DNA of 64,000 nt, taken from contig CBDCVR010000014.1 in the NCBI GenBank assembly GCA_965223155.1, positions 480,001-544,000 on the forward strand. The letters are read 5' to 3'. Numbering within the stretch: position 1 is the first letter of the stretch; each line of letters begins with the position of its first letter. Position numbers and translations under genes: made by a program. Source of the DNA: Candidatus Multivoradales bacterium. GTDB lineage: Bacteria > Acidobacteriota > Thermoanaerobaculia > Multivoradales > JAHEKO01. Below the pieces are notes generated by a model. That model was given only the letters and a program-made list of their open reading frames with translations. It was not told the DNA's origin and searched no databases. Positions 1 to 64,000 of this stretch are shown here, one piece after another.

Positions 1-14
1 CTTCCCGAACACAC

Positions 15-1202
15 ATGGGTTCCACGAAACAAGAGCGCAGTGAAGGACTCTGGTTCCTCGAGGGTTTGACGCATGCCGAGGGCGAGCTGCGCAGGATCCC
101 CATCCTGGTGTTCCCGTTCACGATCGGGCGCCGGCCGGAGCTCAGCCTCACCCTGGAGGCCACCGAAATCTCCGGCCGTCACGCCGAGTTCTTTCGGGAG
201 GGCCGCCGGATCATGTTGCGGGACATGGACAGCACCAACGGCACCTTCATCAACGGCAAGCGCTTCCGGGGAGAATGCCAGGTCCACAAGGGAGATCTCA
301 TCAACTTCGCTCGTCTCGAGTTTCGCCTGGGGGTGGTCGACTCCGAGGACGCGGAGTCCTTGCTCGCCCAGACCATCGCGGTCGATACCGATCTGCCCGA
401 CTCGATGCTCGACAAGGGGCGGATCCTGCAGGAGCTGATGAAGCGGCGGGCGGTCGCCTCCGCCTTCCAGCCCATCGTCCATCTGTCCGACCGCAGCCTG
501 TTCGGCTATGAGGTCTTGGGACGAGCCGAAGTCGACGGAGCCACGGCGCGGTTGAGCGAGCTCTTCGGAGCCGCCAAGATCCTGGGAGCCGAGGCCGCTC
601 TGAGCCGCTTGTTCCGGCAACGGTCGGCCTTCGATTGCAGCTCCCTCCCCTCGGGCACCAGGCTCTTCATCAATACCCACCCCAAGGAGATGGGCACCAA
701 GGATCTGGTGGCCTCGCTCGAGGAATTCCGGCGCATCGCGCCCGAGCTCAAGCCGGTCCTGGAGATCCACGAAGCGGCGGTCACCGACCCCGAGGAGATG
801 CTCGAGCTCAATCAGACGTTACGCTCCCTCGGCTTCCAGCTCGCCTACGACGACTTCGGCGCCGGTCAGGCCCGCCTGATCGAGCTGGCCGAGGTGCCGC
901 CCGACTATCTCAAGTTCGACATCAGCCTGATTCGAGCGATCGACCAAGCCTCGACGGCCAAGCACACGATCCTGGAGCGGATGGTGTCGATGGCTCTCGA
1001 ACTGGGCATCGTACCCATCGCCGAAGGCGTCGAGAGCGAGCCCGAGGCTCGAATCTGCCAAGGAATCGGCTTCGCCCTGGGCCAGGGCTACCTTTTCGGG
1101 ACACCAGCACCGGCCGACCAGATCGCCGGCTCGCCCACGGCGACTTCGACCGGCGAATCGGCCGGCGAACCGGCCGGCGAACCGGGCGGCCAGTCCGGCT
1201 GA
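15..1202 (+). CDS. FHA domain + EAL c-di-GMP phosphodiesterase
   Basis: N-terminal FHA motifs (FTIGR, ISGRHA, STNGTFING). EAL motifs GYEVLGR, DDFGAG, KFD, AEGVE and QGY are intact. Confidence 0.9.
   Translation: MGSTKQERSEGLWFLEGLTHAEGELRRIPILVFPFTIGRRPELSLTLEATEISGRHAEFFREGRRIMLRDMDSTNGTFINGKRFRGECQVHKGDLINFARLEFRLGVVDSEDAESLLAQTIAVDTDLPDSMLDKGRILQELMKRRAVASAFQPIVHLSDRSLFGYEVLGRAEVDGATARLSELFGAAKILGAEAALSRLFRQRSAFDCSSLPSGTRLFINTHPKEMGTKDLVASLEEFRRIAPELKPVLEIHEAAVTDPEEMLELNQTLRSLGFQLAYDDFGAGQARLIELAEVPPDYLKFDISLIRAIDQASTAKHTILERMVSMALELGIVPIAEGVESEPEARICQGIGFALGQGYLFGTPAPADQIAGSPTATSTGESAGEPAGEPGGQSG
1150..1185 (+). repeat. 3 x 12-bp tandem repeat CCGGCGAA(T/C)CGG in the C-terminal tail of the FHA-EAL gene
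   Basis: ccggcgaatcgg-ccggcgaaccgg-ccggcgaaccgg, encoding GESA-GEPA-GEPG. Confidence 0.85.
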
Positions 1203-1213
1203 CGGGAGCGTCG

Positions 1214-3205
1214 ATGCCGCGTCTGCTGCGCCGCCTGACCTCGTCGCTGCTCTTCCGGGTGGCGCTCACGTTGAGCCTGGTGGGCCTGGTGCCTGTAGGC
1301 ATCCTCGCCTACCGGCTGATCGACATCAACAGCGACGCGATGACCGAGCAGGTGCAGGAGACCCATGGCCGCCTCGCCCGCTCGACCGCCGATCAGATCG
1401 CGGCCAAGGTTTCGGCGCTCCAGGCTCTGGCGGGCAGCGTCGCTCGGAACGGAGCCTTGGCGGATCCCCGATCCAACGAAGTGCGGCAGTTGCTGGCCGC
1501 GAACCTGAGCGCCTGGACCGAGGCCGGCGTCGCGGCTGTCGCCATCGTCACCCCGGCCGGCGAAATCGTCCTCAAAGCCCAGCTCAGCGACGATCGGGTG
1601 CGCGCCTGGGTGGATACGCTGTTCGCCGCGGACGCAAACCATCGAGTCCTCGCCGCGGCCGTCGGCGACGACTTCGCGGTTCGCATCTCGGAGCCGATGA
1701 CCAGCTCCCGTGGCTTCGTCTGGCTAGTCGCCGACGCCTCGTTCGTAGCGCAGGCGCTCCACAACTACGAGCTCGGCCGCAAGGCCGAGCTGACGCTGGC
1801 GACGCGAGACGGCGAGGCGGTCATCGGATCGCTCGAAGGCCAGCCGGCCGAGCTGCTCGAGGCCGCTCGGAATCCCTGGGTCGAGGGCGTCGATCCGGTC
1901 TACTTCGACGGCGACGTCGGCTACATCGGCGCGCACGCCCCGGTCGAAGGCACCGATTGGGTGGTGCTGACACGCCAACCCCTGGTGGTGGCGCACGCAG
2001 TCGCGGAGACAATGCGCCGGCAGGCGCGATTCGCCGTGGCCCTGGTGGCGGCGGCGGTGCTGGTGCTGTCGGCCCTTGCGTACGCGTCCCTGATCCGCCC
2101 GCTGCGTCAGCTCGCGGCCGCCCAGCGACGCCTGGCGGGCGTGGGCGGCTCGGCCGTGGGGGGTGAGATCGGGCTTCTCAAGGCCTCCTTCGAAGCGCTC
2201 GAGCAGAGAATCAGCGAGCAGCAGGCGCTGGACGAGGTCTTCCTGGGCCGGTACCAAGTGCGCAGGGTCCTGGGATCGGGCGCGATGGGCACGGTCTTTC
2301 TGGGTTTCGATCCCAAGCTGAAACGTCCGTTGGCACTCAAGACCCTGCGCGTCGACCGTGAGTTCTCCAGCAGCAAGCGCAAGGAGCTGCTGAAGCGATT
2401 GCTTCAGGAGGCGGTCACCACCGCCAAGTTCAACCATCCCAACATCGTCGCGGTCTACGATGTCGAAGAAGGCGAAGACGCCGCTTTCGTGGCCATGGAA
2501 TACGTCGAAGGCACCAGTCTCGAACGCCACGTCTGGCGGGAAGGGCGCCTCGACGCCAGGCAAACCATCGCACTGGGTAGCCGCATCGCATCCGGTCTCG
2601 CCGTCGCGCACGAGTACGATCTCGTGCACCGGGACATCAAGCCCGCCAACATCCTGCTGGGAACGGACGGCGGCATCAAGATCACGGATTTCGGTATCGC
2701 CGAGTTCCTGAGCTCGATGTCCGAGCGCCAGGACGTCGTCTTCGGCACTCCGGGCTATCTTCCTCCCGAGGCCCTACGGGGCAAGGGCCACGATACGTCG
2801 AGCGACCTATTCGCGCTCGGTGCGGTGCTCTATTTCAGCCTTACCGGCGACCGTCCCTTCGAGGGCAAGACGGTCAAGGACATCATCCGGAAAACCTTGT
2901 TCAGCTCGCCCACCCCACCGACCCAGGTAATCGGCGAAATGCCCCGGGAGCTCGAGAGCCTGATCATGAGCCTCCTCAGCGCCGAACGCTCCGACCGGCC
3001 GGCAAGCGCCGCTGTGGTTGCCGCCACGCTGGAGCGCCTCGCCCGGCAGACGCACGCGGTCTGGACACCTCCCGAGATCGGATCCGGCGAGATCGACTTT
3101 TTGGAGGATGGCGGCGGCACGAGCCGTACCGGCGCGCCGTCCGCCCCGGCCAGCGCCTTCCTGCCTACCGTCCAACTCACCGCCGAGCGTGACCGGTCCG
3201 CTTGA
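1214..3205 (+). CDS. Membrane Ser/Thr protein kinase: TM, Cache-like sensor, TM, HAMP-like linker, kinase
   Basis: ATG 1214 follows GGAG, 11 nt after the upstream stop. Two hydrophobic helices flank a periplasmic region ending PVEGTDWVVL. IRPLRQLAAA begins a HAMP-like segment. Kinase motifs GSGAMG, ALK, HRDIKPAN, DFG, GTPGYLPPE. Confidence 0.9.
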   Translation: MPRLLRRLTSSLLFRVALTLSLVGLVPVGILAYRLIDINSDAMTEQVQETHGRLARSTADQIAAKVSALQALAGSVARNGALADPRSNEVRQLLAANLSAWTEAGVAAVAIVTPAGEIVLKAQLSDDRVRAWVDTLFAADANHRVLAAAVGDDFAVRISEPMTSSRGFVWLVADASFVAQALHNYELGRKAELTLATRDGEAVIGSLEGQPAELLEAARNPWVEGVDPVYFDGDVGYIGAHAPVEGTDWVVLTRQPLVVAHAVAETMRRQARFAVALVAAAVLVLSALAYASLIRPLRQLAAAQRRLAGVGGSAVGGEIGLLKASFEALEQRISEQQALDEVFLGRYQVRRVLGSGAMGTVFLGFDPKLKRPLALKTLRVDREFSSSKRKELLKRLLQEAVTTAKFNHPNIVAVYDVEEGEDAAFVAMEYVEGTSLERHVWREGRLDARQTIALGSRIASGLAVAHEYDLVHRDIKPANILLGTDGGIKITDFGIAEFLSSMSERQDVVFGTPGYLPPEALRGKGHDTSSDLFALGAVLYFSLTGDRPFEGKTVKDIIRKTLFSSPTPPTQVIGEMPRELESLIMSLLSAERSDRPASAAVVAATLERLARQTHAVWTPPEIGSGEIDFLEDGGGTSRTGAPSAPASAFLPTVQLTAERDRSA

Positions 3206-3227
3206 GGCCCGGGGTCCGAACAGCCGG

Positions 3228-5057
3228 CTATTCGGATCCCAGACGCCAGGAAGCGCGGCTCGAGTTCCCCAGGCGATCCCGCGCCTCGGCCACAAGCCGG
3301 TACCCGTCGCGCCGGTTGCCGACCGTTCGAACCACCAGCTCTTCGATGCCGGACAAGCTGTCGTCGGCCCGGACGCCCAGGAAACTGCCTTCCGAGCCGG
3401 ACCGTTGCGCACGCGCGCCGGGCACCTGCAACAGGATCACCGGCGCCTCACCGAGGACACGCGCCGCGCGGTGGCGAGCGTAGAGCCCTTTCACCCAGGA
3501 GCGGTCCCGCACGGTTGGATCGAAGACCACGCGCTCGTTGCCCCAGCCCAGAACCGTCCATGCCGGCCGGCGCCCGCGCTCGGCCTGGCGGTCGTTGTAG
3601 CCGGCGGCTCGCCGGTCCCACCACTGCGCCGAATCGTCCAGTCCGGAGCCCGAGCCGAACTCGGAAAGAACCTCGTCGCCCCCCAGCCGCCACGTCAGCG
3701 TCGGCGAATCGGCATCGACGAAGAACGTCGCCACCGGAAGCTCGCCGCGGTTGCCGACACCGTCTTCGGCGCTGACCCGTACTTCATGTTCCCCCGTGGC
3801 CCACTGGGTGGGCAGCGCCTCCGGATCGACGTCGGCTCCGTTCACGTACGGGGTCCAGGAGGCCACGCCGCTCGGGTCCTCCACCGTCACCGAGAGCCGC
3901 GCCGCGGGTGTGTAGTAGATCCTCCCGTCCTGCCCCTTCGCGGTCAGGCCCGTCACCCGGATCTCGCCGGTGGGAGCGTCGATTTCGGCCCGTTCCGGCC
4001 GAATCGAAACCGGCCGGGCCGCCGACGGAAAGCCGTCGAGGCCGGTCGCGCCGGTCGCGGTCACCCGCCAGTAGGCGTCCCCCACCGGCAGCCGCTCGGC
4101 GCTCCAGACGGTATCTTCGAGGCCCGTCCTGCGGGCCAGAAGTGCCTGGCAGCCAGCATCCCGGCAGACCTCGACCGCATAGCCGGCGGCGTCCGTCACC
4201 GGCTGCCAGCGGAACTCGACGAAGCCATTGTCGAGCGCGCCGCCTGGAGCCGGAGCCAGTGGCTCAGGCGCGGCCAGGAGCTTCTCGGGCGGCTTGGGCG
4301 GCTCGCCGCTCACGACCACCGTTCCCATGCCGCCGGGCACCGAGATCTTCTGGCCCGCCGCTTCGACTTCGCTCTCGCCTTCATAGACCATGAGATGAGC
4401 GCCATCGTCGGCAGCCTTGCGCAACCGCGCCTCGGCGGCCCCAGAAGGGCTCGGACGCGGAACCGCTCTGGTCTGCCCGATCACGATCTCGATATCGGCC
4501 GCGGGCTCGGCGGTGGCGATGCGCTCCAGGTCCGCCTGGCCCTCGACGATCTCGACCGAGTTTTGCTCGATCCCCGCCAGCGACCTACCGGTCTGCTTGA
4601 GGAAGATGATCGACTCTTCGGTCAGGACCAGATCGGTGCCGTCGTGAAACTGGAGAGCGGTGGACGAAGAGGCGCCGGTACGGACCCCGTCGCTCTCGAC
4701 CATGAGGTCACGCTCGCGCGAGCGGTTCCAGTCGATGGGAGCCGGCCGGCCCTCGACGTCGCCCGAGATCGTGACCAGCCGCGCCGAAGGCACCGAGTTG
4801 GCCGGAGCGATCAGCACCCGCAAGCGCTGTCCCGGAAGCAGCAAGTGAGGATTGCTCACCTCGGGGTTGAGCTTCCAGTTCTCTTCCCAAAGGGCCTCCG
4901 ATCCCAAGTAGTTTCGGGTGATCTCGCGTAGATTTTCGCCTGGCCGTACGATGTGGACGCCCTCTTCGAACCCGGCTGGCACCTGGGCCTGGGCCATCGA
5001 TGCCATGCAAGCGACCGCAAGGAGCAATCCGGTACTTAGAGTACGCATTTCCTTCAC
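3228..5057 (-). CDS. Secreted LysM + FecR-domain protein with Ig/FN3-like C-terminal region
   Basis: AGGAGG precedes the GTG start. Signal peptide ends AQA. LysM motif HIVRPGENLREI..NPEVSNPHLLLPGQRL. FecR-like VRTGASSSTALQFHDGT..VYEGESEV. Confidence 0.8.
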   Translation of the reverse strand: MKEMRTLSTGLLLAVACMASMAQAQVPAGFEEGVHIVRPGENLREITRNYLGSEALWEENWKLNPEVSNPHLLLPGQRLRVLIAPANSVPSARLVTISGDVEGRPAPIDWNRSRERDLMVESDGVRTGASSSTALQFHDGTDLVLTEESIIFLKQTGRSLAGIEQNSVEIVEGQADLERIATAEPAADIEIVIGQTRAVPRPSPSGAAEARLRKAADDGAHLMVYEGESEVEAAGQKISVPGGMGTVVVSGEPPKPPEKLLAAPEPLAPAPGGALDNGFVEFRWQPVTDAAGYAVEVCRDAGCQALLARRTGLEDTVWSAERLPVGDAYWRVTATGATGLDGFPSAARPVSIRPERAEIDAPTGEIRVTGLTAKGQDGRIYYTPAARLSVTVEDPSGVASWTPYVNGADVDPEALPTQWATGEHEVRVSAEDGVGNRGELPVATFFVDADSPTLTWRLGGDEVLSEFGSGSGLDDSAQWWDRRAAGYNDRQAERGRRPAWTVLGWGNERVVFDPTVRDRSWVKGLYARHRAARVLGEAPVILLQVPGARAQRSGSEGSFLGVRADDSLSGIEELVVRTVGNRRDGYRLVAEARDRLGNSSRASWRLGSE

Positions 5058-5235
5058 TGGAGCCCTCCTGAACGACCGATCCTATCCCAGCATTGAGCCC
5101 GGCGCGGACAGCCACATAGAATGCCCGGACCCCGAGCGAATCGCTGCGCCCAACGCGCCCGAGTCGGCCGCGCGAGTCGGATCGGTGGCCGGCGCCGGAA
5201 TCCAATCAAACGATCCCTAACCAGAAAGACAACGC

Positions 5236-8130
5236 ATGACCGATTCCGCTTCGACGACCCCGATTGACGCCTTCGCTCCACGCCATCTGGGCTCGGGTCC
5301 GGAGGAGATCCACGCCATGCTCGACGCCCTGTCGCTGGGGTCGCTCGACGAGCTGGCGGCGGCGGTCGTTCCGGAGGGCATCCGCCTGGACCGGCCCCTC
5401 GACCTGCCCGAACCCCTCGGCGAGAGCTCCGCCACCGAACGGCTGCGTGGCATCGCCGGCCGCAACCGGCCGGCGCGGAGCTTTCAGGGCAGCGGCTACG
5501 TGACCACCCACATGCCCGCTCCCATCCAGCGCAGCGTGCTCGAGAATCCGGGCTGGTATACGCAGTACACGCCCTACCAGGCCGAGATCGCCCAGGGCCG
5601 TCTGGAGGCGCTGGTCAATTTCCAAACCTTGATGACCGAGCTGGCGGGGCTGCCGGTCGCCAACGCCTCGCTCCTGGATGAAGCCACCGCCGCCGCCGAA
5701 GCCATGAGCTTGTGCTGGGCCGCCGCGCGCCGCAAGAAGGACCTGTTGCTGATCGCCCAGGACTGCCATCCGCAGACCCTGGCGGTCGTAGCAACCCGTG
5801 CCGAGCCCCTGGGCATCCGGGTCGAGACGATACGGCCCGCCGAGCTCGAGGCCCCGGCCGACGACGTCTTCGCAGTCCTCGTTCAGTATCCGGCCACCGA
5901 CGGCAGCCTGGGCGACCCCGACCGTTGGCAAGAGGCACTGCGGGAGTCCGGCGCTCGTCTGATCGTCGCCGCCGATCCCATGGCCCTGGTCCTGTTGCGG
6001 CCGCCAGCCGACTTCGGCGCCGACGTCGTGGTTGGCTCGACCCAGCGTTTCGGCCTGCCAATGGCGGGGGGTGGCCCCCACGCCGGCTATCTGGTCACGA
6101 CGAACGAGCTCGAGCGCCTGATTCCGGGACGCATCGCCGGTCTCTCCCGGGACCGCCACGGCGACCCTGCCTACCGCCTGGCGAGACAGACTCGCGAACA
6201 ACACATCCGGCGCGAGAAGGCCACGAGCAACATCTGTACGGCGCAGGTGCTGCCGGCGGTGCTGGCATCGATGTTCGCCGTCTATCACGGCGCTGACGGA
6301 CTCCGCGCGATGGCCGAAGCCACCCACCGCCGCACGGTCGAACTGGCTCGACGCCTGATCGCCCGGGGCTACGCGCTCCGCTACACGGCCTTTTTCGACA
6401 CGCTGCGGATCGAGACACCCGGCGGCCGCGAACGCATCCTGGAGCGAGCCCGCGCGCGCGACATCCTGCTGCGCGCTTACGACGACGACTCGGTCGGCCT
6501 CACCCTGGACGAAGCGGTTACGGAGGGCGAGCTCGAAGCGCTCGCGGCGATCTTAGAGCCCGACGACGCCGGCGAAGCCGGAAACGCCGGCGTGCCGGCG
6601 GACGCCTTGGGGATTCCGACCGACCGGCAGCGCCGGGATTCCTGGCTCGAGCAGGAAGTTTTCGCCCGGTACCGCACCGAGCACGAGCTCCTACGCTACC
6701 TGGAGCGGCTCCGCTCGCGCGATCTCTCGCTGGTCCACTCGATGATCCCACTGGGATCCTGCACGATGAAGCTCAACGCAGCCTCCGAGATGATGCCCAT
6801 CAGTTGGCCGGAGTTCACCGCGGTCCACCCCTTTGCTCCGGCCGAGTTCCAGCAGGGCTACGCACGGCTCTGCTCCGAGCTGGAGACTTGGCTGGCCGAG
6901 CTCACAGGTTTCCATAGCGTCTCGCTTCAGCCCAACGCTGGATCTCAGGGCGAGCTCACCGGCCTCTTGGTAATCCGCGCGTACCACCGATCCCGGGGCG
7001 ACGACGGCCGCGACGTCTGCCTGATCCCGACCTCCGCCCACGGCACCAACCCGGCGAGCGCGGTCATGGCCGGCATGCGGGTCGTGCCGGTTGCCTGCGA
7101 CGCGGCGGGCAACATCGATATGGCCGATCTCGAGGCCGAGGCCGAGGCCCACTCCGACACCCTGGCGGCCCTGATGATCACCTATCCGTCGACCCACGGC
7201 GTCTTCGAGGAGGGGGTGGTTCGCGCCTGCGAGCTGGTCCACCGGCACGGCGGCCAAGTCTACCTCGACGGCGCCAACATGAACGCCCAGCTCGGTCTTT
7301 GCCGGCCGGGCGACTTCGGAGCCGACGTCTGCCATCTCAATCTGCACAAGACGTTCTGCATCCCCCATGGCGGCGGTGGTCCGGGCATGGGACCCATCTG
7401 CGCGGCCGAGCACCTGACGGCCTTCCTGCCCGGGCACCCATCGGTGGACGGCGGGGACGCCTCGGCCAAGGCCATCGGCCCGGTGTCAGCCGCTCCCTGG
7501 GGCAGCCCAGGGATCCTGCCCATCTCCTGGATGTACATCGCCATGATGGGCGCCGCCGGACTGGAAGAGGCCAGCAAGCTGGCGATTCTCAACGCCAATT
7601 ACATGGCGAAACGCCTGGCCGAGCACTATCCGATTCTCTACACCGGCCAAAACGGCTTCGTCGCCCACGAGTTCATCATCGACGTGCGGGAGATCAAGCG
7701 AGCCTGCGGCATCACCGTGGACGATATTGCCAAGCGGCTCATGGATTACGGCTTCCACGCTCCCACCATGTCCTGGCCGGTCGCCGAGACCATGATGATC
7801 GAGCCCACCGAATCCGAGTCCCAGGCCGAGCTAGATCGATTCTGCGACGCGATGATCGCGATTCGCGAAGAGATTCGAGAGATCGAAGCTGGTACCGCCG
7901 ACCCCGAGAACAATCTGCTGCGCAACGCTCCCCACACCGCTGAGGAGATCGCGGCCGACGACTGGGCTCACCCGTACCCGCGCTCCCGGGCGGCTTTCCC
8001 GAATGCCGCCACCCGAGAGAGCAAGTTCTGGCCACCCGTAGGCAGGATCGACAACACCTTTGGCGACCGCCACCTGGTCTGTTCCTGCGACACGGTCGAA
8101 GCCTACGCCGCCCTCACCGATCAGGGATGA
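5236..8130 (+). CDS. gcvP: Glycine dehydrogenase (decarboxylating), single-chain P protein
   Basis: [44 protein letters not shown] lysine in [15 protein letters not shown]. 964 aa. Confidence 0.97.
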
Positions 8131-8134
8131 GGAC

Positions 8135-8160
8135 AGAGGCCCGGCCGAAGCCGGGGCTCT
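8135..8160. terminator. Hairpin between convergent gcvP and beta-barrel genes
   Basis: AGAGgCCCGGC-cgaa-GCCGGGgCTCT. No clear U-tract. Confidence 0.45.
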
Positions 8161-8197
8161 CAAAATCGATTCTTGCTGGCTGTCGCCGAGCGCCGAG

Positions 8198-8821
8198 CTA
8201 GAAGCGGAAGCGCAGCCCGACGTAGGCCTTGCCTTCGAGCTCGTCGCGATCATCGTCGACAAGGTCGAACCGGCCCACGCCGAAGAAACTGACATTGTCG
8301 CTGACGCTCACATCGACTCCGAAGTGCGCGTTGGCGCCAAGAGCCGAGTCGCTGTCGTCGTCGATGTCGGGTAGATCGAAGTCGGTGTCGGTGAAGTGAA
8401 GCCCCAGGCCACCGCCGACGAAGAACTCGACGGCATTGAACGGGATCGCACCCACGATGTTGAGACCGACCAGGGTGTCGCTCGACACGTCGCCGTCCCA
8501 GTGACCGATCTCGGGCTCCAGATAGCCCTGAAAGCCGGCACTGGTCGAAGAGCTGTGAGCGTTGCGATCCCCGAAGGGAATGCGGACGTTGATGGTGTAG
8601 TACTGCTCGACATCGTCATCCGAGACGATGCGGCCGCCTTCGATGACGTTGTCGCCCAGCTCGACCAGACCCAAACCTATTCCGATCGACCAATCTCGAT
8701 CCTCGTCGTCGTAGTCCTCTTCGAGGTAGACCTTCTCTTCTTCGGTGGCGTCCTCAGCGAACACGCCGGGGACCGGCGCGAACAGCATCGCCAGAGCCGT
8801 CATCAGAATAAACCGCTTCAT
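8198..8821 (-). CDS. Outer-membrane beta-barrel protein (small, OmpA-like transmembrane family)
   Basis: AAGGAGG precedes ATG 8821. Signal peptide ends VFA. Alternating beta-strand pattern with C-terminal YVGLRFRF (BAM-type terminal Phe). Confidence 0.85.
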   Translation of the reverse strand: MKRFILMTALAMLFAPVPGVFAEDATEEEKVYLEEDYDDEDRDWSIGIGLGLVELGDNVIEGGRIVSDDDVEQYYTINVRIPFGDRNAHSSSTSAGFQGYLEPEIGHWDGDVSSDTLVGLNIVGAIPFNAVEFFVGGGLGLHFTDTDFDLPDIDDDSDSALGANAHFGVDVSVSDNVSFFGVGRFDLVDDDRDELEGKAYVGLRFRF

Positions 8822-8931
8822 CAGTACCTCCTTCGATCGCATCTGCTTTGGCTGGGGTTGTTCCGGCGAACTCCGAGACCCACGCACCATAGCACAGGTC
8901 GGGAGCTTCGAAAGATAGTCCCGTTCACAGG

Positions 8932-10449
8932 CTAGTAGTCCCGGTTTCGCAGCCCCTGGCCCCAGCGCTCGAGCTCCTGGCGAGCCAGGTCCCGGCCTCC
9001 CATACCGAAGGCGAGGGCCGCGGCGACCGCGGCGGCGCCCAGAACCAGGCCGAAGGCCATGTTGATGATGTCCTCGGCGACGTCCATCTGCCGGAGCGCC
9101 ATCGCGCCCGCCAGCACCAAGATCGCCACCTTGGCGGCGGTGGCGAGAAGCGTGCTCTGGCCGCTCGACTGGATCGCCCGAGCGGCGAGATTGGCAAGGT
9201 AGAGCCCGAGTCCGAAGATCACGACACCCAGGAGCACGTTGAAGAAGAAGCCGATGAACGAGGCCATGAGAGCCGCGAGCTGAGCAAAACCTAGAAGCTC
9301 GAGTGCCTCCATCGTGGCGAAAAGCATGACCGCGACCACCACTAGGTGGCCGATGAGACCCGAGGCACCGCCGTCCGCATCGTCGCTCGAAAAGGAAAAG
9401 CCGAGACGATCGAGCAGGCCGTCGAAACCGGCGGCGCGCAGCAGATTGGCAACCAGGCCCGCGACCATTCGGCTGATGACGTAGGCGATCGCCAGAATCA
9501 GGGCCGCGCCGAAGAGATTCGGCAGGGCGCTCAGGATCTGGTCCAGCATCTGACTGGCCGGCCGGGTGATGTCGTCCAGCTTGAGAGCTCCGAGCGCCTG
9601 CACCAGTACCGGGATCAGAACCAAGGTGTAGACCAAGAGGCCCACGAGGCCGGAGAGCTTCTGGCGGCCGAGGGCCTGATCCAGGCCGGCCTTCTCGCCG
9701 ATCGAATCCAGACCGGACGCGGCCAGCAAGCTGGTCACGACCCGGCGCAGAATCCGCGCAATGAACCAACCGACCAGGAAGATCACCACCGCGCCGAACA
9801 GGTTGGGAATGAAGCCCACTAGCTTTTCGACCATTCCTTGAATCGGATCCAGCAGGCCGTGGAGCTGCAGGGCCCCGAGAACCGCCGGCAGGAAGAGCAG
9901 GAAGATGAGCCAGTAGACGGTCTCCGACAGAGTCTTCGACACAGGCACCGGCCGTTCGCCCTCTTCTTCAAGCCCCTCGCCGCCGAGCCGTTGATCGAGG
10001 CCCACGACGTCCAGTCCCTTGCGCACCACCAGGCGCAAACCGGTGGCCAGAATCCAAGCGACCAGCAACAGGGCCAGAGCCTTGATGATGTTGGGCAGAG
10101 CGCCCAGGATGCCCGTCACCATGTTCTCGAGCGGCTCGGACACGGTGGTCAGTTGCAGCGCCGTAAAGAAACCGATGACGACGAAGATCATCAAGAACCA
10201 GAAGACGATGCGGCTGATGGCCGGCTCAATGTCCGGCGCGGGCTCGTCGCTGCCTCGCACCCAGGCGGCGATCCGGTTGTCGATCTCGGTCCGCTGTAGC
10301 GCCGCTCGAATCAGACGCGAGATCAGATACGCCGCCAGCCATCCCAGAATCAAAATCGCCAGGGCCGCCAGCAGGCGCGGCAGGTAGGCACCGACCTCCC
10401 CGAGGAGGTTCTCGCCCATGGCACTCAAGTTCGCGCGAAGGTCGCTCAT
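8932..10449 (-). CDS. TM-helix-repeat membrane protein (CmpX / MscS-associated family)
   Basis: AAGGAG RBS. About five repeats of LP(N/R)LxxAxxIxxxGW with (G/E)LD turns. C-terminal AAALAFGMGGRDLA. Confidence 0.8.
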   Translation of the reverse strand: MSDLRANLSAMGENLLGEVGAYLPRLLAALAILILGWLAAYLISRLIRAALQRTEIDNRIAAWVRGSDEPAPDIEPAISRIVFWFLMIFVVIGFFTALQLTTVSEPLENMVTGILGALPNIIKALALLLVAWILATGLRLVVRKGLDVVGLDQRLGGEGLEEEGERPVPVSKTLSETVYWLIFLLFLPAVLGALQLHGLLDPIQGMVEKLVGFIPNLFGAVVIFLVGWFIARILRRVVTSLLAASGLDSIGEKAGLDQALGRQKLSGLVGLLVYTLVLIPVLVQALGALKLDDITRPASQMLDQILSALPNLFGAALILAIAYVISRMVAGLVANLLRAAGFDGLLDRLGFSFSSDDADGGASGLIGHLVVVAVMLFATMEALELLGFAQLAALMASFIGFFFNVLLGVVIFGLGLYLANLAARAIQSSGQSTLLATAAKVAILVLAGAMALRQMDVAEDIINMAFGLVLGAAAVAAALAFGMGGRDLARQELERWGQGLRNRDY

Positions 10450-10683
10450 GATAACTCCTTTAAACGATGAAACTTATCGCGCGGGTCCCCGCGAGGATCC
10501 GCGTATCTGGCTTGTATTCGGTACCCCATCAAGGGAAGTCAAAGTATAGCGAAAGAATGCTTGTCCGGCTGGGTGGAGTTGTGGTGTATGATCGGCGTTC
10601 ATCTACAGGGCGCGCCTCTTCCCGATAGTTGCACGCAACGGGAGCTGCGACCCCTCGGTACCTGTCCTAAAGGAGGGAAACAC

Positions 10684-11085
10684 ATGAAAAAGACTTTCTT
10701 GCAGATGCTTGGCCTCGCGGTGCTTCTGACGCTGCCTTTGGTGGCCTGCAACGCGGCCCAGGATGCGGCCGAAGGCACCGGCGAAGCCGTCAACGAGGGT
10801 CTGGACGCGGCGGGCGACATGGCCGAAGCGACCGGTGAAGCCGTCGGTGAGGGCATCGAAGCGGCCGGCGACATGGCCGAAGCGGCCGGTGAAGCCGTCG
10901 GCGACGCGGTGGAAGCCGGAGTCGACGCGGCCGGCGACGTGACCGAAGCCGGGCTGGAAGCGGTCGGCGACGCGGTCGAGACCGCCGGTGACATGGCCGA
11001 GACGGCCGGTGACAAGGTCAAGGAAGGCATGGACGCCGCGAGCGACGCGGTGGACGAAGCCACCGAAGACGGCGACGGCCGTTAG
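10684..11085 (+). CDS. Acidic Ala/Gly/Asp/Glu repeat lipoprotein
   Basis: AAGGAGG RBS. Lipobox LVAC. 18-aa repeats of AAGDMAEAxGEAVG. Confidence 0.8.
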   Translation: MKKTFLQMLGLAVLLTLPLVACNAAQDAAEGTGEAVNEGLDAAGDMAEATGEAVGEGIEAAGDMAEAAGEAVGDAVEAGVDAAGDVTEAGLEAVGDAVETAGDMAETAGDKVKEGMDAASDAVDEATEDGDGR

Positions 11086-11111
11086 GCCTCTCTTTCGGGC
11101 ATAGCCCACCT

Positions 11112-11145
11112 AAAAGCGCCTGCCGCTCGGCAGGCGCTTTTTTTT
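11112..11145 (+). terminator. Rho-independent terminator, probably bidirectional
   Basis: AAAAGCGCCTGCCG-ct-CGGCAGGCGC followed by T8. Confidence 0.92.
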
Positions 11146-11149
11146 ACTC

Positions 11150-11178
11150 TTGATTTACGCTTTGTTTTCGCTTAACGT
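11150..11178 (+). promoter_or_regulatory. Sigma70-type promoter with embedded candidate SOS operator, upstream of imuA
   Basis: TTGATT, 17 bp, TAACGT. The element carries TTACGC-tttgt-TTTCGC. A near-identical copy lies at 15748-15776. Confidence 0.75.
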
Positions 11179-11218
11179 CTGGGGCCCTTTCTAGCCTCTG
11201 TCGAACAGAACCGGCACC

Positions 11219-12007
11219 GTGACCACCGCACTCGCTCGCTTCCCCGAACTCCAACATCTCCAATCGCGTCGGCCGGCGGGTCAACTGGCTCATACCCGAC
11301 TGAGCCATATCCAACTGACCCGGGCCCAACTGACCCGGGCCGGCGAGTTGGCCGTCCGGAACGGCGAGCCGGATGCGGCCCCTCCTCCACTACCTACCGC
11401 CATCGAGCCCCTGGACCTGCAGCTCGGCGGCGGACTGCCTCACGGGCTGACCGAGCTCGTCGGCCGGGGCAGCAGTGGACGACTCTCCGCCGTGCTGTCC
11501 ACCGTCGCCGCGGTCACCCGGCAGGGAGCCACCGCCGCCTTGATCGACCTCGGAGACGGCCTGGACCCGGGCAACGCTCACGACCTCGGAGTGGATCTGA
11601 AACGGCTCTTGTGGCTTCGGCCCAAGCACTTGAAACCGGCCTTGGCCGCGGCCGAGATCGCCCTGCAAACGGGGTTTCTCCTGGTCGCCGTGGATCTGGG
11701 AGCCCCGCCTGTTCCCGGCGGCCGCGGTCCCGACTCCGCCTGGCTACGGCTGGCCCGAGCGGCCCGATCCCGGCGCAGCTCGATCTTGGTCTCGACTCCG
11801 TACCGGGTCAGCGGCACGGCGGCCACCACCGTCGTCGAAGCTCAGCGCACCACCGCCGGCTGGCGGTCCCGACCTCATCTGTCCGCCTTCCTCCAGACGC
11901 TCGAGTTTTCCTGGCTGCTGCAGAAACACCGTCATCACCTGGGCTGCGGCCGCAACGTCTCGTTCGCCAGGACCGTGCCCGAGGCCGACCTCGGATCCGT
12001 GGATTGA
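11219..12007 (+). CDS. imuA: ImuA-like (RecA/RadA-fold) mutasome accessory protein
   Basis: LDLQLGGGLPHGLTELVG, degenerate Walker A GRGSSGRLS, GVDLKRLLWLRP. First gene of the imuB/dnaE2 cassette. Confidence 0.82.
   Translation: MTTALARFPELQHLQSRRPAGQLAHTRLSHIQLTRAQLTRAGELAVRNGEPDAAPPPLPTAIEPLDLQLGGGLPHGLTELVGRGSSGRLSAVLSTVAAVTRQGATAALIDLGDGLDPGNAHDLGVDLKRLLWLRPKHLKPALAAAEIALQTGFLLVAVDLGAPPVPGGRGPDSAWLRLARAARSRRSSILVSTPYRVSGTAATTVVEAQRTTAGWRSRPHLSAFLQTLEFSWLLQKHRHHLGCGRNVSFARTVPEADLGSVD
11282..11341 (+). repeat. 4 x 15-bp degenerate tandem repeat in the imuA 5' region
   Basis: caactggctcatacc/cgactgagccatatc/caactgacccgggcc/caactgacccgggcc, encoding QLAHT RLSHI QLTRA QLTRA. Confidence 0.8.
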
Positions 12008-13584
12008 CCGCGAAGCGGCACCGGCGCCTGGCCTGCGTCTTCGTCCCTCTCTTCCCGCTCGCCGCCCGCATCCGCAGCGAACCGCAATTGCTCGGTGCCG
12101 CCGCCGCCGTCTTCGACGGTGACGACAGCACCGCCCGGCTGGTAGCGGCCACCCGCGAGGCGCGCCGGGCGGGGTTGCGTCCGGACATGAAGCGGTCCCA
12201 AGCCCGGACCCTGCTTCCCGATCTTCAGATTCGCGCCCACGATCCGGTCTGCGAGCACACCGCGCAGGCCGCCCTGCTAGAGGTCGCTTTCCGCTACTCA
12301 CCACGAGTCGAGGACGCCCATCCGGGGGTCCTCTATCTCGACCTGACCGGACTCGAGCGGCACTACCGCAACGACAAGCCCGGCGGTTCGTATAAGAGCT
12401 TGGAGCCGCGGGCGGTCGAGACCGAGATCGCTCGAGATCTGATCGCCGACGCCGATCTCCGCGCGGACGTGCCGGCATGGATCGGCGTGGCCTCGAGCAA
12501 GCTGGCGGCTCGAGTCGCCGCGGAACGGATGCCGACTCCTACGATCGTCGCCCCATCCGAAGAAGCCGCGTTCTTGGCTCCGCTGCCTCTCGATCGGCTG
12601 CGCCCCGAGGCCACGATTCTGGAGACTCTCTCGCGCTGGGGCATCTCCTCGATCGGCGATCTCGCCGCCCTGCCCGCCAACGCGGTGGCCAGCCGTCTAG
12701 GAGACGCCGGGCTCGAGCTCCACAAGCTCGCCCGCGGCGAGGACCGGCGTCCTCTGATACCCCGCCCACCGCCGGAGCTGTTTTGCGAAGGGCTGGAGCT
12801 GGACTGGCCGTTGGTGGCCCTGGAACCTTTCCTGTTCGTCGCCAAGGCCACCCTGGAACGGCTCTGCCGCCGCCTCGACACCCGAGGATTGGCCTCGATC
12901 CAGCTCGACCTGTCCCTACACCTCGAGCCCGGAGGATTTTGCGAGCGCTCGATCCGGCTGCCGGCGCCGAGCCGGGAGGTCAAAACGCTGCTGACCCTGG
13001 TCCGGCTGGAGCTGGAACGAGCACCGCCAAACGCTCCCATCACCGGGTTCACCTTCCAAGCCCATCCCGACCGGCCGCAGGCGACGCAATTAACCGTCTT
13101 CGGCCGGCCCACGCCGGCTCCGGAAACGCTCGCGACCAGCCTGGCCCGGCTCTTCGCCCTGCTTGGGCCGGGGGCCATGGGGAGCCCGGTGCCTCTCGAC
13201 AGCTTCCTCCCCGACCGGTTCGAGCTTGCCGCTTTCCGCCCCCCCGACCCGCCGGAGCTTGCTCCACCGCCGGACCCCACCAGGAACTTGCTGGCAGTGC
13301 GTAGCCTGCGTCCCCCGGTGGCGGTGTCGGTTCGAACCCGCAACGGTTTCCCGGTCTCTCTGGACACAGCCGGAGTTCCGCCGGCGGATCGGGGCCGGTC
13401 GCACCCTATGTGCGGCTCGGTCCGGGTCGCCTCGGGACCGTGGCATCTCGAAGAGAGGTGGTGGGAAGCGTCGAGCAGTTTGATTCGCGAATACTGGGAT
13501 GTCGAGCTCGAAGGCGGCACCTTGTACCGGATCTTCCTCGATGCCAAAGCCGAACGATGGTTCGTCGACGGTGTCTACGACTGA
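12004..13584 (+). CDS. imuB: ImuB, catalytically inactive Y-family polymerase
   Basis: The TTG start overlaps the imuA TGA. Y-family motifs YSPRVE, LYLDLTG, GVASSKLAARVAA. The catalytic Asp motif is replaced by ACVFVPLF. Typical C-terminus GPWHLEERWW..REYWDVEL..WFVDGVYD. Confidence 0.9.
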   Translation: MTAKRHRRLACVFVPLFPLAARIRSEPQLLGAAAAVFDGDDSTARLVAATREARRAGLRPDMKRSQARTLLPDLQIRAHDPVCEHTAQAALLEVAFRYSPRVEDAHPGVLYLDLTGLERHYRNDKPGGSYKSLEPRAVETEIARDLIADADLRADVPAWIGVASSKLAARVAAERMPTPTIVAPSEEAAFLAPLPLDRLRPEATILETLSRWGISSIGDLAALPANAVASRLGDAGLELHKLARGEDRRPLIPRPPPELFCEGLELDWPLVALEPFLFVAKATLERLCRRLDTRGLASIQLDLSLHLEPGGFCERSIRLPAPSREVKTLLTLVRLELERAPPNAPITGFTFQAHPDRPQATQLTVFGRPTPAPETLATSLARLFALLGPGAMGSPVPLDSFLPDRFELAAFRPPDPPELAPPPDPTRNLLAVRSLRPPVAVSVRTRNGFPVSLDTAGVPPADRGRSHPMCGSVRVASGPWHLEERWWEASSSLIREYWDVELEGGTLYRIFLDAKAERWFVDGVYD

Positions 13585-13602
13585 GCCCTGTTCCACAGCC
13601 CG

Positions 13603-15708
13603 GTGGCCGAACCCTTGCTACCATCCCGCGCCGTGACCGAACGGCCCGACACCGGCGATTCATCCGCTGATCCCAGGCAGCTTCTCGGTCTCGAGAAGGC
13701 GCTCGACACGATGCAGGTCGGGGTGACCATCACCGACGTTCACCGCAGAATCGTCTACGTCAACCGGGCCGAAGCGGAGTCGCACGGCTACTCCAAAGAC
13801 GATCTCCTCGGGCGGGACGCGGCGATCCTGGCTCCCGAGCCCCTACGCAAGCAGCCCATGCCGCCCGAGGCCTTGCGCAAGCTGCGCAGCTGGAAGCGTG
13901 TCAGCACCAACCTGCGCTCGGACGGCAGCACGTTCCCGGTCGAGATCCTCTCGGACGTGGCCGTGGACGCCGAAGGCGACCCGGTGGGAATCGTCACCAT
14001 CTCGCAGGACATCACCGAGCGCCTCGAGGCCGAGCGCGCTCTCCGGGAAAGCGAGGAGCGCTTCGCCCTCGCCGTCGCCGGCGCCAACGACGGCATCTGG
14101 GACTGGAACCTCGAAACCGAATCGATCTCGTTCTCCGAGCGCTGGAAGGGCCTGCTCGGCTTCGAGCCCGGCGAGATCCGAGACGTCCCCGACACCTGGT
14201 GGTCGCGGGTCCATCCCGAAGACCTGGAATGGCTGCGCCGCGAGCTGGACCAACACCTCGAGGGCGCCAGCCAGAACCTGCACAACGAGCACCGCATGCT
14301 CCATCGAGACGGCGACTACCGCTGGATGCTGGTGCGCGGAGCGGCGATCCGGGACCAGAACGGCAAGGCGACGCGCATCGCCGGCTCGCTCACCGACATC
14401 ACCGATCGCAAGGTGCACGACCCGCTCACCGGACTGCCCAACCGGGCTCTCTTCCTGGACCGGCTCAAGAACGCCCTCCATCGTGGCCGACGCAAGCTGG
14501 ACCGCCTGAACGCGGTCCTCTTTCTGGACCTGGACCGCTTCAAGGTGGTCAACGACAGCCTGGGTCATCCGGCGGGGGATCAGCTGCTCAAGAACGTCGC
14601 CTCGGTCTTGCGCGCAAGCCTGCGGCCTGGAGACACGGTGGCCCGCATCGGCGGCGACGAGTTCCTGATCCTGCTCGAGGACATCGAGAGCGCCGACGAG
14701 GCCGCGGCCATCGCCGAACGCATTCAAGCCGAGCTGCGCCAGCCGTTTCAGGTCGACGATGAGGAGCTCTTTACCACCGCCAGCATCGGCATCGCTTTGA
14801 GCGCCACCGGGCTCGAGCCACCCGAAAATCTCTTGCGCGACGCAGACACGGCCATGTACCAGGCCAAGGCCCGGGGTTCCGGACGCCACCGAATCTTCGA
14901 CCGCGACATGCGCAAGCGCGCGCTGGATCAACTTCGCATCGAGACCGATCTACGCCGGGCCCTCGAGCGCGACGAGTTCGTACTCCATTATCAGCCGATC
15001 TTGAGGCTCGCGACCGACGAGATCGACGGTTTCGAGGCCCTGATTCGCTGGCAGCATCCGGAGCGCGGCCTGCTGGCTCCGCGAGAGTTCATCGATGCCG
15101 CCGAAGAAACCGGCTTGATCCTGCCGATCGGCCGTTGGGTGCTGCGTACCGCCTGCCTGCAGATGGCGTCATGGCTGGCCGGTGGAGCGGAGCCCGGCTG
15201 GCGAATGAGTATCAACCTCTCGCCCAAGCAGTTTGGTCATCCGCGCCTGGTCCACGACATCCGGGAGACACTTGCCAGTGCCTCGCTGGCGCCCGAGAAC
15301 CTCCAGCTCGAGATCACCGAAGGCACGTTTATCGAGAATCTCGAGAACGCCGCCGCCATGATCGATTCGCTCCGGCACATGGGCATCCAGGTCGCGATCG
15401 ACGACTTCGGAACGGGCTATTCGTCTCTGGGGTACCTGGATCGCTTGCCGGTCGACATCTTGAAAATCGACCGATCCTTCGTCAGCAAGCTGGGCACGGT
15501 GGGCGGCAGAGGCGAGGTCGTACGCTCGGTGATGGGCATGGCCGAGAACCTCCACATCCGGGTGGTCGCCGAAGGCGTCGAGACGGAGCTCCAGAAGGTC
15601 CAGCTCGAAGAGCTTCAGTGCGATTTCATTCAGGGGTATCTGCACAGTCGGCCGCAACCGGCGGAAGCGATCGGCCGGCTGCTGGCGCAGCGGCGCGAGG
15701 ACGACTGA
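13603..15708 (+). CDS. PAS-PAS-GGDEF-EAL diguanylate cyclase/phosphodiesterase
   Basis: Two PAS/PAC domains, HDPLTGLPNR, I-site RPGD, GGDEF, FEALIRW, DDFGTGYSSL, EGVET, QGY. The start could be GTG 13603 or 13633. Confidence 0.95.
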   Translation: MAEPLLPSRAVTERPDTGDSSADPRQLLGLEKALDTMQVGVTITDVHRRIVYVNRAEAESHGYSKDDLLGRDAAILAPEPLRKQPMPPEALRKLRSWKRVSTNLRSDGSTFPVEILSDVAVDAEGDPVGIVTISQDITERLEAERALRESEERFALAVAGANDGIWDWNLETESISFSERWKGLLGFEPGEIRDVPDTWWSRVHPEDLEWLRRELDQHLEGASQNLHNEHRMLHRDGDYRWMLVRGAAIRDQNGKATRIAGSLTDITDRKVHDPLTGLPNRALFLDRLKNALHRGRRKLDRLNAVLFLDLDRFKVVNDSLGHPAGDQLLKNVASVLRASLRPGDTVARIGGDEFLILLEDIESADEAAAIAERIQAELRQPFQVDDEELFTTASIGIALSATGLEPPENLLRDADTAMYQAKARGSGRHRIFDRDMRKRALDQLRIETDLRRALERDEFVLHYQPILRLATDEIDGFEALIRWQHPERGLLAPREFIDAAEETGLILPIGRWVLRTACLQMASWLAGGAEPGWRMSINLSPKQFGHPRLVHDIRETLASASLAPENLQLEITEGTFIENLENAAAMIDSLRHMGIQVAIDDFGTGYSSLGYLDRLPVDILKIDRSFVSKLGTVGGRGEVVRSVMGMAENLHIRVVAEGVETELQKVQLEELQCDFIQGYLHSRPQPAEAIGRLLAQRREDD

Positions 15709-15747
15709 ACCGGACCGGCACCGCGAACTGTTCGAGCATCGAGCCTC

Positions 15748-15776
15748 TTGATTTACGCCTCAATTTCGCCTATTCT
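15748..15776 (+). promoter_or_regulatory. Sigma70-type promoter with embedded candidate SOS operator, upstream of dnaE2 (likely leaderless)
   Basis: TTGATT, 17 bp, TATTCT. The element carries TTACGC-ctcaa-TTTCGC. The ATG follows 6 nt after the -10 box. Confidence 0.75.
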
Positions 15777-15782
15777 CGCCTC

Positions 15783-18700
15783 ATGTCCCAGCGGGCCGGT
15801 GACGGGCGCACTTCGCGAGATTTCGGCTATAGCCTGGAGTGGCTCAAGACCTCCCCCGGCGCCCGCAAGGAACAGCTCAAGCAACGGCGGTTCCGGCCAC
15901 GCAGCGTTGCCGCGCGCGGCCCCCAGTACGTCGAGCTTCATACCGCGTCGGCGTTCTCGTTTCTCGAAGGCAGCTCCCTGCCCGAAGACCTGGTCGCCCG
16001 CGCCGCCGAGCTCGGCCTGGACGCGATGGCCCTGCTCGATCGCAACGGCCTCTACGGCGCTCCCCGCTTCTACCAGGCCGCCCGCAAGGCTGGCATCCGG
16101 GCCCTGGTCGGGGCCGAGGTCTCCTGCCGCATCGAAGGCACGGACCGGCTCGCTCCCGAGCACCTTCCGCGCCTGGCGCTCCTGGTCGCCAGTCGCGCCG
16201 GCTACCGCAACCTTTGCCGGCTCCTGACGGCAGCCGCGCGCGGCCGGCCCAAGGGCCAGTCCGCAGTTGATTGGAGCCTGCTCGAAGCGCACAGCGACGG
16301 GCTGCACTGCCTTGCCGGCGGCACCGGCTGCCTGCTGGCTCGGGCACTCGTAGCTTCCCCGGCATCGAGCGCCGACGCCGCCCCCCCGCAACTGGTCGAC
16401 CGGTTGGCGGGAATCTTCCCCGGCCGGCTTCACCTCGAGCTTCAGCGCCATGGGATCCGCCGCCAGGAAGCCAAGAACCACCTCCTGATCCAGCTCTCCG
16501 AGCGCTTCCGGCTGCCCCTGATCGCCACCAACGGCGTGCGCTATGCCGGCCGGCGCGACCGCGAGCTCTTCGATGTCCTGACCGCCTTGCGCCACCGCAC
16601 GACTCTCGACGAAGCCGGCCGCCTGCTGGCGGCCAACCGCGAGCGGCATCTCAAAGACGGCGCCTCGATGGCACGGCTCTTCGCCGACCAGCCGCGTGCC
16701 CTGCGGGCCACGACCCAGCTCGCCGAGCGCCTCGACTTCACCCTGCAAGACCTCGGATACCGCTTCCCCGACTACCCGCTGCCGCCCGGCGAGACTCCGA
16801 CATCGTATCTACGCCAGGTCACCTGGAACGAGGCTCGAAACCGCTTTCAACCGCTCACCGCGCGAGCGCGGGCCCAGATCGAGCACGAGCTGGCGATGAT
16901 CGAGCGGCTGGATCTGGCGGGCTACTTCCTGATCGTCTGGGACATCGTCCAATTTTGCAAGCACGAGCACATCCTGGTGCAGGGACGCGGCTCGGCCGCC
17001 AACAGCGCCGTTTGCTACGCGCTGTCGATCACGGCGGTCGATCCGGTCGGGATGGAGCTCCTCTTCGAGCGCTTCCTTTCCGAGGAGCGGGGGGAATGGC
17101 CGGACATCGATCTCGACCTGCCCTCGGGAGACCAGCGCGAGAAGGTCATCCAGTACGTCTACAACCGCTACGGGCCGCACGGCGCGGCGATGACCGCGAA
17201 CGTCATTACCTACCGCAACCGTTCGGCCGCCCGCGAGGTCGCCAAGGCGCTGGGGTTCTCTCTCGATCAGCAGAACCGGCTGTCCAAGCAGCTCGGTAGC
17301 TGGAGCTACGACCTCGTGCGGGGCGATCCCAAATCGATGGACGCTGAGCTCGGCGAGGCGGGCTTCGATCCGGACGCTCCACGGCTGCGCCACTTCGTCA
17401 GGATGTGGCAAAAGATCCACAACCTGCCCCGGCACCTGGGCCAGCATTCGGGCGGCATGGTCGTCGCGGCCGGACGGCTGGATGAGGTCGTCCCCCTGGA
17501 GCCGGCGGCGATGGAAGACCGCATCGTCGTCCAGTGGGACAAGGACGATTGCGCCGACCTGGGCATCATCAAGGTCGATCTGCTGGGACTGGGCATGCTC
17601 CAGGCCCTGGAAGAGGCCATCCCGATGATTCGCACCCATGAGCGCGTGGACGTCGATCTGGCCCACTTGCCTCCCGACGACCCCCAGACCTACGCCATGA
17701 TTCGCAAAGCCGACACCATCGGCGTCTTCCAGATCGAAAGCCGCGCGCAGATGGCCTCTCTGCCCAGAAACGCGCCCGAGCGCTTCTACGACCTCGTGAT
17801 CCAGGTCGCCATCATCCGCCCCGGCCCGATCGTGGGCGGCATGGTCCACCCGTACTTCGAGCGCCGGCTGAAACGCCAGCAAGTCAAGTATCTGCATCCT
17901 TGCCTCGAGCCGATCCTCAAGCGCACGCTAGGGGTGCCCATCTTCCAGGAGCAGATCCTGCGCATGGCCATGGACGCCGCCGGCTTTTCGGGAGGCGAAG
18001 CCGAAGAGCTGCGCCGAGCCATGGGATTCAAACGCTCCACCGAGCGCATGCACGCGATCGAAGAACGGCTCCGGCGGGGGATGAGCGAACGCGGCATCCT
18101 GGGTGATGCGCAGGATCAGATCACCCAATCCATCACCTCCTTTGCGCTCTACGGCTTCCCCGAGTCCCACGCCGCCAGCTTCGCCTTGTTGGCCTATGCC
18201 AGCGCCTACCTCAAATGCCATCACCCGGCCGCCTTCTACGCGTCCCTTCTGAACGCCTGGCCCATGGGCTTCTACCATCCCGCGACCCTGGTCAAGGACG
18301 CCCAGCGGCATGGCGTCTCCGTCTTTCCGGCCGACGTCAACCACTCGGGATGGCGTTGCCGCTGGGAGGCCGGCGGCATCCGGCTGGGGCTGCGCTTCCT
18401 TCGAGGTTTGCGTAAGAGCTCGGGGGCGGCCATCGAGACGGCCGCCGGAAGCTCCGCCTTCACCAGCGTTGCCGACCTGACGGGGCGGACATCGCTCCAG
18501 GAAGACGAGCTCGCCGTCCTGGCCGAAGGCGGCGCGCTCACCTCGCTCGGACTCAGCCGGCGCCAGGCGCTCTGGCAGGCCGCCTGGGACGCGAAACCTG
18601 GAACACCGCTCTTCGATTCCTTGCCGGGAGGCCCTACGGCAACGTCCCCGGCAGCGAGCCCACTACCCGAGATGTCGGCGATCGAAGAAACTCTCGCGGA

Positions 18701-19085
18701 CTACGAAGCCACCGGCATGACCACCGGCGCCCACCCGATGTCCTACTTGCGGGCCCGCTTGCGCCGAGACGGCGTCCTGCCCACGGGCACGATCCCTCGG
18801 GTTCCGGATGGCCGGCGGATTCGCACCGCCGGCACCGTCATCGTGCGCCAACGCCCCGGCACCGCCAAGGGCGTGCTCTTCATCACCCTCGAAGACGAGA
18901 CCGGCATGGTCCAGGCCATCGTCCGGCCCGAGCTCTTGCGCAAGTACCGCAAGACCCTGGTCGGCCATCCCGGCCTGATCGTGGAAGGCCGGGTCCAGCA
19001 CCGGGACGGCTCGCTCTCGATCCAGGGTGAGCGCTTCTGGCCCATTACGCACCTGGCCGAGACCCCGAGCCACGATTTCCGCTGA
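15783..19085 (+). CDS. dnaE2: Error-prone DNA polymerase III alpha subunit (ImuC)
   Basis: PHP start YVELHTASAFSFLEG, GRGSAANS, catalytic PDIDLD, GFPESHAASFA, OB fold RQRPGTAKG, DnaE2 tail SHDFR. Confidence 0.96.
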   Translation: MSQRAGDGRTSRDFGYSLEWLKTSPGARKEQLKQRRFRPRSVAARGPQYVELHTASAFSFLEGSSLPEDLVARAAELGLDAMALLDRNGLYGAPRFYQAARKAGIRALVGAEVSCRIEGTDRLAPEHLPRLALLVASRAGYRNLCRLLTAAARGRPKGQSAVDWSLLEAHSDGLHCLAGGTGCLLARALVASPASSADAAPPQLVDRLAGIFPGRLHLELQRHGIRRQEAKNHLLIQLSERFRLPLIATNGVRYAGRRDRELFDVLTALRHRTTLDEAGRLLAANRERHLKDGASMARLFADQPRALRATTQLAERLDFTLQDLGYRFPDYPLPPGETPTSYLRQVTWNEARNRFQPLTARARAQIEHELAMIERLDLAGYFLIVWDIVQFCKHEHILVQGRGSAANSAVCYALSITAVDPVGMELLFERFLSEERGEWPDIDLDLPSGDQREKVIQYVYNRYGPHGAAMTANVITYRNRSAAREVAKALGFSLDQQNRLSKQLGSWSYDLVRGDPKSMDAELGEAGFDPDAPRLRHFVRMWQKIHNLPRHLGQHSGGMVVAAGRLDEVVPLEPAAMEDRIVVQWDKDDCADLGIIKVDLLGLGMLQALEEAIPMIRTHERVDVDLAHLPPDDPQTYAMIRKADTIGVFQIESRAQMASLPRNAPERFYDLVIQVAIIRPGPIVGGMVHPYFERRLKRQQVKYLHPCLEPILKRTLGVPIFQEQILRMAMDAAGFSGGEAEELRRAMGFKRSTERMHAIEERLRRGMSERGILGDAQDQITQSITSFALYGFPESHAASFALLAYASAYLKCHHPAAFYASLLNAWPMGFYHPATLVKDAQRHGVSVFPADVNHSGWRCRWEAGGIRLGLRFLRGLRKSSGAAIETAAGSSAFTSVADLTGRTSLQEDELAVLAEGGALTSLGLSRRQALWQAAWDAKPGTPLFDSLPGGPTATSPAASPLPEMSAIEETLADYEATGMTTGAHPMSYLRARLRRDGVLPTGTIPRVPDGRRIRTAGTVIVRQRPGTAKGVLFITLEDETGMVQAIVRPELLRKYRKTLVGHPGLIVEGRVQHRDGSLSIQGERFWPITHLAETPSHDFR

Positions 19086-19117
19086 CTGGAAGTCTACGCT
19101 GGTTGTCGAGACAGGCT

Positions 19118-20335
19118 CTAGACCCCGACCGCTTCGCCCACCAGTACTCGCTCGACCCGCTCCAGCGCCCAGTCCAGCTCGTCCCGGGTGATGACTAGCG
19201 GTGGCGCCAGCCGGATCACGTTCTCGTGCGTCTCCTTGCACAAGAGCCCGTCGCGCATGAGCTGCTCGCAGAAAGGTCGGGCGCCGCCGGCTGAGTCCTC
19301 GAGCTCGATCCCGATCCACAATCCTCGCCCTCGGATCTCCCGCACGTGAGGCGAATCCATCTGCCGGAGCCTCTCCATCAAGTACCCGCCCAGTTCGGCT
19401 GAGTTCTGGATCATGCCCTCATCGACCAGGACCCGGAGCGCCGTTCGCGCCACCGCGGCGGCCACAGGATTGCCGCCATAGGTCGAACCGTGATCGCCAG
19501 GATGGAAGACCTGCATCACCTCGTCGTTGGCCAGCAGCGCCGACACCGGATACAAGCCACCGGACAGCGCCTTGCCGATAGTCACCATGTCCGGCCGGAT
19601 GCCGTCGTGCTCGAAGGCGAACATCTTGCCGGTCCGGCCCAGTCCCGACTGAATCTCATCAGCGATCAACAGTGTCCGGTGCTCATCGCACAGGGCGCGC
19701 AGCTCCGCCAGGTGTCCGTCCGGCGGCACGATGATGCCGCCCTCGCCCTGGATCGGCTCGATCAGGACCGCCACGACATCCTCGTGCATCGCGCCTCGGA
19801 CCGCCTCGATGTCACCGTAGGGCAGCAAGGTAAAGCCAGGCGTAAAGGGACCGAAACCGTCGCGGTACTGGGCTTCGGAAGAAAACCCGACGATGGTCGT
19901 GGTGCGGCCATGGAAGTTGTTGTCGAACACCAGGATCTCGGCCCGATCCTCGGCCACGCCCTTGACCTTGTACCCCCACTTCCGAGCCGCCTTGATCGCG
20001 GTCTCGACCGCTTCGGCCCCGGTGTTCATCGGCAAGACCTTGTCGAAGGCCGAGAGCTTGACCAGTTCCTCGTAGAACAGGCCAAGCTGATCGTTCCGAA
20101 ACGCCCGGGAAGTCAAGGCCAGCTTGCGACTCTGCTCGACCAAGGCCGCCACGATCTGGGGATGGCAGTGTCCCTGGTTGACCGCCGAGTAGGAGGCCAA
20201 GAAGTCCATGTACTTCGTCCCTTCGACGTCCCAGACCCAGACGCCCTCGCCACGCGCGAGCACGACGTCGAGCGGGTGGTAGTTGTGGGCTCCGTACCGG
20301 TCTTCGAGTTCGATCAGCTGGCGCGAGTCGGTCAT
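19118..20335 (-). CDS. rocD: Ornithine--oxo-acid aminotransferase
   Basis: AGGAG RBS. YGAHNYHPL, YSAVNQGHCHP, PMNTGAEAVET, EPIQGEGG, DEIQSGLGRTG, PLP Lys in GKALSGG. Confidence 0.95.
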   Translation of the reverse strand: MTDSRQLIELEDRYGAHNYHPLDVVLARGEGVWVWDVEGTKYMDFLASYSAVNQGHCHPQIVAALVEQSRKLALTSRAFRNDQLGLFYEELVKLSAFDKVLPMNTGAEAVETAIKAARKWGYKVKGVAEDRAEILVFDNNFHGRTTTIVGFSSEAQYRDGFGPFTPGFTLLPYGDIEAVRGAMHEDVVAVLIEPIQGEGGIIVPPDGHLAELRALCDEHRTLLIADEIQSGLGRTGKMFAFEHDGIRPDMVTIGKALSGGLYPVSALLANDEVMQVFHPGDHGSTYGGNPVAAAVARTALRVLVDEGMIQNSAELGGYLMERLRQMDSPHVREIRGRGLWIGIELEDSAGGARPFCEQLMRDGLLCKETHENVIRLAPPLVITRDELDWALERVERVLVGEAVGV

Positions 20336-20511
20336 GGGAATGCTCCTGTCTGGCTGGTTCGGGTTGCGCGATGCCCGGCGGCCTGCCGGCCGGAAGGCGT
20401 CGGTCGATTCTTCCGGGTTTCGCCAGGCTCGGCAAGCCCCGGATCCGGTCGAGCGGGCCTTCGCAGAAGCGCCACCTGTGGTACACACTTGGGCCTTCCC
20501 GAGGATCCCGT

Positions 20512-21378
20512 ATGCAAACCGACTCTTCCCGCAAGACCAGCTCTCCGGAGCGCGACTCCCCGGCCGCGGCCACCGACGACTGGGGCAAGATCCCAGCCCG
20601 GCCCGACGAGGGCCGCTTCCTGGGTGGTCCCGGCCGGCGCAGCTCGGAGCTCGCCCGCGCCGTCCGGATCTTCCTCGAGTGCATCAAGGGATTCCGCGCG
20701 CTTCATTTCGTGGGGCCCTGCGTCACGGTCTTCGGCTCGGCCAGGTTCCAGGAGGACAATCCCTACTACGAGATGGCCCGGGAGACCGGGCGACTCCTGG
20801 CGCGGCGGGGATTCACCGTCATGACCGGCGGCGGTCCCGGCATCATGGAGGCCGCCAACCGCGGTGCCAAGGACGCGGGCGGCTACTCGGTGGGCTGCAA
20901 CATCGAGCTGCCCCACGAACAGGGCTGCAATCCGTATCTCGACACCTGGGTCGACTTTCGCTACTTCTTCGTGCGCAAGGTGATGCTGGTCAAGTACTCG
21001 TACGCGTTCGTACTCATGCCCGGAGGCTTCGGGACCCTGGACGAGGTCTTCGAAACCGCGACTCTGATTCAGACCGGAAAAATCGCCAGGTTCCCGCTGG
21101 TCCTGATGGGATCCGAGTACTGGGGTGATCTGCTGGACTTCATGCGCGAACGCATGGTCGGCGCGGGCACGATCTCGAGTCACGACGTGGACCGGTTCCT
21201 GGTAACGGACTCGCCCGAGGAGGCAGTCGACCGCATCCACCAGGTGGCGCTACGCCGTTTCGGCCTGACCTGGCGCGGTCTGCCCAAGCCACGCTGGGTC
21301 TTCGGCGAGAGCGGCAGCAACAGCCACGACGCCTGGCGCCAATGGCGGCAGGCGATGAGCGCTCACTCCCGGGACTAG
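20512..21378 (+). CDS. LOG family (TIGR00730-like) phosphoribohydrolase
   Basis: VTVFGSAR, TGGGPGIMEAANRGA, FFVRKVML, PGGFGTLDE. Confidence 0.92.
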   Translation: MQTDSSRKTSSPERDSPAAATDDWGKIPARPDEGRFLGGPGRRSSELARAVRIFLECIKGFRALHFVGPCVTVFGSARFQEDNPYYEMARETGRLLARRGFTVMTGGGPGIMEAANRGAKDAGGYSVGCNIELPHEQGCNPYLDTWVDFRYFFVRKVMLVKYSYAFVLMPGGFGTLDEVFETATLIQTGKIARFPLVLMGSEYWGDLLDFMRERMVGAGTISSHDVDRFLVTDSPEEAVDRIHQVALRRFGLTWRGLPKPRWVFGESGSNSHDAWRQWRQAMSAHSRD

Positions 21379-21509
21379 GGTTTTGCTGAAGAAGTCTCAT
21401 CAGTTGCGTTGCGAGCGCCGTGACAGTCGCAGGCAGGCGGCGCGACGCAGGCGACGCCCCAGCATCGTTGAGAAGCGCCAACGCCCCCGCGGCGGCCATG
21501 CCGCCACTA

Positions 21510-22442
21510 ATGAGAGTTTTTCGGCAATCCCCTAGAGCAGTGCCCGCCAGGCTCCAGATCGCGCTGGCCGCCGTGCTGTTCTCGACCGGCGGCACCGCGG
21601 TCAAAGCGGCAAGCCTGGGCGGCTGGCAGATCGCGGGGCTGCGCTCGGCGATCGCCGCGGTCTTCCTGTTCTTGGCATTGCCTGCCGCGCGCAGGCTCCG
21701 CTCCTGGCGGAGCCTGCTGATCGGAACCACCTTCGTTTCCTCTCTCCTCCTCTACGTACTCGCCAACAAGCTAACCACCGCCGCCAGCGTCATTTTCTTG
21801 GTCTCGGCGGCTCCGGGCTACGTCCTGCTACTCGCCCCCTGGCTGCTCAAGGAGGCCTTCCGGCGCCGGGACGCGTTCACGATTGGCGTTATCGCCATCG
21901 GACTCTCCTGCCTGCTGCTGGGCCCCCAGGCGGCCCAGGGGACAGCCCCGCACCCAGCCGCCGGCAACCTCCTGGCGGCGGCCGCGGGCCTGTCCTGGGC
22001 CCTCACCGTCCTGGGCCTGCGCTGGTTGGGCCGTAGACATGAGGGCGCGGCGCCGGCCGTGGTTCTCGGCAATGTCTTGGTCCTGCTGGTGTGCTTGCCC
22101 AAGGTTCTGGAAGGAGGTCTGGATGCGGCTCCGGGCCGGCTGCCCGCGGATCTCGCCATCGTCGCCTACCTGGGCATCGTCCAGATCGGACTCGCCTACA
22201 TGCTACTGACCACCGCGATTCGCCGGGTACCGGCCTTCGAGGCATCGATCCTGCTCCTGCTCGATCCGATCCTGTCGCCGCTTTGGGCCTACTGGGTTCA
22301 CGGCGAGACCGTCGGCGCCCCCACTGTACTGGGAGGATTCTTGATTCTGGCAGCGATCGCCGCCGCCGCCGGCTACGACGCGATGCGCTCCACTGGCTCG
22401 GACTCGGACGCCACCCCCGACACTCCGGACGCCTCCGGATAA
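21510..22442 (+). CDS. EamA/DMT family transporter
   Basis: About 10 TM helices in a two-repeat EamA pattern (LLAPWLLKE; LLDPILSPLWAYWVHGE). Start uncertain (21498 or 21510). Confidence 0.87.
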   Translation: MRVFRQSPRAVPARLQIALAAVLFSTGGTAVKAASLGGWQIAGLRSAIAAVFLFLALPAARRLRSWRSLLIGTTFVSSLLLYVLANKLTTAASVIFLVSAAPGYVLLLAPWLLKEAFRRRDAFTIGVIAIGLSCLLLGPQAAQGTAPHPAAGNLLAAAAGLSWALTVLGLRWLGRRHEGAAPAVVLGNVLVLLVCLPKVLEGGLDAAPGRLPADLAIVAYLGIVQIGLAYMLLTTAIRRVPAFEASILLLLDPILSPLWAYWVHGETVGAPTVLGGFLILAAIAAAAGYDAMRSTGSDSDATPDTPDASG

Positions 22443-23149
22443 ACGATTCCGTTCAGGGCCTCGAGCCGCCCGCAGTGCTCAGCCCGCCGCTCTTCCAGAT
22501 CCGCCTTGACCGCGGCTTTGAAGCCCGTGCCCGCGTGCTCGGCCCGGCGGGCCTCCCGGTACTCCTCGATGTCCACGAACTCGAGGGCCACGCGGATGGT
22601 CCTGAAGAGCTTGGGAAACGTTTGTCCCGGCACTTGGATGTGGTGCAGACCGCCCGAGTACACGATCACCATCTTGCCTTCGGGCACGGCTTCGAGGAGG
22701 TCGGCAATGCCGCCGCGAACCGTCATCGGGCGTCCGTACTTGTCGAGGCCGTTGGCCCTCTTCATCCTTCCTTCCGGGAAGATGATGACGAGTGACTCCG
22801 GCTCGATCGAGTCGATCACGGCCCGCCAGGTGTGGTCGGGCTCGCGCGTGATCGAGAGAAACTTGGGAGCCAGGATGCGCAGGAAGCGGCCGAAGAACGG
22901 CCGCGAGATGGTGACGTCGGCGACCGGAACGTATCCCCACTGGGCGATCTTGCGCAGAAACGGGTTGGGGACCGCGCCGGCCAGCAGCCACTCGTAGAGG
23001 CTCGTATGGTTGAGCACCGTTGCGATGCGCAGATCCCGCCACGGCTCCGGAGGGATGCCTCCCATCCACTCGACCTCGAACCGGTAGAACGTCCGGCTCA
23101 CGGTCTTCAAGCCGTACAGAACCAGAGTACGAAAAAGATCGAGGATCAC
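22373..23149 (-). CDS. Lysophospholipid (PlsC-like) acyltransferase
   Basis: NHTSLYE (HX4E variant of HX4D) and IIFPEGR. Start uncertain. The 3' end overlaps the EamA gene. Confidence 0.8.
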   Translation of the reverse strand: MILDLFRTLVLYGLKTVSRTFYRFEVEWMGGIPPEPWRDLRIATVLNHTSLYEWLLAGAVPNPFLRKIAQWGYVPVADVTISRPFFGRFLRILAPKFLSITREPDHTWRAVIDSIEPESLVIIFPEGRMKRANGLDKYGRPMTVRGGIADLLEAVPEGKMVIVYSGGLHHIQVPGQTFPKLFRTIRVALEFVDIEEYREARRAEHAGTGFKAAVKADLEERRAEHCGRLEALNGIVYPEASGVSGVASESEPVERIAS

Positions 23150-23403
23150 GACAGGCGAACCAGTGGGTGGCGAGCGCCTCGATTGTCTCACACAGACACG
23201 CGAACCCGGCCCGTCGAGAGCCCGCTCCAGCCGCGCGGAGAGCCATGCTCGTCGCCGCTAGGCCCGGCATCTACAGGCCTGCCCAGAGTCGGGCTCGCGT
23301 CCGGAAACACCGCCGCCCGGCCGAGCACCGCGAATCGCTCCGGAGGCCGCGAGCACGCCGTCCACCACCGGAATGCCCCAGGTGCTGGGATAGGATGTCC
23401 ACC

Positions 23404-24192
23404 ATGCCAACGACCCTCGATCTGACCGGTACGAACGCCCTGGTCATGGGTGTGACCAACAAACGCAGCCTGGGCTGGGCGATCGCCAGCCAGCTCCAAG
23501 AGGCCGGGGCCAACCTGGCCTTCAGCTACCAGGGCGAGCGCCTCCGCGGCGAGATGGAAAAGCTCACCGCGGAGCACCCGGAGACGCCGCTCTTCGAATG
23601 CGACGTCACCCACGAGGACCAGCTCGCCGCTCTCTTCTCCGGCTTGGCCGAGCGTTGGGACGGCATCGACGCGATCGTCCACTCCATCGCCTTTGCGCCC
23701 CGGGCGGCCATGGACGGCCGCTACCTGGACACGACCCGTGAAGATTGGCTGACGGCGCTCGAGATCTCGGCCTACTCGCTGGTGGCCATCGCCCGGCACG
23801 CCGAGCCGCTCCTGCGGGAAGGAGCCTCGATCGCGACGCTCACCTACCACGCCGCCGAGCGGGTGGTCCCCAAGTACAACGTCATGGCCGTCGCCAAGAG
23901 CGCCCTCGAAGCCAGCGTTCGCTACCTGGCCTACGAGCTTGGCGAGAAGGGTGTCCGGGTCAACGGCATCTCGGCGGGACCGGTCAAGACGGTCGCTGCC
24001 CGCAGCATCCCCGGCTTCATGTCCATGTTCAAGCAGTTCGAGAAGGTCGCCCCGCTCAAGCGCAACATCACCCACGAAGAAGTCGGCAAGCTGGGTCTCT
24101 TCTTGCTCTCGCCGATGGCCTCGGGGATTACCGGCGAGGTGGTCTACGTGGACGCCGGGTACCACATCATGGGGATGGAGCTTCCCGGCTAG
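23404..24192 (+). CDS. fabI: Enoyl-ACP reductase
   Basis: GVTNKRSLGWAIA, VHSIAFAP, ISAYSL, YNVMAVAKSALE, RVNGISAGP. A TAGGAT -10 box lies 7 nt before the ATG. Confidence 0.95.
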   Translation: MPTTLDLTGTNALVMGVTNKRSLGWAIASQLQEAGANLAFSYQGERLRGEMEKLTAEHPETPLFECDVTHEDQLAALFSGLAERWDGIDAIVHSIAFAPRAAMDGRYLDTTREDWLTALEISAYSLVAIARHAEPLLREGASIATLTYHAAERVVPKYNVMAVAKSALEASVRYLAYELGEKGVRVNGISAGPVKTVAARSIPGFMSMFKQFEKVAPLKRNITHEEVGKLGLFLLSPMASGITGEVVYVDAGYHIMGMELPG

Positions 24193-24222
24193 CCGGCGGC
24201 GTTCCCCGCCCCGGTCCGCCCG

Positions 24223-27200
24223 CTACCAGTCAACCGAGAGACGCTCCTCGCCGTCTTCGCCGTCGGCGAGCACGTAGCCCATCCGCCGGCCGAACAGATA
24301 GAGATCGCGGGTGATCTCGACGTCCCGGCGGCAGTACTCCTGGACCCGATCCAGGCGGCCTTCCCGCGCCCACTCGAGCGAGCGCAGGCCGTCGCCCTTC
24401 TTGGCGACGCCCAGAGTCGCCCGGGCCAACCGGTCCAGCCCGGGCGCGGCGCGATGCCGCGCGCGCAGGCTGGCCAGAAGGTCCAGCGTCGGCCACTTGC
24501 GCGCGTACTCGACCCCCGTGTAGCCGGCAAGGACCGCATAGTCGAAGCGCAGGATGTTGAAGCCGACTACGGCGTCGGCGGTATCGAGCAGGGTGACGAG
24601 CTGCTCGACTTCGTCCTCTCCGAAAATCTCGATCCGGCCTTCCTGGAGGTGGCAAACGGCCCCGACGGCGAGGCGCATCTTATGGGCGTTGGCCCAGCCG
24701 CCGACCTCGCGGGCCGACCGGTAGGTCTCGAGATCGAAGATCATGGTACGGGCCGGATGCCTGGGCGGGGCCAGAGGAGCCGGTGCGGCTGGCGGCGCTG
24801 GCTCCGCAGGCCGCCTGGGCCGCTCGCGCCCGGTCGGCTCCTTCCGATAGCCCGTGCTCGACACAGCCTCAGCTGCCGCCCCCGCGGCCACGGGCTCGCT
24901 GGGTACCGCTTCGGCCGGGCCGTCCTGGAGCTGGCGCCGGTTGCGCTCCGCCCGCTGGCGGCTCTTCTCGGTTTCGGTTCGAGCCTCGCCGCCTTCGAGC
25001 TGCGAGGCCGGAACCACCGTCACTCGAGAGACCCCGGCCACCTCCACCCGGCCCAGCAGCATCTCCAGGAAGCGGGCCGCGCCGGCCTTGTCCAGGGGCC
25101 GGTTGCCATTGCCGCACTTGGGGGACTGGATGCAGCGAGGGCAACCGCTCTCGCAGTCGCAGCTCGCCAGGAGATCGACAACCCGAGCCAGAAGCTCCGG
25201 CAGCTCGTCGAAGGCCCGGCGCGCGATGCCCACACCCCCGGGGTGCCCGTCGTAGACAAAGACCCCGCCGGCACGAAGCTGAGGGTGCCAGGGGATCGAG
25301 ATGCCGCCGATGTCGTTGCGATCGCACAGCGCCAGAAGCGGCATCAACGAGATCGTCGCGTGCTCGGCGGCATGGAGCGCACCCATGAAGTGAAACTCCT
25401 CCGCGCGCAGCCGGTCCTCGATCTCGGCCGGCGCGACCCAGACCAGGCCGGCGGTCTGGTAGCTCGAAGGCGGCAACTCCAGCTCCTGCTGGTCCAGGAG
25501 GTCCTGACCGAAGATGCGCCGCCTCTCGAAACCGACCACCCGCTCGGTAACCTGGACGCGGGCCATGAAGGCCTGGAGAGGGCCGGCCTCCGGCCCGTCC
25601 CGCTCGTCCGTCACCTCCAGAATCGTGGTGTCCTTCTCGGTCAGCGGAACCGTGTAGTAGTCGACCGAGACCGCCTCGGCGTGGACCTTGGACGCGTCGA
25701 GATCCAGCTCACGCACCAGGTACTGACTGCCCCGATGGAGGTAGATCGCCCCCGGATGGCATTCGCGAAAGACGCGGACGCCGTCGACGGTACCTAAGAC
25801 CCTCCCGCTACCGGCCTCCAGAATCGCGCTCGTCGCTCCGCCGCCGCGCAGGCTCACCTGCCCATGGGGCCGTCCCACCCCGGAGGCCAGCTCGGCGCCC
25901 CGGCGCTCCTCGACCAGTCGTCCCTCGCGCAGCAGGTCGCCGACCGTAGGGGAGTGGCGCTCCAGGTAGGCCCGGTCGGCGGCCTTGGACAGCGGCCGCT
26001 CGGCGGCGGCGCAGACCAGGTGGGCGCGGCTGACCGGCTCGTTGGCGCCGTCCACGATGAGCCGTTCGCACGGCTGCTCGAGGAACTCCCGGGGGTGGTC
26101 GAGAAAGTAGTGGTCGAGCGCATCCGGCAGAGCCACCATCGCGGTCAGAGATTCCCGGCCGCCCCGGCCGACCCGGCCCGAGCGCTGCCAGGTCGCCATC
26201 ATGCTGCCCGGGTAGCCGACCAGGACACACGCGTCGAGGCCGCCTATGTCGATGCCCATTTCGAGAGCCGAGGTCGAGATGACGCCGTCCAGCTTCCCCG
26301 CCGCCAGATCTCGTTCGATGAGCCGCCGTTCCTCGGGCAGGAAGCCCGAACGGTAGCTGGCGACCCGCCGGGCGCGCTCGGGATCCTGCTGGCGCAGCCA
26401 GGCGTAGAGCAGCTCGGTGATGCGCCGGGCCTTGGTAAAGACGATGGTCTTGAGATCGCGCTCCAGAAGCTCACGCAGAAGCTGCAAGCTCAAGGTGTAG
26501 GGGCTGGCCGCCGGGCGGAACAGGAGAAAGTGCCGGCCCTGGCGGGGCGCGCCCGACTCCCGTACCCAGACGAAGTCCCGGCCGGTCAGCCGGCGCGCGA
26601 ACTCGCCCGCGTTCCCGGCGGTGGCCGACGAGGCCACCAGGGTCGGGTGGGCGCCGTGAGCCCGGCACAGCCGCAGCAAGCGCTCCAGGACGTGATGGAA
26701 ATGGCTGCCGAAAATCCCCCGGTAGGTATGGAGCTCATCCAGGACGATCCACTTGAGGCGTTTCAGGAACGGCTCCCAGCTGGAATGGCCGCCCAGGATC
26801 CCCAGGTGCAGCATGTCCGGGTTCGAGATGACGACCCGCGGGAACTTCCTCTTGATGCGGGCGCGCTCGCGTTCCGGCGTGTCGCCGTCGTAGATGGCGC
26901 AAAACGGCGGTTCCTCGTCCCCGGCCAGGCCGGCGGCCCGGGCCAGAGCCTCGAGCTTGACTCGCTGGTCCTGCCCCAGAGCCTTGAGTGGATAGAGGAA
27001 GAGGCCGCGGCCGTCGCCGCCGGCCAGGGCTTCCTCCAGGACCGGCAGATGAAAGACGAGCGACTTGCCGCTGGCCGTGGGCGTGGTGATCAGGACGTCC
27101 CGGCCCGACCGCGCCGCCACGAGTCCGGCAACCTGGTGACTCCAGAGCCGGGTGACGCCCGCATCGGCCAGGGCCCGGCTCAGAGCCTCGGGCAGCTCCG

Positions 27201-27306
27201 GCTCCAGGACACCGAAGGACGCCGGCTCGGCCGGCAGCGAGACCGCCTCGACCAGCTGCGGACCGAAGCCGTCCTCCCGACCCAGAGCTTCCACCAAGGT
27301 CTTCAC
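24223..27306 (-). CDS. DEAH-type helicase with DUF1998 Zn domain (MrfA/SftH/Hrq1-like) fused to C-terminal DEDD exonuclease (RNase_H_2/MrfB-like)
   Basis: TPTASGKS, DELH, SAT, STSALEMGIDIG, QRSGRVGR. DUF1998 motifs LHAAEHA..CDRND..CDCESGCPRC. After a Pro/Ala linker come FDLET, GFNILRFDY, YCRRDV. GTG start chosen from the TATCGT-N6 layout. Confidence 0.88.
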   Translation of the reverse strand: MKTLVEALGREDGFGPQLVEAVSLPAEPASFGVLEPELPEALSRALADAGVTRLWSHQVAGLVAARSGRDVLITTPTASGKSLVFHLPVLEEALAGGDGRGLFLYPLKALGQDQRVKLEALARAAGLAGDEEPPFCAIYDGDTPERERARIKRKFPRVVISNPDMLHLGILGGHSSWEPFLKRLKWIVLDELHTYRGIFGSHFHHVLERLLRLCRAHGAHPTLVASSATAGNAGEFARRLTGRDFVWVRESGAPRQGRHFLLFRPAASPYTLSLQLLRELLERDLKTIVFTKARRITELLYAWLRQQDPERARRVASYRSGFLPEERRLIERDLAAGKLDGVISTSALEMGIDIGGLDACVLVGYPGSMMATWQRSGRVGRGGRESLTAMVALPDALDHYFLDHPREFLEQPCERLIVDGANEPVSRAHLVCAAAERPLSKAADRAYLERHSPTVGDLLREGRLVEERRGAELASGVGRPHGQVSLRGGGATSAILEAGSGRVLGTVDGVRVFRECHPGAIYLHRGSQYLVRELDLDASKVHAEAVSVDYYTVPLTEKDTTILEVTDERDGPEAGPLQAFMARVQVTERVVGFERRRIFGQDLLDQQELELPPSSYQTAGLVWVAPAEIEDRLRAEEFHFMGALHAAEHATISLMPLLALCDRNDIGGISIPWHPQLRAGGVFVYDGHPGGVGIARRAFDELPELLARVVDLLASCDCESGCPRCIQSPKCGNGNRPLDKAGAARFLEMLLGRVEVAGVSRVTVVPASQLEGGEARTETEKSRQRAERNRRQLQDGPAEAVPSEPVAAGAAAEAVSSTGYRKEPTGRERPRRPAEPAPPAAPAPLAPPRHPARTMIFDLETYRSAREVGGWANAHKMRLAVGAVCHLQEGRIEIFGEDEVEQLVTLLDTADAVVGFNILRFDYAVLAGYTGVEYARKWPTLDLLASLRARHRAAPGLDRLARATLGVAKKGDGLRSLEWAREGRLDRVQEYCRRDVEITRDLYLFGRRMGYVLADGEDGEERLSVDW

Positions 27307-27396
27307 CAGGCAACGATACTCGACCGCGTAGCGCCAGCCCCGGGGCGCGAGCTTCCCGCCCTTCTCCGCCCCGCGGCCGGGCGGTACCATCTGCCG

Positions 27397-28983
27397 GTGC
27401 CGCCCAAGAACGTAGCTCTGGTGCTCTCGCTCGCCATCCTGGCGCTACCTCTGGTGCCCCCCGTCCGGCTGCTCGTGCAAGCCGGCGCAAGGCGGCGGCT
27501 CAGAGTCTTCCCAGCCTTCGTCCGTCGATTGGTTCTCGCGCTGGCCGCCTATGCGGTAGCGATCGCCCTCCTGGTCCGGGCCGGAGCGCCCTGGCTTCAC
27601 CTTGCCGCCGGCGCGGTGGCGATCGCTGTTCTGGTCGAGCGCTGGCAGGCCCGACCCGCCTTCGGCACCGGCCGGGGCCTGCCTCCCGGTTCGCTCGCCT
27701 TCGGCCAGGTCGAGCCCTGGCGCAACCAGGACTACTTTCGCGAGCAAGTCGAGCTCCACGGTCCGATTTTCAAGACCCGGCTGTCGCCAAGACCGATGAT
27801 CGCCGTCTACGGCCTGGACCGGGGCCGCAAGCTCCTGCGGAAACACGACGCCCAGCTGGGTCCGGGCGAGCCGATACCCGTTCACGAGCTCCTCCGGGGC
27901 GGCTTTCTTCGCTACCTGGACCGAGAGCCCCACGGTGAGGTGACCGAGATTCTGCAAGCCGCCTTTCCGCCCGAGTTGCTGGAGGCCCAGCGCTCGGCCA
28001 TCGGCGCGCTCGTGGCCAACGGCTTCGCGCAGCGGTGCGAGGACCCGGCCCGGCCCGGCCTCCTGAGAGCTGCCGAGATCGAAGACCTCATCTTCGCGAT
28101 CGTGTGCCGAACATTCTTCGGGATCGAAGAGAGCTCCGAGATCAGGCATCTACGCCGCTTGTACAGGGCCCTCGACGTACGTCGAGGGCTGCTTACCAGG
28201 ACTTCCGCCACAAGGCGTGCTCTACGGGCCGTGTCCGACATCCTCGACTCCCGGGTCGAGCGGTATAGAGACGCAACCGGCAACACCTTGCCGAGCGCCC
28301 TCGGGAATCTGGCGCGTCAGCCGGGCGCCTGGAGTCCCACGATCGCCGGCAACCTCATCGTCCTGGCAATGACGGGATGGCTCGACGTCGCCGGTTTCAT
28401 GGTCTGGATCCTGAAACAGCTAGCGGACCATCCCGGTGCGGTCGAGCGCATTCGCCGAGAGCTCGAGGACCCGGATCCCGGCGCGGGCCCGCCGCTAAGT
28501 CTGTGCGCGGTCCAGGAAACCGTCCGGCTCGAGCAGAGCGAGTTTCTCAGCCGCACGGTCCTCGAGGAGTTCGAGTTCGAGGGCTTTCGCTTTCCCCGGG
28601 GCTGGCGCTTGCGGATCCTCGAGCACGAGAATCACCGCGACCCGGAGAGCTTCGATCGTCCCGACGAGTTCCTGCCCGAGCGCTTCCGGGACGCCCCTCC
28701 CACACCCAAGACCTTCGCGGCCTTCGGCGTGTACCGGATCCGCTGCCTGGGCGAGCATCTGACGCTGGCCATCGGGCAGTCCTTCGTCGAGGAACTGGTC
28801 CGGAGCTACGACTGGCGGGTCCTGGACGACGGCCCGGTGGAGTTCGGCGGCCTCCACTGGCAGCCCAGCGCACGATTTGCCGTCCGGCTCGAGCCTCGAG
28901 GCGAGTCCAACCCGATCGCGCCGCGCACCGCCGGAGGCCCTCTGGCGGCGGGACCCGACCCAACCCCCGCTCAGTCGACGTAG
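27397..28983 (+). CDS. Atypical cytochrome P450 with N-terminal multi-TM anchor
   Basis: HGPIFKT, ETVR (ExxR), HRDPESF..PERF, heme Cys in AFGVYRIRCLG. Three hydrophobic N-terminal segments. GTG lies 6 nt after TACCAT. Confidence 0.8.
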   Translation: MPPKNVALVLSLAILALPLVPPVRLLVQAGARRRLRVFPAFVRRLVLALAAYAVAIALLVRAGAPWLHLAAGAVAIAVLVERWQARPAFGTGRGLPPGSLAFGQVEPWRNQDYFREQVELHGPIFKTRLSPRPMIAVYGLDRGRKLLRKHDAQLGPGEPIPVHELLRGGFLRYLDREPHGEVTEILQAAFPPELLEAQRSAIGALVANGFAQRCEDPARPGLLRAAEIEDLIFAIVCRTFFGIEESSEIRHLRRLYRALDVRRGLLTRTSATRRALRAVSDILDSRVERYRDATGNTLPSALGNLARQPGAWSPTIAGNLIVLAMTGWLDVAGFMVWILKQLADHPGAVERIRRELEDPDPGAGPPLSLCAVQETVRLEQSEFLSRTVLEEFEFEGFRFPRGWRLRILEHENHRDPESFDRPDEFLPERFRDAPPTPKTFAAFGVYRIRCLGEHLTLAIGQSFVEELVRSYDWRVLDDGPVEFGGLHWQPSARFAVRLEPRGESNPIAPRTAGGPLAAGPDPTPAQST

Positions 28984-30686
28984 CCGAGAGCCCGGAGCTG
29001 TTCGCTGGTGGCGGCGCCGGGCTCGATCGCCTCGGCGGCCGCCACCGGCTCGAACTCGAAGTCCTGGAGCTCGGCCAGCAGCTCGGCAAACTGCTCCGTG
29101 CGCTCGCGGGAGAGGTCCCGTTCCGCCCAGGGATCGGCCTCCAGGTCATAGAGTTCGGCCCGGCCCAGGGGCGCGCCCTGCACCTTGATCGACAAACAGC
29201 GGGTGTCCTCGCCCTTGCCCAGCCACATCGGCACGTCGCAGCCGTCGGTGACGAGCTCGACCGCGTGCGGGCCTGGCCCGCCCAGTTCCAGGGTCGCCTC
29301 CTGCCAGGCCTCCCCCACCAGGACCGTCTCGCGCAGCTGGCCGTCGACCCGGACTTCCACTTCGCGCGGCCGGGCAAAGCTCACCAGGCGGAGCGGCAAC
29401 GACGAACCCTCGGTGTCGAATCGAATCGAGCGCGCGAACCAGCTCCCGCCGGGCTCGTCGATGCGTTGCGCTGTCAGAATCTGATGCAGTCCGGCTTCGT
29501 CGCGAACCACCAGCGAACGCATCTCATGCTGGTCGCGCACCTCGGAGTAGGCCCGGCTCCGGGCAGGCTCCGGTCCCCCGGCCAGGAGTCCGGCGAAGCT
29601 CTCCCCGGATTGGCGCTCGGGACAGGCCAGATCCGCCAGATCGCACAGAGTCGGGAAGAGATCCACCCACTCCACCACCGAGGCCACCCGCCGAGCGACC
29701 CCAGCGCCGGCCGGAGGCACGACCAGGAGCGGCACCCGGATGGTCTCCGGGTACACCTGATGGTGGCCCAGCTTGCCGTGCTCCAGGAACTCCTCGCCAT
29801 GATCCGAGGTGATGATGACCGTTGTCTCCTCGGAGAGACCAAGGCGATCGAGGTCCGCAAAGAAGCCGGCCATGACATCGTCCGCGTAGCGAACGGAGGC
29901 GTCGTAGAGCGACGTAACGTGCTCGCAGGCCGCCGCGCTCAGGATTCGGCGACCCATGAAGACGTCCCGCACGAAGCCACGGGTGGTGCCGCTGTCGGAC
30001 GGCGTCGCGGCCGACCAGAACATCGAATCGTACGGCTGCGGCGGATTGTAGGGATCGTGGACAGCGTAGCTATGGAGGAACAGGAAGAACCGCTCCTCCG
30101 GTTCCAGGCCCTCCAGATAGGCGGATCCCCGTCCCAAGACCTCCTCGATCGACCGCTGACTCGCTTCGAGCGCCGCGAATTGCTCGAAGCCGCGCTCGAA
30201 TCCCGGCTCGCCGACCATGTAACCGCCCTCGGTGATCGCGGCCGTCCGGAAGCCCGCCTGGCGAAAGGCCTCGGGCAGCGTCGTGACTTCATCCGCCAGC
30301 CGCGAGAACGGCGGATAGACGCCATGCTCCCGAGGGTAGAGGCCGGTAAAAAGCGACATATGGGAAACCAGAGTCGACGTGTACTGGACAAAGGCGTTCT
30401 CGAACAACACCGATCGGGATGCCAGGGAGTCCAGGAACGGGCTCGTGTCGCGCCGGTAGCCGTACATCCCCAGGTGCTTGGCTCCCAGGGTGTCGAGCGA
30501 GACGACGACGAATCCGCGGCTGGGCGGCGCCGCCACCGGACCCGGGTCCCTCGCGCAGGCCGCCCACGTCCCCACGATCCCCACGGTCGCGGCAATCCAA
30601 GGCAGGCCGAGCAGCGCCGCCCGGGCGAAGCCGGGCCTAAGCCCGCCTCCGGGCGCTTGCCACGCCCCCGACCTCGCCACGTTCAC
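28971..30686 (-). CDS. Exported sulfatase/alkaline-phosphatase-superfamily hydrolase or transferase
   Basis: SLDTL, TLVSHMSLFTG, FLHSYAVHDPY, ITSDHGEEF, ELYDLEADP, QLRALGYVD. GTGA overlap with the upstream gene. Confidence 0.85.
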   Translation of the reverse strand: MNVARSGAWQAPGGGLRPGFARAALLGLPWIAATVGIVGTWAACARDPGPVAAPPSRGFVVVSLDTLGAKHLGMYGYRRDTSPFLDSLASRSVLFENAFVQYTSTLVSHMSLFTGLYPREHGVYPPFSRLADEVTTLPEAFRQAGFRTAAITEGGYMVGEPGFERGFEQFAALEASQRSIEEVLGRGSAYLEGLEPEERFFLFLHSYAVHDPYNPPQPYDSMFWSAATPSDSGTTRGFVRDVFMGRRILSAAACEHVTSLYDASVRYADDVMAGFFADLDRLGLSEETTVIITSDHGEEFLEHGKLGHHQVYPETIRVPLLVVPPAGAGVARRVASVVEWVDLFPTLCDLADLACPERQSGESFAGLLAGGPEPARSRAYSEVRDQHEMRSLVVRDEAGLHQILTAQRIDEPGGSWFARSIRFDTEGSSLPLRLVSFARPREVEVRVDGQLRETVLVGEAWQEATLELGGPGPHAVELVTDGCDVPMWLGKGEDTRCLSIKVQGAPLGRAELYDLEADPWAERDLSRERTEQFAELLAELQDFEFEPVAAAEAIEPGAATSEQLRALGYVD

Positions 30687-31438
30687 TTCCCGCCGACCGT
30701 CGCGTCGAGATAGGCGCGGATCCTCTCCGCAGCGCTGCCCGATTTCCAGATCGCCTCGACCTCGTTCTCGAAGCGGTCGGCCGTCCGCTCCATGCGGTCG
30801 AGCATGGGCTGCCGGACCTGGCGCTTCGACAGCGCGAAGGTGCCGGCACCGACCCCGGCCATTGAACAGGCGATTGCGAGCGCCCGGTCCTCGACCTGGT
30901 CAAGCGGCACAATCTCGTCGGCCAGGCCTCGGTCTAAGGCATCAGCGCCCTGATACAGCTTGCCCAGCAGCAGGACCTCCTGGAGATGCCGGGACGGCAC
31001 CACTGCGCGCACGATCTCGAGCGGCACCGCCGGAAACGGCACGCCGACGAGAAGCTCGGGAACGCCGATCTTGCCGCTTCCTTCCGCCAGCACCCGGTAG
31101 TCGCAGGCACAGGCCAGGATGCAGCCGCCGGCGATGGCGTGACCGTTCATCGCCGCCACCAGGGGCTTGGGAAACTCTGCCAGCTCGCGCAGGGCGTCCG
31201 ACAGCACCGGCAAGAACTCGGACAAGTACTCGGCACCACCGTCCAGCACGCGGAAAAGATCGACGCCCGCGGAGAAGGCACCGCCGCGGCCGGTCAGAAC
31301 GGCGCCGCGGGCATCGCTCGCCTCGATCTCGGCCAACGTCGACCGCACCGACTCGAGCAACTCCCTGTCGATGGCGTTGACCTTGCCGTGCTCCATCCGC
31401 ACGATGACAATGCCGTCCTTGTCTTCGATTCGCAGCAT
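30683..31438 (-). CDS. Enoyl-CoA hydratase/isomerase family protein
   Basis: FSAGVDL, KPLVAAMNGHAIAGGC, GVPELLVG. TACTCT lies 6 nt before the ATG. Confidence 0.92.
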   Translation of the reverse strand: MLRIEDKDGIVIVRMEHGKVNAIDRELLESVRSTLAEIEASDARGAVLTGRGGAFSAGVDLFRVLDGGAEYLSEFLPVLSDALRELAEFPKPLVAAMNGHAIAGGCILACACDYRVLAEGSGKIGVPELLVGVPFPAVPLEIVRAVVPSRHLQEVLLLGKLYQGADALDRGLADEIVPLDQVEDRALAIACSMAGVGAGTFALSKRQVRQPMLDRMERTADRFENEVEAIWKSGSAAERIRAYLDATVGGK

Positions 31439-31529
31439 GCGCCAAGAGTATCGAAATGGGCCACGAACGGCTGGCGGGGAAGCTCGGTGAGACCGTGGGG
31501 CCGGACTAAGGCCTGGTGTCCAACCAGCG

Positions 31530-34220
31530 CTAGCCGGACGCCGGCGCACGCTCGGACAGCTCGCCAAACCAGTTGAGGACCACATTCAACCGGGCGGGCT
31601 CTGGCTGAGCGCTCTCGACCATGAGAAAGCGCTCACCGTCCGCCGTCACCGAGTACTGTGCCGGCCCGAAAAGATCGCGCGCGAACGTATTCTTGGTAAA
31701 CAGCGCTTGTGGAGCGCTCAGATCCAGATCCTCACCGAGCGTGATCCGGACCGACATCAAGGTGTCGCCCTGTCGATAGAAGAGCTCGCCGCCGCCCGGG
31801 TTCCAGGCCGGCTCGGTGCCGCCGCCGCTCGAGATCTTCCAGCGATTGCCATCGTCCTCGAGATGGCGGACGTAGATCTCGTCGATTCCGGTCTCGTCCG
31901 AGATGTAGGCAAACCACCCACCATCCGGAGAGAAGACCGGAGCGCGCTCGTTGTACCGGGTCGCGACCAGCTCGGCCGGTTCGGAGCCGAACGACAGCTT
32001 CCAGATGTCGCGCTGAGTCGCCGCCGTGCGCAACGCGTAGTAGAGCAAGGTGCGGCCGTCGGGAGAGATCGAGGTTGGCACTTCGATAACCGGACTGGTG
32101 GTGAGCCGCTCTGGATCCCGGTCGCTCCGAATGTCCTTGCGATACAGATCGTACATTCCGTCCCGGTTCGAGGCGTACACGATCTGACGCCCGCTGGGAG
32201 CCCACACCGGATAGCCGTTCAGATTCCGAAAGGTCATCCGCATCGTCGCCCGCCGCCGCAGGTCGTGAACCCAGATATCCGAAGAAGCCGCGATGCCGTA
32301 GCCCACGGCGACCCTGGACTCGTCGGGCGAGAGGCGCGGCGAGTAGAAGGGGGCCTCGGCGGAATCGGCCGGGGTGGTCTCGCCCTCCCGATCCACGAAG
32401 ACCAGTGTGTTCGAAGCGAAATCCGAAGAGCTGGCATCGAACACCAGCACCCCGTTGTCGGCAAAGGCCAGAATCGCGGCGCCTTCGAGCACTCTGGGCT
32501 TGACGCCCAGGTCCATCTCCGGTCCCCGGCGCTCGCCGCTGGCGGGATCGATCGGCAAGGCCCAGAGGACCCCGCCGCGAACGAACACGGCATGCCCCGT
32601 GGCAGCGACGTATCTCGCGCCACTGCCTTGGGCCAACACCTTGCGCGAGCCGTCTTCGAGCGAAACCCAGAAGACATGCGGTCCGGGCTCGCCGCCCACG
32701 GTTCCCGAGAACGTCACGAGCATCGCCTTGCCGTCCGGAAGGACCCAGGGCCAGGTGAAGTTCCCGGCCTTGTCCGAGATATCGGCGACCTCGACCTCGA
32801 CGGGCTGCCCGCCTTCCGCATCAACTCGAACGGGGATCCTGTACACGCCGGTGGACATGACGATGAACCCCTGGTCGCTCCAGGATCCCCCAAAAGGAAT
32901 CGAAGGCGAGCGGCAGACGGTGCGCTGGCCGCTGCCATCCAGCCGGATCCGGCGCAGCTCGCCGCCGGCAAAGTAGGCGACCTCGCGGCCATCCGGCGAG
33001 AAAAACGGCGACCGGGCTCCGGTGGTGCCCGGTATCGGTGCCTCCGATCCGGTGGCCAGCTCGCGCACGAAGAGCTCGGACTGGCTGCCGGACTGAGCGA
33101 CATAGACCAACCGCGATCCGTCCGGCGACAAGACCAGCCGCTCGCCCGAGATGGCGACGACTTCGAGTGCTCGATCCAGATCGAGGCCGAAGCGAGCGGT
33201 CGATTCGGCCCGCTCCGGCGTGCCGCGGGAGCTCACGAACAGAGCCACCGCCAAAGCGCCCAGGCCGGCCGCCAGAACCCACGGCAGAGCGCGCCACCAG
33301 AACGGCCGAGCGGAACCCTCCGGCACCACCGCCTCGGCCTCGTCGCCCTGTTCGGTCCTGGCCAGCGCGATTCGCGCCTCGCCGATGTCGCGCAGCCGGG
33401 TCATCGGGTCCTTGTCCAAGCACCTCGCCAGCAACGAAGCCAGGTTCGCCGGCACGCTCTTGGGCAGTTTGCCAAGATCTAGATCGTCACGCAGCACCGC
33501 GGCCAGCGTGTCGGAGACGGTCTTTCCCGCGAAGCCTCGGGCGCCGGCGAGCATCTCGTAGAGCACGACTCCGAACGCCCAGATGTCCGCCCGCTTGTCG
33601 GCGTCCTGCCCCCGAACCTGCTCCGGCGCCATGTAGGCCGCAGTGCCCAGAAGCGTGCCGGCGGCGGTCATGTTCTGCGTGATCGTGGGTGACTCGCGCA
33701 GAACGGTCTCGGTCTCGGAGGAGCTTTCCCGCACCAGGGCCTTGGCCAGGCCGAAGTCCAGGACCTTGACCAGCCCCTTGGGAGTGATGCGCACGTTGGC
33801 CGGCTTCAGATCCCGGTGAACGATGCCTTCCTCGTGGGCGGCTTCCATGCCCTCGGCGATCCGGCGCGCGATGCGGACCGCCTCGTCAACCGGAATCGCC
33901 CCGCGTTCGAGACGCTCGTCGAGCCCTTCGCCCTCGACCAGCTCCATGGTCAAGAACTGCAGCGTCCCAGTCTCGCCTTCGGGCACGCCTTCCTCGAAGG
34001 AATACAGGGCGGCGATGTGCGGGTGGTTGAGCGACGCCAGAACCTTGGCCTCCCGCTCGAAACGGGCCAGACGCTCGGGACTCTGGGCCATCGCCTCCGG
34101 CAGGACCTTGAGCGCGACCTCGCGGCCCAGCCGCGTGTCCTCGGCCCGGTACACCGCTCCCATGCCGCCCTCGCCCAGGAGGGACACAATCCGGTAGTGA
34201 TTAAGTTGCGTTCCGATCAT
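31530..34220 (-). CDS. Ser/Thr protein kinase with TM helix and TolB/PD40 beta-propellers
   Basis: GEGGMG, HRDLKPAN, DFGLAK, GTAAYMAPE. TM helix ALPWVLAAGLGALAVALFV. Repeated (F/W/L)SPDG blades. Confidence 0.93.
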   Translation of the reverse strand: MIGTQLNHYRIVSLLGEGGMGAVYRAEDTRLGREVALKVLPEAMAQSPERLARFEREAKVLASLNHPHIAALYSFEEGVPEGETGTLQFLTMELVEGEGLDERLERGAIPVDEAVRIARRIAEGMEAAHEEGIVHRDLKPANVRITPKGLVKVLDFGLAKALVRESSSETETVLRESPTITQNMTAAGTLLGTAAYMAPEQVRGQDADKRADIWAFGVVLYEMLAGARGFAGKTVSDTLAAVLRDDLDLGKLPKSVPANLASLLARCLDKDPMTRLRDIGEARIALARTEQGDEAEAVVPEGSARPFWWRALPWVLAAGLGALAVALFVSSRGTPERAESTARFGLDLDRALEVVAISGERLVLSPDGSRLVYVAQSGSQSELFVRELATGSEAPIPGTTGARSPFFSPDGREVAYFAGGELRRIRLDGSGQRTVCRSPSIPFGGSWSDQGFIVMSTGVYRIPVRVDAEGGQPVEVEVADISDKAGNFTWPWVLPDGKAMLVTFSGTVGGEPGPHVFWVSLEDGSRKVLAQGSGARYVAATGHAVFVRGGVLWALPIDPASGERRGPEMDLGVKPRVLEGAAILAFADNGVLVFDASSSDFASNTLVFVDREGETTPADSAEAPFYSPRLSPDESRVAVGYGIAASSDIWVHDLRRRATMRMTFRNLNGYPVWAPSGRQIVYASNRDGMYDLYRKDIRSDRDPERLTTSPVIEVPTSISPDGRTLLYYALRTAATQRDIWKLSFGSEPAELVATRYNERAPVFSPDGGWFAYISDETGIDEIYVRHLEDDGNRWKISSGGGTEPAWNPGGGELFYRQGDTLMSVRITLGEDLDLSAPQALFTKNTFARDLFGPAQYSVTADGERFLMVESAQPEPARLNVVLNWFGELSERAPASG

Positions 34221-34537
34221 CGTTTGGGACGCGCCGAGGCGCGGGAACCGGGACTGGGAAATGGCGCTGGCGACCGGGACTACCGGCTCGACTTCGGCGC
34301 GAGCAGGCGCGTTGCCCGGCACCAAGAACAGCACCACGGACACCCGCTTCCGGCGCGCGGCAACCGCGCTTTCCAGATGCGAGCGCTCGCGCCACTCACG
34401 CACCGCCCGCCTGCGCACTCCATTACGAGCAGTATATCGCTCTCCTAGCGGCCCCTTCCGCCATCACCCTACCGATCCGGCAGACCATGGGACCGGACAC
34501 TCTTCGAACGTTGCGCGAAGGACGCTCGAGCCGGCTG

Positions 34538-37531
34538 CTAGTCGACCGGCCCCAGTACGCGATCCGCCCAGGTCAGCACCTCTCGGATCACCGCGTTCCG
34601 GGGCCGCGGCGGCGCATGCCCAACGTCGAACAGAACCAGCTTCTTGTCGGCCTCAGCGGTGCCGAGCCAGCGGAGGAGTCCCTTCTGCGACGTTTCGAGG
34701 GGCAGCAGCCGATCGTAGCGTCCGTTCACGATCAGGGTCGGGACGCGGACTCGGGAGGCGAAGTTGATCGAGTCCACCTCTCCCGGCTGCCTCCAGGTCG
34801 GCAGTCCGGCCAGACGCAAGTAGGCGGCTTGGAAGCGCGGCTCCAGAGCCAGCATCACCGGGGCCAGGACACCGCCCAAGCTGCTGCCGACGAAAAAGAG
34901 CCGATCGTCGCGTAGGTCCTCCCGACTCACCAGGTAGTCGACCGTTCGCCGTATCTCCTTGGTCCACGCCAGAACGTGGTCGCGGAGCGCGATCGTGTCC
35001 TCGGTGCTCAGGAGCTCGAATCCATCCTGGCGCTCGTAAGTGCCGAGAAGAACGGGAATGGCCACCGCCCGGCCGCTCCGCAGCAGAAAATCGACGGCAT
35101 CGAAGCTCACCAGCCCCTCCGGCTCCGCGCTCGAGGAACGCCGGAGGGCATTGGCGCCGGCCATGAGAACGCCCACGGAATACGGCGGCGGCGACCCGGT
35201 CGGCAGGAGAAGCACGATCGGAAGCCGCTCGCCGCCGTGGCCGGCGTCGATCTCGACCCGGATCTCCCGCCAGTGCTCACCGGCGCGCTCCGCCACCACC
35301 GCCGGCTCGAGCGGTCCCTGCGAGAAGTCATGGAAGGCTCGGTAGATCTCGAACGTCCGGTCGTCGACCGGGGCTTCCGCCAAGAGGTCGCGCTCGGGCC
35401 GCGCTTCGACCTCCTCCGGCGTCGCGGGCTTGGATCCTGCGACCTCCCGCATCATGCGGAACCCGAACTCGACCCGGCGCTCCCAGGGCGAGCGCGCGTC
35501 GTAGGCGCTGAAGTAGTTGTACGACGGCTCATTCCACGCTCCACCCAGGAGCAGGCGTCCCCTGCCGGCAACGCCGGTGCGCGACCATTCGACAGCGTTG
35601 CCGGCCAGGTCCCGCGTGCCCCAAACGCCCAAGCCGCGGTCGGGATCCGCCGGCAAGAGCCGGTCTCCGAAGTTGCTCGCCGGAACGACGCGCGGGCTGG
35701 CCCCGAGCCGCGCCGTCTGCAACCAGTGCCACAGGCTCGGCAACTCGTTTCCCGCCCACGCGGCGTAGGCCGCCGCCTCGAACCAGGACACACCGGTCAC
35801 CGGCATCGCGCCGGCGTCCTCGGGGTAGGCGCCAAGCTCCCAGCCCGCCGGTCCGGGGCGACCGGTGGCGTCCACGAACCGTGTGATTCCCGCGCTCCAG
35901 GCCACGGCCCGGCCTTTCTCCAGAAACGGCGGCCAGAGCTGCTGGCGACGGTAGCCGCCATCCGCTACGAACCGGGCATAGTCGGCATTGGTGACCTCGA
36001 ATCGATCGATGAAAAAGCCGGGGAGCTCGATCGCGTCGGCCGGCAGCTCCTGGCTGAGGCTAGCCGCTCGAACCGTTCCCGGCGGGATCCAGGTCATGCC
36101 GTCGGGAGATGGCGTCGAGGGGAGGCGCCAGTGATTCTCGGCCTCGAGCTCGCCCGCGAGCTCGTAGACGCCTTCCGGCTCACCGCCGACGGGCTCGATC
36201 TTGACCGCCAGAAAGCCGCGGGGCACGGTGACGTCAGCCAGGGGCGTGCGTCCCAGAGCCAGCCAGTCGCTGGCCTCGCCGTAAGGCCGGATCGAAACCT
36301 CGGCTCCGGCGGGAGTGCTTGTCATCGCCACCAACTGCGTCGCGGCGGCAAGCGCCTCGGTCGCCTCGGGCAGCCGGGCTTCGGCGCCGGGCAAGCGGCG
36401 GTGGAGGAAGAACGCTTCGGCGTATCGCTCGGCATCGACCAGCTCGAGCAATTCTTCGAGTGCCGCGGCCGGCCGCACCTCCTCGGCCCGCGGCTCCCGG
36501 TTCCGGGTAGCAAGCCAGGCCAGAAGCGCCAGTACCAGCACCGCCGGGACTCCAAGGCGAAGCCAATTGGGCGCAGCCGCGTCCGCCCTGACGCGCTCCT
36601 CCGGGTCGCCGGCGCTGGTCTCGCCCTCGGACCGCAAGGACTCGAGCTCGTTGCGCACCTCGAGAGCCGACTGGTAGCGCTTGGCCGGATCCTTCTCCAG
36701 GCAGCGGCGTACGATGCGTCCCAGGTGATTTGGCAAGCCGTCCTTGATTTCCGTCACCAGCGGCGGCTCGTCCCGCAGAAGCGACGACAGCACCTCGACC
36801 GAGCTCGTCCCGTCGAACGGACGCCGGCCGGTCGCCAGCTCGTAGAGCAGCACGCCCAGTGAGAAGACGTCCGATCGAGGATCCGCCGGCTCTCCTCTTG
36901 CCTGCTCCGGCGACATGTAGTGCACCGTCCCGATCACCAGGCCCTCCTGGGTCAGGAGCTCGGTGGCATCGCCATCGCGCCGTGAGGAAGGGTCGCCGTC
37001 GCGGACAGGCTTGGCCAGGCCGAAGTCCAGGACCTTGACTCGCCCACGCTCGTCCACCATCACGTTGGCCGGCTTCAGGTCGCGGTGGGTGATCCCTCGG
37101 GCATGGGCCTCGGCCACGGCGTCGGCCAGGGGAACCGCCAGGGCAAAGAACTTCTCTAGCGCCAGACCGCCCGGAGGCACGTGCTTGTCCAGGGTCTCGC
37201 CGTCCACCAGCTCCATCGTCAGGAACTGCACGGCCTCGGACGAAGTCTGCGGGGCGACATCGACCGGCCCGGGTTCGACCGATCCGGTCTCGACTGACCC
37301 GGTTTCGACTGAATAGATCGTCACGATCCCGGGGTGATTGAGCGCCGCAACCGTCCTTGCCTCCCGCTCGAACCGAGCCAGCCGCTCGACGTCCCCTGCC
37401 AGCTCGGCGGGCAGGATCTTGAGCGCGACCTGCCGATCCAGCTTCGTGTCCTCGGCCAGGTACACCTCACCCATTCCCCCTGCCCCCAGCTTGGAGACGA
37501 TTCGGTAGTGCGCCAGCCGCGAGCCGATCAT
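34538..37531 (-). CDS. Ser/Thr kinase, TM, formylglycine-generating-enzyme-like domain, alpha/beta hydrolase fusion
   Basis: Kinase HRDLKPAN/DFG/YMSPE. FGE-like FEVTNADY, PVTGVSWFEAAAY, DLAGNAVEW, GFR. Hydrolase GSSLGG..GRYD..GH. Confidence 0.88.
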   Translation of the reverse strand: MIGSRLAHYRIVSKLGAGGMGEVYLAEDTKLDRQVALKILPAELAGDVERLARFEREARTVAALNHPGIVTIYSVETGSVETGSVEPGPVDVAPQTSSEAVQFLTMELVDGETLDKHVPPGGLALEKFFALAVPLADAVAEAHARGITHRDLKPANVMVDERGRVKVLDFGLAKPVRDGDPSSRRDGDATELLTQEGLVIGTVHYMSPEQARGEPADPRSDVFSLGVLLYELATGRRPFDGTSSVEVLSSLLRDEPPLVTEIKDGLPNHLGRIVRRCLEKDPAKRYQSALEVRNELESLRSEGETSAGDPEERVRADAAAPNWLRLGVPAVLVLALLAWLATRNREPRAEEVRPAAALEELLELVDAERYAEAFFLHRRLPGAEARLPEATEALAAATQLVAMTSTPAGAEVSIRPYGEASDWLALGRTPLADVTVPRGFLAVKIEPVGGEPEGVYELAGELEAENHWRLPSTPSPDGMTWIPPGTVRAASLSQELPADAIELPGFFIDRFEVTNADYARFVADGGYRRQQLWPPFLEKGRAVAWSAGITRFVDATGRPGPAGWELGAYPEDAGAMPVTGVSWFEAAAYAAWAGNELPSLWHWLQTARLGASPRVVPASNFGDRLLPADPDRGLGVWGTRDLAGNAVEWSRTGVAGRGRLLLGGAWNEPSYNYFSAYDARSPWERRVEFGFRMMREVAGSKPATPEEVEARPERDLLAEAPVDDRTFEIYRAFHDFSQGPLEPAVVAERAGEHWREIRVEIDAGHGGERLPIVLLLPTGSPPPYSVGVLMAGANALRRSSSAEPEGLVSFDAVDFLLRSGRAVAIPVLLGTYERQDGFELLSTEDTIALRDHVLAWTKEIRRTVDYLVSREDLRDDRLFFVGSSLGGVLAPVMLALEPRFQAAYLRLAGLPTWRQPGEVDSINFASRVRVPTLIVNGRYDRLLPLETSQKGLLRWLGTAEADKKLVLFDVGHAPPRPRNAVIREVLTWADRVLGPVD
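37268..37312 (-). repeat. 3 x 15-bp tandem repeat inserted in the kinase N-lobe
   Basis: Encodes SVETG-SVETG-SVEPG, absent at the same position in the paralogous kinases in this window. Confidence 0.8.
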
Positions 37532-37584
37532 GATTGTCTCGTTACGGACCCCGAACCCGTAAGCATGCCGATAGCCTACCGCGC

Positions 37585-37785
37585 GTGGACAGATCCAGGC
37601 GCCATCGAGACTCGTGGTTTCCCGCTACGTGGGAAGGCTCCGAAGTCTCGCGCCTGCTCGAAGGCGCCGCCATGACCCTGCCGGAGAAGCTCGCCTGGAC
37701 CGAAGAGGCTCATCGCCTGGCGCGCCGGCTGGACCCGGCCCACGACGCGCGCCCGGAAACCGATACGAAGGACTCGGGCGCCTAG
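37585..37785 (+). CDS. Small hypothetical protein (66 aa)
   Basis: TAGCCT-N7-GTG start layout. Helical protein-like sequence WFPATWEGSEVSRL..TLPEKLAWTEEAHRL. It fills an otherwise empty gap. Confidence 0.55.
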   Translation: MDRSRRHRDSWFPATWEGSEVSRLLEGAAMTLPEKLAWTEEAHRLARRLDPAHDARPETDTKDSGA

Positions 37786-37867
37786 CGTTCGGCCAAGAAC
37801 GTCGCGTCCTCGACGAGGATCGACGCCTGGTCCTTGAGCTGGAGCTTCCTGAAGACCGGATCCGGCT

Positions 37868-38230
37868 TCAATGGACGGCCCGCTCGTGCGCCGGCAACTG
37901 GTCTTCCTCGTCGAACGCATGGGTCAGAACGAAAAAGTGGGACGCCAGCCGCTCGGTCTCGGTCTCGACCACGAGCTCGAAGCCATGCTCTCCCTCCGGT
38001 TCTTCGCCCAGGTACTGCGCGTAGGCCACGCTCTCCGAGTCGACCCCCAGCTCACCGACCAGCCGCTTACCGCGAATCACCTGCACATACTGGACATTGC
38101 CGTCGGCGGCGAAGTGCCAGTGGTAGTCGTTGTCGTCGTACAGCACCGTATCCGGAGTCCCCGCGCGCAGAATGCAGTTGGGGTGCCGCATCAACCACTG
38201 CCAGAAGGCGTCGAAGGAAAGCGTCGTCAT
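37868..38230 (-). CDS. Hypothetical protein (120 aa)
   Basis: GGAAGG upstream of the ATG. Typical codon usage. MTTLSFDAFWQWLMRHPNCILRAGTP. Confidence 0.75.
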   Translation of the reverse strand: MTTLSFDAFWQWLMRHPNCILRAGTPDTVLYDDNDYHWHFAADGNVQYVQVIRGKRLVGELGVDSESVAYAQYLGEEPEGEHGFELVVETETERLASHFFVLTHAFDEEDQLPAHERAVH

Positions 38231-38312
38231 TGCGAGACCCTTCCCAGTCTCACGCATTTGGCCGGACCAGGCAAGCAAGCGGCGGCCGCGGCCGGTCACT
38301 ATAATCCTGGGG

Positions 38313-41030
38313 TTGTCCGAGAACGACCTGACCGGCAAGACGTTCGGCGTGTACCGCATCGAACGGCGCCTGGGCGCCGGCGGCATGGGCGAGGTGTACC
38401 AGGCCCTGGACACCCGTCTCGAGCGTCAGGTCGCCATCAAGTTCCTCCCTGCCGAGGTCGCCGGCGATCCCGACCGGCTGGCCCGATTCGAACGAGAAGC
38501 GCGCGCGATCGCGGCGCTCAATCACCCGAATATCGTCAGCCTGCATTCGATCGAGGAGGCCGGAGGCCTGCGCTTCCTGGTGTTGGAGCTGGTCGAAGGG
38601 GCGACCCTGGACCGGATCCTGGCGGCCGGCCGGCCGTCTCTCGATCGGTTCTTCGAGCTGGCGGTGCCGCTGGCGGACGCAGTCGCCGCGGCCCATGGCA
38701 AGGGTCTCGTGCATCGCGATCTCAAGCCCACCAACATCATGATTACCGAGGCGGGCGAACCCAAGATCCTGGACTTCGGACTCGCCAAGCTCGAGCCGGC
38801 GGCGAAGCCGGACGCGCGCACGGAGACCGCTCGTGACGGCATCACCAGCACCGGCCAGGTACTGGGCACCCTTCCGTACATGGCTCCCGAGCAGTTGCGC
38901 GGCGAGGACGCGGACGCGCGATCGGACATCTTCTCGCTGGGCGCGGTCCTGTACGAGATGGCCACCGGCAGGCGCCCGTTCCGTGGCGCCTCGCGGGCCG
39001 AGCTGGCGAGCGAGATCCTACGGGACGATCCGGCGGGGGCGGACGAGCTTCGTCCGGAGCTGCCCCGCCATCTCGCCCGCCTGCTCCGGCTATGCCTCAA
39101 GAAGCAGCCCGAAGACCGGCTCCAGGCGGCCCTCGACCTGCGCAACGAACTGCGTGAGCTCGCCGACGAAGCCGTCCCCGTTACCGCCGCGGCGACTCCG
39201 CCTCCGGAGGCCGGCACGACCCGGCCCGCCGGCCCGCCGTTGCTTTGGATCGGGTTCGCGGCACTGGCGTTGATCGCGGCGCTCGCGGCCTACTGGAGCT
39301 CGAGGCCGCCCGAGCCCAGCTCACAGGCGACCCAGGCACAGACGGCGGTCGCCCCGCGGTCGGCTCCGGTTCTGTCCCCGCTGACCTTCGGCGCCGAGCT
39401 GGAAGAGTGGCCGGCTTGGTCTCCGGACGGCCGATCGATTGTCTACTCGGCCGAGATCGACGGCTTCAAGAACTTGTTCCTGCGCGACCTGGATCGCCAG
39501 GAGACCCGGCGCCTCACCGAGGGAAGCCGAGACGACCTCCAGGCGGCCTGGTCTCCCGACGGCACAGAGCTCCTGTTCGTCCGCTCGAAGCAAGAGGGGC
39601 AGCACCTGATTCCGAGCGACGTCTACGGCTACTACTCCGACGGCGACGTCTGGCGTCTGGAGCTCGAGAGCGGCCGGGAGGTTCGCGTCCTGGAGGATGC
39701 GGTCCACCCCTCGTACTCCGCCGACGGCGCCGCCCTGCTCTTTGACGCCGACTGGGCCGGCCCCCGCCGGATCTGGACCGCTGATCCCAGCGGCCGCAAT
39801 CCGCGCCAGCTCACCACCGATCGCAGCGAAGAGGTCCTGCACACCGCTCCGCGCTTTTCACCCGACGGCAGCCAGGTGGCGTTTCGGATCCTGGCCACGA
39901 CCGGGTCGGACCTGGCGCTGGCCGAAACCCGAACCGGTGAGTACCGGCGGTTGACCGCGGACGACTACATCGACCTTCAGCCGGCCTGGGACCCCTCCGG
40001 AAAGTCCCTGTACTTCCCCTCGTACCGGGGCGGCGGCATGAACATCTGGCGCCTGGGTTTGGACACCGAGGGCGGCCAGCCGGCGCCGCCGGAGCAGATC
40101 ACCACTGGCGCCGGCCAGGACGTCCAGGTAGCGGTCGGACCCGACGGCCGGCGCCTGGCCTTCGCGGTACAGCAGCTCAACACCGACCTGTGGCTCTTGC
40201 CGATGGATCCGGCTAGCGCGCAGCCCCGCGGTGAAGCCCGGCCACTAGTCGCCACCTCGCGTGAGGAAAGTCGCGCCGCCTGGTTCCCCGATTCCGCATC
40301 GATCGTCTTCAACTCGGATCGCGACGGAGACATGAATCTCTACTCCCAAACGCTGCACGGAGAACCCGCGGTGCGGCGCTCGCGCGGCCAGGGGGGCGAC
40401 TACCAGGCCCAGGTCGACCCGACCGGAGAGCGCCTGGTCTTCTTTTCGTCCCGCTCGGGCAACGTGGACATCTGGACGACGAACCTGGACGGCGAACCGA
40501 CTCGCCTTACGCAGGACCCGGCCCTCGACCTCAACCCGTTCTTCTCCCCGAACGGTGAGCGGATCGCCTTTATGAGCGACCGCTCCGGACGGCTCGAGGT
40601 CTGGGTCATGAACGCGGACGGAACCCAGCCCGTTCAGCTCACCTCGATCGGCGCCAAGTCGCACTTTCTGCGTTGGTCTCGGGACGGCGAATCGGTCCTT
40701 TTCACCAACGACTACTCCACCGATCCCTTCAAGAGCGGCAACAACGTCTTCCGGATACCCACGAGCGGAGGCCAGCCGGTGGCTACCGAGCAGGTCGGCT
40801 CCGGCGCGCACATGTCGCTCGACCCCGTCGAGCGGTCCATCCTGGACGTCCTCGGGCATCGCGCTCTGTGGATCTACCCCCTGGAAGGCTCGGCACCCTA
40901 CGAGATCTATCGCGATCCCGACCCCGACATTCGGATCGACTATCCGTCCTGGTCACCTGATGGCCGCTGGGTCGTCTTTGACCGGGTGGCAGCGGGCGGC
41001 GGCGACCTCTGGTTGCTGACCTTCGACTGA
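38313..41030 (+). CDS. Ser/Thr protein kinase with TM helix and TolB/PD40 beta-propellers
   Basis: GAGGMG, HRDLKPTN, DFGLAK, GTLPYMAPE, a TM helix and many WSPDG repeats. TTG start lies 7 nt after TATAAT. Confidence 0.92.
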   Translation: MSENDLTGKTFGVYRIERRLGAGGMGEVYQALDTRLERQVAIKFLPAEVAGDPDRLARFEREARAIAALNHPNIVSLHSIEEAGGLRFLVLELVEGATLDRILAAGRPSLDRFFELAVPLADAVAAAHGKGLVHRDLKPTNIMITEAGEPKILDFGLAKLEPAAKPDARTETARDGITSTGQVLGTLPYMAPEQLRGEDADARSDIFSLGAVLYEMATGRRPFRGASRAELASEILRDDPAGADELRPELPRHLARLLRLCLKKQPEDRLQAALDLRNELRELADEAVPVTAAATPPPEAGTTRPAGPPLLWIGFAALALIAALAAYWSSRPPEPSSQATQAQTAVAPRSAPVLSPLTFGAELEEWPAWSPDGRSIVYSAEIDGFKNLFLRDLDRQETRRLTEGSRDDLQAAWSPDGTELLFVRSKQEGQHLIPSDVYGYYSDGDVWRLELESGREVRVLEDAVHPSYSADGAALLFDADWAGPRRIWTADPSGRNPRQLTTDRSEEVLHTAPRFSPDGSQVAFRILATTGSDLALAETRTGEYRRLTADDYIDLQPAWDPSGKSLYFPSYRGGGMNIWRLGLDTEGGQPAPPEQITTGAGQDVQVAVGPDGRRLAFAVQQLNTDLWLLPMDPASAQPRGEARPLVATSREESRAAWFPDSASIVFNSDRDGDMNLYSQTLHGEPAVRRSRGQGGDYQAQVDPTGERLVFFSSRSGNVDIWTTNLDGEPTRLTQDPALDLNPFFSPNGERIAFMSDRSGRLEVWVMNADGTQPVQLTSIGAKSHFLRWSRDGESVLFTNDYSTDPFKSGNNVFRIPTSGGQPVATEQVGSGAHMSLDPVERSILDVLGHRALWIYPLEGSAPYEIYRDPDPDIRIDYPSWSPDGRWVVFDRVAAGGGDLWLLTFD

Positions 41031-41122
41031 GGCCAATCTCGACCGGGCCTGCGATATCCTCCACGGTCCACGCTGGTGGCCAAGATCGCCGGCAAGCCCA
41101 AACGAAACGTAAGGAGTAGAAG

Positions 41123-41569
41123 ATGCCCGTACGAAGTGCCGAGGCGCGCTGGGAAGGCAGCCTCAAGGACGGTAGCGGAACGATGAAGATGGAAAGCGGA
41201 GCCTACGAGGGCAAGTACTCGTTCGGCTCACGCTTCGAACAAGAGCCGGGGACGAATCCCGAGGAGCTGATCGCGGCGGCCCATGCCGGTTGCTTTTCGA
41301 TGGCGTTGACCGCGGGCCTGGGCCGCGACGGCTACGATCCTCAGAGTGTCGAGACCTCGGCCCGAGTACACCTCGACAAGGGCGAGGCCGGCTTTGCGAT
41401 CACCCGGATCGAGCTGACTACCCACGCCGTGGTGCCGGGGATCGACGAGGACACCTTCCAGGCTCAGGCCCACGGCGCCAAGGCGAATTGCCCGGTGTCG
41501 AAAGCCCTGGCAGGCGCCGAGATCACCCTCGACGCGGCCCTGGTCGAGGCTTCGGGCGAAGAAGAGTAG
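41123..41569 (+). CDS. osmC: OsmC family peroxiredoxin
   Basis: TAAGGAG RBS. AEARWEG, GTNPEELIAAAHAGCFSMAL, CPVSKAL. Confidence 0.95.
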   Translation: MPVRSAEARWEGSLKDGSGTMKMESGAYEGKYSFGSRFEQEPGTNPEELIAAAHAGCFSMALTAGLGRDGYDPQSVETSARVHLDKGEAGFAITRIELTTHAVVPGIDEDTFQAQAHGAKANCPVSKALAGAEITLDAALVEASGEEE

Positions 41570-41611
41570 CCCGCAAGGCATCTTGCGGCGGCCCGAACGG
41601 GCCCATATCGA

Positions 41612-41640
41612 GGAAGGCCGGCCCTGAGAGCCGGCCTTCC
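41612..41640. terminator. Hairpin between convergent osmC and DUF4412-like genes
   Basis: GGAAGGCCGGC-cctgaga-GCCGGCCTTCC followed by GTTTGT. Confidence 0.7.
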
Positions 41641-41690
41641 GTTTGTCTCGAGCCCGGGAACGCCGGAGCTAGCCTGGGCTTCTCAGCGAG

Positions 41691-42626
41691 TTACCGCCCG
41701 CCGTCCTTCTTGCGCAGCTTCCGCAGGCGCTTCAGCATGCCGCCCTTTTCGTCCTCCTCTTCCTCCTCGTCGGCGGCCGCTTCCTCGTCACCGTCCCGCA
41801 TGGCGCCCAACTCACCCAGGTCCGGCATCAGATCCACCCTGGTGTAGGTCGGGTCGATCGAGAACATGGCTCTCGAGATCGGCTGCTCCTCGAGCAGCGT
41901 CACCTCGGTGGTCGAGACCATGTCCATGGTCCGGCGCTTCTTGTTGGTCCCCTGAGTCCGGGTCCGCTGGACGCTCTTCAGGGGAAAGCCGGTCATTTTC
42001 GAAAACTCGCCTTCCATGAGCTGATCCACGGGCTCGAATCCGGTCTTCTTGGGTAGCTTCTGCAGCCACACGTCGAAGCCGCTGCTGTCGAGATCCTGGG
42101 TCGTCCACATCTCGCTCTCGATCACGTAGTCATCGGAACGCTTCATGCCCAGGACACCGATCGACATGGTGTACGACGTCCGGTAGGTGTAGTGCGTCGT
42201 GGAATAGCCGTGCAGGCGGCCGCCGTCCTGTTCGGAGATCTTCTCGACCTGGTGGTCGCTGACCTCCATGTTCATGACGCCGGTGTCGGCAAGCTCTCCG
42301 AGCGCACCTACGATCTGGGACAGATCGAACTCCGAGTAGGTCTTCGCCGTGGTATCCACGAGATAGACCACCGCAGACTCCGGATCGGTCACCACCAGGT
42401 ACTTGCCTTCCCCGAAAAACGGGCTAGCGTCCTCCGCGGACGCGTCGGTAAAGACGACCTTGGTCATTCCGCCGTCAACCCAGCCTTCGACTTCCATGGT
42501 CGATTCGCTTGCCTGACCCATGCCAGTGCCGGTGGTCGTGGTGACGGCTTTGTAGTGGTAACCCGCCCAGGCCGGCACGGCCAGCAGGGTCAAGGCGGCG
42601 AGCAGCAGAAAACGTCGTGCAAACAT
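41691..42626 (-). CDS. Secreted protein, DUF4412-like
   Basis: AAGGAGG RBS. Signal peptide ends AWA. VYLVDTTAKTY, GYSTTHY, MWTT, GFPLKS, MFSIDPTY pattern. Acidic then basic tail. Confidence 0.7.
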   Translation of the reverse strand: MFARRFLLLAALTLLAVPAWAGYHYKAVTTTTGTGMGQASESTMEVEGWVDGGMTKVVFTDASAEDASPFFGEGKYLVVTDPESAVVYLVDTTAKTYSEFDLSQIVGALGELADTGVMNMEVSDHQVEKISEQDGGRLHGYSTTHYTYRTSYTMSIGVLGMKRSDDYVIESEMWTTQDLDSSGFDVWLQKLPKKTGFEPVDQLMEGEFSKMTGFPLKSVQRTRTQGTNKKRRTMDMVSTTEVTLLEEQPISRAMFSIDPTYTRVDLMPDLGELGAMRDGDEEAAADEEEEEDEKGGMLKRLRKLRKKDGGR

Positions 42627-42783
42627 CGGAGGCCCTCCTTCGGTGGACCGCAAGCTTACCGGAGCGACCGGCGAACCCGGAAACTTCTCCCGCTCACCAC
42701 CCGATAGCCGGCGATCGGCCAGCAACCGCCGCGGTCGGACGGTTCGGCGACTGGCCTACTTCGCCCGCGGTTCTCCTACGGGC

Positions 42784-42835
42784 CCGTTGGAGGCTATTGG
42801 AACCCACTGGAGCCTACCGGAGAGCCTACTGGAGC
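42784..42835 (-). repeat. Degenerate 10-bp tandem repeat copying the last codons and stop of the DUF5916 gene
   Basis: ccgttggagg/ctattggaac/ccactggagc/ctaccggaga/gc/ctactggagc on the + strand. Confidence 0.65.
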
Positions 42836-45066
42836 CAGGCGTAGCCGAGCTTCAAGAACAGCGTCCTGTTGGCCTGGGTCAGGTCGATCAGCCGCGAACC
42901 CAGACGGTTGTCCGAATAGCCGACGAAGAGCAGGGTTTGCGGATTGACCTTATAGGACACCAGGAACTGGGTGAACAAGCGCTCGCTCTCGGGACTGACC
43001 GGGCTCGTAAACAGAGCCGGATTGCGCTCGATGTCGGTGAACTGGAAGATCGCCCTGGCGAACATCCGAACGTTGAAGTTGTAGACGAAGCGAAGCTGGC
43101 TCAGATCGGCCTCGAAGAGCTCGCCGCCCTCGACGTCCAGAGCCTGGCGCGTGTGGTCCAGCTTGATGTTGATGTGGCGGCCGATCTTGGCCTCGACGGC
43201 CGGCACCAGGACTGTCTGATCCGCTTGCTGGTTGTTGCTGAAATCGACGGCGTCACCCAGGTTGGCGAAGAGCGAGAACTCGACCGCCCCGGTGGGCTGA
43301 AACTCACCGTAGAACTGCATCTGATCCAGGTCTTCGTAGAGGACGCCGCCGAAAAATTCCTTGTTGCGCTCGAGCGAGATCTCGGCGAACGACTGCAGCG
43401 GCCCGGACACGTTGGCGAAGATATCGACTCCCTGCTCGGTCAGCCGCCCCGAGTGATCCTCGGACCGCTCGGTGAAGACACCAACGTCGACCCGGTTCCA
43501 CCAGTCTCCCTCGCCGCCACGGAAGCGGCGGATCAAGGTTCCGGTAGCGCGCTCGACGTCGACCTGGGTGATGAAGCCGCTGTCGGCCCGGAAGTCGGGG
43601 TCGAGACTCCTGTAGCTGGTGAACCACAGCCACTTGCGGGCGGCATGGTCGTAGTTGATCCGAAAGGCGTCGCCTTCGAAGCCGTCGGGACTTTGGCCGA
43701 AGGTCGCCGCCACTCCGCCCGGATACCGTGTGTCGGAGCGCAGGTACTGAAACTCGATCGTGTCGGTGTCGCCGAGACGGAAGAAGCCGTCCACACCGCC
43801 CACCCGGTTGTGGTATCCGTCGCCCTCGCGGCCGGTAAAGAGCACTCCCAGAGTCGAGTTCTTGCCGATGTCCCGCCGGTAGCGCAGCACCGAGGCCGTC
43901 ACCTCATCATCCACGAAAGCCAGATTGGAGCCCTGATTCGACGGCAGCAGCAGGCTGTTGACCTCGTCTTCGGCCACGAAGACGCCGTAGCCGTTCTTGC
44001 CCGACTTGCTGGTGAGCTTGAGCCCCCACTTGGGGTCCACCACCGAGCGGGTGAAGACCGCCCGGAACGGCGTGGCGAAGAAATCCACCCCTTCCAGAAA
44101 GAACGGACGCTTCTCCGGGAAAAAGAGCGCGAAGCGCTCGTTGACGTCGAGTTGAGCGACGTCGGCCTCCACCTGGGAGAAGTCCGGATTGATGGTGGCG
44201 TTCAAGGATACGTTGGGAGTAATGCCCCAGCGCATGCTGACGCCCGGCTCGAAGTCTTCGCCGCCATCGACAAAGTCCCCGTCCGGAAACTCCTCGCGCA
44301 CGTCGGTTCGGCTGACCGTCAGGGTCGGGTCGAACTCCAGATTCCGTCCCGACTCGAGGCCTTCGAACCCGGTCACTTTGTCGACCTGGCACAGAAGGCA
44401 CGAGCGGTCCCGGTCCCGGAGGTTGGCGGCGATCCGGTGCCGGTTGCTGCGGGGATACGAGCGCCCCAGCTCGACGCCCCACGTCTGCACGCCATCGGTC
44501 CTCGGGAAGCGGAGCTGTTTGAACGGCAGGGCGATCTCGACCGCGTAGCCCCAGGAGGTGATCTGGCCGGCCGAGTCCCAGATGATGTCCCAGGAAAAGT
44601 CCTCGATGCCGTCGACCTCGCTGAAGATGGCGTCCGCTTGGACGCCCAACGGATTGATCCGGAACTGCACCGCCCGGCGCTCGTCGTTGAAGGTGTCGAT
44701 CATGACCGTGACGTGATCGTCCTGGACGAAGGTCGCGATCTGGTCGCGGTCCATGAGATGCGCGCGAATCTGGCCGGGCTCCGGGTCCTCGGCCCGAAAC
44801 GCGATGTAGAGGTGCTCCGTGTCGTAGGTGAGAAGCGCGGTGGTGGCCACCGGCGGCTCGGCGTTGTCTCCGGGCGACCATTCGTAGCGCAGCGGAATCG
44901 CCAATGCCGAGTCCCATGCGGCTTCGTCGAGGGCGCCATCCACCCGGATCTCGGAAGCGGCTCGGCCGATCTCGAACGGTTCTCCGGTCTCGGCGCCGTG
45001 GGCGGCACTCGCCCAAGAGGCCACCAGCACGCACAAGGATGCCTGCACAAAGTTCACTCGACCCAC
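42826..45066 (-). CDS. CBM9-like + DUF5916 outer-membrane protein
   Basis: AAGGAGG RBS and signal peptide. IRVDGALDEAAW, TINPDFSQVEAD, FFPEKRPFFLEG. Barrel-type end FLKLGYAW. Confidence 0.88.
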   Translation of the reverse strand: MGRVNFVQASLCVLVASWASAAHGAETGEPFEIGRAASEIRVDGALDEAAWDSALAIPLRYEWSPGDNAEPPVATTALLTYDTEHLYIAFRAEDPEPGQIRAHLMDRDQIATFVQDDHVTVMIDTFNDERRAVQFRINPLGVQADAIFSEVDGIEDFSWDIIWDSAGQITSWGYAVEIALPFKQLRFPRTDGVQTWGVELGRSYPRSNRHRIAANLRDRDRSCLLCQVDKVTGFEGLESGRNLEFDPTLTVSRTDVREEFPDGDFVDGGEDFEPGVSMRWGITPNVSLNATINPDFSQVEADVAQLDVNERFALFFPEKRPFFLEGVDFFATPFRAVFTRSVVDPKWGLKLTSKSGKNGYGVFVAEDEVNSLLLPSNQGSNLAFVDDEVTASVLRYRRDIGKNSTLGVLFTGREGDGYHNRVGGVDGFFRLGDTDTIEFQYLRSDTRYPGGVAATFGQSPDGFEGDAFRINYDHAARKWLWFTSYRSLDPDFRADSGFITQVDVERATGTLIRRFRGGEGDWWNRVDVGVFTERSEDHSGRLTEQGVDIFANVSGPLQSFAEISLERNKEFFGGVLYEDLDQMQFYGEFQPTGAVEFSLFANLGDAVDFSNNQQADQTVLVPAVEAKIGRHINIKLDHTRQALDVEGGELFEADLSQLRFVYNFNVRMFARAIFQFTDIERNPALFTSPVSPESERLFTQFLVSYKVNPQTLLFVGYSDNRLGSRLIDLTQANRTLFLKLGYAWLQ

Positions 45067-45168
45067 GAAGAACCTCCTTTCGCTTCCGGCTGCCGACTAC
45101 TACGGTAGCGGAATCGCAGGGTTTCCATCGAACGGCCGTCCCGCGGCGGAGCTAGAATACGACTCTCC

Positions 45169-46173
45169 ATGCTCGTTGGACGCCGATTGGAGCTCCTCAC
45201 GGCTCTCGCCCTCCTAGCCGTACCCGCGGCCGCCGAGGACTCCTACGAGCTCTGGTACTCGGTGACCTCCCGGGTCCGGAGCGTTCGCGTCAACGCCGAT
45301 CTCATCGCCGGCGGCAGGCTGCTGATGTCCGCCTCGTCGATGGCCGAGGGCGGCCACCGCCTGGCATTGGAGCGCCCCCTCGAAGAACCCTGGAAGTTCT
45401 TCTGGGTCGATCCTCTGGGTCCGCTCGCATCTCAGGCCAAGCTAGGCGCCGTCGCCACCTTGCCCGAGGGATCCTGGGACGCGCTCAACGCCGCCCGTGA
45501 GCGCATCGCCGCCGTCGGCCGTCGCGAGCACGCCAAGTGGCAGACCACCGCCTACAAGCCCAGGCGGCTGGACGGGACGTTCGCCTTCGTGGTGATCGGC
45601 TCCCCGGACGGCCGCTTCTCGGTCGATATCGGCCCGGAAGGGACGGTGACGGCCCACGAGAACCACCTCACCGACCACTGGTTGCCGGGGCCCTTTTCTC
45701 AGTTTCTGGGTCCCTGGGGCGAGGCCCGCGGCTACTGGTTCTGGAACGCCGGAGAGCGCAAGCCGCCGCCCTGGGAGCCCCACTCCTACCATGGACTCGA
45801 GGCCGCCCTGGAGTTGCTGAAGCTGCCCCTTCCGACCGGCGAGCTGGAGCGCTCGACCGCCGACTGGAGCAAGCTGCGCCGCGGCATCTTGAAGACCCTG
45901 ACCACCCTGGCGCCCAGAACGCGGAAGACCCTGGACCAAAGATCTCTGACCCGCACGGTCCATCTCGACGTGACCGTGACCCGCAACCAGCGGGGCGGCG
46001 TCATCGTCCGGCAGGCCGAGGCCGTGGTGCGCTCGGACGACCTGCGCGTAGTGCGGGAAGAGCGCCACGCTACCGACGGCACACCGCTGTCCGACGTCCT
46101 GAGCGCCCGCTGGGCCCAGCCCCGCTCCTTCATCGAGCTCGAGGTCGGCTACCGCAAGCGGGACCGCCGCTAG
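45169..46173 (+). CDS. Secreted hypothetical protein
   Basis: Signal peptide (LLTALALLAVPAAA). Coding-like codon bias. TAGAAT upstream. No recognisable family. Confidence 0.7.
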   Translation: MLVGRRLELLTALALLAVPAAAEDSYELWYSVTSRVRSVRVNADLIAGGRLLMSASSMAEGGHRLALERPLEEPWKFFWVDPLGPLASQAKLGAVATLPEGSWDALNAARERIAAVGRREHAKWQTTAYKPRRLDGTFAFVVIGSPDGRFSVDIGPEGTVTAHENHLTDHWLPGPFSQFLGPWGEARGYWFWNAGERKPPPWEPHSYHGLEAALELLKLPLPTGELERSTADWSKLRRGILKTLTTLAPRTRKTLDQRSLTRTVHLDVTVTRNQRGGVIVRQAEAVVRSDDLRVVREERHATDGTPLSDVLSARWAQPRSFIELEVGYRKRDRR

Positions 46174-46201
46174 CCCACCGGCCTTACCGGGTCGAAGCAG
46201 C

Positions 46202-47971
46202 ATGCTGGAAACCGTCCTCAACGAGCCACAGCGCCGGATCCTGAGCGCCGAGCGCGGCGTCCTGGCAAAGCTCCAGACGCTCATCGCCGGCACCGACGCT
46301 CCGGCCGCGGCCAGGGAAACCCTGGCCGAAGCCCTGGCCTCTCTGGACGAGTTCTTCCTGCTCGTCGTCGTGGGTGAGTTCAACTCCGGCAAGAGCACTT
46401 TCATCAACGCCCTCCTCGGCGAGCGGCTCCTGGAGGAGGGCGTCACCCCGACCACGAGCCGCATCCACCGCCTGCGCTACGGCGAGGAAGCCTCACGGCG
46501 GACCGACCCTCAAGGCATCGAGGAGGTGACCGCGCCCTTCGAGCTCCTGCGCCGAATCCACGTGGTCGATACGCCCGGCACCAACGCTCTCGACCGCGAG
46601 CATCAGGCGTTGACCGAACGCTTCATCCCCAAGGCCGACCTGGTGCTCTTCGTGACCTCGGCGGACCGGCCGTTCTCCGAGAGCGAGCGCGCCTTCCTCG
46701 CCGACATCCGCGAATGGGGCAAGAAGCTGGTCGTGGTGATCAACAAGATCGATTTCCTCGCCTCGGACGACGACCGGAACAAGGTCGAAGCCTTCGTCCG
46801 CGACAACGCCAGGCGTCTTCTTGGAGCCGAAGGAAACGAAGGCGCCACGCCGACGCTCTTTGCGGTGTCGGCCAAAGCGGCCCTGGAGGCCAAGCTCGGC
46901 GACGACGAAGGCGGACTCGCCGCCAGCGGCTTCCGCGAGCTCGAAACCTTTGTCTCGACGACCTTGGACGAGACCGAACGCATCCGGTTGAAACTCGCCA
47001 ATCCGGTCGGCATCGCCCGACGAATCTGCGACGAGCTCGGCGAGACAGTGAGCAAGCGCCTCGAGCTTCTGGCCGACGACGTCAAGACGCTGGAGTCGAT
47101 CGAGACCCAGCTCGAGCTCTACCAGGAGGATCTGCGCTCCTCGTTTCGGTTTCGCCTCGCCGACGTGGACAACGAGCTCCTGGCCTTCGAGAAGCGCGGC
47201 GTCGAGTTCTTTGACGACACCCTGCGGATCTCCCGTGCCCTGGATCTCATGAACAAGGAGCGCATCCGCGGCGAGTTCGAGCGCAAGGTCATCCAGGAGA
47301 CTCCCAACCGGCTCGAGGAGAAGGTCCAGGAAGTGATCGACTGGATGATCTCGGCCGAGCTGGAACAGTGGCAGGAGGTCTCGGCCCGCATCGAACGCCG
47401 CCGCCGGAGCCACGAGGGCGCCGACCAGGCCATCGGCGAGCTGGGCCGCTTCGAGTACAACCGGGCCGAGCTTTTGAAGACGGTAGGCCGGGCGGCCCGC
47501 AGCTCGATCGAGAGCTTCGATCAGCGCGGTGAGGCCAAGCGCCTGGCCGACTCGGTCCACACCGCCATCGCCGGCACCGCCATCGTCGAGGCCAGCGCGG
47601 TCGGCCTGGGCACCATCTTTACCGTGCTGGCGACCACCCAGGTCGCCGACATCACCGGCATCCTGGCGGCTTCGGCGATCGCGGTCGTGGGCTTCTTCAT
47701 CCTGCCGGCGCGCCGGAAGAAGGCCAAGGTCGAGCTCAAGAACAAGATCGTCACGCTGCGCAACAAGCTGATGGATGGCCTGGCCGAACAGTTCGACCGC
47801 GAGGTCGAGCGCAGTAGCCAGCGCGTCCTGGAAGCCATCGCGCCCTACTCCCGGTTCGTCCGGGGCGAAGGCACGACCCTCCGGACCCTTGAGATCGGCC
47901 TCCGGGAAGTGGCCGGCGAGCTGGACGAGCTCGACGCCGAGATCCAAACACTCGGAACCGAGGCTTTGTAA
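46202..47971 (+). CDS. Bacterial dynamin-like GTPase (FZL/Fzo-like)
   Basis: GEFNSGKS, GVTPTT, DTPG, NKID. Helical stalk and a two-helix hydrophobic paddle near the C-terminus. Confidence 0.9.
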   Translation: MLETVLNEPQRRILSAERGVLAKLQTLIAGTDAPAAARETLAEALASLDEFFLLVVVGEFNSGKSTFINALLGERLLEEGVTPTTSRIHRLRYGEEASRRTDPQGIEEVTAPFELLRRIHVVDTPGTNALDREHQALTERFIPKADLVLFVTSADRPFSESERAFLADIREWGKKLVVVINKIDFLASDDDRNKVEAFVRDNARRLLGAEGNEGATPTLFAVSAKAALEAKLGDDEGGLAASGFRELETFVSTTLDETERIRLKLANPVGIARRICDELGETVSKRLELLADDVKTLESIETQLELYQEDLRSSFRFRLADVDNELLAFEKRGVEFFDDTLRISRALDLMNKERIRGEFERKVIQETPNRLEEKVQEVIDWMISAELEQWQEVSARIERRRRSHEGADQAIGELGRFEYNRAELLKTVGRAARSSIESFDQRGEAKRLADSVHTAIAGTAIVEASAVGLGTIFTVLATTQVADITGILAASAIAVVGFFILPARRKKAKVELKNKIVTLRNKLMDGLAEQFDREVERSSQRVLEAIAPYSRFVRGEGTTLRTLEIGLREVAGELDELDAEIQTLGTEAL

Positions 47972-48001
47972 GCCGAGGCGGGGCGCGAAGATTTCTATCC
48001 G

Positions 48002-48031
48002 AAAAAAAAGCCGCCCTCCGCCGAGGGCGGC
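48002..48031 (-). terminator. Rho-independent terminator of the metalloprotease gene
   Basis: Minus strand GCCGCCCTC-ggcg-GAGGGCGGC followed by T8. Confidence 0.9.
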
Positions 48032-48077
48032 CGGTGCTTCGATGTCTCGAACGATTCAGGGCCCGGGCATCGAGCGC

Positions 48078-48914
48078 CTAGTGGTCCTTAAACAGCTCCG
48101 CAAACTCGAGCGTCCAGGTAACGTGGGTGATTACCCTGCGACCCTGGCCAAAGTCCTGGACGAAGATGGCCTGACCGCCGTCCCGCGAAACCGCCATCAA
48201 GCGGCCCCACTGCGCTACGTTCGGCAACTCCATGTCGTTGAAGGCCGGAGGCGCCGGAGTCGCGGCGTTGCACTTCGGGCTACGGGGATTGCAACCCTTG
48301 CCGCCATCCGTGTCGAGATGTCCGTACAGCGTCTCGAGCTGCTCGTAGTCGTGGGCGTTGGGCGCGCGGTTCGAGGGCGGGCCTTCCGGGTCACTCGTGT
48401 AGTCCATACACGTGCCGAGGTTTCCGTTGTTGAAATTCTCATCCTGATGGCCGAGTCCAAAGACATGGCCGACCTCCTGGCACATGACCATGTCCCGCCA
48501 ACCGTCGGTGTTATACGGCGGGCTGTTGTGGTAGGTGTCGTTCATCTTCGCGACGGCGCGCGTGATGTGGTCGCCATCTGCCCAGATCTGAGCGACACCC
48601 AGCCAACCGGTGTTGCCGTAGGTGTCGTTACAGACCTCGATCCGGCCGTTCCGGGCGCCACAATTGCCCCGGGCTTTCCCGGAGACAATCGAGAGGTCCA
48701 ACACCGAAGACGCGTTCCAGTCGGCGTTGGCTTCGACCAGCCAACCGTCCCAGGTGGCGTCCACGTTGTCGCCCAGACCTAGTGACACTGGGTTCGACGA
48801 GCGCTCCCAATGGTAGTTGCCCCAGGAATGACCCGCCTGGGCCGGGATCGCCGCCAGTCCGACGACAAGGGCCATGGCGACCACCGGTAGACAGAGTTTC
48901 AACAGACTTCGCGT
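48078..48914 (-). CDS. Secreted matrixin-like (metzincin-fold) protein with QExxHxxGxxH motif
   Basis: CQEVGHVFGLGH, Met-turn TCMDY, signal peptide ending PAQA. The best SD (AGGAGG) points to ACG at 48914; an alternative is TTG 48902. Confidence 0.75.
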   Translation of the reverse strand, partial: TRSLLKLCLPVVAMALVVGLAAIPAQAGHSWGNYHWERSSNPVSLGLGDNVDATWDGWLVEANADWNASSVLDLSIVSGKARGNCGARNGRIEVCNDTYGNTGWLGVAQIWADGDHITRAVAKMNDTYHNSPPYNTDGWRDMVMCQEVGHVFGLGHQDENFNNGNLGTCMDYTSDPEGPPSNRAPNAHDYEQLETLYGHLDTDGGKGCNPRSPKCNAATPAPPAFNDMELPNVAQWGRLMAVSRDGGQAIFVQDFGQGRRVITHVTWTLEFAELFKDH

Positions 48915-49033
48915 TGCAGTTCCCTCCTGTGAGAATGAATTCTTCCCGCCGGTGGCGGGGGCTCGGTGCGGTCTCGCCTCCACAAACTGACTTGATTCAA
49001 AAAACTGTATCGCGTGGTGGCATCACGGGTCAA

Positions 49034-49063
49034 CTGTGATTTCCGCGTCTGTGATTTCCGCGT
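49034..49063. repeat. Perfect 2 x 15-bp tandem repeat CTGTGATTTCCGCGT in a divergent promoter region
   Basis: Read directly from the sequence. Confidence 0.9.
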
Positions 49064-49081
49064 CACGCGACGAGAAACCGC

Positions 49082-49110
49082 TTGCCCGACTCAGCAATCC
49101 GAGACATAGT
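49082..49110 (+). promoter_or_regulatory. Putative sigma70 promoter of the tRNA
   Basis: TTGCCC, 17 bp, CATAGT, ending 13 nt before the tRNA. Confidence 0.55.
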
Positions 49111-49123
49111 CGCCTGCTTGCAC

Positions 49124-49199
49124 GCGCCGCTAGCTCAATGGATAGAGCACCAGACTTCGGATCTGGCGGTTCGGGGTTCGAGTCCCTGGCGGCGCGCCA
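49124..49199 (+). tRNA. tRNA-Arg, anticodon UCG
   Basis: Acceptor stem GCGCCGC/GCGGCGC, D arm GCTC/GAGC, anticodon arm CCAGA-CT TCG GA-TCTGG, T loop TTCGAGT, encoded CCA. 76 nt. Confidence 0.95.
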
Positions 49200-49322
49200 G
49201 ACCCTCTAGTCCCAGCCCCCGGCGCGGTCGAGCCGCCGGTTTGGAGCCACCGAAGCTGCCGGAGCCGCGCCCACGGCCCATCCGATGCGCCGGCTCCTTC
49301 CTGCCCGGCTACGGTCTACCCC

Positions 49323-50681
49323 CTACGGCCAGATGCCCCGCTCGAGAGTCACTCGAGCCACCCGGTCGATGGCCAGGATGAAGGCCGCGGTCCGGAGGTC
49401 TACGCGGTCGAGCTTCTTGTCACCGAAGCGCCGAGCCTTGTTGACCCGCGCCTGGGTATCGATGACGTCGTCGGCGGCCCGCACCATGCGCTTCTTGAGG
49501 CGCCGGTTGACCTCGTCTTCGTCCCACTGCTCGTTCTCGACGTTCTGGACCCACTCGTAGAAGCTCACGGTGACGCCGCCGGCGTTGGCCAAAATGTCCG
49601 GTATGACCGGAATGCCCCGTTCGAAGAGAATCCGGTCGGCCGCGGGCGTCGTCGGCCCGTTGGCGGCCTCGACCACCAGTCGAGCCTGTACCGAGCCGGC
49701 ATTGTCGGACCGGATCTGGTTCTCTAGGGCTGCCGGGATCAGGATGTCGCAGCGCAGCTCGAGGAGTTCCTCGTTGGTGATCGTCTTCGACTTGCCGTAG
49801 CCGACGACCGAACCGGTCTCCTGCTTGTGGGCGATCACCTTCTTGGCGCTGATGCCGCGGCTGTTGTAGATGGCGCCTCGTGAATCGCTGACGCCCACGA
49901 TCTTGGCGTCCGCCTCCGAGAAGAGCTCGGCGGCGATCGAGCCGGCGTTGCCGAAGCCCTGGATGACCACCTTCTGCCCGGCCACCGCCTCCATCCCGTC
50001 GACGAGGCCGCGCTCGAGCGCCTGCTGGGTAACGAAGAGCGACCCGCGGGCGGTGGCCTCGCGGCGGCCCAGGGAGCCGCCGATCTCGACCGGCTTGCCG
50101 GTAACCACCGGCAGGTTGTTCTTGCCCGGATGCATCATTTGGTAGGTGTCGTAGATCCAAGCCATGGTCTCGGCGTTGGTGTTGACGTCGGGCGCCGGCA
50201 CGTCGGTGTAGGGCCCAATCAACTCTCCCAACTCGGAGACGAAGCGCCGGGTGATGCGCCGCACGTCCTTGCGGGACAGGCGCTTGGGATCGCACACCAC
50301 GCCGCCCTTGGCGCCGCCGAACGGAATGCCCACGACCGCGCACTTCCAGGTCATCCAGGACGCCAGCGCCCGGACCTCATCAGCGGTCACGTCCGGATGG
50401 AACCGGATCCCGCCCTTGCCCGGACCCCGCACCTTGTTGTGCAGCACCCGGTAGCCGACGAAGTTCTTGACCCGGCCCCGCTCGGTAGCGATCGGGAACT
50501 CGACGGTGACGGTCCGGTCGGGCCGTTTCAGGAACTCGATCATGCCCGGCCCTAGCTCGGGCAAGTACTGGACCGCCTTGTCGAACTGCTGCTGCGCGAT
50601 GACGAAAGGGTTGAGTTCCTCGGCGCCCCCCTCCCCGTCCGCGTGCGAGCGCCTGGATACCACCGTCGTTCTTGCTGCCAT
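49323..50681 (-). CDS. gdhA: Glu/Leu/Phe/Val dehydrogenase, probably glutamate dehydrogenase
   Basis: GPGKGGIRF, MTWKCA, GGAKGG, DVPAPD, QGFGNAG, EAANGP, ANAGGVTVSFYEW. Confidence 0.92.
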   Translation of the reverse strand: MAARTTVVSRRSHADGEGGAEELNPFVIAQQQFDKAVQYLPELGPGMIEFLKRPDRTVTVEFPIATERGRVKNFVGYRVLHNKVRGPGKGGIRFHPDVTADEVRALASWMTWKCAVVGIPFGGAKGGVVCDPKRLSRKDVRRITRRFVSELGELIGPYTDVPAPDVNTNAETMAWIYDTYQMMHPGKNNLPVVTGKPVEIGGSLGRREATARGSLFVTQQALERGLVDGMEAVAGQKVVIQGFGNAGSIAAELFSEADAKIVGVSDSRGAIYNSRGISAKKVIAHKQETGSVVGYGKSKTITNEELLELRCDILIPAALENQIRSDNAGSVQARLVVEAANGPTTPAADRILFERGIPVIPDILANAGGVTVSFYEWVQNVENEQWDEDEVNRRLKKRMVRAADDVIDTQARVNKARRFGDKKLDRVDLRTAAFILAIDRVARVTLERGIWP

Positions 50682-50878
50682 TCTCGAGAGCCTCCGTTCG
50701 CGGGTTTGCTTGCGTGAAGCCGAACTCCATCAGACACCGGCCTGGGGCGTCAACCGGCCCAAGCGGTCCATCCGGACCCCAGGCCCGAGCCTCGCCCCAC
50801 CCGTTGGACTCCGCCTCTCCGGCAAGGCAAACTAGGACGGAACTGGCGCCCCCTCGCGCCGCCGGAGGTACCCACCCG

Positions 50879-51772
50879 ATGATGTCCTCGCGTATCCGAT
50901 TCGCAAGAGCCGCCCTTCTGCCGCTTCCCGCCGCGGTCCTTCTCGGTGGCCTTCTGGGCTGGTCCTGCGCCAAGACCGAACAGCCCGGTTCGGTTGACGG
51001 CCCGTCCGAGGCCCCCACCAGCGGCGACCGGGACTTCGCGGAAGTCGAGGGCCGCGAGATCGATTACGAGATCGACGGCGTTCGACTCACCGGCTATCTC
51101 GCCTACGACGCCAACCGCGTCGAGCCCCGGCCCGGAGTCTTGGTCGTTCACGAGTGGTGGGGGCACAACGACTACGTACGCCGGCGAGCCGATCAACTGG
51201 CGGCGATGGGTTACGCGGCCTTCGCACTCGACATGTACGGTTCGGGCAAGCTGGCCGAGCACCCGGAGGACGCCCAGCGATTCATGACCGAGATCTTCGA
51301 GAATCTGGAGGGCGCGGTCGAGCGTTTCCTAGGCGCGCAAGATCTCCTGGCTCGCCAGCCGGTCACCGACCCGGAGCGAATCGCGGCGATCGGCTACTGC
51401 TTCGGTGGCGCGGTGGTTCTTCACATGGCCAGGATCGGCGCCGAGCTCGACGCCGTGGCCAGCTTCCACGGCAGCCTGGCGACCCAGACTCCGGCGCAAC
51501 CGGGACGAACGCGGGCTCGGGTCCTGGTCGCCCACGGCGCCGCCGATCCCTTCGTCTCCGCCGACGAGATCGACGCGTTCGAGCAAGAGATGAGCGCTGC
51601 CGGAGTGGACATGCGGTTCATTTCCTACCCCGGTGCCAAGCACTCGTTCACCAATCCGGCCGCCACCGAGACGGGCCTCGCATTCGACATGCCCCTCGAG
51701 TACGACCCCGAGGCCGACGCCGCGAGCTGGCAGGAGCTCGAACGGTTCCTGGCGAGCTCCTTTTCAGGCTAA
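50879..51772 (+). CDS. Exported dienelactone hydrolase family protein, probable lipoprotein
   Basis: GGAGG RBS. Signal with GWSC. HEWWG, nucleophile GYCFGG, HGAAD, AKHSF. Confidence 0.9.
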   Translation: MMSSRIRFARAALLPLPAAVLLGGLLGWSCAKTEQPGSVDGPSEAPTSGDRDFAEVEGREIDYEIDGVRLTGYLAYDANRVEPRPGVLVVHEWWGHNDYVRRRADQLAAMGYAAFALDMYGSGKLAEHPEDAQRFMTEIFENLEGAVERFLGAQDLLARQPVTDPERIAAIGYCFGGAVVLHMARIGAELDAVASFHGSLATQTPAQPGRTRARVLVAHGAADPFVSADEIDAFEQEMSAAGVDMRFISYPGAKHSFTNPAATETGLAFDMPLEYDPEADAASWQELERFLASSFSG

Positions 51773-51873
51773 GCCCGGCGGGCGCCAGCCTGGCTGTCGC
51801 GCCTTCCACAGACAAACTCGCGGGGCCGGGCTACGCTTCTTTGGAGTCACCCACCCACCGGAGATTCCTGCCC

Positions 51874-52755
51874 ATGAGCCAGCCCGACCGAGCCAACCGT
51901 CTCGACCTACTGAACCGCATCGAGCTCTTCGATTCCTTGAGCGAAGACTGGAAGTACTACCTGTGCGAGCGCTTCCGCGAGGTGCGACTCGAGGACGACG
52001 ACTTCGTCTACCGCGCGGGCGAGGCATCCACCGATCTCTACGTCCTGGTCGACGGCGGGGTGGCTCTGTTTACCGATACGCCCGGCGAGCCGGTTGTGCT
52101 GCGCACCCGGATCGAGCCGGGAACGCTCTTCGGAGAGGTCGGCGTGCTCGACGGCTCGCCGCGCTCGCTGTCGGCACGGGCCGAGGGTGCGACCACGGTC
52201 CTCCGCCTCGACGGCAACGACCTGGTCGCCACCGCACGGGCTCACGAGGACATGGCCCAGACTCTCTGCCAGATCGCGATCGGCAAGGCGCTCGAGAACC
52301 GGGCCGCCCAGGCGGAGCTGGCGCGCCGTCGAGAGGTTCGCATCAGGATCGGCTACCCGGTCGAGGTTCGCACCGAATTCGATCGGTTCTCCTCGGTGCT
52401 CGAAAACCTGTCGCTCGGAGGCCTGTGCCTGCACGGCGTGCCTCAGGGGTGGCAGATGGGCGACTCGGGAAAAATGGCAATCCATCTGGATCCCGCCGCC
52501 CCGCTCCTGCGCTTCGAAGGCACGATCGCCTGGCGCAAGAAGGACCGGGCAGGCGTCGTCTTCACTCGGACCGTCGAGGACCACGAGTTCCGGGTCGCGC
52601 GGACCATTCACCGACTCGTGACCGCGAGGTTGGGAGATTCGAGCACGGGCAAAGACGCTGCCGGGGCGCCGCCGGTTGCGGCTTCGGATCCGGATTCGGA
52701 GGCCACCTCGCGCTCGAACGGCCTCGGGACCCGACCGATCCTACCGGCGTCGTAG
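51874..52755 (+). CDS. Cyclic-nucleotide-binding domain + PilZ domain protein
   Basis: cNMP phosphate cassette FGEVGVLDGSPRSLSARA. PilZ motifs RRREVR (RxxxR) and NLSLGG (D/NxSxxG), AGVVF. Confidence 0.85.
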   Translation: MSQPDRANRLDLLNRIELFDSLSEDWKYYLCERFREVRLEDDDFVYRAGEASTDLYVLVDGGVALFTDTPGEPVVLRTRIEPGTLFGEVGVLDGSPRSLSARAEGATTVLRLDGNDLVATARAHEDMAQTLCQIAIGKALENRAAQAELARRREVRIRIGYPVEVRTEFDRFSSVLENLSLGGLCLHGVPQGWQMGDSGKMAIHLDPAAPLLRFEGTIAWRKKDRAGVVFTRTVEDHEFRVARTIHRLVTARLGDSSTGKDAAGAPPVAASDPDSEATSRSNGLGTRPILPAS

Positions 52756-52925
52756 CCCGCGCAGACGCGGCCGCGCCCCGCCCACCGGCGGGGGTATACA
52801 CTCTGAGGGTTCCATCATCTGGGCCGAGCCTCTGGCGTTGTGCCGCGACGGCTCCGGCCAGCGCCCCAACCGCGCCGGAGCCACATGGCCACGGTGCCGG
52901 TAGACACCCCTCGGAAGGAGGTCTC

Positions 52926-53717
52926 ATGTCCCGAAATTTCCGACGAATCTTCATGCTCGCCACGCTTTCGATCGCTCTGTGCGCGACCGTAGCGGTCGCC
53001 CAGATCGAGTTTGCACCCTACGTCACTGTCCACTATGACGTCGTTGACCCCGGAGACTCCCAACAGTACGAACAGAACGCCAAGGACTGGGTCAAGGCGT
53101 TCGCCGACGCCGAGGCCGGCGCCGACTGGACCTGGGTCGGGTACCAGAACGGTTTCACCTATGGCTGGGTCTCACCGATGCCGAACTTCGCCTACCTCGA
53201 CGCAGCCGAGGATCGCGAGAAGGCGATGGTCGCCATGCTCGGGGAGGAGTCGGCAACCAAACTGATGAGCGGCATGGGTCTCGTCCAGCGACACCACACC
53301 GAGCTGCTGAAGTACGAGCCCGATCTCAGCTACCTGCCCGAAGGCTTCACCCTGGACGGGATGCATGCGGTCAACGTGACGGTTCATACCGTAGCCCCGG
53401 GCAAGGCCAAAGACTACCGGGCGATGGTCGCCGATGTCGTCGCCGCCCTCGGTAGCGTCGATGCGCCCGTCAACTTTCTGGGCCACAGCGTGACCTTCGG
53501 ACAGGGCAGCTTCGCCTACGTGACCTGGGCCGAGAGCCGAGCCGCTCTCCACGGCGGCCCGGAAATGGGCGAGTTGCTAGCCGAGGCGGTCGGCCCCGAA
53601 AAGGCTCAGGAGCTGTACGGCCGGTTTCTCGACACTGTCGATGAGATCTCCGAGCAGGATTGGCGGATTCGCGGCGACCTGAGCTTCCAGGGAAGCCCGG
53701 CCGGCGAATCCGAGTAA
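52926..53717 (+). CDS. Secreted hypothetical protein (tandem ferredoxin-like/NIPSNAP-like halves)
   Basis: AAGGAGG RBS. Signal peptide ends AVA. Two similar halves: YDVVDPG..YEPDLSY and HTVAPG..IRGDLSF. Confidence 0.7.
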   Translation: MSRNFRRIFMLATLSIALCATVAVAQIEFAPYVTVHYDVVDPGDSQQYEQNAKDWVKAFADAEAGADWTWVGYQNGFTYGWVSPMPNFAYLDAAEDREKAMVAMLGEESATKLMSGMGLVQRHHTELLKYEPDLSYLPEGFTLDGMHAVNVTVHTVAPGKAKDYRAMVADVVAALGSVDAPVNFLGHSVTFGQGSFAYVTWAESRAALHGGPEMGELLAEAVGPEKAQELYGRFLDTVDEISEQDWRIRGDLSFQGSPAGESE

Positions 53718-53853
53718 GACCGAGCCTGGTATCTGAGGCCGGTCGCCAAGAGGCCGAGAGGCCGGGAGGCCGGACGCCAGCTCGTCCGGGCCCCTGGTCC
53801 CCCGGTCCTCACGATCGCGCCGTGTCGCACCGCCATGGGCCCTTGCGGCACGA

Positions 53854-53886
53854 TACTTTGTGTAACTAGGTTTTTTGTGCTACTAT
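53854..53886 (+). promoter_or_regulatory. AT-rich promoter/operator region of the padR operon
   Basis: Direct repeat TTTGTGTAACTA / TTTGTGCTACTA with 17-bp period. The second copy contains TGC-TACTAT (extended -10-like). Confidence 0.5.
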
Positions 53887-53922
53887 GCGTTTGTCGAGAC
53901 CAACTAACTCTCGAAAGAAGCC

Positions 53923-54270
53923 ATGCCTAGCCTAGACAGAGAGCTCCGACGCGGCACCCTCGAGATGCTGCTATTGACGCTCCTCGGGGAGCGCACAACC
54001 TATGGCTATGACCTGGTCAGCCGTCTCAGCGAGCTCACCGAAGGCGCCTTCGAGATCAAGGAAGGCACGCTCTATCCGGTTCTCTACCGGCTCGAGCAAG
54101 CGGGAGCCGTCGAGCCCGAATGGCGCCAGCCCGAGCGCGGCGTTCCCCGCAAGTACTACCGCATTACCGAGGCCGGCCGGATCCGGTCGGAAGAGCTCCG
54201 CGATGCCTGGCGAAGCTTCGTTGCCTCGGTGGACCGCATCGTGTCGTCAACTTTCGAGGAGACATCATGA
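53923..54270 (+). CDS. PadR family transcriptional regulator
   Basis: ELRRGTLEMLLL, YGYDL, EGTLYPVLYRLE, RKYYRITEAG. Confidence 0.95.
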   Translation: MPSLDRELRRGTLEMLLLTLLGERTTYGYDLVSRLSELTEGAFEIKEGTLYPVLYRLEQAGAVEPEWRQPERGVPRKYYRITEAGRIRSEELRDAWRSFVASVDRIVSSTFEETS

Positions 54271-54989
54271 GCATTCGCGATCGCTACATCCAAACCGTCC
54301 GCGATCAGGTTCTGGCCAGCTCGAGTGAATGGGCCGAGCTCGAAGCGGAGCTTCGGTCGCACTTCGCCGCCGGGAAAGAGGCCGGACGCGCAGACGCCCA
54401 AACCGTCGATCGCCTCGGCTCTGCCGAAGAATTCGCCACCTCGTTCATGGCCGAGCGCCAGTTGCGCTACGGCGGCTTCTGGATCCGGGCGCTCGCCTTC
54501 GGCGCCGATGTCGGAGTGCTGCTGGCGGCCACCCTGCCATTCCTAGCGATCCTGGTTCCCCTAGGTGAGCGACTGGAGCGCGGCGGCTGGTCGGCGACCC
54601 TGCCGCTCATTCCGTTCGTCCTGGGGCTCCTGGGTATCGTCGGCCTTTGGATCATCTATTTCCCCCTCTGCGAGGCCCGATTCGGCAAGACCCTAGGCAA
54701 GCACCTCCTGGGACTTCGCGCGGTGCAAGAATCCGGGATCAGCCTGACCGCCGGCAAGGCGCTTCTGCGCCGTCTTCCCCTCTATCTCGACATCTTTGCC
54801 ATTGACGCGCTGGTGGCTCCTTTTACCAAGAAGAAGCAACGCGCCTTCGACCTGGTCGCCAAGACCGTCGTCGTGCACGAACCCGGGGCCTCATCCGGCG
54901 CCATCGGGTATCTCCTGGCCATCCTCTGCATTCTGATTCCGGTCGGGGCCTTCGTCGCCGTGGCTTGCGGCACCTCCCTTCTGAGCTAG
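54267..54989 (+). CDS. RDD family membrane protein with N-terminal HAAS-like domain
   Basis: ATGA overlap with padR. ELRSHF..RLGSAEEFA; YGGFWIRALAFGAD, GKTLGK, QRAFDLVAKTVVV. Confidence 0.85.
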   Translation: MSIRDRYIQTVRDQVLASSSEWAELEAELRSHFAAGKEAGRADAQTVDRLGSAEEFATSFMAERQLRYGGFWIRALAFGADVGVLLAATLPFLAILVPLGERLERGGWSATLPLIPFVLGLLGIVGLWIIYFPLCEARFGKTLGKHLLGLRAVQESGISLTAGKALLRRLPLYLDIFAIDALVAPFTKKKQRAFDLVAKTVVVHEPGASSGAIGYLLAILCILIPVGAFVAVACGTSLLS

Positions 54990-55017
54990 CGGCAAGGGGT
55001 CGCGGTGTGAGAGTTCT

Positions 55018-55536
55018 TCAGCAAGCTCCTAGCAGGAACCGGGCGAGCTCCTTGCCGTCCGATCCCGGACAGCGGCCGGCAGGGCGCATGCCGATCTTCT
55101 CGAGGATTCGAAGCGAGGCAGCGTTCTCTGGGTCGGCGACCGCCAGGATCCTCTCGAGACCGAGCGTCTCGCGGCCCCAATCCAGGACGGCGGCGGCGGC
55201 TTCCGTGCCATAGCCTCGGCCGCTACTCGACTCCAAGAGCGCGAATCCGATCTCCACGTCCTTCTGGCCTGCCCGGGTCAGAAACCCGCAAATCCCGATC
55301 GGCACCGGGTCCCTGCCGATGTCCTTGACCAGAACACACAGCAACCCAAAACCGTTCCGCTCGTAACTGGCTAGCGGACCTTCGGTCAGGTAGCGGCGCG
55401 CGCCGCTCAGATCGCGTACCCCCTTGTCACCCACGAACTCGAGAAAGCCGGGCTCGTTGAGCAAGGCCAGGATCATCGCCGCATCGTCAAGGGTCAGCTC
55501 GCGCAGCACGAGGCGGTCTGTTTCGAGAACCGGCAT
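55018..55536 (-). CDS. GNAT (RimJ/RimL-like) N-acetyltransferase
   Basis: LETDRLVLREL, GRGYGTEAA, NAASLRILEKIGM. Confidence 0.9.
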   Translation of the reverse strand: MPVLETDRLVLRELTLDDAAMILALLNEPGFLEFVGDKGVRDLSGARRYLTEGPLASYERNGFGLLCVLVKDIGRDPVPIGICGFLTRAGQKDVEIGFALLESSSGRGYGTEAAAAVLDWGRETLGLERILAVADPENAASLRILEKIGMRPAGRCPGSDGKELARFLLGAC

Positions 55537-55584
55537 GGCGGCTATTGTCGCGCACTCGCCCATGGCGCGAACTAAGATTGACCC

Positions 55585-56088
55585 ATGACGGACTCGGGTT
55601 CAGACGGCCCAGATATCACTGCCGACGCCGACGCCGCCCGCGTCCGGCTGCCGCCGCCCGCCGTCTTCATCACCGCCCTCGCGACAGCGGTTCTGCTTCA
55701 GCGCTTCGTCCTCCAGCTGCCACTCGGCCTGCCTCGGACCTGGCGCCTCGCGGTGGCGCTGGCGGCGGCACTCTTCGGGCTTGGTCTCATGGCGCTCGCG
55801 GCCCTGGCCTTCCGGAGAACCGGTCAGGATCCGCGTCCGTGGAAGCCAACGCCCGAGTTGCTGCGCCGGGGCGTCTATAGTCGCACCCGGAATCCGATGT
55901 ATGCGGGCATGGCTTTGCTCCTGGCCGGAGCCGGTCTCAAGCTTGACAACGGCTGGGCGCTGCTCTTCTTGCCACTGATCCTCTATACCCTGTACCGTAC
56001 CGCCATCCGGCCCGAAGAAGAGTACTTGGAACGCAAGTTCGGCGACGCCTACCGGAGCTACAAGCAGGCCACGCGGCGCTGGATCTGA
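55585..56088 (+). CDS. Isoprenylcysteine carboxyl methyltransferase / PEMT family membrane protein
   Basis: GVYSRTRNPMY, EEEYLERKFGDAYRSY, RRWI. TAAGAT lies 6 nt before the ATG. Confidence 0.9.
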   Translation: MTDSGSDGPDITADADAARVRLPPPAVFITALATAVLLQRFVLQLPLGLPRTWRLAVALAAALFGLGLMALAALAFRRTGQDPRPWKPTPELLRRGVYSRTRNPMYAGMALLLAGAGLKLDNGWALLFLPLILYTLYRTAIRPEEEYLERKFGDAYRSYKQATRRWI

Positions 56089-56168
56089 GCCCAGCTCCAC
56101 CCGCTCCACGGGAGCCAGGCGAACCGGCGCGAAGTGTTTGGAGCTTGGCGGCGGCTCAGCGGTCAGAG

Positions 56169-56768
56169 CTAGTAGATGGAGCCGTGCGCCAGGCGCAGGA
56201 AGTTCCGGCATGCCTGGCAGAAACCGAGACCGCGAGCGTCGATCACCGAGCGCCGGTAGCTGCGCTCTCCATGACGGTTGTAATCGCCCTTCGACATCGG
56301 GCAATACCCCGAGGCGCTCTCGGCCCGCTCGAACGAGTAGTGATGAAGCAAGCCGAAGTTGTGCCCCAGCTCGTGCAACGCCACCTTGAGAACCCGCGTC
56401 AGGAAGTGTCTCGGGTCCTCACTCCCGATTCTCCGGGTCGAGACCAGGGCGACGTCGTTGCGGTTGTCTTTGCACCCGAACATGAAGCGGAAGAAGTCGC
56501 TTGCCGACTCGTCCAAGAGATCGATGTCGGTAATCCCCAGGATGTGGCCGCCGACTTCGGCATCCAGCGCCTGGGTCAGGAGATCCGCCTCGATCGAACC
56601 CACGGGCGGCGGGTCGTGATCGACGAGCTCGACGGCCTCGAGCGTTCCCTCGAGGGCCTCTCCGATACGTGTCGCCATCGCCTCGAGCTCGACCTTTCGC
56701 ACCGGGCGCCCCAACCGCACGAGCTTGAGGCTCGCCAGGCGATTCGGACGCTTGGGACGCTCGGGCAT
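56169..56768 (-). CDS. Archaemetzincin-like (M54) zinc metalloprotease
   Basis: ILGITDIDL, FMFG, ALVSTRR, KVALHELGHNFGLLH, CPM, FCQAC. Confidence 0.82.
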   Translation of the reverse strand: MPERPKRPNRLASLKLVRLGRPVRKVELEAMATRIGEALEGTLEAVELVDHDPPPVGSIEADLLTQALDAEVGGHILGITDIDLLDESASDFFRFMFGCKDNRNDVALVSTRRIGSEDPRHFLTRVLKVALHELGHNFGLLHHYSFERAESASGYCPMSKGDYNRHGERSYRRSVIDARGLGFCQACRNFLRLAHGSIY

Positions 56769-56843
56769 CGTGTTGCCGGCACGCTAGCGCACGCTCGGCG
56801 CCCGGCCAAGTCAGCAGCAGACGCGGCGTGCGAGTGCCATCAG

Positions 56844-57422
56844 CTACTCGGCCCACGAGCGCTCCTGCCACTCCCGGGCAAGCAGCCCGAGGAACACGGA
56901 GTCGGCGGCGCCGTCCGGTTCCTGCCATCGTTCCCGCAGGTATCCCTCCCGCTGAAATCCCAAGCGCTCGAGAAGAGCCAGCGAGGCGACGTTTCGGGGA
57001 TCCACATCGGCCTCCAGACGGTGGAGGTCCAGCCCGACGAAGGCGAACTCGAGGAGCGCGGTCAGCGCGTCGCGCATCAGACCCTGTCCCCAATGGTCCC
57101 GATGAAGCGCGAATCCGATCTCGCTTCGGCGATTCCCGGCGTCGAGCTGCCACAGCGTACAGGTGCCGATCACTCGCTCTTCCCGGGGCAGCGTCACCCC
57201 CCATTGCAGAAAGGTCCCGGTCTCCAAGCCTCGCTGGATCTTGGCGATCTGGCGTCGAGCGGCGGCGCGGTCCGTCAACCCAGGGCCGCCCCAGTACCGG
57301 GTGACGTCCGGGTTCGAGAAGATCGCGACCAGGGCGTCGGCGTCGCTGTCAGCGAGCTCGCGCAACACGACGCGCCGGCCTCGAATTCGCGGCAGCACAC
57401 TGTCAGGGAACCAGTCCGGCAT
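56844..57422 (-). CDS. GNAT (RimJ/RimL-like) N-acetyltransferase
   Basis: EIGFALHRDHWGQG, LHRLEADVDPRNVASLALLERLGFQREGYLRE. Confidence 0.92.
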   Translation of the reverse strand: MPDWFPDSVLPRIRGRRVVLRELADSDADALVAIFSNPDVTRYWGGPGLTDRAAARRQIAKIQRGLETGTFLQWGVTLPREERVIGTCTLWQLDAGNRRSEIGFALHRDHWGQGLMRDALTALLEFAFVGLDLHRLEADVDPRNVASLALLERLGFQREGYLRERWQEPDGAADSVFLGLLAREWQERSWAE

Positions 57423-57432
57423 CACCAGGACC

Positions 57433-58014
57433 TCAGCCTTCGAACGGCGCGGACGCGACCAGGCGGACGAGGGCTTCGAGGGTCGGCCCCAGAGCCGACG
57501 AGACCTCCGGGTCGGCAAGGCCGAACCAGCGCGCCTCGAGCTCGGGCTCCTCAACCTTCCGGTCCCCCGTACCCACCCGAAACACGAGCCTCAGATCCAG
57601 ATGGAGGTGCTCCGGCTCCGGGCCCCAGGCGGGAATCCGGTGTACGTCGAGACCCAGCGGGACGGCGGTCTCCGGGTCCAGGCGCATCCCGGTCTCCTCG
57701 GCGACCTCCCTTGCCGCCGCCGCGGCCACCGTGCGGTCGGACGTCTCGAAATGCCCGCCGGGTTGGAGCCAGGCCTCCAGCTTCCGGTGCCGGATCAAGA
57801 GCGTCCGTTCGAGGCTCCAGTCCAGCACCACCCCGCTGGCGGTGAAATGGCCCGGCTGGAACCACGACCGCTCCCAGCAGCGAGGGAGCCCGGCCAGCCG
57901 CCGCAGCTCGTCGGCATCGGTGAGGGCACCGAAGCAGTGACCGTCTGCTACCAGCTCGGCGACCAGCCGGCGTATGGCCTCGACCGGACCCGGAGATCCC
58001 CCTCGCGTCGCCAT
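57433..58014 (-). CDS. NUDIX hydrolase
   Basis: GHFTASG, Nudix box PGGHFETSDRTVAAAAAREVAEETG, HLHLDLR. Confidence 0.9.
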   Translation of the reverse strand: MATRGGSPGPVEAIRRLVAELVADGHCFGALTDADELRRLAGLPRCWERSWFQPGHFTASGVVLDWSLERTLLIRHRKLEAWLQPGGHFETSDRTVAAAAAREVAEETGMRLDPETAVPLGLDVHRIPAWGPEPEHLHLDLRLVFRVGTGDRKVEEPELEARWFGLADPEVSSALGPTLEALVRLVASAPFEG

Positions 58015-58029
58015 CCGATGCGCTCTGTC

Positions 58030-58079
58030 CTAATCGGGCCTAGTTGGACCTAGTCGGGCCTGGTCGGGCCTAGTCAGGC
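58030..58079 (-). repeat. 5 x 10-bp degenerate tandem repeat copying the last codons and stop of the peroxiredoxin gene
   Basis: Minus strand: gcctgacTAG gcccgaccag gcccgacTAG gtccaacTAG gcccgatTAG. Confidence 0.85.
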
Positions 58080-58729
58080 TGCGGCACGACCCGGATGTAC
58101 GGCAACGGCTGCTGCCAGCCTTCCGGATACCGCTCTTTGGCTTCCTCGTCGGACACCGAAGGCAGGATGATGACGTCATCGCCGTCTTCCCAATTGGCCG
58201 GAGTCGCCACTTGCCTTGCGGCAGTGAGCTGGCAGCTGTCCAGAAGCCGGAGGATCTCGGCGAAGTTGCGGCCGGTGCTCATGGGGTACGTCAGCGTGGC
58301 CTTGATCTTCTTGTCCGGACCGATCACGAAGACCGAGCGCGCCGTGGCGTTGTCCATCGCCGTGCGCCCGGCGCAGCTATCCCCAGCGTCCGCCGGAAGC
58401 ATGTCGTAGAGCCGAACCACCTCGAGCTCGGGGTCGCCGATGAGCGGGTAGTTGAGCGCGTGACCCTGCGACGCCTCGATGTCCTTGGACCAGGCCTGGT
58501 GATCCGCGACCCCGTCCACACTGATTCCCAGTACCTTGCAATTGCGCTTCTCGAACTCGGGCTTGAGGCTGGCGACGGCGCCGAGCTCGGTCGTGCAGAC
58601 CGGAGTGAAGTCCTTCGGATGGGAGAAGAGGATCGCCCAGCCGGCTCCTATCCAGTCATGAAACCTCACGGTCCCCTCGGTGGTCTCGGCGGTGAAGTCG
58701 GGTGCCGTGTCATTGATCCGCAGGGTCAC
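58070..58729 (-). CDS. 1-Cys peroxiredoxin (Prx6)
   Basis: FSHPKDFTPVCTTE, YPMSTGRNF, VATPANW. Confidence 0.95.
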   Translation of the reverse strand: MTLRINDTAPDFTAETTEGTVRFHDWIGAGWAILFSHPKDFTPVCTTELGAVASLKPEFEKRNCKVLGISVDGVADHQAWSKDIEASQGHALNYPLIGDPELEVVRLYDMLPADAGDSCAGRTAMDNATARSVFVIGPDKKIKATLTYPMSTGRNFAEILRLLDSCQLTAARQVATPANWEDGDDVIILPSVSDEEAKERYPEGWQQPLPYIRVVPQPD

Positions 58730-58779
58730 TGGCTCATCTTTTCTGAAGTTCCTTCGTAAGCTCAGTCTACCGAGGCGAA

Positions 58780-59988
58780 CTACAAGACGCTACCGGGCTC
58801 GGCGTCCACCGCATCCGCGAGACGCTCGAAATCCTCCATCTCGTTGTAGACCTGGGCACTCAGACGGCACCAGAGTCCGGCTCCCCAAAGAAACACTGGT
58901 ACCTCGATCCGATAGTGGAACAAGAGCCTGTCCCGAAGCCGCAGCGCCTCGGCCTCGGTGGCCGCGAATCGCTCCGGGAGCTCGACCGAAGCCATGGCGG
59001 CGGTCATCGACTCGGGCGCTCCGATCCGGGTCTGCCACCTCGAGGACAGCAGCCTCGCGCCCTCGAGGACCAGCTCATGGTTGTACCGCTGCACGGCCTC
59101 GAGGTCCCGATCGAGCAGGTACTCGATGCCGAACGGCGCCGCTAAGGGGGCGGAAAGATCGCGGGTCCCAGTCCAGTCGAACTCGCGGGCCAAACCCTCG
59201 TCCAGGTTCCAGGACACAACCGGGGGATGAAGCCCGTCCTGGACTTCCGGTCGTGCCCACAAAAAACCGCAGCTTCGGGGCGCACACGCCCACTTGTGGA
59301 GGTTCGCCGTGTAGTAGTCGGCGCTATAGGAAGCGACCGAGAGGGCGACCTGGCCCGGCGCGTGGGCCCCATCGATCAGGACCGCCACTCCACGCTCGCG
59401 CAGTCTTTGTACCAGCGCCTCGATCGGCAGCACCGTCCCGGTCTCCGAGACGATGTGATCCACCACCGCCAGCCGGGTCCGGCCCGTCGTCGCCGCCAGG
59501 ATCGCATCCACCACCTGGGTTCGGCTTCCGACCGGACAGGGCAAGGCGGCGACTTCGACCTCGGCGCCTGCCTCGCGGCAAGCGTGGCGGACCGCCTGGC
59601 GCACGCCGCCATAGGTCTTCTCGGTGGTCAGCACCCCGTCACCGGGCTGCAAGCCAAGGGAGCCGAGAACCGCGTTGACCCCTTCGGTGGCGTTGCCTAC
59701 GAAGACCAGATCGGATGGCTCGGCGCCGACAAACTCCGCCACGCGGGCGGCAGCCCGCCTCAGGCGGCTGGGCTGCTTCGAGACACCGAGCATGCCTGTC
59801 CCCTCGCGCAGCACGAAGCGGGACGGATTCGACTCGATCTGCCTCCGGATCCGATCCTGCTCGTCCAGGACCGCGATCGGGGCCACGCCGACGGTGCCGT
59901 GGTTGAGGTAGGCGAGCCCGGGGTCGAGCGGCCATTCGTCCCGAACGGCGCGGCCGAAGCTCGCCGCGCTTGCTCCTGCATCACCCAC
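58780..59988 (-). CDS. Class V PLP-dependent enzyme (isopenicillin N epimerase / C-S lyase EgtE-like)
   Basis: YLNHGTVG, NATEGVN, IDGAHAPGQ, NLHKW, GTRD, RLSAQVYN. GTG lies 6 nt after TACGCT. Confidence 0.9.
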   Translation of the reverse strand: MGDAGASAASFGRAVRDEWPLDPGLAYLNHGTVGVAPIAVLDEQDRIRRQIESNPSRFVLREGTGMLGVSKQPSRLRRAAARVAEFVGAEPSDLVFVGNATEGVNAVLGSLGLQPGDGVLTTEKTYGGVRQAVRHACREAGAEVEVAALPCPVGSRTQVVDAILAATTGRTRLAVVDHIVSETGTVLPIEALVQRLRERGVAVLIDGAHAPGQVALSVASYSADYYTANLHKWACAPRSCGFLWARPEVQDGLHPPVVSWNLDEGLAREFDWTGTRDLSAPLAAPFGIEYLLDRDLEAVQRYNHELVLEGARLLSSRWQTRIGAPESMTAAMASVELPERFAATEAEALRLRDRLLFHYRIEVPVFLWGAGLWCRLSAQVYNEMEDFERLADAVDAEPGSVL

Positions 59989-60192
59989 GGCTCGAGCGTA
60001 TCGCGGGCCGAGGCTGGCCTCTTGGGTCGCGAACCTTCGGCAGAGCGCCCCGTTGGTTTTCATGTCGCTGTGCCCGTGGGGACCTCGACGCGGCGCCGGG
60101 TCACCCGGGGTGGCAGGCCCTGGCGCTGCAGACGCCCTGGGAGCTCTCGGAGCCCGCGGCCTCCCGACTCGAGCCTCGATCCGTAGTCCTGG

Positions 60193-60702
60193 CTACGGCA
60201 AATCGATCACGAAGCCCGAAAACGTGAACCGACCCACCACCTCGTCGGTCAGCTCGGCGTCCGGACACATGCGAACCTCCGCCGGCATGCCGGCTTCGCT
60301 GTACAGGCGCACCATGCTGCTCCAGCGCTGTGTGCCGAAGAAGCTTCCCGCCTTCACCACCGAATTGTCCAGGCGAGTCAGAGTGTGGAAGATGTACTCC
60401 GCTCCGTCCCAGGTCCGGATCTCGGCGTCCACCGGATCCTCGATGCCGGCGAAGATCATGCTCGAGGCCGACATCCATTCGATCACCAGGCGTTGCCCCT
60501 CCGCTACCGAATAGAGTGGTGTCCACTCGCTGCAGAATGCGGTGCCCACGATCTCCACCGTGGTCCCACCTTGGACGGCGAACTCGGCGGTTCCGCCGGC
60601 CCCCTTCTTGGCCGGTGGCTCCGCTGCTGCGGGATACGCGAGAGCGATGCCGACCAGCACCGCCATGCCAAGCACGACGCGTCGTCTCATGGATTCCTTC
60701 AT
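60193..60702 (-). CDS. Secreted hypothetical protein
   Basis: GAGGAGG RBS. Signal peptide ends AAA. Beta-rich with two Cys. Confidence 0.72.
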   Translation of the reverse strand: MKESMRRRVVLGMAVLVGIALAYPAAAEPPAKKGAGGTAEFAVQGGTTVEIVGTAFCSEWTPLYSVAEGQRLVIEWMSASSMIFAGIEDPVDAEIRTWDGAEYIFHTLTRLDNSVVKAGSFFGTQRWSSMVRLYSEAGMPAEVRMCPDAELTDEVVGRFTFSGFVIDLP

Positions 60703-60758
60703 CGTGTACCTCCTCGTTGGGGCTCCGGCGAGTTTCCGATCGATCCCGCCGGTCTAGT

Positions 60759-61178
60759 TCAAGAGTCCACCGCAAGCCGCCAGCGAGCGCCGCACGCCTC
60801 AGCAGCGCGCAGGATTCGATCAAGAGACTCGAGATCGATCATCACCTCCGCGCTTTCCGGCACGGCTCCCGGGTTGGCCTCGAGCAAAGCCAGAAGCGTC
60901 TCGACGGTCCTGAGGCCGGCTTTCGGCTCGAACCACGCCGTGGCTTCGATGTTGGGCAGCTCTAGCGTCTCGGTGTCCGAAGAGATCTCGGCCTCGCCCG
61001 AAAGAAATGCCGCCACGTCGTCCACGGCTTCGGAGTGGAAGCTCCACAAATCACGGACCGCGAACGAAGCGGCCAGCTCGCCCAGCCGGTCGGCGTGGCG
61101 CGCCAAGGCCTTGCCGTCCATCGACACGTCAACGTCGGTGGTCTCGGGATCGAGGACGACGAAAAGCGCTGCGCCCAT
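60759..61178 (-). CDS. Hypothetical acidic protein (139 aa)
   Basis: GGAG before ATG 61178. Protein-like MGAALFVVLD..WFEPKAGLRTV..WRLAVD. Confidence 0.72.
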   Translation of the reverse strand: MGAALFVVLDPETTDVDVSMDGKALARHADRLGELAASFAVRDLWSFHSEAVDDVAAFLSGEAEISSDTETLELPNIEATAWFEPKAGLRTVETLLALLEANPGAVPESAEVMIDLESLDRILRAAEACGARWRLAVDS

Positions 61179-61366
61179 GAAGGCTCCCAAAGAATCGCCG
61201 CGGGCGAAGCCGGGTCGCCGCACGGCAGACAATCGGAGTGAATCAGCTTCCATCGTACGTGGTGCCGCGGTCCGGAGCAACCGGACCGGCACCCAAGAAC
61301 TTCGTAATGTAAACTCCTACGCCCTGCTCTACGAAACCACGAGACTGTAAGGAGGTATTCGAAACC

Positions 61367-62143
61367 ATGAGCGAAGACAAGAAGAGCCTTTGGGAAAAGA
61401 CCAAGGATCTAGCCGGCGACGCGGCCGATCTGGCGGGCGACGTCGCCGAGGCGGCGGCGGACAAGGCTGGCGACGCCGTTGACGCGGTCGTCGACACCGC
61501 CGGAGACGTCAAGGACGCCGCCGTCGATATGGCTTCCACGGCCGTCGACAAGGCGGGTGACGCCGTCGGCGCGGTTGCTGACAAGGCCGGAGACATCAAA
61601 GACGCAGCCGTCGGCATGGTGGCGTCGGCGGTGGACACGGCCGACGACGCTGTGGACGCCGTCGCCGACACCGCGGGCGATGCGGTCGATGCCGCCGTGG
61701 ACACGGCCGGAGACGCCGTGGACGCCGTCGCCGAAACGGCGGGCGACGTCAAGGACGCCACCGTGGACGTGGCCTCCGCCGCTGCCGACAAGGCCGGTGA
61801 CGCGGTGGACGCGGTCGCCGACACCGCAGGCGAGGTCAAGGACGCGGCCGTCGATGTTGCCTCGGCGGCTGTCGACAAGGCCGGTGATGCGGTCGAGGCC
61901 GTCGCCGACACCGCCGTAGCGGCCAAGGACGCGGTCGTCGATGTTGCCTCAGCGGCTGTCGACAAGGCCGGTGATGCGGTCGAAGCCGTCGCCGACACCA
62001 CGGTAGCGGCCAAGGACGCGGTGGTCGAAACCGCCGCCGACGCCGTCGACGCGGCGGGTGACATGGCGGAAGCCGCCGGTGACAAGGTCGCCGAGCTGGC
62101 CGATGACGCCGCGGACGCGATCAGCGGCGACTCGGACGCCTAG
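61367..62143 (+). CDS. Acidic Ala/Asp/Val/Gly repeat protein (LEA/apolipoprotein-like amphipathic repeats)
   Basis: Perfect TAAGGAGGT RBS. 29-aa (87-bp) repeats of DKAGDAVDAVADTAGDVKDAAVDVASAAV. Hairpin downstream. Confidence 0.85.
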   Translation: MSEDKKSLWEKTKDLAGDAADLAGDVAEAAADKAGDAVDAVVDTAGDVKDAAVDMASTAVDKAGDAVGAVADKAGDIKDAAVGMVASAVDTADDAVDAVADTAGDAVDAAVDTAGDAVDAVAETAGDVKDATVDVASAAADKAGDAVDAVADTAGEVKDAAVDVASAAVDKAGDAVEAVADTAVAAKDAVVDVASAAVDKAGDAVEAVADTTVAAKDAVVETAADAVDAAGDMAEAAGDKVAELADDAADAISGDSDA

Positions 62144-62164
62144 GCGGAAAATTCCGGTTTCTCT

Positions 62165-62194
62165 GAGAGCGGCCCTCCCACGGGGGCCGCTCTC
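62165..62194. terminator. Hairpin terminator between convergent genes
   Basis: GAGAGCGGCCCTC-ccac-GGGGGCCGCTCTC followed by TTCT. Confidence 0.75.
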
Positions 62195-62214
62195 TTCTCA
62201 GCCTCGCTTCCCAC

Positions 62215-62724
62215 CTACGGACAGGCTCCCCGGATCTGCTGGTCGGACAGCCCGGCCCGGGCCATGGCGGCGATCTGCTCTAGCGTGCACGAGCCACACA
62301 TGGATTCCGCGGGCGCCGCGCCGTCTATAGACGGCGGTTCCGGCGGTTGGTACCCGATCTTCGCCAGCTTCACTCGGGCCTGCTCGATGTACTGGCTGCT
62401 GGCGTTGCGCTCGCAATCGACGCGGCCGCTGCCCGACGTTTGGAAGAACTGCGCGCGAACGCTGGCATTCGCCGTATCGTCCTGCTGCCCGGACTCGGAT
62501 TCCTGATCCAGAATCTCGAAGTGGGAGTAGCCCGCGGCAACGCACAGCGACGCCGTCTTCTCATAGACGACCTTCATCGCCTTGCCGCGCAGACCGAGGA
62601 CTTTGACGCGATGGCTGACGACAAAGAGGTCGTCGCCTAGCTGGGTGAACGTGATGACCGCTCCCGCCGGAATGGCAAGCAGCAGCATCCCGGCGGCGAC
62701 GGCCGCGATTCGAAGGTGGCGCAT
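62215..62724 (-). CDS. Secreted hypothetical protein with six Cys
   Basis: GAGGAG RBS. Signal peptide ends AGA. LCVAAGYSHFEIL. C-terminal CTLEQIAAMARAGLSDQQIRGACP. Confidence 0.72.
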   Translation of the reverse strand: MRHLRIAAVAAGMLLLAIPAGAVITFTQLGDDLFVVSHRVKVLGLRGKAMKVVYEKTASLCVAAGYSHFEILDQESESGQQDDTANASVRAQFFQTSGSGRVDCERNASSQYIEQARVKLAKIGYQPPEPPSIDGAAPAESMCGSCTLEQIAAMARAGLSDQQIRGACP

Positions 62725-62831
62725 GACGTTCTCCTCGTGTTTGAAAGCCCGATCGTAGCTCACCGGGCACGCAAAGGTGGACCTTGACGCGACGGACTCG
62801 AGCTGGCGGCTCGGTCCCCTGGGACCCCCTC

Positions 62832-64000
62832 CTACCAGCCGCCCCCGCCGCCTCCGCCCGAGCTGCCGCCGCCCCCTCCACCCGAGCTGCCGCCGCCGCT
62901 ACTCCCCGAGCTGGGACGCGCGACCCCGGCCGCCATGCCGGCGGCCGCCGCGGTCCACGCCGCAGTCGCGCCGGCACCACCGAACGCACCACCACCGCCG
63001 GTCCAGCCGCGACCGGAAGAACCCGAGCCCGAGGTCCCAGTCCAGGAGCTCCGGCTGGTTTCCGGCCCGTAGCTTCGCGACCACTGGTCCACCTCGCCAC
63101 CCAGTCCAAAGGCGAGCAGGTACGGAAGCCAATCGTCCTCCAAGCGCGGATCCGGCCGGTCCAGCTCGCGCGCAAACAGGCGCCGCGCGAAGTCCAGCTC
63201 CTTGCGGCGAATGACCCGCGCCCGGCTATCCCGCGTCCGGGCCCAGTTCAGGGTCGAACGCGCGACCAGGAAGAAAAGCAGAGCCGCCGCCAGATGCCCG
63301 AACCAACCGAGTCGCAGGCCGGCGAGAAGATCGAACCTTCCGGGCGCCAGGACCACAGCAACGAGCCAGGCTCCCAAGAGGGCAACGGGCGCCAGGAACC
63401 AGATCGTCGAGATCGGCCGCACGGCCGGCCGGCGCCGGTACCGGAAGGCCAGAGACGACGCCATCAACATCGGGAGGATGCCGCCGACAACAAGCGCCAA
63501 GCCCAGAATCAGCGCCGCATCGCCGTTGCGCCAGAACGCGAGAACCATGAGAGCCAGCAGGATCATCATCAACAGGCAGCCGGGTGTCTTGTCCGGACCG
63601 GCGATCTTTCGGCCCATCCCCGGCAGCGCTCGGATCCGGCGCTCGATGCCGGCCGCGATGGTCGCCGAGGGCGAGAATCCCTTACCCCGATAGTGTTTGC
63701 GGACGGCTTCGGTATCGGTCTGGTCTCCAGAAAAAAACAGCTTGTCGAGTAGACGGCGCTGGTAGCCGGAGAACTCGTTGCGGCGGGCACGAAGCTTGAG
63801 CTCCAGGACCGACCGTGACCAAAACCGCTCGCGCTCTCGCACCGAGCTTCCGACCTTGCCCTCGACAACCCAGCGCGCGATGAGCGCCGACACCTCCGGC
63901 CGGCTGACGATTCCGTCCCAAAGGGCGCCAACCACCTCCGGTCGTAAGGAAAAGACCCGCTCTTCGAGCCAGCCGCGGTCCAGCTCGGCGGGTCCGTCCA
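62832..64000 (-). CDS. DUF2207-like membrane protein, 5' end outside the window
   Basis: The frame is open to the window edge. Multiple TMs, LPYLLAFGL, Gly/Ser tail GGGSSGGGGGGGW. Confidence 0.8.
   Translation of the reverse strand, partial: DGPAELDRGWLEERVFSLRPEVVGALWDGIVSRPEVSALIARWVVEGKVGSSVRERERFWSRSVLELKLRARRNEFSGYQRRLLDKLFFSGDQTDTEAVRKHYRGKGFSPSATIAAGIERRIRALPGMGRKIAGPDKTPGCLLMMILLALMVLAFWRNGDAALILGLALVVGGILPMLMASSLAFRYRRRPAVRPISTIWFLAPVALLGAWLVAVVLAPGRFDLLAGLRLGWFGHLAAALLFFLVARSTLNWARTRDSRARVIRRKELDFARRLFARELDRPDPRLEDDWLPYLLAFGLGGEVDQWSRSYGPETSRSSWTGTSGSGSSGRGWTGGGGAFGGAGATAAWTAAAAGMAAGVARPSSGSSGGGSSGGGGGGSSGGGGGGGW

Follow-up and report, generated by a model that had tools for sequence, protein, structure and literature searches.

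A predicted LexA operator of direct-repeat type in the imuA and dnaE2 promoters of an acidobacterium of the class Thermoanaerobaculia

The DNA analyzed here (the window, 64,000 nucleotides) belongs to a genome of the phylum Acidobacteriota, class Thermoanaerobaculia (4,004,543 bases, ~4.0 Mb; hereafter G000). It carries a mutagenesis cassette in which ImuA, ImuB, and DnaE2 are encoded on one strand within 8 kb, with a gene for a PAS-PAS-GGDEF-EAL protein interrupting the series. The features of the region, with scores from a position weight matrix (PWM) built on sites from relatives, are as follows.

11112..11141, plus strand: intrinsic terminator of the upstream gene (10561-11085), with a 13-pair stem, 8 GC pairs, and a T tail
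11144..11149, plus strand: TTACTC, a possible weaker third half-site 11 bp upstream of the first
11150..11155, plus strand: putative imuA promoter -35, TTGATT, below the strict-scan threshold
11155..11171, plus strand: predicted LexA box of imuA, TTACGC-TTTGT-TTTCGC, 31.1 bits by the relatives-only PWM
11173..11178, plus strand: putative imuA promoter -10, TAACGT, after a 17-nt spacer; TAnnnT stands here in relatives too
11219..12007, plus strand: imuA, RecA-like, GTG start (Pfam RecA, 3.8e-12; its position before imuB agrees)
~12004..13584, plus strand: imuB, Y-family (Pfam IMS, 1e-18)
13603..15708, plus strand: PAS-PAS-GGDEF-EAL gene (Pfam EAL, 8.9e-77; GGDEF, 1.8e-49)
15748..15753, plus strand: putative dnaE2 promoter -35, TTGATT; TTGAT is likewise found in the dnaE2 promoters of the genus
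15753..15769, plus strand: predicted LexA box of dnaE2, TTACGC-CTCAA-TTTCGC, 26.8 bits
15771..15776, plus strand: putative dnaE2 promoter -10, TATTCT, 6 nt from the dnaE2 ATG, a leaderless geometry
15783..19085, plus strand: dnaE2, error-prone Pol III alpha (Pfam DNA_pol3_alpha, 2e-78; PHP, finger, HHH_6, and OB domains)

Gene contexts were drawn from ORF lists and Pfam. The identities that the initial annotation had given to imuA, imuB, and dnaE2 were borne out by Pfam; as a correction to it, the PAS-PAS-GGDEF-EAL gene separates imuB from dnaE2. The imuA product matches the NCBIfam model ImuA_translesion at 1.3e-08, under the curated cut-off. At 12004, imuB has an in-frame TTG that shares bases with the stop codon of imuA (TTGA), and imuB orthologues in relatives (genomes of the same genus, family, or order as G000) share 49-61% identity. 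Both the GGDEF and the EAL motifs are intact in the product of 13603-15708. This gene follows imuB after a gap of 18 nt and, since neither a box nor a terminator lies inside the gap, is probably co-transcribed with imuAB. The arrangement of imuAB and the GGDEF-EAL gene is also present in two relatives, G002 and G010.

The 32-mers reported before imuA and dnaE2 were recovered where the initial annotation had placed them and are identical at 24/32 positions, with agreement over the opening 14 bases and again, further on, at TTTCGC and TA. Within them, TTGATTTACGC-N5-TTTCGC spans 11150-11171 and 15748-15769. The claim that the window holds no further copy stands, as a search allowing up to 2 mismatches gave 2 matches, where 100 shuffles that kept dinucleotide composition averaged 0.00. 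Across the whole genome, the shared 14-mer CTCTTGATTTACGC is found in exactly two copies, with one more site at 1 mismatch. The likeness stops at the edges of the 32-mers, whose flanks give no alignment. Both are AT-rich islands in GC-rich DNA, as had been described (GC 0.38 at imuA and 0.41 at dnaE2, vs 0.67 in the window), and the T-run of the terminator at 11112..11141 runs into the imuA promoter.

Each site contains a direct repeat with an 11-bp period, its half-sites beginning at 11155/11166 and 15753/15764, and this period is kept in all aligned sites. Before imuA, the repeat forms part of a tandem, TTACTC-N5-TTACGC-N5-TTTCGC, whose shifted register scores 25.5 bits by the PWM (C14:491143). 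The geometry first described, TTGATT-17-TAnnnT with the repeat filling the spacer, was confirmed, and by sequence the predicted box occupies a TTGAy-17/18-TAnnnT spacer. A strict sigma-70 consensus scan (9/12 rule) of 10900-16100 called zero promoters because both sites reach just 7-8/12. The reading of both sites as promoters is instead suggested by position and conservation: TTGAC or TTGAT stands at the -35 position upstream of 27 of 30 imuA orthologues. Transcription of imuA is predicted to start near 11185, with a leader of ~34 nt. In leaderless mRNAs, transcription begins at the A of the start codon, the -10 lies ~6-8 nt upstream, and a Shine-Dalgarno sequence is absent. Since the dnaE2 ATG (15783) lies 6 nt past the -10, the predicted start near 15783 would give such a leaderless mRNA. 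The order TAnnnT, exactly 6 nt, start codon was found in at least 12 dnaE2 relatives by script and in G000 by eye, and at least 11 lexA loci have a gap of 5-8 nt between the -10 and the start codon (by script).

Conservation was compared at 30 loci per gene from the relatives; as these genomes are kin, the site counts are not independent of one another. The PWM was derived from 69 sites of the relatives, with G000 excluded, and their consensus is CTTACGCCTTATTTACGCCT. For imuA and dnaE2, conservation was counted by regex and the PWM count of best upstream sites was set aside, because poorly conserved N-termini misplace the search window and lead to an undercount. The box lies upstream of imuA in 27/30 loci and immediately before dnaE2 in 23/30, and the proteins adjoining the conserved boxes are merely 49-69% identical among relatives. 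In G000 and most of the order, a separate putative promoter with the box stands before dnaE2, even where the gene is linked to imuAB. The operator consensus of the order is most likely TTACGC-N5-TTACGC, with TTACGC-N5-TTTCGC at imuA and dnaE2.

The single lexA gene of G000, which lies on C13 and codes for 206 residues, is preceded by TTGAC-TTGCGC-TCTGT-TTGCGC-CATAAGAT-6 nt-ATG, the same architecture of box and -10. Among the relatives, the best site upstream of lexA reaches at least 15 bits in 27/30 loci and at least 20 bits in 21/30, counts that are descriptive because the PWM was trained on those sites. Such a box upstream of lexA in almost all genomes is the usual mark of autoregulation.

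When the G000 genome was scanned with the relatives-only PWM, 7 sites reached at least 20 bits, against 0 in each of four controls consisting of the reversed genome and three local shuffles (maxima 17.2-19.3); at a threshold of 12 bits, the total was 23 sites. Two of the sites of at least 20 bits are overlapping registers at imuA; the others lie at dnaE2, lexA, a gene for a DUF222-HNH endonuclease, the fpg/radical-SAM region, and upstream of a ribonucleotide reductase gene. The initial annotation had expected a genome-wide PWM scan to return lexA, recA, and other repair genes. Sites were indeed found at lexA and at repair and mutagenesis genes, but recA failed to appear: no box lies upstream of it in G000, none of the 17 loci from the same family reaches 12 bits, and only one of the 30 loci from relatives (G039) reaches 20 bits. 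From these sequence matches, the regulon looks minimal, comprising lexA, imuAB, dnaE2, and a few others, with no recA in the family.

In the fpg region, a radical-SAM gene (Rv2578c/PA0069-like) adjoins fpg in divergent orientation, and a predicted box lies in the intergenic region. Where the radical-SAM gene is present (15/30 loci), 13 of the 15 reach at least 20 bits and one has 14.6 bits; where it is missing (the other 15/30), none reaches 11 bits. The box of this region tracks the radical-SAM gene. Ribonucleotide reductase is a doubtful member, as its 21.6-bit site, 339 nt upstream, is present in 1/23 loci, that of G000 itself; given this lack of conservation, chance may account for at least one match at or above 20 bits. 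A site at C15:1050062 (20.0 bits) neighbours tRNA genes and was left unassigned, since its own strand has no downstream gene there. A minus-strand site in the window (~41094-41113, 18.3 bits) falls within the control maxima of 17.2-19.3 and was taken as chance. Some high-scoring sites in relatives precede genes with no obvious role in repair: two genes for HlyD, one for an amino-acid permease, and one for a PQQ-repeat protein. Matches to the simple pattern clearly exceed the reversed control in five genomes (31 vs 8) and weakly in five others (19 vs 13).

Taken together, these comparisons suggest, with a probability that we put at roughly 85%, that LexA sits on the spacer repeat at both sites and shuts out RNA polymerase. 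The LexA of G000 is a full-length equivalog (TIGR00498, 7.8e-60), S24 peptidase part included, and can be aligned over its whole length with LexA proteins of solved structure (3k2z, 2.9e-38). Among 80 lexA loci, those with the recognition helix S[YF]GT[AV]xKH have box A (TTACGC type) in 22 cases, box B in 0, and neither in 4, and those with the helix [LPVTI][AS]T[VI]HxH have TTCG-N6-TTCG in 35 cases, both boxes in 2, and neither in 5. The recognition helix changes along with box type across Acidobacteriota, where helix classes follow phylogeny. The lexA promoters of Terriglobia hold TTCGC-N6-TTCGC in the spacer, in the form TTGAC-TTCGC-N6-TTCGC-TAcAAT, and this repeat at the same spacer place links the TTACGC box to the GTTC-N7-GTTC type. 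The site at lexA, the relatives, the Terriglobia intermediate, and the helix co-variation all support the original suggestion that the repeat is a diverged LexA box of 11-bp period. The same evidence makes it improbable that the operator belongs to another DNA-damage regulator that controls lexA too. A recA gene without a box is unusual for a LexA regulon, and LexA-independent damage regulons exist in other phyla (PMC9578287). However, a regulator other than LexA would have to accommodate the shift of box type with the LexA helix across classes, the promoter position shared with the Terriglobia lexA repeats, and the autoregulation signature at lexA in nearly all genomes.

It is very unlikely that the likeness of the two sites is merely a promoter flavour, copied between genes, to which no regulator binds. 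The imuA 32-mer of G000 is nearer to the dnaE2 promoters of the genus (24-28/32) than to other imuA promoters (21-24/32), which suggests promoter copying or conversion. Spacers are not normally conserved, yet the repeat is kept throughout the order at three unlinked genes. At several dnaE2 sites (L155, L163, L164, and L174) the repeat is kept and TTGAC is absent, which argues that the repeat is conserved in its own right. It also appears inverted at other promoters, within the spacer of the HNH promoter TTGACA-17-TAAATT-6-ATG and over -10/+1 of the radical-SAM gene; occurrence in both orientations fits an operator and not a polymerase-recognition element. Activation by a response regulator with a winged helix of OmpR/PhoB type is very unlikely too. 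Such regulators typically bind direct repeats with a period of ~11 bp, but the repeat here lies between -35 and -10 or over -10/+1, where a repressor would bind, and the promoters already have a good -35 (TTGAC). None of the loci examined has a regulator of this type linked to it, and the co-variation of the LexA helix would be left unexplained.

Repression by LexA at both sites would act on promoters of sigma-70 type, with the LexA operator of this Thermoanaerobaculia order taking up their 17-nt spacer. In the undamaged cell, a LexA dimer between -35 and -10 would exclude RNA polymerase. Upon DNA damage, LexA would cleave itself under stimulation by RecA and so release both promoters. The imuA-imuB transcript, which probably includes the GGDEF-EAL gene, and a leaderless dnaE2 mRNA would then be made together, each as a transcription unit of its own.

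The mycobacterial LexA operator is a palindrome of the Gram-positive type, and the 13E12 proteins of these organisms are presumably DUF222-HNH proteins. In a ChIP-seq study, the LexA regulon of M. tuberculosis includes lexA, dnaE2, Rv3395c, Rv2578c, and six 13E12-family genes, with lexA, dnaE2, and imuA'/imuB forming three separate LexA-controlled units (PMC3381160). The regulon predicted here (lexA, imuAB, dnaE2, the Rv2578c-like gene, and DUF222-HNH) mirrors that of M. tuberculosis. The box here is a direct repeat whereas the mycobacterial operator is palindromic; the regulon contents would be convergent. In Balneolaeota, the LexA direct repeat TTACACATATTTTWTACATA was identified by comparative genomics and confirmed by EMSA, and the regulon has translesion polymerases at its center and includes a radical-SAM protein and recA (PMC7739468). 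Both motifs are direct repeats read by LexA or predicted to be; sequence, spacing, and phylum differ, and recA is part of the Balneolaeota regulon as described there.

The LexA box of Acidobacterium was reportedly determined experimentally by Mazon in 2006. The consensus of the direct-repeat LexA box appears as GTTC-N7-GTTC in three papers (PMC8565304, PMC9578287, and PMC12700426). As in Alphaproteobacteria (Caulobacter and Rhodobacter) and Acidobacterium capsulatum, which have this type, the box described here is a direct repeat of 11-bp period found in the lexA and imuA-imuB-dnaE2 promoters, with LexA as the presumed repressor. The half-site differs, being TTACGC (or TTGCGC/TTTCGC), 6 nt with a 5-nt gap, in place of GTTC. 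When the two are aligned on the shared C, position 1 changes from G to T and position 3 from T to A, and the GC that follows is conserved here. With no G at position 1 and A for T at position 3, the TTACGC box would add a new variant to the direct-repeat LexA boxes already known and is, by sequence, not a member of the GTTC-N7-GTTC type. The LexA helix reads SSYGTVxKH here and SSLATVHKH in that type, and recA lacks a box in the family of G000, in contrast to the GTTC-N7-GTTC systems. In Caulobacter, imuA-imuB-dnaE2 (imuABC) is described as an SOS-induced mutagenesis cassette under a direct-repeat LexA box (PMC12700426). The Caulobacter cassette is a single operon with one promoter, whereas dnaE2 of G000 has its own putative promoter and lies beyond the intervening GGDEF-EAL gene.

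LexA is a textbook repressor whose motif has changed repeatedly, with the regulon core of lexA and translesion polymerases remaining stable. In a literature search, none of the matches listed reported a LexA box from Thermoanaerobaculia or one of TTACGC type, and the TTACGC matches among them were incidental. The predicted operator belongs to a largely uncultured acidobacterial class and would make it possible to predict SOS regulons in metagenome-assembled genomes of Thermoanaerobaculia. The minimal regulon without recA would support control of mutagenic polymerases as the conserved core of the SOS response. The phylum offers natural pairs of LexA helix and half-site, TTCGC for SSLATVH and TTACGC for SSYGTV, on which the reading of a direct repeat by a LexA dimer and the drift of its specificity could be tested directly.

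A more tentative proposal, to which we give somewhat less than even odds, is that imuA, imuB, and the PAS/GGDEF/EAL gene form one LexA-repressed operon and that operator and LexA helix co-evolved stepwise within the phylum. If the operon is real, DNA damage would directly induce a c-di-GMP-turnover enzyme along with the mutasome, and the SOS response and c-di-GMP signalling would be coupled in this lineage; nothing specific on a LexA-controlled GGDEF/EAL gene was found among the matches listed in the literature search. The series proposed leads from GTTC/TTCGC (Terriglobia and others) to TTACGC (this order) and on to an AT-rich TAAG-type upstream motif. If such a series holds, direct-repeat LexA would be old and widespread, and not a one-off transfer from Alphaproteobacteria.

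Two minor observations concern other LexA proteins. The AT-rich TAAG-type upstream motif marks a second LexA group of Thermoanaerobaculia. In the genome G017, which has a divergent LexA, the simple pattern gives 6 matches vs 3 in the control, one of them beside a dinB-like gene.

Both AT-rich 32-mers lie where the initial annotation placed them, at 11147-11178 before imuA and at 15745-15776 before dnaE2, and each is indeed an island, with a G+C content near 40% against 67% for the window. They are identical at 24 of 32 positions, comprising the leading 14 bases, then TTTCGC and TA. The shared 14-mer has only two copies in the 4.0-Mb genome, and TTGATTTACGC-N5-TTTCGC, when as many as two mismatches are tolerated, matches the window at only these two sites, which bears out the claim that it holds no further copy; 100 dinucleotide-preserving shuffles gave no match. 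A longer repeat or mobile element as the source of the twin sites is ruled out, since their likeness ends at the 32-mer edges. The locus is arranged as follows.

Features of the locus (window coordinates)
11112-11141: strong intrinsic terminator, ending the upstream gene and running into the imuA promoter
11219-12007: imuA, RecA-like (Pfam)
about 12004-13584: imuB, IMS domain (Pfam); its TTG start overlaps the imuA stop
13603-15708: PAS-PAS-GGDEF-EAL gene (Pfam), GGDEF and EAL motifs intact
15783-19085: dnaE2, Pol III alpha domains (Pfam)

The expectation that lexA would carry a similar site held. Upstream of this single-copy gene, which encodes a full-length equivalog, the source genome reads TTGAC-TTGCGC-TCTGT-TTGCGC-CATAAGAT-CGGGCC-ATG, with the -35, the 11-bp direct repeat and the -10 as at the twin sites and 6 nt to the ATG. 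Within the named collection, the closest LexA loci come from Acidobacteriota, most of them with the label Thermoanaerobaculia. Among relatives of the same genus, family or order, TTGAC-TTACGC-N5-TT(G/A/T/C)CGC-C-TAnnnT precedes lexA in nearly all of 30 loci; the best upstream site reaches at least 15 bits in 27 and at least 20 bits in 21, counts that are descriptive only, as the matrix was trained on the same sites. This predicted LexA operator (the box, consensus TTACGC-N5-TTACGC) is also found upstream of imuA in 27/30 loci (the others being one contig end, L124 and L137) and directly ahead of dnaE2 in 23/30 (the remainder including two contig ends and one genome in which dnaE2 abuts imuB). 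Given this position, dnaE2 has its own predicted box-bearing promoter across the order, whether linked to imuAB or not. Several dnaE2 sites retain the repeat and lack TTGAC, so conservation of the repeat does not depend on the -35. In relatives (L006-L034), AAGTCAAG recurs ahead of the lexA promoter, at a distance of 40-90 nt, and, read on the other strand as CTTGACTT, is probably the -35 of a divergent neighbouring gene.

The source genome was scanned with a 20-nt matrix built from 69 sites in relatives, the source genome itself excluded (consensus CTTACGCCTTATTTACGCCT, 26 bits of information). Seven positions score at least 20 bits, against none in the reversed genome and in each of three local shuffles (maxima 17.2-19.3).

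Predicted boxes in the source genome, by associated gene
imuA: 31.1 bits; second register of 25.5 bits one period upstream
dnaE2: 26.8 bits
lexA: 25.1 bits
DUF222-HNH endonuclease gene: 31.6 bits; inverted, in the spacer of TTGACA-17-TAAATT-6-ATG
fpg/radical-SAM intergenic region: 27.2 bits; flanked by fpg and a divergent gene (272 residues) akin to the Rv2578c/PA0069 family
ribonucleotide reductase gene: 21.6 bits; 339 nt upstream

The second register before imuA suggests a third half-site, TTACTC, at 11144-11149. A 20.0-bit box-like site on the minus strand at C15:1050043-1050062 (L178) lies just beyond two tRNA genes and near tadA, SRP RNA and dnaX, with no gene downstream on its strand. 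Another, at about 41094-41113 of the window (minus strand, between protein kinase and OsmC-like genes), is probably a chance match, its 18.3 bits falling within the control maxima.

LexA would most likely bind the repeat between the -35 and -10 and occlude RNA polymerase; at inverted sites, binding would fall over the -10/+1 region. Self-cleavage of LexA upon damage would then release imuA-imuB and dnaE2 in parallel. The PAS-PAS-GGDEF-EAL gene between imuB and dnaE2 would probably be released with imuA-imuB: it starts 18 nt past the imuB stop, with neither a box nor a clear terminator at this junction, and is thus probably SOS-co-regulated. Two related genomes, G002 and G010, have the same gene after imuB, and in G032 it lies before dnaE2. 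At 10561-11085, ahead of imuA, lies a gene for a repetitive 174-residue protein with a C-terminal MT0933-like antitoxin motif and a weak phasin match.

The dnaE2 ATG lies 6 nt past the -10 TATTCT (15771-15785), and the dnaE2 mRNA would therefore be leaderless. At lexA (C13, about 1070270-1070300) the -10 is likewise followed by exactly 6 nt and ATG, and a spacing of 6-8 nt from -10 to start codon is conserved at both genes in relatives. A scripted count placed the gap at 5-8 nt in 11 lexA and 13 dnaE2 loci (exactly 6 in 12 of the latter); it gave no gap for ten further lexA loci and the dnaE2 of the source genome, only because the match to the protein there starts with the start codon, and the same gap is seen there by sequence. 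Most imuA genes of the order are predicted to have leaders instead. The recurrence of the short gap at lexA and dnaE2 suggests that the lineage regularly makes mRNAs without leaders.

Within the genus, lexA, imuA and dnaE2 each have their own version of the box.

Box versions within the genus
lexA: TTGAC-TTGCGC-N5-TTGCGC
imuA (four sister genomes): TTGAC-TT[AG]CGC-TTTAT-TT[AG]CGC-CTATATT
dnaE2: TTGAT-TTACGC-yTTnT-TTTCGC

The imuA promoter of the source genome is of the dnaE2 version, matching genus dnaE2 promoters at 24-28/32 positions and other imuA promoters at only 21-24/32. This points to a probable promoter copy or conversion specific to this genome as the reason why the twin likeness exceeds the consensus, although such short sequences are suggestive only. 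Its predicted imuA leader is also longer than in the sister genes. The 10-mer ACCGGCACCG occurs at 11210-11219, just before the imuA GTG, and at 15714-15723, after the EAL-gene stop and upstream of the dnaE2 promoter; the pair may be a rearrangement trace, or may have arisen by chance in such GC-rich sequence.

In five near-complete relatives, TTRCGC-N5-TTDCGC has 31 matches against 8 in the reversed control; in five further genomes enrichment is weak (19 against 13). High-scoring extra sites in the first five genomes precede dinB (Pol IV), a DinB-family gene, another DUF222-HNH gene, the fpg/radical-SAM pair, two HlyD genes, a permease and a PQQ-repeat gene. At the fpg region, the divergent radical-SAM-like gene is present in 15/30 loci, 13 of which have a site of at least 20 bits and one a site of 14.6 bits; the 15 loci without the gene have none of at least 11 bits. 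Because the box abuts CAT, the start codon of the radical-SAM gene on the opposite strand, that gene rather than fpg is the likely target. The reductase site is not conserved, being found in 1/23 loci, the source genome itself. A box had also been anticipated at recA, but the recA of the source genome has no site; among relatives, at least 20 bits is reached in only 1/30 loci (G039) and at least 12 bits in 0/17 of the same family, while sites in a small number of other families score 12-16 bits. The fpg-region and recA counts each include one G005 locus, without a site in either; its removal gives 13/29 and 1/29 for sites of at least 20 bits.

The LexA recognition helix varies with the box: SSYGTVxKHLKLL accompanies TTACGC, and SSLATVHKHISNL accompanies TTCGC.

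Recognition helix and box type (box A, TTACGC; box B, TTCG-N6-TTCG)
A-type helix: box A 22, box B 0, both 0, neither 4
B-type helix: box A 0, box B 35, both 2, neither 5

These counts support a link between LexA and box without proving it, since the helix classes track phylogeny. A second Thermoanaerobaculia group (L063-L073; LexA 52-54% identical) has the helix SSFGTLQKH and, within 100 nt upstream of lexA, an AT-rich TTCTAAGAAAATAAGG followed by GCCTAATAATTT just before the ATG, possibly representing another type of LexA box. Terriglobia lexA promoters (LexA 45-47% identical) carry TTGAC-TTCGC-N6-TTCGC-TAcAAT at the same promoter position, and MAGs labelled as other phyla have TTCGG-type repeats at lexA. 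The Terriglobia repeat is of the 11-bp-period direct-repeat type, as in Alphaproteobacteria, and Acidobacterium capsulatum reportedly has the same type of box. Passages of three articles give the alphaproteobacterial LexA box as GTTC-N7-GTTC (PMC8565304, PMC9578287, PMC12700426).

Neither a Thermoanaerobaculia LexA box nor TTACGC-N5-TTACGC was described in the literature searched, which lay mostly outside subscription journals, and a prior description may exist; the logic of the box is ordinary, its sequence and lineage new. In Mycobacterium tuberculosis, the LexA regulon by ChIP-seq includes lexA, dnaE2, imuA'/imuB, Rv2578c and 13E12 genes, according to part of one report (PMC3381160); the predicted regulon of the source genome mirrors this content, whereas the operators are unrelated. 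A different, lexA-linked form of the cassette, in which a LexA-like gene adjoins imuB and dnaE2, occurs in two related genomes (G017:C2:766368-770152 and G022:C5:2873128-2876957), with identities of 37-39% for the LexA-like protein, 28-29% for imuB and 40-41% for dnaE2; in G022 this cassette is additional to the lineage's own lexA.
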